From: Archaeoglobaceae archaeon
GTDB lineage: Archaea > Halobacteriota > Archaeoglobi > Archaeoglobales > Archaeoglobaceae
Length of the DNA: 29,010 nt
Assembly (NCBI GenBank): GCA_038893835.1
Contig: JAWAQR010000016.1
Coordinates: forward strand, 1-29,010
Reading direction: 5' to 3'
The translations under genes were made by a program, and so were the position numbers. How positions within the stretch are numbered: the first letter of the stretch is position 1; every line of letters begins with the position of its first letter. The notes under the pieces were generated by a model. It saw only the letters and a list, made by a program, of their open reading frames with translations. It was not told the origin of the DNA and did no database searches. Below, in pieces: positions 1 through 29,010 of the stretch.

Positions 1-57
1 GCAGGAATGGAAGGCTGAAAATATAATGAGAAAGTTAAAGAAGCCACATCTTCTTCA

Positions 58-480
58 GACAAGTCATGTATGCTTTACGCCGGAACCCTCGTAACTTCTG
101 ATGGGGAAAAGCTGTAGTTGTGGTATTAATCGTTAAATTAGAGCGATTTGCTAGACAACTCTCGCTTGGAATTGTGATCGTCTCAATCTTTTCTCTTTGT
201 TCTCGGAATTCTAAGAGGTTATGAAGCCTTTGGAATTAGGAAAATGGCGATTGTAAAGCTTATGACAAAAAGATGGGGAAATATATGCGGAATAACTATG
301 AGCTCGTTTTTGAAAAAAGGGAGGGACTTCTAAGCTAAAACCTTTGCAATTCAATTCACCATAACAACATTTGGCGTTATGCAACTTGAGCCCATGACAT
401 TTTATGAATGGTTGCTTACAATTGCAGCAACCTTCAGCGTTTTCTTCGCTATAGAAATTGAAAAAAGAATTAGATTTTGA
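58..480 (+). pseudogene. Degraded cation-transporting P-type ATPase (type II-like) remnant
   Basis: Manual translation across frames gives DKSCMLYAGTLVTS / WGKAVVV (actuator region), LIVKLERFARQLSLGIVIVSIF / LFVLGILRGYE (TM3), GIRKMAIVKL (post-TM4) and MQLEPMTFYEWLLTIAATFSVFFAIEIEKRIRF* (C-terminus, TGA 478-480). Frameshifts and large deletions separate the pieces. No PEGL or DKTGT motif. May begin left of the window. Confidence 0.7.
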
Positions 481-595
481 TCAGATCAATTTAACTCCAT
501 TTTCTTCAAATTCTGAAATCTTTTTAGTCTAGAACACACTTTTTCAGTTCTTAAAGTTCAAAGTAATAGCTTCCACAAGAAATAAAGGGGGGCCC

Positions 596-1594
<999 letters not shown>

Positions 1595-1611
1595 CTAAGT
1601 GTATTTGAGCA

Positions 1612-2193
1612 TCATATTTTTTTCGCTATGATCCAAAAATCGAATCCTTTCCTGCAGTGCTCGATGTCAAACCCCTTCTTTTCTAGAATTAAAGCTATTT
1701 CTTCAACTCTATGAAAGTCTTTCCACTTCTTCGAAAGATTTGTCGCGTATTCTAAACCAAGTATGAAGGATAGAAAAGTTTCTGAGATCATCTTTATTGG
1801 CAAAGGAACTTCTGAGTTTAGATCTGCAATTGCAAGAATTCCATTTCTCTTCAAAATTCTTTCAGCCTCTTTTAAAGCTTTTTCAACATCGAGTTCATGG
1901 AGGGCAAAGCAAAAGACTGCAAGATCGAAAATCCCATTCTTAAATGGCAATTCTGTAGCATCAGCCAAAATACCCTTCGCAATTCTACACATCTCTTTTG
2001 AGGAATCTATGCACACGATTTCTGCTTCTGGAAAAAAATCTTCTAGCTCCTCCTTTAAAATTCCTGGTCCGCTACAAATATCGATGATCAATTTTGGATC
2101 AACATGCTTTGAAATCTCCCTTGCAAAAGCCCTGTAATACCACCTGTTGAGTTCGGCCCATTTTCTATATCTTTCCGCAATTCTGTCCCACAT
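1612..2193 (-). CDS. Class I SAM-dependent methyltransferase (UbiE/Methyltransf_11-like)
   Basis: IIDICSGPG motif I, acidic CIDSS, ADATELPF..FDL, FALHE, ERILKRNG. Confidence 0.85.
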   Translation of the reverse strand: MWDRIAERYRKWAELNRWYYRAFAREISKHVDPKLIIDICSGPGILKEELEDFFPEAEIVCIDSSKEMCRIAKGILADATELPFKNGIFDLAVFCFALHELDVEKALKEAERILKRNGILAIADLNSEVPLPIKMISETFLSFILGLEYATNLSKKWKDFHRVEEIALILEKKGFDIEHCRKGFDFWIIAKKI

Positions 2194-2199
2194 AACGTA

Positions 2200-2994
2200 T
2201 CATTTACTTATCACCATTTTCGCTTCCGAAACAATTTCCATTCCTCTCTCTCCAAAAAGCCTCTTTATATCTTCTTCGTTTTTCACTATATCGCTACAAA
2301 ATGCGAATCCATTTTTGAGCAACTCCTCAATTTCTCTGCTACTGATTTTTAAAATTGTAATTGGATAAAGACCTTTTCCCTCCAACAACGATTCTATACC
2401 CTCTTTTTCAGGATATCTCCACCCAGTAAGCTTTATTCCTTTGCATTCGGCAAATTTAATCGCATCTCCGGAGAACTTCGTGTTTGTGAATACCCATAAT
2501 CCATCGAAGTCGTTCACTTCTACTATGTCGAGAAATCTTGCATAAGAGTAGAGAACTTCCTTTATACCAGTATAGCTTGGCGTATTGTGGAACTTGCACT
2601 CGATGAGAAACTTCTTTTCTTTCTCAGCAATAACGTCAACTTCATGGGTTACACATTTACCTTTCAAGATCTCGTTAGTCTTGGTTCTATAGCCATGTTC
2701 TCTGAGCAGGGCTGATACGAACTTTTCAAAACTATAACCCGCCGGTCCTAGGCGGAGGAGGGAGGATTTTAGAGAGTATTTTGCAGAAACTTTTTTCGAA
2801 AATTTTTCTATCTCTGCAAGCACAAGATTTAAAATTTCTTCTGTCGTAATACCATCATATACTTTTTTCCTAACTTCTTCAGCCACTTTTTTTGCCAAAT
2901 CCAAGCTCAGCCCAGCTCGAATTACGGTTTTCACGATTTTATCTTCTCTAAAATCCTCGAGTTTTCCATCCCTTTTCCTAACTTTCATTTTCAT
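2200..2994 (-). CDS. ATP-cone domain fused to Mrr-like PD-(D/E)XK endonuclease
   Basis: N-terminal VRKRDGKLEDFREDKI...ITTEEI is typical of ATP-cones. Then FEKFVSALLREHGY, HEVDVIAEK, LIECKFH and VFTNTKFS as in Mrr-type nucleases. Start could be 2988. Confidence 0.8.
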   Translation of the reverse strand: MKMKVRKRDGKLEDFREDKIVKTVIRAGLSLDLAKKVAEEVRKKVYDGITTEEILNLVLAEIEKFSKKVSAKYSLKSSLLRLGPAGYSFEKFVSALLREHGYRTKTNEILKGKCVTHEVDVIAEKEKKFLIECKFHNTPSYTGIKEVLYSYARFLDIVEVNDFDGLWVFTNTKFSGDAIKFAECKGIKLTGWRYPEKEGIESLLEGKGLYPITILKISSREIEELLKNGFAFCSDIVKNEEDIKRLFGERGMEIVSEAKMVISK

Positions 2995-3032
2995 AGATGA
3001 TTTACTGCAAAAAATTTAAGCTTTTGGGTAAG

Positions 3033-3040
3033 AAAAAAAA
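3033..3040 (-). terminator. Putative oligo-T terminator after cdc48-hsp20
   Basis: Run of 8 T on the minus strand 7 nt after the hsp20 stop; archaeal intrinsic terminators are oligo-U tracts. Confidence 0.5.
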
Positions 3041-3047
3041 TAGAAAT

Positions 3048-3569
3048 CTATTCGATCTTGATTTTCTTTCCGCTTCCAGCTTTCTTGATCAAAATCACTT
3101 CCAAGACTCCATTGTTGTATCTGGCTTTTGCAGAATCTGGATCAACTTCTGCAGGTAAATTCACGATCTCATGATACTTCCGCGTCTCACCTTCAGCTTT
3201 GATTTCGAGCGATCTTTCAGTTGCTTTTAGCTCTATATCCTCCTTTTTCACTCCAGGCATCTCCGCTATTACCTGAATCTCATTGTCCGTCTCTATAACG
3301 TCAACAAGTGGTTTTCTTTCCTCAACACCCATTTCTTTTATCAAGGGCTTTGTTCCGAACTCCCTTATTTCCGGTCTACCATCCGGACCAATTCTGATTG
3401 AGAAACCTCGAATTATTGGTCTCATTTCTCTAACTTCACCGAATCTGAAAGCGTTTTCGATGTCTCGCATCATCCTTCTAAAGATTTCATCGAATTCTCT
3501 AAATGGATCCCAATCCCAGAAATCCTCCTCATCCTCCTCTCTATCCTTTCTCCTCCTTCTCCAAACCAT
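3048..3569 (-). CDS. hsp20: Small heat shock protein Hsp20
   Basis: PLVDVIE, AEMPGV.KEDI and AKARYNNGVLEV alpha-crystallin motifs; archaeal GFSIRIGPDGRPEIREFG segment; GGTGA RBS. Confidence 0.95.
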   Translation of the reverse strand: MVWRRRRKDREEDEEDFWDWDPFREFDEIFRRMMRDIENAFRFGEVREMRPIIRGFSIRIGPDGRPEIREFGTKPLIKEMGVEERKPLVDVIETDNEIQVIAEMPGVKKEDIELKATERSLEIKAEGETRKYHEIVNLPAEVDPDSAKARYNNGVLEVILIKKAGSGKKIKIE

Positions 3570-3578
3570 ACGATCACC

Positions 3579-5819
<2,241 letters not shown>

Positions 5820-5864
5820 CTAAACAATTTTTATTTTGAGTATAAAAAGACTTGTGGTGATTTG

Positions 5865-7025
5865 ATGAGAGTTGCGGTATTCGATGCTTTCAATGGAGCT
5901 AGTGGAGACATGATAGTAGCATCCCTCCTTGGAATCACGTTGAAGGAGGAGGATCTGAGAAAAACAATCGATGATCTGGAACTGGAAATAGAAATAGAGG
6001 TCAGAGAGGTTAGTAAAAGAAGTTTAAGAGCAAAAAAAGTTTTTGTAAAGGAAAAGAAAAAAGAAAGAAGTTTTTTGGAAGTCATAGATTTAGTGGAGTC
6101 CTCAAAACTTGAGGAAAAGGTGAAGGAGGATGTAAAGAAAATCTTTGAAATTCTTGCAAGAGCTGAAGGAGTTGTGCATGGTAGGGATTACAAGAATGCA
6201 GTTTTTCACGAAGTTGGAGGAGATGATGCTATCTTTGACATCGTTTGCTCTGCAATTGGAATTAGAAGGCTAATTGAGAAAGGTTATAGGATATTCTCGA
6301 AGCCAATAAGAGTTGGAAGCGGATTTGTGAGTTTTTCGCACGGCACTTATCCAGTCCCAACTCCTGTAGTCCTAGAAATCCTCAAGAATTCAAAACTGGA
6401 AATAATCTTGGAAGGGAATGGAGAACTTTTAACCCCAACTGGGGCAGCAATTCTAACTCATTATTGCGAAGGAGTATTCAGGTTTCCCATTTTAGTTGAG
6501 GAAATTTCTTATGGGGCCGGAACTAGAGAGAGTGAGGTTCCAAACGTCCTGAGGTTGATCCTTGGGCGTTCTGAGCTCTATGACAGCATTGCAGTTCTTG
6601 AAACTGTTATCGATGATCTGAGTTGTGAGGAAATAGGTTTTTCACTCGAAAGGATAAGAGAAAAAAGTCTGGATTTAATTGCAATTCCGGCAATGGGTAA
6701 AAAATCGAGACCGGCAATACTTTTGAAAGTAATAACGAGGATGGAAGATTCTGAAGAAGTGGCAATGAGTCTGATGAGAGAAACTGGGACTCTTGGGGTT
6801 AGAATAATTCCAGTATATCATAGAATGATTGCCGATAGGGAGATTGAGGAAAGAGAAGTGGAAATAATGGGTAAGAAGTTCAAAGTTAGATTCAAACGCT
6901 CCAGAACTCTTGGAACTTTGAAACCTGAATTCGATGATGTCGCAAAAATTGCAAAAGAACTTGAAATGCCAATCTTCAAGGTTTACAGAATTCTGGGGTG
7001 TTTAGATGTTTATTCCGAGCGGTAG
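5865..7025 (+). CDS. larC: Nickel pincer cofactor biosynthesis protein LarC (DUF111)
   Basis: FDAFNGASGDM, FHEVG..D, HGTYPVP, GELLTPTGAAIL, ETGTLGVR and KPEFDD motifs. ATG 5865 chosen because it follows a GGTGA RBS. Confidence 0.92.
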   Translation: MRVAVFDAFNGASGDMIVASLLGITLKEEDLRKTIDDLELEIEIEVREVSKRSLRAKKVFVKEKKKERSFLEVIDLVESSKLEEKVKEDVKKIFEILARAEGVVHGRDYKNAVFHEVGGDDAIFDIVCSAIGIRRLIEKGYRIFSKPIRVGSGFVSFSHGTYPVPTPVVLEILKNSKLEIILEGNGELLTPTGAAILTHYCEGVFRFPILVEEISYGAGTRESEVPNVLRLILGRSELYDSIAVLETVIDDLSCEEIGFSLERIREKSLDLIAIPAMGKKSRPAILLKVITRMEDSEEVAMSLMRETGTLGVRIIPVYHRMIADREIEEREVEIMGKKFKVRFKRSRTLGTLKPEFDDVAKIAKELEMPIFKVYRILGCLDVYSER

Positions 7026-7665
7026 CAGTTGTATCGACTCTTTGCTTGGTGGAGGAGTTGAGACGGGGACCGTTACTCAGATATATGGTGCTAGTGGAAC
7101 TGGTAAAACGACGCTTTGCCTCATGTTTGCGAAGAATGCTGCAAAGATGTACAAAGTTGCTTACGTTGATACAGAGGGGCTATCAGCTGAAAGGGTGAAA
7201 CAGATCTTTCGTGATGACATCTCTCTCTTTTCAAAGGTCTTCGTTCAGGAAGTTTTTACGTTCAAACAGCAAAGCAGCGCTCTCAAGGAAGCGGAAAAGC
7301 TTTGTAGAGAGGAGAATGTAAAGCTCGTAATCGTCGATAGCTTCACAGCATTATATAGAAGTGAGCTAGAAGATGAGGAGAGACAGGTAAAGGTTAAGAG
7401 AGAATTGACAGCTCAGCTAACTTTTTTGCTTGGACTTGCGAGAAAAATGGATCTTGCAGTTATAATAACAAATCAAATGTTCACGGATGTGAAAACTGGT
7501 CAGGATAGGCCATTAGGTGGAACGAGCATAGAGCATCTTTCCAAAACATCGATATTCTTGGAAAAAATTGGATCAGTCAGAAAGGCTACGCTGATGAAAC
7601 ATAGATTCAAAAAAGAGGGAGAAAGCTGCGAATTTATAATAACGGACAGGGGAATAGAGCCTTAA
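7006..7665 (+). CDS. radB: DNA repair and recombination protein RadB
   Basis: Short RecA-fold protein of 219 aa; LLGGG, Walker A GASGTGKT, VDTEG, IVDS, TNQ and the RadB-specific KHR patch. Confidence 0.93.
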   Translation: MFIPSGSSCIDSLLGGGVETGTVTQIYGASGTGKTTLCLMFAKNAAKMYKVAYVDTEGLSAERVKQIFRDDISLFSKVFVQEVFTFKQQSSALKEAEKLCREENVKLVIVDSFTALYRSELEDEERQVKVKRELTAQLTFLLGLARKMDLAVIITNQMFTDVKTGQDRPLGGTSIEHLSKTSIFLEKIGSVRKATLMKHRFKKEGESCEFIITDRGIEP

Positions 7666-8006
7666 AGAAGTGGTAAACTTCCAGTCACTTTGTCTATCCT
7701 TTTACTCTCATCCGGTCCAATAACTAATGCCGTAATCGTTCCAGGAGGTATCTCAGTTAATCCAGCATCCTCCACTATTGCCGTAGTAAGCTTTTCTCTT
7801 TCAGCTTTGTTCTTTATCTCAAAGAGTTCCTCGAGATTCTTTACTTTTAAGACTATCTTTTTCTGCCCTTCTCTAAGCCAAGCTTCTCTTTTTTCTTTCT
7901 CACTTTTCAAAAAGCCAAGAATGCTGGCATGAGCAACCTGAACTGCAAGTTTTCCTCTGGAGAGATTCAGATCTTCTCTAACCACTATCACCTGTTTAAG
8001 CTCCAT
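7662..8006 (-). CDS. pth2: Peptidyl-tRNA hydrolase Pth2
   Basis: KQVIVVREDL, GKLAVQVAHA, GQKKIVLK and DAGLTEIPPGT..ALVIGP. Start moved to ATG 8006 after a GGTGA RBS. Confidence 0.95.
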   Translation of the reverse strand: MELKQVIVVREDLNLSRGKLAVQVAHASILGFLKSEKEKREAWLREGQKKIVLKVKNLEELFEIKNKAEREKLTTAIVEDAGLTEIPPGTITALVIGPDESKRIDKVTGSLPLL

Positions 8007-8283
8007 TCTCTTCACCGAAGCCAAAAATCTTCAGCTCTTTCTCATCAAAAGCCCTAGACTTGCTCATCCATTTCATTCCGATCTCTAAACCCTTCTTTTC
8101 GTCGAATTCTCCAATAAAAATCTTTTCTCCGTCGAAGCTTACAACCTTCATTGGCACTGCGATGAATTTGTCTTGAACCTTTACGATTAAATGATCCCCG
8201 AAAACGTCGATACTCTCTCCATATTCCTTTCCATCTTTATATACAAATCTACAGATCAGATCCATGTCTTTCGATAACTTCAC
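7996..8283 (-). CDS. Conserved small archaeal beta-barrel protein (resembles DUF5749)
   Basis: CRFV.KDG..GESIDV...LIVK pattern; overlaps the pth2 start. Alternative start ATG 8265. Family assignment is from recall only. Confidence 0.6.
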   Translation of the reverse strand: MKLSKDMDLICRFVYKDGKEYGESIDVFGDHLIVKVQDKFIAVPMKVVSFDGEKIFIGEFDEKKGLEIGMKWMSKSRAFDEKELKIFGFGEENGA

Positions 8284-8297
8284 GTATTTAAATCCTT

Positions 8298-9062
8298 TTA
8301 CCCGAATCTCACTATTTCACAATCTCCTTCATAATTTTCCTCATAAATTCCTTTAAGCTTACCATTGCAAACAGGACAATTTTCCCTTTCCAGAACTGGA
8401 AATTCGAGGAACTCCATCTTACTCAAATCAAAACGAATAATTTTTCCAACTGTTAGCTTTCCATAGCCAGTGAGCAATTTAACAACCTCTAAAGCCTGCA
8501 TACATCCAAATAAACCCGCAACTGCTCCAATTATTGCCCTTCCATGCCCTTCTTTTGCTTTTGGAATGTAGCAGCGATAGCATGGTTTACCGAGGAATGT
8601 TGATAACTCCCCTTCAAATGCATAAACAGCGGAGTGGATAAAGGGTTTTGAAAGTATTCTACAGGTATCGTTGATTAGAAAGCGAATTCTAAAGTTATCA
8701 GGACAGCCAACGATGACTTCATAACCCTTAAAAATTTTCTCTGAATTTTTCGGTGTTAAATGATAAGGATAGATGTCAACAACAACATCTGGATTCAGTT
8801 TTTCTACAAAAATTCCCGCAGATTCTGCTTTATTCATTCCAATGTTTCCAGCGTGAATCGTTTGCCTTTGAAGATTCGATTTTTCCACTGTATCTCCATC
8901 CACTATACCAATCCTTCCAACACCGGCACATGCCAAGTATTGGATTACAGCACTTCCAAGGCCACCTGCTCCTATTACTAAGACTGACGAATTCAGAAGT
9001 TTTTCCTGCCCCTTAATGCCGAGAAGCTCTATTTGCCTTGAATACCTTTCGATGTCAAACAT
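8298..9062 (-). CDS. ThiF/MoeB/HesA family E1-like adenylyltransferase (UbaA-like)
   Basis: RYSRQ, GQEKL, GAGGLG, DGDTVEKSNLQRQ, CYRC and CPVC zinc motifs. Confidence 0.92.
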   Translation of the reverse strand: MFDIERYSRQIELLGIKGQEKLLNSSVLVIGAGGLGSAVIQYLACAGVGRIGIVDGDTVEKSNLQRQTIHAGNIGMNKAESAGIFVEKLNPDVVVDIYPYHLTPKNSEKIFKGYEVIVGCPDNFRIRFLINDTCRILSKPFIHSAVYAFEGELSTFLGKPCYRCYIPKAKEGHGRAIIGAVAGLFGCMQALEVVKLLTGYGKLTVGKIIRFDLSKMEFLEFPVLERENCPVCNGKLKGIYEENYEGDCEIVRFG

Positions 9063-10923
9063 CGAGATTTCTCACCTCTTTCGAATGGGCCATGATGAAG
9101 TTCTTTCTGCTCTCAACATCTTCACCCATGAGTATTTTAAATAGCTCATCCGCTTTTCTGGCATCTTCGATCTTAACCCGAATCAGAATTCTATTCTTCG
9201 GATTCATCGTTGTCTCCCATAGCTGTTCAGGATTCATTTCTCCAAGTCCCTTGTATCTCTGAACCTCAGCCTCTCCAATTTTTTCTAGAAGCTTTTTTAG
9301 TTCCGCATCGCTGTAAGCATAGTATATCTTTCCACCTTTTTTAACACCATAAAGTGGCGGCTGGGCTATGAAAAGGCGTCCTGCTTCGATCAATGGTCTC
9401 ATGTGTCTGTAAAAGAAGGCAAGCAGTAATGTACGAATGTGCGAACCATCAACGTCTGCGTCCGTCATTATTATAACCCTAGAATACCTCATTTTTTTGA
9501 GATCAAAGTTCTCATCTATTCCAGCTCCAATCGCTGCAATTATCGCTTTTATTTCCTCATTCTTCAGGATCTTTACCATTCCAGCCTTTTCAACATTTAT
9601 TATCTTTCCCCTTATAGGAAGTATTGCCTGAAATCTTCTATCTCTTGCCTGCTTTGCCGAACCACCTGCAGATTCGCCTTCAACTATAAAAAGCTCACGT
9701 TCTTCAACCTTCTTTGAAGAACAGTCTGCAAGCTTTCCTGGAAGGGTTATTGAAATTTCTTCTCTTCTCTTAACCAGTTCTTTTGTCCTCTTTGCAGCCT
9801 CTCTAGCCCTTTTAATGACGATTAACCTGTTTATCAGAGCTTCAGCCTCCTTTGGATTTTCTTCAAACCATTTCAGCATACCGGAATAAACAATGGATTC
9901 AACAGCGGTCTTAACTTCACTGTTTGTCAGCTTGCTTTTTGTCTGCCCTTCAAATTGCGGATTCGGAATTTTAACACTTATCACCGCAGTTAAACCTTCC
10001 CTAATCTCAGCCCCACTGAGAATTTCGAACTTCTTTAAGTTCTTCTTTCCATATTCATTTACAGCCCTCGTTAATCCAGCTTTAAAACCGATGACATGCG
10101 TCCCTCCATCCAAGTTCTTTATGTTGTTTGCAAATGCATGTACACTCTCAACTTCCGATTCCGTAAACTGTAAAGCAACTTCCACAATTATTCCATTTCT
10201 TTTCCCTTCCAAATATATTGGCTCATGTAAGACTTTTTTCCCTCTATTCAAGCTTTTTAAAAGACCAACTATGCCTTCTGTGAACAAAAATTCCTTTTCT
10301 TTCCCATTTCGCTCATCCTTTAAGATTATCTTCAGCCCAGCATTTAAATATGCTATCTCTTTTAACCTTTGTGAAACAGTATCGTAGTTGAATTCGAGGA
10401 CTTCAAATATTTCTGGATCAGGTTTAAATCTAACCTTTGTTCCAGTTCCATTCGCTTCTCCAACGATTAAAACATCAGTTTTTGGCACACCTCTTTCGTA
10501 TCTCTGATAGTAGACCTTTCCATCTCTTTTAACCCAAACTTCAAGCCATTCTGACAGTGCATTCACAACAGAAACGCCGACACCGTGCAAACCACCTGCG
10601 ACTTTGTAAACTTTATTTCCAAACTTTCCTCCAGCGTGGAGTTTCGTCATGACTATTTCCAAAGCAGGTCTACCAAGTTCATGCATGTCCACTGGTATCC
10701 CTCTGCCGTTATCCTCCACACTTGCCGAGCCGTCTGAGTGGAGTGTAACGATGATCTCATTACAAAAACCAGCTAGGGCTTCATCCACGCTGTTATCTAT
10801 AACTTCCCAAAGCAAATGATGAAGCCCTTTGCTACCTACATTACCAATATACATTCCCGGTCTTTTTCTTACAGCCTCAAGATCGTCGAGAACTGTTATG
10901 TCCTTTGCAGTATAGTCGTTCAC
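9055..10923 (-). CDS. gyrB: DNA gyrase subunit B
   Basis: AVRKRPGMYIG, EVIDNSVDE, GGLHGVG, FEGQTK, PGKLADC, EGESAGG, MTDADVDG and QRYKGLGEMNPEQL; short form of 622 aa; GTG start. Confidence 0.95.
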   Translation of the reverse strand: MNDYTAKDITVLDDLEAVRKRPGMYIGNVGSKGLHHLLWEVIDNSVDEALAGFCNEIIVTLHSDGSASVEDNGRGIPVDMHELGRPALEIVMTKLHAGGKFGNKVYKVAGGLHGVGVSVVNALSEWLEVWVKRDGKVYYQRYERGVPKTDVLIVGEANGTGTKVRFKPDPEIFEVLEFNYDTVSQRLKEIAYLNAGLKIILKDERNGKEKEFLFTEGIVGLLKSLNRGKKVLHEPIYLEGKRNGIIVEVALQFTESEVESVHAFANNIKNLDGGTHVIGFKAGLTRAVNEYGKKNLKKFEILSGAEIREGLTAVISVKIPNPQFEGQTKSKLTNSEVKTAVESIVYSGMLKWFEENPKEAEALINRLIVIKRAREAAKRTKELVKRREEISITLPGKLADCSSKKVEERELFIVEGESAGGSAKQARDRRFQAILPIRGKIINVEKAGMVKILKNEEIKAIIAAIGAGIDENFDLKKMRYSRVIIMTDADVDGSHIRTLLLAFFYRHMRPLIEAGRLFIAQPPLYGVKKGGKIYYAYSDAELKKLLEKIGEAEVQRYKGLGEMNPEQLWETTMNPKNRILIRVKIEDARKADELFKILMGEDVESRKNFIMAHSKEVRNLDV

Positions 10924-10961
10924 AAATTTAATTTTTTCTTCGGTTAATAAGCCTTCTCAAC

Positions 10962-11726
10962 TTATTCAAAAGCTTCTCTGGCAATAACAGCATTTTTCTC
11001 ACAATAGCGCTTCAATTTTATGTATTCCTGATTCCAGTCTATCTTTTTAGCCTTATCAGCTAGAACTTTTGCAATCCCTGAAATCATAAATGGTTTTATT
11101 CTATATTTATCAAAATATAAAATGCTTTTCGTTTCTTTTGCCAAATCAACTATTTCCTCAAACCTCTCCCCTGGTATCATGGGTCCCAAAAATATCCAAG
11201 TCTTTATTCCTTCATCAGCTATTTTTCTTAGAGCTTTAACCCTCTCACTTGGTAAAGGTGCATTTGGCTCTATAATCTTTGCAAGATCATCGTTTAAAGT
11301 TGTAATCGTAAAACCCACGTCAACTTTCTCGGAATTCTCTCTGATTATATCTAAATCCCGCAGAACCAAAGGACTCTTTGTCTGAATGCTGACTCTGAAT
11401 CCATTTTCAAGCAAAAACCTCAAAACTTCTCTACTCAACTTCTCATCTCTTTCAATGAACTGATAAGCATCAGTCGCTGTGCTTAGAGCGACTGTTCCCC
11501 TTTTAATCCTCCTTACTTCTCTAACAAGAACTTCCAAAATATTCTCCTTTACAACCACTATTTCTCCCCATCTCTCACCAATTCTCTTCTCGCAGTATAG
11601 CCTTGCGTAACAGTAAACGCAGCCATGCGCACAGCCAATGTAAGGATTTACAGTATAATCTAGCTCTGGAAGGTAGCTTTTTCTAATAGCTCTCTTTACT
11701 CTCCTTCTTTCCACTAAAAGCTGCAT
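10962..11726 (-). CDS. Radical SAM protein, SplB/Rv2578c-like (putative DNA repair)
   Basis: NPYIGCAHGCVYCYAR (CxxxCxxC), STATDAYQ, IQTKSPLVLRD and IEPNAP..ER. Start moved to ATG 11726, overlapping the nre stop. Confidence 0.85.
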   Translation of the reverse strand: MQLLVERRRVKRAIRKSYLPELDYTVNPYIGCAHGCVYCYARLYCEKRIGERWGEIVVVKENILEVLVREVRRIKRGTVALSTATDAYQFIERDEKLSREVLRFLLENGFRVSIQTKSPLVLRDLDIIRENSEKVDVGFTITTLNDDLAKIIEPNAPLPSERVKALRKIADEGIKTWIFLGPMIPGERFEEIVDLAKETKSILYFDKYRIKPFMISGIAKVLADKAKKIDWNQEYIKLKRYCEKNAVIAREAFE

Positions 11727-12895
11727 AAAGTTCTCTGCCTTTTTAGAAAACTGAGAAGCTTGGAATTCTTTTTCCACTCCTCAATCAAATTCGAAAATCC
11801 TGAAAGAAAGTTCAGAACCTCTTCAAGACTATCAAAAACCATTGGCTTCTGCGAGAACATCTCTCTTATACTTTCCCTAACGAACCAGACCCCTATTGGT
11901 ATTTTGAAGCCGGAATATATTTCTCTCCATAGTATAGCAGAAGCCTGTCTTTTTATCTTAACCAAATACTCTGCAGTAGCCAGTCTTGCTGAATAATAGC
12001 ATCCGCCAAGAGTTGCGTAATCCTTTCTACCACCATATCCTTCACTATCGCATTCTAACACAATTCTTTTCCCGAAATTCCAGGTTGTGTCTGGAAACCA
12101 TGCTTCTCCCCATTCAAAGCTCCAAATTCTTGGAAGTAGTATCGCCATGAACAGATTCTTTGCTCTCCTGTAAACAAAGGCGTAATATTCATCTAAAATC
12201 TCGAATTCTCTGATTTCGTCGATTAAATATCTAGAAATTGTATCATCGACAGCTGTAATGGCCCATCTGGTTGGAACTAGCCTTCTTCTTCTACCTAGAG
12301 CTCCAGCTGACAGTAGTTTTTGAATATGTGATACAGGCACGTTTTCATCATACAAAAGCGTTATCGCATCGTAAGCTTTGAGATCAAAATCGTTGTAAAC
12401 TTTTTCAATTGCAGCAGGAACTTTTGAACTTCCACATATCCTTACATTCTTTGCAGGTGCAAATGGGCCAAAAGGGGCATGATGCTCGTCTAACGCAACC
12501 TTTGGCTTTGGAGGTTTTTCGAACTTCATTTCAACTTCTACCGGTTTCTCGTAAAGGCTTAATTCTTGGATTATTTCGGCAATTTTTGAGTTCGGTTTTA
12601 TGGTGTTTACTCTAAATTGACCAAGAATCAATGAATACCTGAAATTTAGAATTTCCTCGATGCTGAAGTTCTTCCAGAACTCTGGTTTGTCGTATATCTC
12701 AGTATCACCGACAAATGGTGGAACTGCTGGACAGGCGAAGGTATTTGGGTAGTTTTTTCTTCCAACGAAAATGGATGGAGGAGATGAACCATAGATTTCT
12801 GTGGAATATATTACCTTTACTTCCTGATCAAAAACTCTACAACTCTTTCCGCACAACATTCTGCCTCTGCAAATCAGACAGAGTTTTTCATCCAC
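11714..12895 (-). CDS. nreA: Nre family DNA repair protein (PCNA-interacting; DUF650/DUF651)
   Basis: N-terminal CxxC..LCG..C, GSSPPSIFVG..YP, RLVPTRWAITAVD, GGCYYSARLA, PIGVWFVRE and C-terminal PIP box QRTLCSF. Confidence 0.9.
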   Translation of the reverse strand: MDEKLCLICRGRMLCGKSCRVFDQEVKVIYSTEIYGSSPPSIFVGRKNYPNTFACPAVPPFVGDTEIYDKPEFWKNFSIEEILNFRYSLILGQFRVNTIKPNSKIAEIIQELSLYEKPVEVEMKFEKPPKPKVALDEHHAPFGPFAPAKNVRICGSSKVPAAIEKVYNDFDLKAYDAITLLYDENVPVSHIQKLLSAGALGRRRRLVPTRWAITAVDDTISRYLIDEIREFEILDEYYAFVYRRAKNLFMAILLPRIWSFEWGEAWFPDTTWNFGKRIVLECDSEGYGGRKDYATLGGCYYSARLATAEYLVKIKRQASAILWREIYSGFKIPIGVWFVRESIREMFSQKPMVFDSLEEVLNFLSGFSNLIEEWKKNSKLLSFLKRQRTLCSF

Positions 12896-12942
12896 AACAA
12901 AAGATCGACGAGAAATTTAAATACTTTTGTTTGACTTTAGCT

Positions 12943-14052
12943 GTGGAGAAAAACATTCGCTTTATTGTTTTCATGGGTGTTGTCAGTCTTTTTGCAGACA
13001 TGAGTTATGAGGGTGCTAGGAGCATTTCTGGAGCTTATCTTGCAACCTTGGGTATAAGCGCAGCTTTACTGGGATTTTTTATAGGATTGGGTGAATTTTT
13101 GTGCTACTCTCTTCGAATACCCTTCGGATATCTCACAGACAAATCCTCCAGTTATTGGTTCTTCACTTTTTCTGGCTACATCTTGATCTTTTCTATCCCT
13201 CTAATAGCATTCACAGAATCTTGGGAAATTGTAATAGTTCTTCTCATTTTGGAAAGAATTGGAAAGGCCTTGAGGACTCCTGCAAGAGATACGATCATTT
13301 CCTTTGCAACATCTAAAATTGGAACTGGAAAAGCCTTCGGTATTCATGAGGCTCTAGATCAGATAGGGGCAGTTTTGGGCCCATTGATAATCTTCCTCAT
13401 CCTTTACATTGGTTATGGATATAAGGAAAGCTTTCTTTTCCTCTTCTTCCCATCCCTTCTAGCAGTAATTTTTCTTTATCTAGCAAAAAAGGAGTTTAAA
13501 TTTGAAGTCTCGGAAAAAATTGTTTTGCTCAGGGGAAGTTTAAACTTCTATTTGCTTTTCACTTTATTCTCAATCTCTGGCTTGGTAAATTTTCAATTAA
13601 TCGCATTCCATCTAGAGAATAAAGCTATTTTTGGGAGAGAAATGATTCCAGTTCTTTATGCAATGGCAATGGGGGTTGATGCGATCTCAGCACTTGTATC
13701 GGGGAGGATGTATGATAGATTTGGTCTAAAAACTCTCTTCGCAGTCCCACTCTTAACTCCACTTTCAGTTTCTCTCTCCTTTTCATTTCCTCCGCTTGGA
13801 ATCTTTCTTTTTGGCATAATTCTTGGAATGCAGGAATCTGTTATGCGCGCCGCTATTGCGAGTGTAAGTGAGGCGAAAAAGAGGGCTACTGCATATGGGG
13901 TTTTTAACACAGTAATGGGTTTTGGATTCTTCTTGGGTGGAATTGCCTTTGGTTTTCTCTATCCAGATTTGCAGCTGATGACACTTTACTCCATTTTATG
14001 CGAGATCCTTGCAATCGTCTTTTTAATCAAAGTTATGGAAAATAAAAGTTAA
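12943..14052 (+). CDS. MFS transporter
   Basis: Highly hydrophobic; SLFADMSYEGARS, GYLTDK, ERIGKALRTPARD, GRMYDRFG. Start moved to GTG 12943 because the longer ORF overlaps nreA; TTTAAATA box at 12916-12923. Confidence 0.9.
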   Translation: MEKNIRFIVFMGVVSLFADMSYEGARSISGAYLATLGISAALLGFFIGLGEFLCYSLRIPFGYLTDKSSSYWFFTFSGYILIFSIPLIAFTESWEIVIVLLILERIGKALRTPARDTIISFATSKIGTGKAFGIHEALDQIGAVLGPLIIFLILYIGYGYKESFLFLFFPSLLAVIFLYLAKKEFKFEVSEKIVLLRGSLNFYLLFTLFSISGLVNFQLIAFHLENKAIFGREMIPVLYAMAMGVDAISALVSGRMYDRFGLKTLFAVPLLTPLSVSLSFSFPPLGIFLFGIILGMQESVMRAAIASVSEAKKRATAYGVFNTVMGFGFFLGGIAFGFLYPDLQLMTLYSILCEILAIVFLIKVMENKS

Positions 14053-14057
14053 TTTTG

Positions 14058-14134
<77 letters not shown>

Positions 14135-14155
14135 CTTGGAGAGTCTTTTTCTAGG

Positions 14156-14170
14156 ATATAAAAATTTTGA
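14156..14170 (-). promoter_or_regulatory. Putative BRE/TATA of tRNA-Pro
   Basis: Minus strand CAAAATTTTTATAT about 25-30 nt upstream of the mature tRNA 5' end. Confidence 0.55.
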
Positions 14171-14179
14171 GCTTTATGC

Positions 14180-14542
14180 TCAGCATTCGAACTCATCCAC
14201 AGGTATGAACTTCGTTCCATAGTAAATTATACCAGTTTCACCATCCTCGCCATACTTTCTGAACACTTTCTTAACCCTAGTTCCTATTTGAACGTCTCCA
14301 CAGACTTCTGCAAGCATCCTCGCACCATTATCGAACTCTATTAGTGCTATTTTCTTTCCATTCACGATCGTATAACTCAGAACTTTCCCATTTTCCTGAA
14401 CTTTCACATCTCTGATTACTCCTTTTCTCCTGCATTTTGGGCAAATCTCTCTTTGCGGGTAATAATAACTGTTACAGTTCTCACAAAAACTGACCAAAAC
14501 ATCGTATCGATACTTTATCTTTCTCCAAAACATAGGAACCAT
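14180..14542 (-). CDS. DUF35 family Zn-ribbon/OB-fold scaffold protein
   Basis: CENC...YPQREICPKC zinc ribbon, GKVLSYT, FRK and YGTKF; lies directly downstream of the thiolase. Confidence 0.92.
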   Translation of the reverse strand: MVPMFWRKIKYRYDVLVSFCENCNSYYYPQREICPKCRRKGVIRDVKVQENGKVLSYTIVNGKKIALIEFDNGARMLAEVCGDVQIGTRVKKVFRKYGEDGETGIIYYGTKFIPVDEFEC

Positions 14543-14548
14543 TTTTTC

Positions 14549-15700
14549 TCACCTCGAGAGAATGCTAACAACAGCTGTAGCTCCACTGCCTCCCAGATTT
14601 AATGCTAGAGCTTTCTCAGCATTTATTTGCCTTTTTCCAGCCTCACCTCTTAACTGAATCACCAGATCGACTATTTGTCTTATTCCAGTAGCTCCAACTG
14701 CATGTCCACAAGCCTTCAGACCACCTGATGTATTTATGGGAATTTTTCCACCAATCTCTGTCTCTCCTTCTCGAATCAGCTTTGCACCTTCACCTTTTTT
14801 AGCAAAACCAAGGTCCTCATAGGCAAGTAGCTCAGCAATCGTGAAGGAATCATGTACTTCGGCAACATCTATATCCTTTGCTTCAATTCCCGCAATCTTG
14901 TAAGCTTCTCTTGAAGCTTTAACTACGGAATAGAATGTTAGGATGTCCTTTCTATTCTGAATTGAGAAGTAATCGCTCGCCTGCGTGCATGCGTCAATGT
15001 AAACTGGAGTATCGCATAGCTTTCTCGCAATTTTCTCATTTGCCAAAACAACCGCAGAAGCTCCATCACAAAGCGGTGCACAGTCTAGAACTTTCAACGG
15101 TTCTGCAACATATGGAGAGCTCATGACATCTTCTACGCTTATTTCCTTCCTAATCTGCGCTTTTGGATTGTGTACGGCATTTCTATGGTTCTTAACAGCG
15201 ATCATGGCTAGGTCTTCTTCAGTCGTTCCAAACTTGTGCATGTGCAGTTTTGCGATTATGGCGTATATTGCTGGTAAATTTGCTCCGATGAACCTCTCCC
15301 ATTCTTGATCTATCGCTGTGGATAGTATTTCCATTGGATCGCTCGCGTCTGTAACCTTTTCAACACCTGCTGCGATGACTATGTCATGCATCCCCGATGC
15401 AACTGCCATATAAGCTTGTCTGAAAGCGGATCCTCCGCTGGCATCCGCATTTTCAACTCTAACCGCAGGTATTCCGAATTCAGCAAGACCTGCATGGTCT
15501 ACTATTAGCGCTGCAATGTGCTCCTGATCTACAAATTTTCCCCCACTCATGTTTCCAACGTAAATTGCCTCAACTTCTTTCCCACCTATCCCCGCATCTT
15601 CGAGTGCAAGCATTCCTGCGCTTAGAAAAAGGCTTCGAAAACTTCTATCCCATAGTTCACCAAATTCGGTGGATCCTATTCCTATTATGGCCACTCTCAT
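14549..15700 (-). CDS. Archaeal acetoacetyl-CoA thiolase family protein (catalytic-Cys motif reads ENADASG)
   Basis: MRVAIIG start shares an ATGA with the HMGCS stop; [46 protein letters not shown]. Confidence 0.9.
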
Positions 15701-16725
15701 TTTATCATCCTCCTGTGCTTTAAATATAGCGCATAATCGATGTAAATTCCCCTTTTTACCTTTTCCCAAACCTTAGTATTTCTCGGATATTCTAGAATAT
15801 TCTCAGTTACTCTAATTGCAAACGCATCACTTCCAGCTCCGGAGCCAAAGGAAACCATGAGTATCCTTTGATCTGGCTGAGCCTTGTCTAGAATGCTGCA
15901 AAGGCCGAGCAAGGAGGATGCAGAGTAAGTATTTCCTATAAACTTTACCAGTAAACCATCCGCTATTTTCTCCTCACCGAATCCGAGCATCGAAGCAACT
16001 CTTTGCGGAAACTTTGCGTTTGGCTGATGAAAGACTGCGTAATCGAAATCTTTGACCGTGTATCCATATTCTTCCATTAACCTCTTTGCAGCTGAAATTA
16101 CATGCCTGAAGTAAGCAGGAGCCCCTGTAAATCTCCCTCCATGACTTGGATATGGCTGAAGATCTCTCCTCCAAAAATCGGGAGTATCGCTTGTATAAGA
16201 TACTGTTGCTTCAATCTCGGCAATCGGATCTTTCCCTATCAGTACAGCCGCAGCTCCAGCAGCTGCTGTATATTCTAGCGCATCTCCTGGCTTTGCTTGT
16301 GCAATATCTGAGCCTATGGAAAGTCCATATTCTATCATTCCAGCTTTAACCATTGCATAACAAATTTGAATTCCTGCCGTTGCAGCTTTACAGGCAAACT
16401 CTAAGTCCGCGCAGAAGTAATGATTCCCAACACCAAGCGCTTCTCCAACTATTGTTGCAGTTGGTTTAACAGCATATGGATGACTTTCTGAACCCACAAA
16501 TATAGCTCCTATTCTTTCAGGATCAATCTTAACTCTAGCTATCGCCTCCCTACTCGCCTCAACTGCCATAGTTGCTGTATCTTCATCAACATCTGGTACG
16601 GATTTTTCGTAAACACCCAAGTTCTGCTTAATTGCATTCGCATCTTCATTCCAAATTCTGGCGATTTCTTCAACTTTTATCCTGAATTTTGGTATGTATG
16701 TTCCATAAGAGACTATGCCTATCAT
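15697..16725 (-). CDS. Hydroxymethylglutaryl-CoA synthase (archaeal type)
   Basis: [30 protein letters not shown] (catalytic Cys), [20 protein letters not shown]. Confidence 0.95.
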
Positions 16726-17399
16726 ACAAAATTCCTCCTCAAATTCTCGATCATTTTGGGAATTTCAAGCTCAGTCTTGATTAAGGGAATCTTCTCAACT
16801 TCTGCAAGTTTTAAAGCAATTTCATCAACTTTCTGAATACCATGTAGAACAACTGTTGACGGCTTAAGACTTGAAACCCTGATGGCAACCATTGGTGATC
16901 TTCCGCTGCTAACTTTTGTGAATATAAGAGCTCTCTCGGTTGTAAGACCAAAGAGTTTGAAGAAGTCATAAGAGCTGAACTTTAAAATCGCTGAAAGGCT
17001 ATCTATTATCGTGTGTCCATTGACATCTCTTTCAAAATCGTTTAACCTTACACCTTCCACAGCCTTGCAGAATTCATCGAGATCGACACTTCTAGAATAC
17101 TCGACCAAATCGATTATTGCAGGTAGGAAATCGAAATCAACAAATTTTGTTACCGTTCTTCCTCCCTTTTCCATGTCCAGCTCGATCAAAGCGGTGACGA
17201 ATTTTCTGATAAAAGCGACTCCTGGATTTCTTCTATTTGCCTCATAATCGCTTATAACAGAAGGGGATATTTTTAGCTTTCTTGCAAGCTCGCTTTGAGA
17301 AATAGAAAATATCCTCCTCCATTTTTTCATTGTCTCTCCACTGTTTTCTGATAAAACAATTTCACCACAAATTTTTTCAGCAAATCTACGCACATCCAC
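16722..17399 (-). CDS. XRE-type HTH transcriptional regulator (COG1709-like)
   Basis: [22 protein letters not shown]...[10 protein letters not shown] helix-turn-helix and [20 protein letters not shown]; ATGA overlap with HMGCS; TTTATAAA about 20-27 nt upstream. Confidence 0.88.
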
Positions 17400-17457
17400 A
17401 ATAAAAGTTTACAGGTTGTTTATAAATTTAACTAATTGTCTAAATTAAAATCGACTT

Positions 17458-18744
17458 TTATCGAACTTTTTCCCATTTGTATAATTCTACCACATCCGCT
17501 AGCGTTCTCCCCTTCTCCTCTATTTCACCCCTTATCCTATCTTCTGCTTTCTTCACTTCAAAAGCCCTCTTTGCAATTTCATATGCTCTCTGTTTTGGTA
17601 TAACCATCACTCCGTTGTCATCTGCAATTATCCAGTCCCCAGGATTCACTTCCAAACCTCCGCAAAAGATTCGAACGTTTATCTCACCAAATCCCTTGGG
17701 CTCGCCTGCATTTGGAACTTCCCTTCTCGCAAAGACAGGAAAACCTAGTGCTCTTATGTCATCAACATCCCTTACGGCTCCATCGATTATAACTCCAGCT
17801 ATTTTTCTGTTTAGGCAACTCCTAGTTGCTAACTCTCCCCAGACAGCTGCAGTATCTCCGGAGCATTTTATTACGATCACGTCTCCTTCTCCAGCAACGT
17901 TTATAGCCTCAACAGGTTTTGCCCAGTCTCCATCCATTGTGCTTACAGTCACAGCTTTTCCAACGATTTTCTTTCCTCTAACAAGCGGGTAAATCCCCTC
18001 CATTGCCCTTGCTCTATGCATCGCATCGCTTACGTTTGGAGTTGAAACCTTCATCAAAAGTTCCCTTATTTCCTCATCCATACTCTTCTTTACATAGATC
18101 CCACTCCTTTTATCGATGGCTTCCCTTATCTTCCTTGCAGCTTCTGTAACGTTTCTCGATTTCACGATGTTGCTACCAACTATCACTATTTTGGCACCCA
18201 AGGAAACACAAAAGGATGCCTTTTCAGCATCAAGCCCACCAGCGGTAGCAATGGGTATGTTAACAGCATTTACAACTTCTTTCAGAACTTCTATTGGATC
18301 TAATCCAATCATTTGCTGATCTACACCAACATGAACGTTTATATAATCAACTCCTAGCTCCTCAAGCTCTTTTGCTCTTTCAACGGGCTTGGGATGGTTA
18401 ATCAAATCAGCCATTATTTGGCATCCATACTTTTTTCCAGCCCTTATCGCTTCAGCAATAGTTGCGTTGTTGGACAAACCAAGGATTATGACTATTTCTG
18501 CCCCACTTTTAGCTGCCATTTCAACTTCAACTGCTCCTGTATCTATTGTTTTCATATCCGCGACGATCTTGTGATCTTTAAATTTTTTCTTTAATTCTCG
18601 GATCGCATTCATTCCTTCGCTCTTAATTAAGGGTGTTCCAGCCTCAATCCAATCAACTCCTCCTCTTATTGCCTCTTCAGCAATTTCAAGTGCTCTTTTC
18701 AACTCCACAAGATCCAAGGCTACCTGAAGGATTGGTCTATCCAT
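17458..18744 (-). CDS. 3-hexulose-6-phosphate synthase fused to RraA/MenG-like domain
   Basis: LQVALD, WIEAGTPLIKSEG, ADMKTIDTG and HVGVDQQ (HPS); STPNVSDAM, AVWGELAT, DGAVRDVDDI and PGDWIIADDNGV (RraA-like). Start moved to ATG 18744. Confidence 0.9.
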   Translation of the reverse strand: MDRPILQVALDLVELKRALEIAEEAIRGGVDWIEAGTPLIKSEGMNAIRELKKKFKDHKIVADMKTIDTGAVEVEMAAKSGAEIVIILGLSNNATIAEAIRAGKKYGCQIMADLINHPKPVERAKELEELGVDYINVHVGVDQQMIGLDPIEVLKEVVNAVNIPIATAGGLDAEKASFCVSLGAKIVIVGSNIVKSRNVTEAARKIREAIDKRSGIYVKKSMDEEIRELLMKVSTPNVSDAMHRARAMEGIYPLVRGKKIVGKAVTVSTMDGDWAKPVEAINVAGEGDVIVIKCSGDTAAVWGELATRSCLNRKIAGVIIDGAVRDVDDIRALGFPVFARREVPNAGEPKGFGEINVRIFCGGLEVNPGDWIIADDNGVMVIPKQRAYEIAKRAFEVKKAEDRIRGEIEEKGRTLADVVELYKWEKVR

Positions 18745-18819
18745 AACAAAATTTCGAAGCTGAGAATTTTCATCTTTTCGTTGGAGCAAAAGTTATTAAG
18801 AAGGGGAGCAACGTTGTGC

Positions 18820-19050
18820 ATGGTCGTTGGCGTGACACTTGTAAACGTTCTAGCAGGGAAAGAAAAGGAAGTTTATATAAAAATGAAGGAAATAAATAAT
18901 GTAAAGGATGTTTACCACGTCTTTGGTGAATTTGACTTCGTCGTCATAATCCATGCGAGTTCTCTTTCAGAACTCAACAAAACGGTCGATGAAATACGCA
19001 GAATCCCTGGCGTTACAAAGACTCAGACAGTAGTTGGAGCTGAAATATGA
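18820..19050 (+). CDS. Stand-alone Lrp/AsnC ligand-binding (RAM) domain protein
   Basis: 76 aa; VFGEFDFVV and IRRIPGVTKTQT; no HTH; TTATTAAG box at 18793-18800; ATGA overlap with top6B. Confidence 0.85.
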   Translation: MVVGVTLVNVLAGKEKEVYIKMKEINNVKDVYHVFGEFDFVVIIHASSLSELNKTVDEIRRIPGVTKTQTVVGAEI

Positions 19051-20870
19051 GTGAATTAAAAGAGATAAGCGTTGCAGAATTTTTTGAAAAAAACAAGCAC
19101 ATCCTTGGCTATACGAATCCTGCAAAGGCATTGATAACGGTTGTAAAGGAAGCTGTGGATAATGCTTTAGATGCATGTGAAGATGCCGGAATTTTGCCGG
19201 ACATCTTTGTTAGAATATGCTCCATTGGTGAAAGCTTTTTTAAAGTTGTGGTCGAGGACAATGGACCGGGGATAAAGAAGGAGTTTGTTGCAAGAGCTTT
19301 TGGAAAGCTTTTGTATGGTTCTAGGTTTCATGAGATTAGGCAAAGTAGGGGGCAGCAGGGCATAGGGATATCTGGAGCTGTGCTGTATGCCCAGCTGACA
19401 ACGGGTAAGCCAACGATCGTTTTAACTAAAACGGCAGATTCTCCAAAGGCTTATAAAGTCCATCTTTACATAGATACGAAGAGAAATGAACCAGTAATAG
19501 AAAAGGAAAGTGAAGAAGACTGGTTCATGCCTCATGGTACAAGGGTTGAACTCGAAGTTCTCGGGAGTTATGTTAAGGAAAAAAAGCAGAGCGTTTTTGA
19601 ATATCTCAGGGAAACTTCTGTGATAAATCCGCATGCAAGAATAACATTTGTGGATCCTGAAGGAAATGTTTACGAGTTCAAAAGAAGTTCCAATGAAATT
19701 CCCAAAATTGCAAAGCCAATAAAACCGCATCCACATGGAATAGAACTCGGTAAACTAATAGCCATGCTCAGGGATACGAGGGCGAATACGATTAAAAAAT
19801 TTCTGAAAGAGGAATTTGTTAGGATTGGGGATAAAATAGCGGATGAAATATTAAAACAGGCCGGATTTTCAGGGAATGAGGATCCAAAGAGTCTTGGCAG
19901 AGTTGAAGCTCAAAGATTGTTAGAAGCTTTTAAAAAAGTTGAACTTCTTCCCCCTCCAACGGATTGTCTTTCCCCAATTGGTGAAGAATTGTTGATGAAA
20001 AGTCTTCTCCAAGAATATTCTCCAGAGTTCGTTTTCGCCATAACTAGGAAACCAAAGGTTTACAGTGGGCATCCGTTTTTCGTGGAAGTTGCGATTGCAT
20101 ATGGTGGGGAAATAAAGGGGGATAAAGTAACTCTACTCAGATTTGCGAACAAAGTTCCACTTTTATACCAGCAGAGCGGTTGTGCTCTGACAAAAGCGGT
20201 GGAGAGCATAAACTGGAAGAGTTATGGATTAGAGCAGAACAAAGATGAATTGCCAATGGGTAATGCAGTCATTCTAATTCATCTCGGTTCCACAAACATA
20301 CCATATACTTCTGAATCGAAGGAAGCTGTGGCGATGATTCCGGAGATAGTTGAGGAGGTGAGATTGGCCCTGCAAGAAGTTGGAAGAAAGTTGAAGGAAT
20401 ATATAGAAAAGAAGAGCAAACTGCAGGATAGGAAAAGGAAAGAAGAAGCAATTTCGAAGATTCTTCCACTGATAGCAAAAAAAGTTTGTGAAGTCTTGGA
20501 AAGAGAGCCTATAGAAGTGGATAAAATCGTTGCTAGAATCATGGGCTACGTTCACTTTGAAAGAACTGTTGTTGAGAAGAATGGATTTAAAGAAGTTACC
20601 CTCAGAATTTCCAACTTTAGCAAGACGAGGAAGGAATTCAAGGTTATCGAAAGTTGTGAGGGAGAAGTTTTTGTTGAAGATGCAAAAGTTTTCGGAGAAA
20701 AATACCCTTCAATAAGCTGGAATGTCTCCCTTTCCCCGAATGAAGAAAGGATGCTAAGATACATCCTTAGGGGCAGGATTTTGAACAAAAATCCGATGGT
20801 AGAGGGTCTAGACTCCTCTATTTTGAGCGGAGCAATTGTTATTAATCAGAACCTGAATTCTGAATTCTAG
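19047..20870 (+). CDS. top6B: DNA topoisomerase VI subunit B
   Basis: EISVAEFFEKN..LGY, KEAVDNALDA, EDNGPG, QSRGQQGIGIS, KPHPHG, RFANKVPL, PYTSESKEA; has a C-terminal extension domain. Confidence 0.97.
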   Translation: MSELKEISVAEFFEKNKHILGYTNPAKALITVVKEAVDNALDACEDAGILPDIFVRICSIGESFFKVVVEDNGPGIKKEFVARAFGKLLYGSRFHEIRQSRGQQGIGISGAVLYAQLTTGKPTIVLTKTADSPKAYKVHLYIDTKRNEPVIEKESEEDWFMPHGTRVELEVLGSYVKEKKQSVFEYLRETSVINPHARITFVDPEGNVYEFKRSSNEIPKIAKPIKPHPHGIELGKLIAMLRDTRANTIKKFLKEEFVRIGDKIADEILKQAGFSGNEDPKSLGRVEAQRLLEAFKKVELLPPPTDCLSPIGEELLMKSLLQEYSPEFVFAITRKPKVYSGHPFFVEVAIAYGGEIKGDKVTLLRFANKVPLLYQQSGCALTKAVESINWKSYGLEQNKDELPMGNAVILIHLGSTNIPYTSESKEAVAMIPEIVEEVRLALQEVGRKLKEYIEKKSKLQDRKRKEEAISKILPLIAKKVCEVLEREPIEVDKIVARIMGYVHFERTVVEKNGFKEVTLRISNFSKTRKEFKVIESCEGEVFVEDAKVFGEKYPSISWNVSLSPNEERMLRYILRGRILNKNPMVEGLDSSILSGAIVINQNLNSEF

Positions 20871-22070
20871 ATGATGCTGGAATTTGAAGTGAAGGCTGAA
20901 TGTGGAAAAGCGAGAGTTGGAGTGGCTAAAGTTAGGGGTAAGAAGTTCAGAACACCGGCCTTTTTACCAGTAGCCACATTGGCGAGCGTTCGAGCCTTAG
21001 ATTTTAGAGATCTGAGAGAAATTGGAGTAGAAATAATCATGGCAAACACTTTTCACTTGCATTTGAAGCCAGGAGATGAGTTGGTGAAGAAATTTGGAGG
21101 TATTCACAAGTTCATGAGATTTGAGGGGGTCATAGCAACTGATTCAGGTGGATTCCAGGTCTTTTCACTGGGTCTAGGAATGGAACATGGGATTGGAAAA
21201 ATAGCGGACAACATATTCCTCGAAAGGATCAGGACGAATGTGACAAAAAAAGGGGAAAAATGGATAGATGTGGATGATGAAGGTATAACTTTCCGCAATC
21301 CAGTAAATGGGGCTAAGATACGTCTTACTCCAAGAAAATCGATGGAGATTCAATCTAATCTCGGTAGCGACATAGTTTTTGCCTTCGACGAATGCACTTC
21401 TCCCCTTTCTGATAGGGAATACACAGCAAAAGCGTTGGAGAGAACTCATCGCTGGGCAATCGAATGTTTGAAAAGCTATGATAGATCCCAAGCCATTTTT
21501 GGAATAGTTCAAGGGGGAGAATATAAGGATCTTCGCCTGAAATCCGCTGAGTTCATATCGTCTCTCGAATTCGATGGATACGGAATAGGGGGATCGCTTG
21601 GAAAGAGTAAGCAGGACATGCACAACATATTAGAATGGGTGATCCCAATTTTAAAGCCAGATAAGCCCCGGCATTTGCTAGGAATAGGGGCTGTTGAAGA
21701 CATTTTCAATTGCGTTGAAAGGGGCGTGGACATGTTTGACTGCGTCTCACCAACCAGATGGGCGAGGAGGGGTCACCTTTACATTTCCCCAGCATCTGGG
21801 GGAAATGTGGAGAACAAGTTCAGGATACATATAAAGAATGCGGAGTTTAGGGAGGATGAAAGACCGATAGATGAGCAGTGCGATTGCTTTGTTTGCAAGA
21901 ATTACAGTAGAGCTTACCTTCATCACCTTTTTATTTCAAACGAACTAACTTACTTCCGCCTCTCTTCATATCACAACGTTTACTTCATGATTAAATTGAT
22001 GGAGGAAATAAGGAAGTCGATAGAGGGAAATTACTTTCAGGAACTCAAGAAGGAATGGCTTGGCTACTAG
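20871..22070 (+). CDS. tgt: tRNA-guanine transglycosylase, bacterial (G34) type
   Basis: TPAFLPVAT, ANTFHL.L.PG, TDSGGFQVFSL, AFDEC, GIVQGG, HLLGIG, FDCVSPTR and the CxCxxC...H zinc site; 399 aa with no PUA domain. Confidence 0.92.
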   Translation: MMLEFEVKAECGKARVGVAKVRGKKFRTPAFLPVATLASVRALDFRDLREIGVEIIMANTFHLHLKPGDELVKKFGGIHKFMRFEGVIATDSGGFQVFSLGLGMEHGIGKIADNIFLERIRTNVTKKGEKWIDVDDEGITFRNPVNGAKIRLTPRKSMEIQSNLGSDIVFAFDECTSPLSDREYTAKALERTHRWAIECLKSYDRSQAIFGIVQGGEYKDLRLKSAEFISSLEFDGYGIGGSLGKSKQDMHNILEWVIPILKPDKPRHLLGIGAVEDIFNCVERGVDMFDCVSPTRWARRGHLYISPASGGNVENKFRIHIKNAEFREDERPIDEQCDCFVCKNYSRAYLHHLFISNELTYFRLSSYHNVYFMIKLMEEIRKSIEGNYFQELKKEWLGY

Positions 22071-22209
22071 AGCTTTCAAGATGCTTCTCTATCATCACCT
22101 TTTCGAAGAATTCTTCAAAAAAGGTATCTTTTCCTGAACGCATCATTCTCATGGGCAAAACAATCTTCGCTGCCCCATTCATCGAAATATGATCCTCATG
22201 CATAAAAAA

Positions 22210-23622
22210 TTATTTCTTTGGAGGCCAGTTCTTCTCCATCCATCCCTTGATTCTTCCCGAATCTATCGGACCAACTAGGACTTTCCAGCCAGTTTCATCT
22301 TCAATCGCTCCCTGAAGCCTTGCTGCAAGTCCGGGAATGATTAGATATCGATGATTTACTTTCTCAGCTATCTTCGTTTCATTTATCAATTCTTTCACTT
22401 TGCTTGCCGTGAACTTTCCACCTGCAACGCTAGCTTCAACGCATATTCCATCCGTGTTCAGAACGAGAAGCCAACCTCTTATCTTAGCGCTGTTCAAGTC
22501 GTTTTCGACTGTGTAATAAGTTAGGGCAAAGTTTGTGGTTATGAAGACTGGGTCCTCTGGAGTGGGATTGTTTATCTCTCTCAGCCCTGGAGAAACTTGC
22601 ACTGGAGTTCGGGGATCTGTGTAAATGTTGAATCGGAGCGTTAATGTTGGCATCACAACGTGCTGATCTAGGCTGTGAAAGATCATGGCATCTGCGTATT
22701 TTACGATGAAGATGCTAGCTATAACTGCCTCCCAGTAAGATTTCGTGACCTCATCTCCTTCTATCATCCAAGCTGCTATTGGTGTTACCATTATTGGATA
22801 GGCTACATCCTTATCTCCATCCAGTATGGCCTTTCTCCTCAGCTGGATCACTCTCTCAAATGTTTTCTGCAAACCCTCTCCCATTGGCTCGGTAACCGGG
22901 TCTAGGACTATATCCTTAACTCCTGCAGATTTAAAGGTAACAGCAAGACTCTTAAGGAGATTCAGATCCTTTGCCCTTAAAACAACTGGAACTTTATAAT
23001 CCAAGGCGAGTTTTAGGAAATCTCTCCAATTCTCCTCAGTTGCAGCATATATCAATGGCCTTTGCTCTGCGGAAACTTCGAGTGCTGCTTTCATGCATTC
23101 CGGATTCAGAGCTACTAAGACCATTGGTTTTCCATAGCCAGCAACTTTCTTTACAACTTCTGCAAACCTCTTTGGATCGTTTGAAGTGCAACGGATTGCA
23201 AATCCATCCAGAGTCAGATATTTACCGACGTAGAACTTTCTATAGCTCACAACTCTATCGCAGCGTTCATCTATCTTCTTATCATCAAGAGAATCCCAGA
23301 TGTCGTAAAAGAAGGCTGTTGGATTGAAGAACGTGAGCTCATGACGGTGTAGAACTTCCTTACCACCTATCTTTATCGCGGAATCCCCAACCCCTATAAC
23401 AACTTCAGCTATCTCAGGAGCTGTAAGTTCTAGCAGTTTTTCAAGCCTCTCTTTCACCTTTGGATCCTTTTCAGCATCCCTTACGAGTGGTTTACAGTCT
23501 AGAATTTTGGCTGATCGATCCAAAACGTGTGAAGCAAAGCTCATGCATGTTTCGTAACCGCATTCTTTGCAGTTCGTTCTGGGGAGCAAGTTGTAAATCT
23601 CGAGCGGACTCTTTACTTTCAT
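22210..23622 (-). CDS. cdhE: ACDS complex gamma subunit (corrinoid Fe-S protein large subunit)
   Basis: LPRTNCKECGYETCMSFA Fe-S motif, IGG.EVLHRHE, NIYTDPR.P, TTNFALTYY.V, IIPGLAA. Start moved to ATG 23622 after a GGAGGTG RBS. Confidence 0.95.
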   Translation of the reverse strand: MKVKSPLEIYNLLPRTNCKECGYETCMSFASHVLDRSAKILDCKPLVRDAEKDPKVKERLEKLLELTAPEIAEVVIGVGDSAIKIGGKEVLHRHELTFFNPTAFFYDIWDSLDDKKIDERCDRVVSYRKFYVGKYLTLDGFAIRCTSNDPKRFAEVVKKVAGYGKPMVLVALNPECMKAALEVSAEQRPLIYAATEENWRDFLKLALDYKVPVVLRAKDLNLLKSLAVTFKSAGVKDIVLDPVTEPMGEGLQKTFERVIQLRRKAILDGDKDVAYPIMVTPIAAWMIEGDEVTKSYWEAVIASIFIVKYADAMIFHSLDQHVVMPTLTLRFNIYTDPRTPVQVSPGLREINNPTPEDPVFITTNFALTYYTVENDLNSAKIRGWLLVLNTDGICVEASVAGGKFTASKVKELINETKIAEKVNHRYLIIPGLAARLQGAIEDETGWKVLVGPIDSGRIKGWMEKNWPPKK

Positions 23623-23624
23623 TC

Positions 23625-24983
23625 TCACACCTCCGCAAAAATCCACTTGTTCTCGTCAGCAACTTTACCCTTAACTTTACCTCCAAGTGTGTTGAAGACT
23701 TCCTTGAGCACCGCAACTGCCAATGGGTGCATCATCATGAAAAGATCAACTCCAGCGAGCGAGAGAGTGAGACCTGTAACTATTTCCCATATGGGTCCAC
23801 GAAGCTCTCTTGGACCCCAAGGTGTATCTCCTTCCAACGGCGATTCCGCCATCCAAGCTTCTCTTGCTCCCCATGCATTTGTAGTTCCGCTGGAAATCGG
23901 GAAATTAAGTTCGTCGTCTCCTTTCAGAGCACTTATCCTTATTCTTTCCATGTTAGTAAAAGCATAGTCCAGTCCATAACCAAGAGCAGCAGTAGTTGGA
24001 TCCATGACAATACTATTTCTTGGCATGTTTGCTCTCCTTAGCAGATATCTGTTTAACATTTTCTGACTGTTTATATCCAACTGAGTCCAGCTAAGCACAA
24101 CGTGTCCATACTTCTTCGCAGCCTCACATATTCTCTGCCAGTCCGTATCAAGCGTCGCACTTGCAAGCATAACTCTTTCTCCTTCTGCTACTTCTGCAGC
24201 TTTTTCAAGCACTTCTGGATCCTTTTCTTTATTACCGCTACCTCCAACAATTATCGGACATTTCACAGCCTGTAAAACTTCTTCAACAACTTTTGCTGCC
24301 TCTCTTGCAGGAGTATTTTCCAGCAGCGGATCTGTACTGATCAGATGGATCGTCACCATGTCGGCGTTGAACTTCTTTACACATTTCTTTGCCCACTCAG
24401 CCGGGCTACCTATCACATCTTCGTAATGAACTCTAACAGCTTTGGCCAATGCTGGTGGACGATCAAAGACATCGATTGCAATTGCTGGAAGATGAGGCTG
24501 AGATTTATCGAATATGTAAAACGGAAGACTTTTTTCTCCTCCAAGCTTTATAACATAATCTCTACTTCCCCCATCGGCCTTTGTGGCACCTAAGACAACT
24601 TCTTCTATATATCCAGTATACTCGACCTTGGGCGGCTCAAACTTCGCCTCTATCAGCTTTTCCGGTATTTTAACTTCAGGTATTTTCACTTCCGGAGGTG
24701 CTTTCACTTCTGGTACAGCGGGAATTTGTACTGGGGAAATTGGAAGTTGAATTCCAAGCATCGTCGATAGCCTTTGTAAATACGTTAACGCCATGTTTGC
24801 ATGATAGAGAAAGTTTGCAAACTCATTCAACAAACTTTGAATGGCTGCAAAGGCTGTTAGATTCACTGCAGATCCCTCAAGCTCTATTTCGAGGTCTCCA
24901 TCAATTCTTACATCTTCAATTACCTCTACATCATATTTCTTAAGCAGAGCTAAAAAATCCTCAAAAGTGAACCTCTTTGCCAA
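23625..24983 (-). CDS. cdhD: ACDS complex delta subunit (corrinoid Fe-S protein small subunit)
   Basis: LGATKADGG.R, HLISTDP, GGSGNKEKDPEVL, MDPTTAALGYGLDY, NAWGAREAW, MMMHP; TTG start with a GGTGA RBS. Confidence 0.95.
   Translation of the reverse strand: MAKRFTFEDFLALLKKYDVEVIEDVRIDGDLEIELEGSAVNLTAFAAIQSLLNEFANFLYHANMALTYLQRLSTMLGIQLPISPVQIPAVPEVKAPPEVKIPEVKIPEKLIEAKFEPPKVEYTGYIEEVVLGATKADGGSRDYVIKLGGEKSLPFYIFDKSQPHLPAIAIDVFDRPPALAKAVRVHYEDVIGSPAEWAKKCVKKFNADMVTIHLISTDPLLENTPAREAAKVVEEVLQAVKCPIIVGGSGNKEKDPEVLEKAAEVAEGERVMLASATLDTDWQRICEAAKKYGHVVLSWTQLDINSQKMLNRYLLRRANMPRNSIVMDPTTAALGYGLDYAFTNMERIRISALKGDDELNFPISSGTTNAWGAREAWMAESPLEGDTPWGPRELRGPIWEIVTGLTLSLAGVDLFMMMHPLAVAVLKEVFNTLGGKVKGKVADENKWIFAEV
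24658..24714 (-). repeat. Imperfect PEVK(A/I) coding repeat in the CdhD linker
   Basis: Encodes PEVKAP-PEVKI-PEVKI-PEK; TTT(C/A)ACTTC recurs at 15-18 nt spacing on the plus strand. Confidence 0.7.
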
Positions 24984-24987
24984 AATC

Positions 24988-25740
24988 TCACCCCTTCAAA
25001 AACAATTCCGCAACCTTTTTCATTCTCCTATAAACTTCCGAACTCTCATCAAGATTCACTATGGGTAATCCCCTCAAATCCAGCTCAACAACTTTTTCAT
25101 CGTAAGGTAAAACTTCCAGCAGTCTTATTTTTTCCTTCTCTGCAAACTCTTTAATCCTTTTTTCAGCCTCTACATTTGATATTCTGTTCGCAATTAGAAA
25201 TATATCCCTGAAATTCAGCTTAAGCTCTTTAACTAGCTCTTTTATCCTGCTTGCAGTCGAAAGACCCTTTTTTGACATGTCCGTAACGATCAAAACGTAA
25301 TCTGCGCTCTCTATCGTTTTCCTGCTGAAGTGCTCAAGTCCAGCTTCGCTGTCAATTATCACGTATTCGTAATGCTTGGTCAACTTCCTCAAAATTCCAC
25401 GTAGCAAAGAGTTTGCAAAACAGTAACAACCTTCTCCTTCCGGTCTGCCCATTACAAGTAGATCGAAACCGTTGCATTCGCAGATCGTTTCGTATATTTT
25501 CCCTTCCAGCCACTGCTCTTTGTTCAGAGTTCCCATTTCATCTCTGCTCACTTGGAAAATCTCTCTTATATCTCCAAGTGTTCTCTCCACTGTAACTCCC
25601 AGGGCATCGCTTAAATTGCTGTCCGGATCAGCATCAACTGCTAGAACTTTTCTAGACCTCTTAGAAATAAAATGAATTAATAAAGCTGAAACTAGGGTTT
25701 TTCCAGTTCCACCTTTTCCAGTTACCGCTATTGCTGTCAT
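24988..25740 (-). CDS. cooC: CO dehydrogenase/ACS nickel-insertion ATPase (CooC/AcsF)
   Basis: GKGGTGKT deviant Walker A, VDADPDSNL, GRPEGEGCYC (CxC nickel site), DSEAGLEHFSR. Confidence 0.93.
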   Translation of the reverse strand: MTAIAVTGKGGTGKTLVSALLIHFISKRSRKVLAVDADPDSNLSDALGVTVERTLGDIREIFQVSRDEMGTLNKEQWLEGKIYETICECNGFDLLVMGRPEGEGCYCFANSLLRGILRKLTKHYEYVIIDSEAGLEHFSRKTIESADYVLIVTDMSKKGLSTASRIKELVKELKLNFRDIFLIANRISNVEAEKRIKEFAEKEKIRLLEVLPYDEKVVELDLRGLPIVNLDESSEVYRRMKKVAELFLKG

Positions 25741-25826
25741 TCTTCTTCCTCAATTATGAGCTCCGGTATCCTTATCTCTGCTCCAACGAGGATTAACTTA
25801 ACCTTTTTAACTTCCTTTTCCATCAT
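25737..25826 (-). CDS. Putative 29-aa microprotein MMEKEVKKVKLILVGAEIRIPELIIEEEE (not in the ORF track)
   Basis: Fills the cdhC-cooC gap exactly. Its ATG overlaps the cdhC TGA and its TGA overlaps the cooC ATG. GGGGGAG precedes it. It resembles the CdhC C-terminus. Confidence 0.75.
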   Translation of the reverse strand: MMEKEVKKVKLILVGAEIRIPELIIEEEE

Positions 25827-27379
25827 TTCTCCCCCTTCTTCTTTAGCACTATCTTTCCAATAGTAATCTTTGCATCTTTGATAATAAGTTTTATGCCTGC
25901 TGGAGTTACTTGTTGTGTTGGCAATTGTAGGGCAGGTAGCATTGGTTGAATTTGCATAACCTGTGGTGCAACCTGAACCTGCGTCACTGGCGCAGCTGGT
26001 GCTGCTGGCACTTCGGGAACTTTCTCAGGTTTAACTTCGACCTTCTCTTCCTTAACACCGACAACTTCTGGCCATCCATTTGTTATCTTCTTTCCATCCA
26101 CCTTCCTCACAACTCCTCTGACAACTGGATGATCCACTTTCTTAAGGAACTCCTTGAGCTCCTCGATTGTCTTTGCATTCTCTTCAGTCGCTATTTTATC
26201 TCTCACGTCTTCGGGAATATACTTTGCAACTCTCTCTTTTAATTCCTTGGGCATCCAGACTACTCTATACCATCCTCCATCTGCCTGAAGGAACTTCTTG
26301 CTTCTGAAATACGCGATTCCAATTCCCAGAAATCCTAGAACTTGTTTACCGCCACCAGTCTGCCCTGCCATCGATGAGAAGCTTAGACCATTTGGCGCTA
26401 AGTGTGGATAACCTCTGTGAACAAAACCTATTCCATCAACTTCTGGCATGTAAAAGCCAATCACTTCGAAACATCCGCAGCTTGTGTGTGGATACTCAAA
26501 GAAGCTATGTAATTTTATCCTTTCAACTTCTCCACCGCTTTCCTGCTTTGCAAACTCATTAACTCCAGAGTATTCACCTCCAATTGGATCTATCACTTCT
26601 CCTTTTGGCACAGCTCTGTTTGGTCCTTCAGGGTCAACTTTTGCAGCAGCTCTTCCATCAAACCAAGTTATCGCTCCGCAGAGAGAGGGGCGGTCTGGAG
26701 ATACAATGCATACATTCGTTGGAGCAAAGCTCTGGCAGAGAGTGCATGAGTAAAACTCGTCCACGTCTTCATCGTGCAGAGTTTCAACTCTCCTATCCCT
26801 CTCCTCATATATGGGCATGGCGACTTCCTTCAAGATCTTTTCTACCAAGTTTCTATCTGTTATGTAAACAGCCTCTATTTTCTCGATGAATGGAAGTTCG
26901 TTCTTGTAGAGCATCATCGTCGCCTTTGCTATCTGTATCAGACTCTTCAGACCCTTCTTTACGCAATTTTTACCGATTCTAACCCATATGTCGTATCTCT
27001 GATTCAGGTGCATGTAACCCTCGATGTAGTTCTGGAAATCGTGGTTTCTCCTTTCTATAACCGGCTCGAGATCTGTTTCAACCATGCTTCCGGCAATGTA
27101 GTACAGCATGCCATATGGATAGCTTTCTCCCTCCTTCATTTCATCCAGATCTGGACCAACTAAAGTTACTTTCATGTCTTCAACTTGTTCTGCAGGTAAA
27201 GCCATGACCAATTCGAACTTTACTTGCTTTGGCCCTCCAAGTTCAACATACATGTCTTCTTTGCGAATTCTTTCCCCTTCATACATCGGAGAAATGTCAA
27301 ATGGGAATTTATCTTCTGGCCCAACGCTTACTTTAACCTTTGCACCAGCGGGAATTTCGATCTTCTTTCTTTCAACCAT
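25823..27379 (-). CDS. cdhC: ACDS complex beta subunit (acetyl-CoA synthase)
   Basis: FPFDISPMYEGERIRK, DLEPVIERR.H, HLNQR, CTLCQSFAP, SLCGAI, HTSCGCFE (A-cluster ligands), GGGKQ; GGTGGAG RBS. Confidence 0.97.
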   Translation of the reverse strand: MVERKKIEIPAGAKVKVSVGPEDKFPFDISPMYEGERIRKEDMYVELGGPKQVKFELVMALPAEQVEDMKVTLVGPDLDEMKEGESYPYGMLYYIAGSMVETDLEPVIERRNHDFQNYIEGYMHLNQRYDIWVRIGKNCVKKGLKSLIQIAKATMMLYKNELPFIEKIEAVYITDRNLVEKILKEVAMPIYEERDRRVETLHDEDVDEFYSCTLCQSFAPTNVCIVSPDRPSLCGAITWFDGRAAAKVDPEGPNRAVPKGEVIDPIGGEYSGVNEFAKQESGGEVERIKLHSFFEYPHTSCGCFEVIGFYMPEVDGIGFVHRGYPHLAPNGLSFSSMAGQTGGGKQVLGFLGIGIAYFRSKKFLQADGGWYRVVWMPKELKERVAKYIPEDVRDKIATEENAKTIEELKEFLKKVDHPVVRGVVRKVDGKKITNGWPEVVGVKEEKVEVKPEKVPEVPAAPAAPVTQVQVAPQVMQIQPMLPALQLPTQQVTPAGIKLIIKDAKITIGKIVLKKKGEK

Positions 27380-27643
27380 AACTCCACCCCCATAGCTAGT
27401 ACTTGAACTTTTTTTGTCAAACTCCTATTTGTATTTATCGGTTTTTTCGTTGAAGCATTTAACATTATTTCTCATCAAAACAAGGAGGGAGCGACTAAAT
27501 TTAGCTGTTTAAGAACGTTGAAACTAAAATTTTAGCAAAATATTATTTTGAATAATTTTTTTATTATAAGTATCAGATTGTATTAAAAATAAAATAAGTA
27601 GTAATATCAGAAAATTTATATATCAGTCGAGCAAAACTTAAAC
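27380..27643. promoter_or_regulatory. AT-rich divergent regulatory region between the cdhC operon and sec61beta
   Basis: Longest intergenic gap between intact genes here (264 nt). BRE/TATA CAGAAAA-TTTATATA (TATA 27615-27622) lies 21 nt before the sec61beta ATG. Several palindromes are present. Confidence 0.65.
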
Positions 27644-27826
27644 ATGGCCAAAGCTGCGAAAACAAAGGCGAGGACACCACCTTTAATGTCCTCCGCTGGG
27701 ATAATGAGATATTTTGAAGAGGAAAAGACAAAAGTAAGGATTAGTCCAAAGACAGTCTTAATAACTGGAATTTTGACTGGGTTCATCGTAATAATCTTCA
27801 ACGCCTTCTATGGTCTTTGGCCTTGA
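27644..27826 (+). CDS. secG: Preprotein translocase subunit Sec61beta
   Basis: 60 aa; basic N-terminus, LMSSAGIMRYFEEE..ISP motif and a single C-terminal TM helix. Confidence 0.92.
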   Translation: MAKAAKTKARTPPLMSSAGIMRYFEEEKTKVRISPKTVLITGILTGFIVIIFNAFYGLWP

Positions 27827-28458
27827 AGCGCTTTAACAATTGCTTTTTCCATAGCTTTTTTGTGAGCATTTCCAGCCTTATGTATTCCCCCTCCTGGCCC
27901 TCTTGAGGCGGTGCATGGAAATATTTGTGCGTAATAACCAGCCTTTTCCGGAGCCTCTTCAATTCTAATCCCTTTCAACTTTTCGGCGACAAAGTAACTT
28001 GCCCCGCAAAAAGCGGATCTTAATACTTTCACGTTCTTTATAACTCCATTTTCTATTTCAACTTCAAATTCTGGGGTTCCAAAGTATTTAAAGAATTCAT
28101 GGTCTCCAAGCTTTGGAGTTGTGCAGCAAATCTCTTCCCATACAACTTTAATCCCAAATCTTTCTCCTAGGGATTTCAGTTGCTTGTAAGACCCGGCTTT
28201 GGATCCGCCAGAGATTATCACGATTTTCCCACCTTTTTTTGAAACCTGTTCTATCAGTTCAATGTTTATATCTGGATGGTTTGCAAAGGAAACAACGAGT
28301 TCCGGAACCTTCTGTGGCAACTTCAAAAATTCCGATGGGTTCTCGATGACTTCAGGTAAGTCTTCCGGTAAATAATAGCATTCCACATCAAAGTATCTTG
28401 AAAAAAGCTCCAATTCTCTTTTTCTTTGCCCTTTTCTAAGTAAGACTCCTATTTTCAT
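27808..28458 (-). CDS. DUF166 family protein
   Basis: LPEVIENP, HPDI, EICC, FG.PEFEV, V.VLRSAFCGAS.FVA, PCTASRG and IHKAG..H pattern; ATGA overlap with the upstream CooC-like gene. Confidence 0.75.
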   Translation of the reverse strand: MKIGVLLRKGQRKRELELFSRYFDVECYYLPEDLPEVIENPSEFLKLPQKVPELVVSFANHPDINIELIEQVSKKGGKIVIISGGSKAGSYKQLKSLGERFGIKVVWEEICCTTPKLGDHEFFKYFGTPEFEVEIENGVIKNVKVLRSAFCGASYFVAEKLKGIRIEEAPEKAGYYAQIFPCTASRGPGGGIHKAGNAHKKAMEKAIVKALQGQRP

Positions 28459-29010
28459 CTCAAGATCTCCTCAATTGCCCTCTTTATCTTTAAAAATGGC
28501 TCTAGATCGCAGAGCTTGTATGGAGGAATGTTCTCTATGTCCGCCTTAATAAAGCATTCGCTGTACGGAATCACTCCGAGAATTGGATATCTTATCCTCG
28601 CAAGCAATCGCTTAGACAATTCGTTATCAACGAATTTGTTAACGACGACAGCAAGTTTTTCTATCCCTATATCTTCAGCCAATTTTTTTATCCTTTCCAA
28701 AGTCTCAATCGCCCTACTTCCAGGTTCAACAACTGCGATCAGCAGGTCCACTCCTCTAGCAGTCCCCCTGCCGAGATGCTCAATACCGGCTTCCATGTCG
28801 AGAATGAGGATATCCTTTTCCCTGAAAATTGCATGTCTTAGAATTGCTCTAAGAAATGCATTTTCAGGACAAAAACATCCCTCTCCACCCTTTTCTATCG
28901 TTCCAAGAACCAATACTCTTACACCATCCTCATTATAAACAGAATAAGTCTCAAATATATCGTCAACTTTTGGATTTAGCCTGTAAGTTCCTAAAGGCAT
29001 TAAAACGCGC
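28455..29010 (-). CDS. Second CooC-family ATPase, 5' part outside the window
   Basis: LNPKVDD, GGEGCFCPENA (CxC), DMEAGIEHLGRGT, VVEP, VVNK; the frame stays open to the window edge and Walker A is not included. Confidence 0.9.
   Translation of the reverse strand, partial: RVLMPLGTYRLNPKVDDIFETYSVYNEDGVRVLVLGTIEKGGEGCFCPENAFLRAILRHAIFREKDILILDMEAGIEHLGRGTARGVDLLIAVVEPGSRAIETLERIKKLAEDIGIEKLAVVVNKFVDNELSKRLLARIRYPILGVIPYSECFIKADIENIPPYKLCDLEPFLKIKRAIEEILR

Follow-up and report, generated by a model that had tools for sequence, protein, structure and literature searches.

A conserved small gene between cdhC and cooC in Archaeoglobaceae and its probable relationship to the C-terminal motif of CdhC

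In the ACDS operon of the Archaeoglobaceae archaeon studied here, the 82 nucleotides between cdhC and cooC are spanned end to end by a small open reading frame (sORF), which raises the questions of whether this stretch encodes a peptide, from what such a peptide may derive, and what it might do among the products of the surrounding genes. In many archaea, ACDS, an assembly of ~2 MDa, is the central machine for carbon fixation and acetate splitting. The analysis started from a 29,010-nucleotide stretch of DNA (hereafter the window; Table 1), and comparisons were extended to related genomes. One reading of the combined data is that the sORF encodes a genuine, translated microprotein of the Archaeoglobaceae ACDS operon, a copy of the CdhC tail with the core h-K-h-h-L-x-G-A-x-I-x-I-x-x-h-h-h, that would act through the surface of that tail; taken as a whole, we regard this reading as evenly poised between right and wrong.

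Table 1. Features of the cdhC–cooC junction and neighboring genes, numbered by position in the window
Feature	Position	Strand	Remarks
sORF between cdhC and cooC	25737..25826	minus	29 aa from first ATG, MMEKEVKKVKLILVGAEIRIPELIIEEEE
Second ATG of the sORF	25823-25821	minus	One base common to the cdhC stop; product of 28 aa
Stop codon (TGA) of the sORF	25739-25737	minus	Overlaps the cooC ATG
cdhC, ACDS beta subunit, acetyl-CoA synthase	27379..25823	minus	518 aa; Pfam CdhC PF03598 (8.6e-60) and ACS_CODH_B_C PF19436 (6.2e-87)
Stop codon (TGA) of cdhC	25825-25823	minus	
CdhC C-terminal motif GIKLIIKDAKITIGKIVLKKKGEK, residues 495-518	25826..25897	minus	Assigned by conservation and probable homology to the sORF family
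Shine-Dalgarno-like site AAGGGGGAG of the sORF (GGGGGAG)	25829..25837	minus	Within the last cdhC codons, 2-10 nt upstream of the sORF start codons
GAGGA Shine-Dalgarno-like site of cooC	25747..25751	minus	Made by the Glu codons that end the sORF
cooC/acsF-type P-loop NTPase, nickel-insertion accessory family	24988..25740	minus	CbiA/NifH-type; ATG at 25740-25738; ATGA overlap with the sORF
cdhD, corrinoid Fe-S protein small subunit	23625..24983	minus	
cdhE, corrinoid Fe-S protein large subunit	22210..23646	minus	

Coding status and distribution of the small open reading frame

The preliminary description of this locus held that an ORF fills the gap between cdhC and cooC exactly, with ATGA overlaps at both ends and a purine-rich ribosome-binding site, and the coordinates as well as the site itself (AAGGGGGAG) agree with the present reading. 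The first ATG of the sORF forms ATGA together with the cdhC stop codon, and its TGA does so with the start codon of cooC. The product had been given as 29 residues; the frame is indeed open from the first ATG, but the conserved start is probably the second. Of 20 close relatives, all have the second ATG and just three have the first, and the conserved product is probably the 28-residue peptide.

Similar signals recur in other genomes. Among 47 distinct sORF orthologues, a Shine-Dalgarno-like motif lies ahead of the sORF in 36 and a Shine-Dalgarno-like site lies ahead of cooC in 39. At the downstream border, a cooC start can be placed in 45 of the orthologues; in 36 of these the sORF stop overlaps that start or lies no more than ~4 nt away, and in 22 of the 45 the two codons form an ATGA overlap. 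The end of the sORF and the beginning of cooC are closely linked, and the overlapping codons point to translational coupling.

An open frame of 29 codons is not significant on its own, and it is conservation in relatives that lifts the ORF above chance. The sample of close relatives comprised 30 cdhC loci from 41 related genomes, 26 of them also holding cooC. An ORF in frame, in the same place, and ending on the cooC start is present in 20 of these 26 loci; in five, gaps of 0-19 nt leave no space for one, and the remaining locus, L028, carries the CdhC tail as a separate ORF. In the codon alignment, Leu, Ile, Gly, Ala, and Pro codons vary freely while the residues stay constant. Pooled over all pairs, pN/pS is 0.19 (0.15 in the core) at a pS of ~0.8; in the two shifted frames the ratio rises to 1.16 and 2.49, and 77 and 41 stop codons appear.

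A second estimate used 23 non-overlapping pairs, drawn from the 46 usable sequences among the 47 distinct sORFs by a greedy choice on cooC distance, with no common members and without reference to a tree. Over these pairs the sORF core has a pS of 0.61, a pN of 0.093, and a dN/dS(JC) of 0.078, next to values of 0.068 for the first 50 codons of cooC and 0.063 for the 17 codons of the CdhC tail motif. The sORF peptide is constrained as strongly as the flanking cooC and cdhC tail. The preliminary description had proposed looking in related genomes for a conserved ORF with synonymous-biased change, and the 20 of 26 loci together with the dN/dS of 0.078 supply one. The sORF is almost certainly coding and under selection.

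Searches of the sORF against Pfam and NCBIfam matched no model (four sORFs compared with NCBIfam at E <= 1 gave 0 families), and a literature search found no description of an sORF between cdhC and cooC. The earlier expectation that standard gene callers would miss it holds in part: seven of ten exact orthologue sequences are already present in a public collection of predicted proteins (JGI/IMG, Logan, NCBI, and others), but none is named. In a metatranscriptome run with 31% of the words, contigs of a relative cover cooC (25018-25736) and cdhC (25816-27362), the listed pieces ending at the sORF borders; such contigs cannot show transcription or translation. The sORF is an unnamed gene family and deserves annotation in the ACDS operons of Archaeoglobaceae.

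The reach of the family was assessed in 96 genomes of the class, 84 of which hold cdhC. A profile built from the 20 close sORFs gave matches in 50 of the 96, with 48 at E <= 5.3e-7; one of the two weak matches (G105) lies inside the cdhC end itself, and the other (G097) just downstream of cdhC. The cdhC–cooC junctions were also read in 31 genomes without a strong match to the profile, and divergent sORFs were found in all eight genomes of genus g32 (e.g., MKEDKQDSGKFKIILKGAKIYIEKVKFEEE) and in five of the seven of genus g33 (e.g., MKIELKGAKIYVEKIVFKKKKR). One g33 sORF lacks an ATG; every other orthologue has its own. In total, the sORF occurs in 61 of the 96 genomes and 11 of 21 genera, all within one family (f1); the two other families of the class yielded none in this sample. 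Carriers include several complete genomes (e.g., G041, G073, and G076-G078). Members are 27-43 residues long, and the 47 distinct sORFs, from 11 genera, align without gaps over the core hK(I/L)x(L/F)x(G/D/N)(A/S)xIx(I/V).

The gene is not universal even within its family. Reading the junctions revealed no ORF in genera g4 (5 loci), g23 (3), g29 (5), g27 (1), and g22 (2), and in the five cdhC-bearing genera of the same family that lack the sORF, cdhC and cooC overlap or are separated by gaps of ~0-25 nt. These five genera indicate that ACDS as such can do without the sORF. A link between the sORF and one particular CdhA paralogue was considered and rejected: the CdhA type of >=75% identity occurs without the sORF (g4), and the ~55% type alone occurs with it (g2 and g28). 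As a separate observation, at least three metagenome-assembled genomes carry related loci, namely those of an Archaeoglobaceae archaeon, an Archaeoglobus sp., and Archaeoglobi archaeon WYZ-LMO2.

Relationship to the C-terminal motif of CdhC

The part of CdhC to which the sORF was compared lies outside the annotated domains of the enzyme, as residues 421-518 contain no Pfam domain. The last 60 residues of the organism's CdhC match TIGR00316 positions 427-460 at 5.6e-5, and four sORFs gave no match to that model. The gapless alignment of the sORF with the CdhC tail, on which the preliminary description was founded, is real. When the organism's own open frames of at least 100 residues were scanned without gaps under BLOSUM62, the CdhC tail scored 34 against the sORF, a value reached by only 4 of 471,065 windows. 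An sORF HMM from the close relatives, run against the organism's six-frame translation, returned below E = 2 only the match to itself, and recovering the link to CdhC needed a broader alignment.

Comparison of profiles tests the relationship for the families as a whole. With hhalign, the close sORFs match 25 CdhC tails at P 3.8e-6, and the 47 sORFs match 62 distinct CdhC tails with a probability of 96.2%, P 2.4e-9, and a score of 42.4; 200 column-shuffled controls of this comparison had a mean score of 8.4 (sd 2.3) and a maximum of 17.5. These values back the earlier proposal that the sORF is a copy of the CdhC C-terminal motif, and we consider it very likely that the two are homologous. The sORFs of g32 and g33 are the closest to CdhC tails, and in g32 the likeness can be followed within the same genomes, where the sORF FKIILKGAKIYIEKV stands beside the CdhC tail IRLIIKNAKIYIDKV.

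When the search was broadened to the phylum, the broad sORF profile found matches in 191 of 401 genomes. A hand count places about 95 of the 150 listed matches at the termini of frames of 447-569 residues; among those listed from outside family f1, almost all sit where open frames of 447-553 residues end. Seven phylum matches coincide with cdhC 3' ends of known coordinates, and the profile thus reaches CdhC C-termini throughout the phylum. A cdhC orthologue carrying the duplicated tail in frame, named in the preliminary description as evidence that would speak against a separate gene, was not seen: a profile search of 1.84 billion cluster representatives at E <= 1e-3, in which only matches above ~35 bits can surface, gave six matches, all of 27-36 residues, and no fused form.

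The likeness extends gap-free over the last ~20 residues, which read hKhhhK[DN]AKIxIxKhhh in CdhC and hKhhLxGAxIxIxxhhh in the sORF, and the differences between the two are systematic. Gly occupies, in 42 of the 47 sORFs, a position at which every aligned CdhC tail has Asp or Asn, and in the genus of the window several Lys residues of the CdhC tail are replaced by Glu. Unlike the CdhC extension (~75 residues), the sORF stands free, with neither the catalytic A2/A3 domains nor a Pro/Gln-rich linker. Because the Gly is common to 42 of 47 sORFs where the tails have Asp or Asn, we infer one old duplication that would have been followed by divergence and losses.

A natural parallel is provided by seven loci that belong to other families within the phylum (L028, L160-L162, and L164-L166), in which the CdhC extension is a separate small ORF before cooC. 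The cdhC gene of these loci is tailless, terminating at a point equivalent to about residue 437 of the CdhC encoded in the window, and the split-tail ORFs, about 45-80 residues long (open frames of 55-113 residues), begin with a Lys-rich stretch, which a linker rich in Pro and Ala joins to the tail motif. They resemble the sORF in lying between cdhC and cooC and in ending with the same motif (e.g., ...GGIKLVLKNAKIHIDQVIIRKK). They differ from it in being fissions that keep the linker and an N-terminal segment of the KKPLKLKIKKK type, whereas the CdhC of Archaeoglobaceae still has its tail, and the sORF adds a second, shorter copy of the motif. The split-tail loci demonstrate that the motif exists naturally as a separate polypeptide, which makes a trans-acting copy in Archaeoglobaceae plausible.

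The N-terminus of CdhA was examined as a closer relative of the sORF. The organism's own CdhA, encoded on another contig, begins MVLELRKGTIFVDELRNISIRIGEVVEEEEEW, and its N-terminal motif is conserved in 30 loci. It contains an IxIRIGEVVEEEEE stretch that resembles the second half of the sORF, EIRIPELIIEEEE (53% identity over 17 columns). The hhalign score of 17.6 (P 0.0024) is no better than that of the best shuffle in the CdhC comparison (17.5), and CdhA was rejected as the closer relative; the resemblance is marginal and is best treated as a lead rather than as homology.

A possible role at the ACDS hub

The CdhC tail has recently come into view as a candidate structural element of ACDS. 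The C-terminal extension of CdhC, ~75 residues, was not resolved and was called of "unknown function" in an account from 2024 (Biester et al., PMC11474084). According to a 2026 preprint (PMC13370988), the ACDS of Methanosarcina acetivorans is built around a coiled coil in the N-terminus of CdhD, and conserved termini of CdhA (1-43) and CdhC (401-470) are proposed to tether CODH and ACS to this CdhD hub. The same preprint lists one crosslink between CdhA E15 and CdhC K452 and, in one passage, terms the CdhC element a "disordered helix."

Viewed against this architecture, the sORF would have arisen as a copy of the conserved CdhC C-terminal motif. The free peptide would take on the short structural element of the CdhC tail and engage the partner of that tail; at the ACDS hub, it might become a pairing partner of CdhC tails or else occupy or cap docking sites, and in either case the tethering of acetyl-CoA synthase would be adjusted. 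The preliminary description likewise took the peptide for a putative extra subunit, spacer, or cap that might tune ACDS oligomerization. Whether the peptide acts via the tail's interaction surface in ACDS appears to us an even call. A more specific version of this model holds that the peptide is a sixth and hitherto unseen component of the Archaeoglobaceae ACDS supercomplex; it would form a pair with the CdhC tail, or occupy the site at the CdhD/CdhA hub where that tail docks, and so set the number of tethered ACS modules; this version is tentative, and we rate it as rather improbable. If true, the operon would encode a built-in switch between scaffold-bound and free ACS, and, together with the split-tail lineages, the CdhC C-terminal motif would emerge as an autonomous and transferable docking module. 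A selected free-standing copy and the split-tail lineages already argue for the motif as an autonomous interaction module, and the 28-residue peptide offers a cheap reagent for probing the partners of the CdhC tail.

Structure prediction gives a partial picture of the putative element. For a 31-residue sORF orthologue, AlphaFold2 (47-row alignment) returned a mean pLDDT of 83.7, with about 90 over residues 11-30, and for the last 60 residues of CdhC the pLDDT is about 90 over the motif only. A Foldseek search of the sORF model against the PDB gave 0 matches. The hydrophobic moment peaks at 150-160 degrees in both families (0.5 versus 0.27 for shuffled sequences), and in the CdhC tail also at 90-100 degrees, a periodicity that is beta-like but ambiguous for CdhC. 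The motif may be a strand, as the preliminary description proposed, or a helix. When the last 60 residues of CdhC, the first 50 residues of CdhA, and the sORF were co-folded, ipSAE was 0.03 in both runs; with the sORF shorter than the 30 residues for which the tool is calibrated, this value counts neither for nor against an interaction.

The proposed mode of action is reminiscent of two kinds of small protein. microProteins, in the account given in PMC6003976, are likewise small and consist of one interaction motif from a larger, multi-domain protein of a higher-order complex, and the sORF, 27-43 residues long and homologous, very probably, to the CdhC tail only, fits this build. They differ in that microProteins are known from plants and animals, with dominant-negative action by experiment, whereas the sORF is known here from sequence. 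MtrR of Methanosarcina mazei, as presented in PMC13370731, is encoded by an sORF and acts on a large complex of C1 metabolism, which parallels the proposal for the cdhC–cooC sORF; the two are not related in sequence and belong to different complexes and different organisms. By this analogy, the sORF may be described as a free-standing paralogue of the CdhC motif, microProtein-like in concept, for which the searches described above found neither a family model nor a published account.

Alternative explanations and the acidic C-terminus

The position of the sORF allows readings that center on cooC rather than on the ACDS hub. ATPases of the cooC/acsF type insert Ni into ACS, and a mimic of the CdhC tail could serve CooC as an adaptor or regulator of nickel insertion into the A-cluster of ACS, for example through pairing with the CdhC tail, by which the maturation ATPase would be recruited or released. 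The sORF always lies immediately upstream of cooC, its stop overlaps or lies within ~4 nt of the start of that gene in 36 of 45 cases (22 as ATGA), and its last codons supply the Shine-Dalgarno-like site of cooC, a coupling that fits a role for CooC equally well. However, genomes without the sORF have cooC equally close behind cdhC, which indicates that the position may be the mere landing place of the duplication, and no feature of CooC was seen to co-vary with the presence of the sORF in an unsystematic look. A service to CooC, the main rival to a role at the hub, is considered unlikely. The same stop/start overlaps at both ends, together with the cooC Shine-Dalgarno-like site inside the sORF, would also be consistent with a spacer or leader for translational coupling, with a functionless peptide, that sets the ratio of cooC to cdhC translation. 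Selection acting at the level of the peptide contradicts a mere spacer: residues are retained although synonymous sites have changed almost to saturation, dN/dS (0.08) equals that of the neighbors, and no gap interrupts the core in 47 distinct sequences spanning 11 genera. Likeness to the CdhC tail is, moreover, not expected of a spacer, and we deem this explanation very improbable.

Nor does the sORF resemble debris of cdhC, be it the decaying product of a tandem duplication or an extension of cdhC, by frameshift or read-through, that assembly or annotation has misrepresented. Two relatives (L016 and L017) do have the sORF in the frame of cdhC, with a single TAA between them, an arrangement in keeping with such an origin. 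Across the family, however, the position of the ATG ranges from 4 bases ahead of the end of the cdhC stop to 5 bases beyond it, and the frame relation to cdhC varies by species, which argues against a fixed recoding mechanism. All orthologues but one have their own ATG, no fused long form was found, purifying selection is strong, and the same arrangement recurs in dozens of independent assemblies. Selection, own start signals, wide occurrence, and the lack of fused forms in the search thus contradict a remnant or artifact, for which only the slightest probability remains. A conserved peptide derived from the CdhC motif, acting in ACDS through the surface of the tail, is the reading that we prefer.

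One observation of the preliminary description, the opposition of an acidic sORF end to a basic CdhC end, has to be qualified. The acidic end exists in the organism of the window, but it is not universal, since the g33 peptides end basic, and its codons (GAGGAAGAAGAA) include GAGGA, suitably spaced from the cooC ATG, and thus double as the Shine-Dalgarno-like site of that gene. For both reasons, charge complementarity to the basic CdhC tail constitutes weak evidence, and the acidic end may be shaped in part by the ribosome-binding site of cooC. The internal Lys-to-Glu changes (GAE and PEL) lie outside the GAGGA explanation.

Separation of the C-terminal extension from CdhC

In CdhC, the tail motif to which the small ORF (sORF) between cdhC and cooC is homologous forms the conserved end of a C-terminal extension of about 75 residues. 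At seven loci from several further families within the phylum (see table), cdhC ends at about residue 437. There the extension is encoded as its own small ORF ahead of cooC, running from a Lys-rich start through a Pro/Ala linker to the tail motif. This layout is a natural gene fission of CdhC. At two further loci (L163, on a second contig of genome G118, and L167 in G279), the motif frames are cut by the contig end, which makes them uninformative on fission either way.

As a separate observation, an additional segment precedes the tail motif in CdhC of L130 and L028, reading ...LSAEELKNVLNGLVDEGYLEREF... in the former, where a Glu/Lys-rich linker follows it, and ...LSEKQFMQVVDKLVEEGYIEM in the latter.

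Coordinates and loci of the features discussed
Feature	Location	Strand
CdhD N-terminus	window 24983-24700	minus
DUF166 gene and second, shorter CbiA/ParA-type gene, upstream of cdhC	window 27808-29000	minus
CdhA with conserved N-terminal motif (L038)	G000 contig C3:55708-58083	minus
sORF in cdhC frame	L016:3058-3138; L017:1402-1482	
CdhC with extra segment	L130 (G058:C1:121176-123000); L028 (G034)	
Split CdhC	L160 (G033), L161 (G128), L162 (G118), L164 (G108), L165 (G155), L166 (G190), L028 (G034)	

The sORF in relatives and in RNA-library contigs

In two relatives, the sORF shares the frame of cdhC, and a single TAA stop with an ATG directly after it is all that separates the two. Contigs from an RNA library of a close relative (run X7) cover cooC and cdhC; the listed pieces stop at 25736 and resume at 25816, which are the sORF borders, leaving window positions 25737-25815 between them. 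The assembly may have broken here at a site of variable length; versions of the sORF in relatives have 27 to 31 residues.

Related features of CdhA, CdhD and neighboring genes

A conserved CdhA N-terminal motif, xGxhxhDELxNVxIxIG[EK][IV]xEEEEEW (L038 and L039-L067), resembles both the CdhC tail and the sORF, with marginal statistical support; in some paralogues the CdhC tail reads ITIGKI. Many genomes of genus g1 encode two CdhA paralogues, approximately 90% and 56% identical to CdhA of the window organism, in whose own genome a single full-length copy was seen. An association of the sORF with one CdhA type was rejected, as its presence follows neither paralogue type.

CdhD begins with MAKRFTFEDFLALLKKYDVEVIEDVRIDGDLEIELEG; after this comes AFAAIQSLLNEFANFLYHANMALTYLQRLSTMLG, a hydrophobic stretch with a heptad-like pattern. 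It may be the counterpart of the oligomerizing coiled coil described for M. acetivorans CdhD in PMC13370988. Upstream of cdhC, the product of the shorter CbiA/ParA-type gene resembles the C-terminal half of CooC (27% identity).
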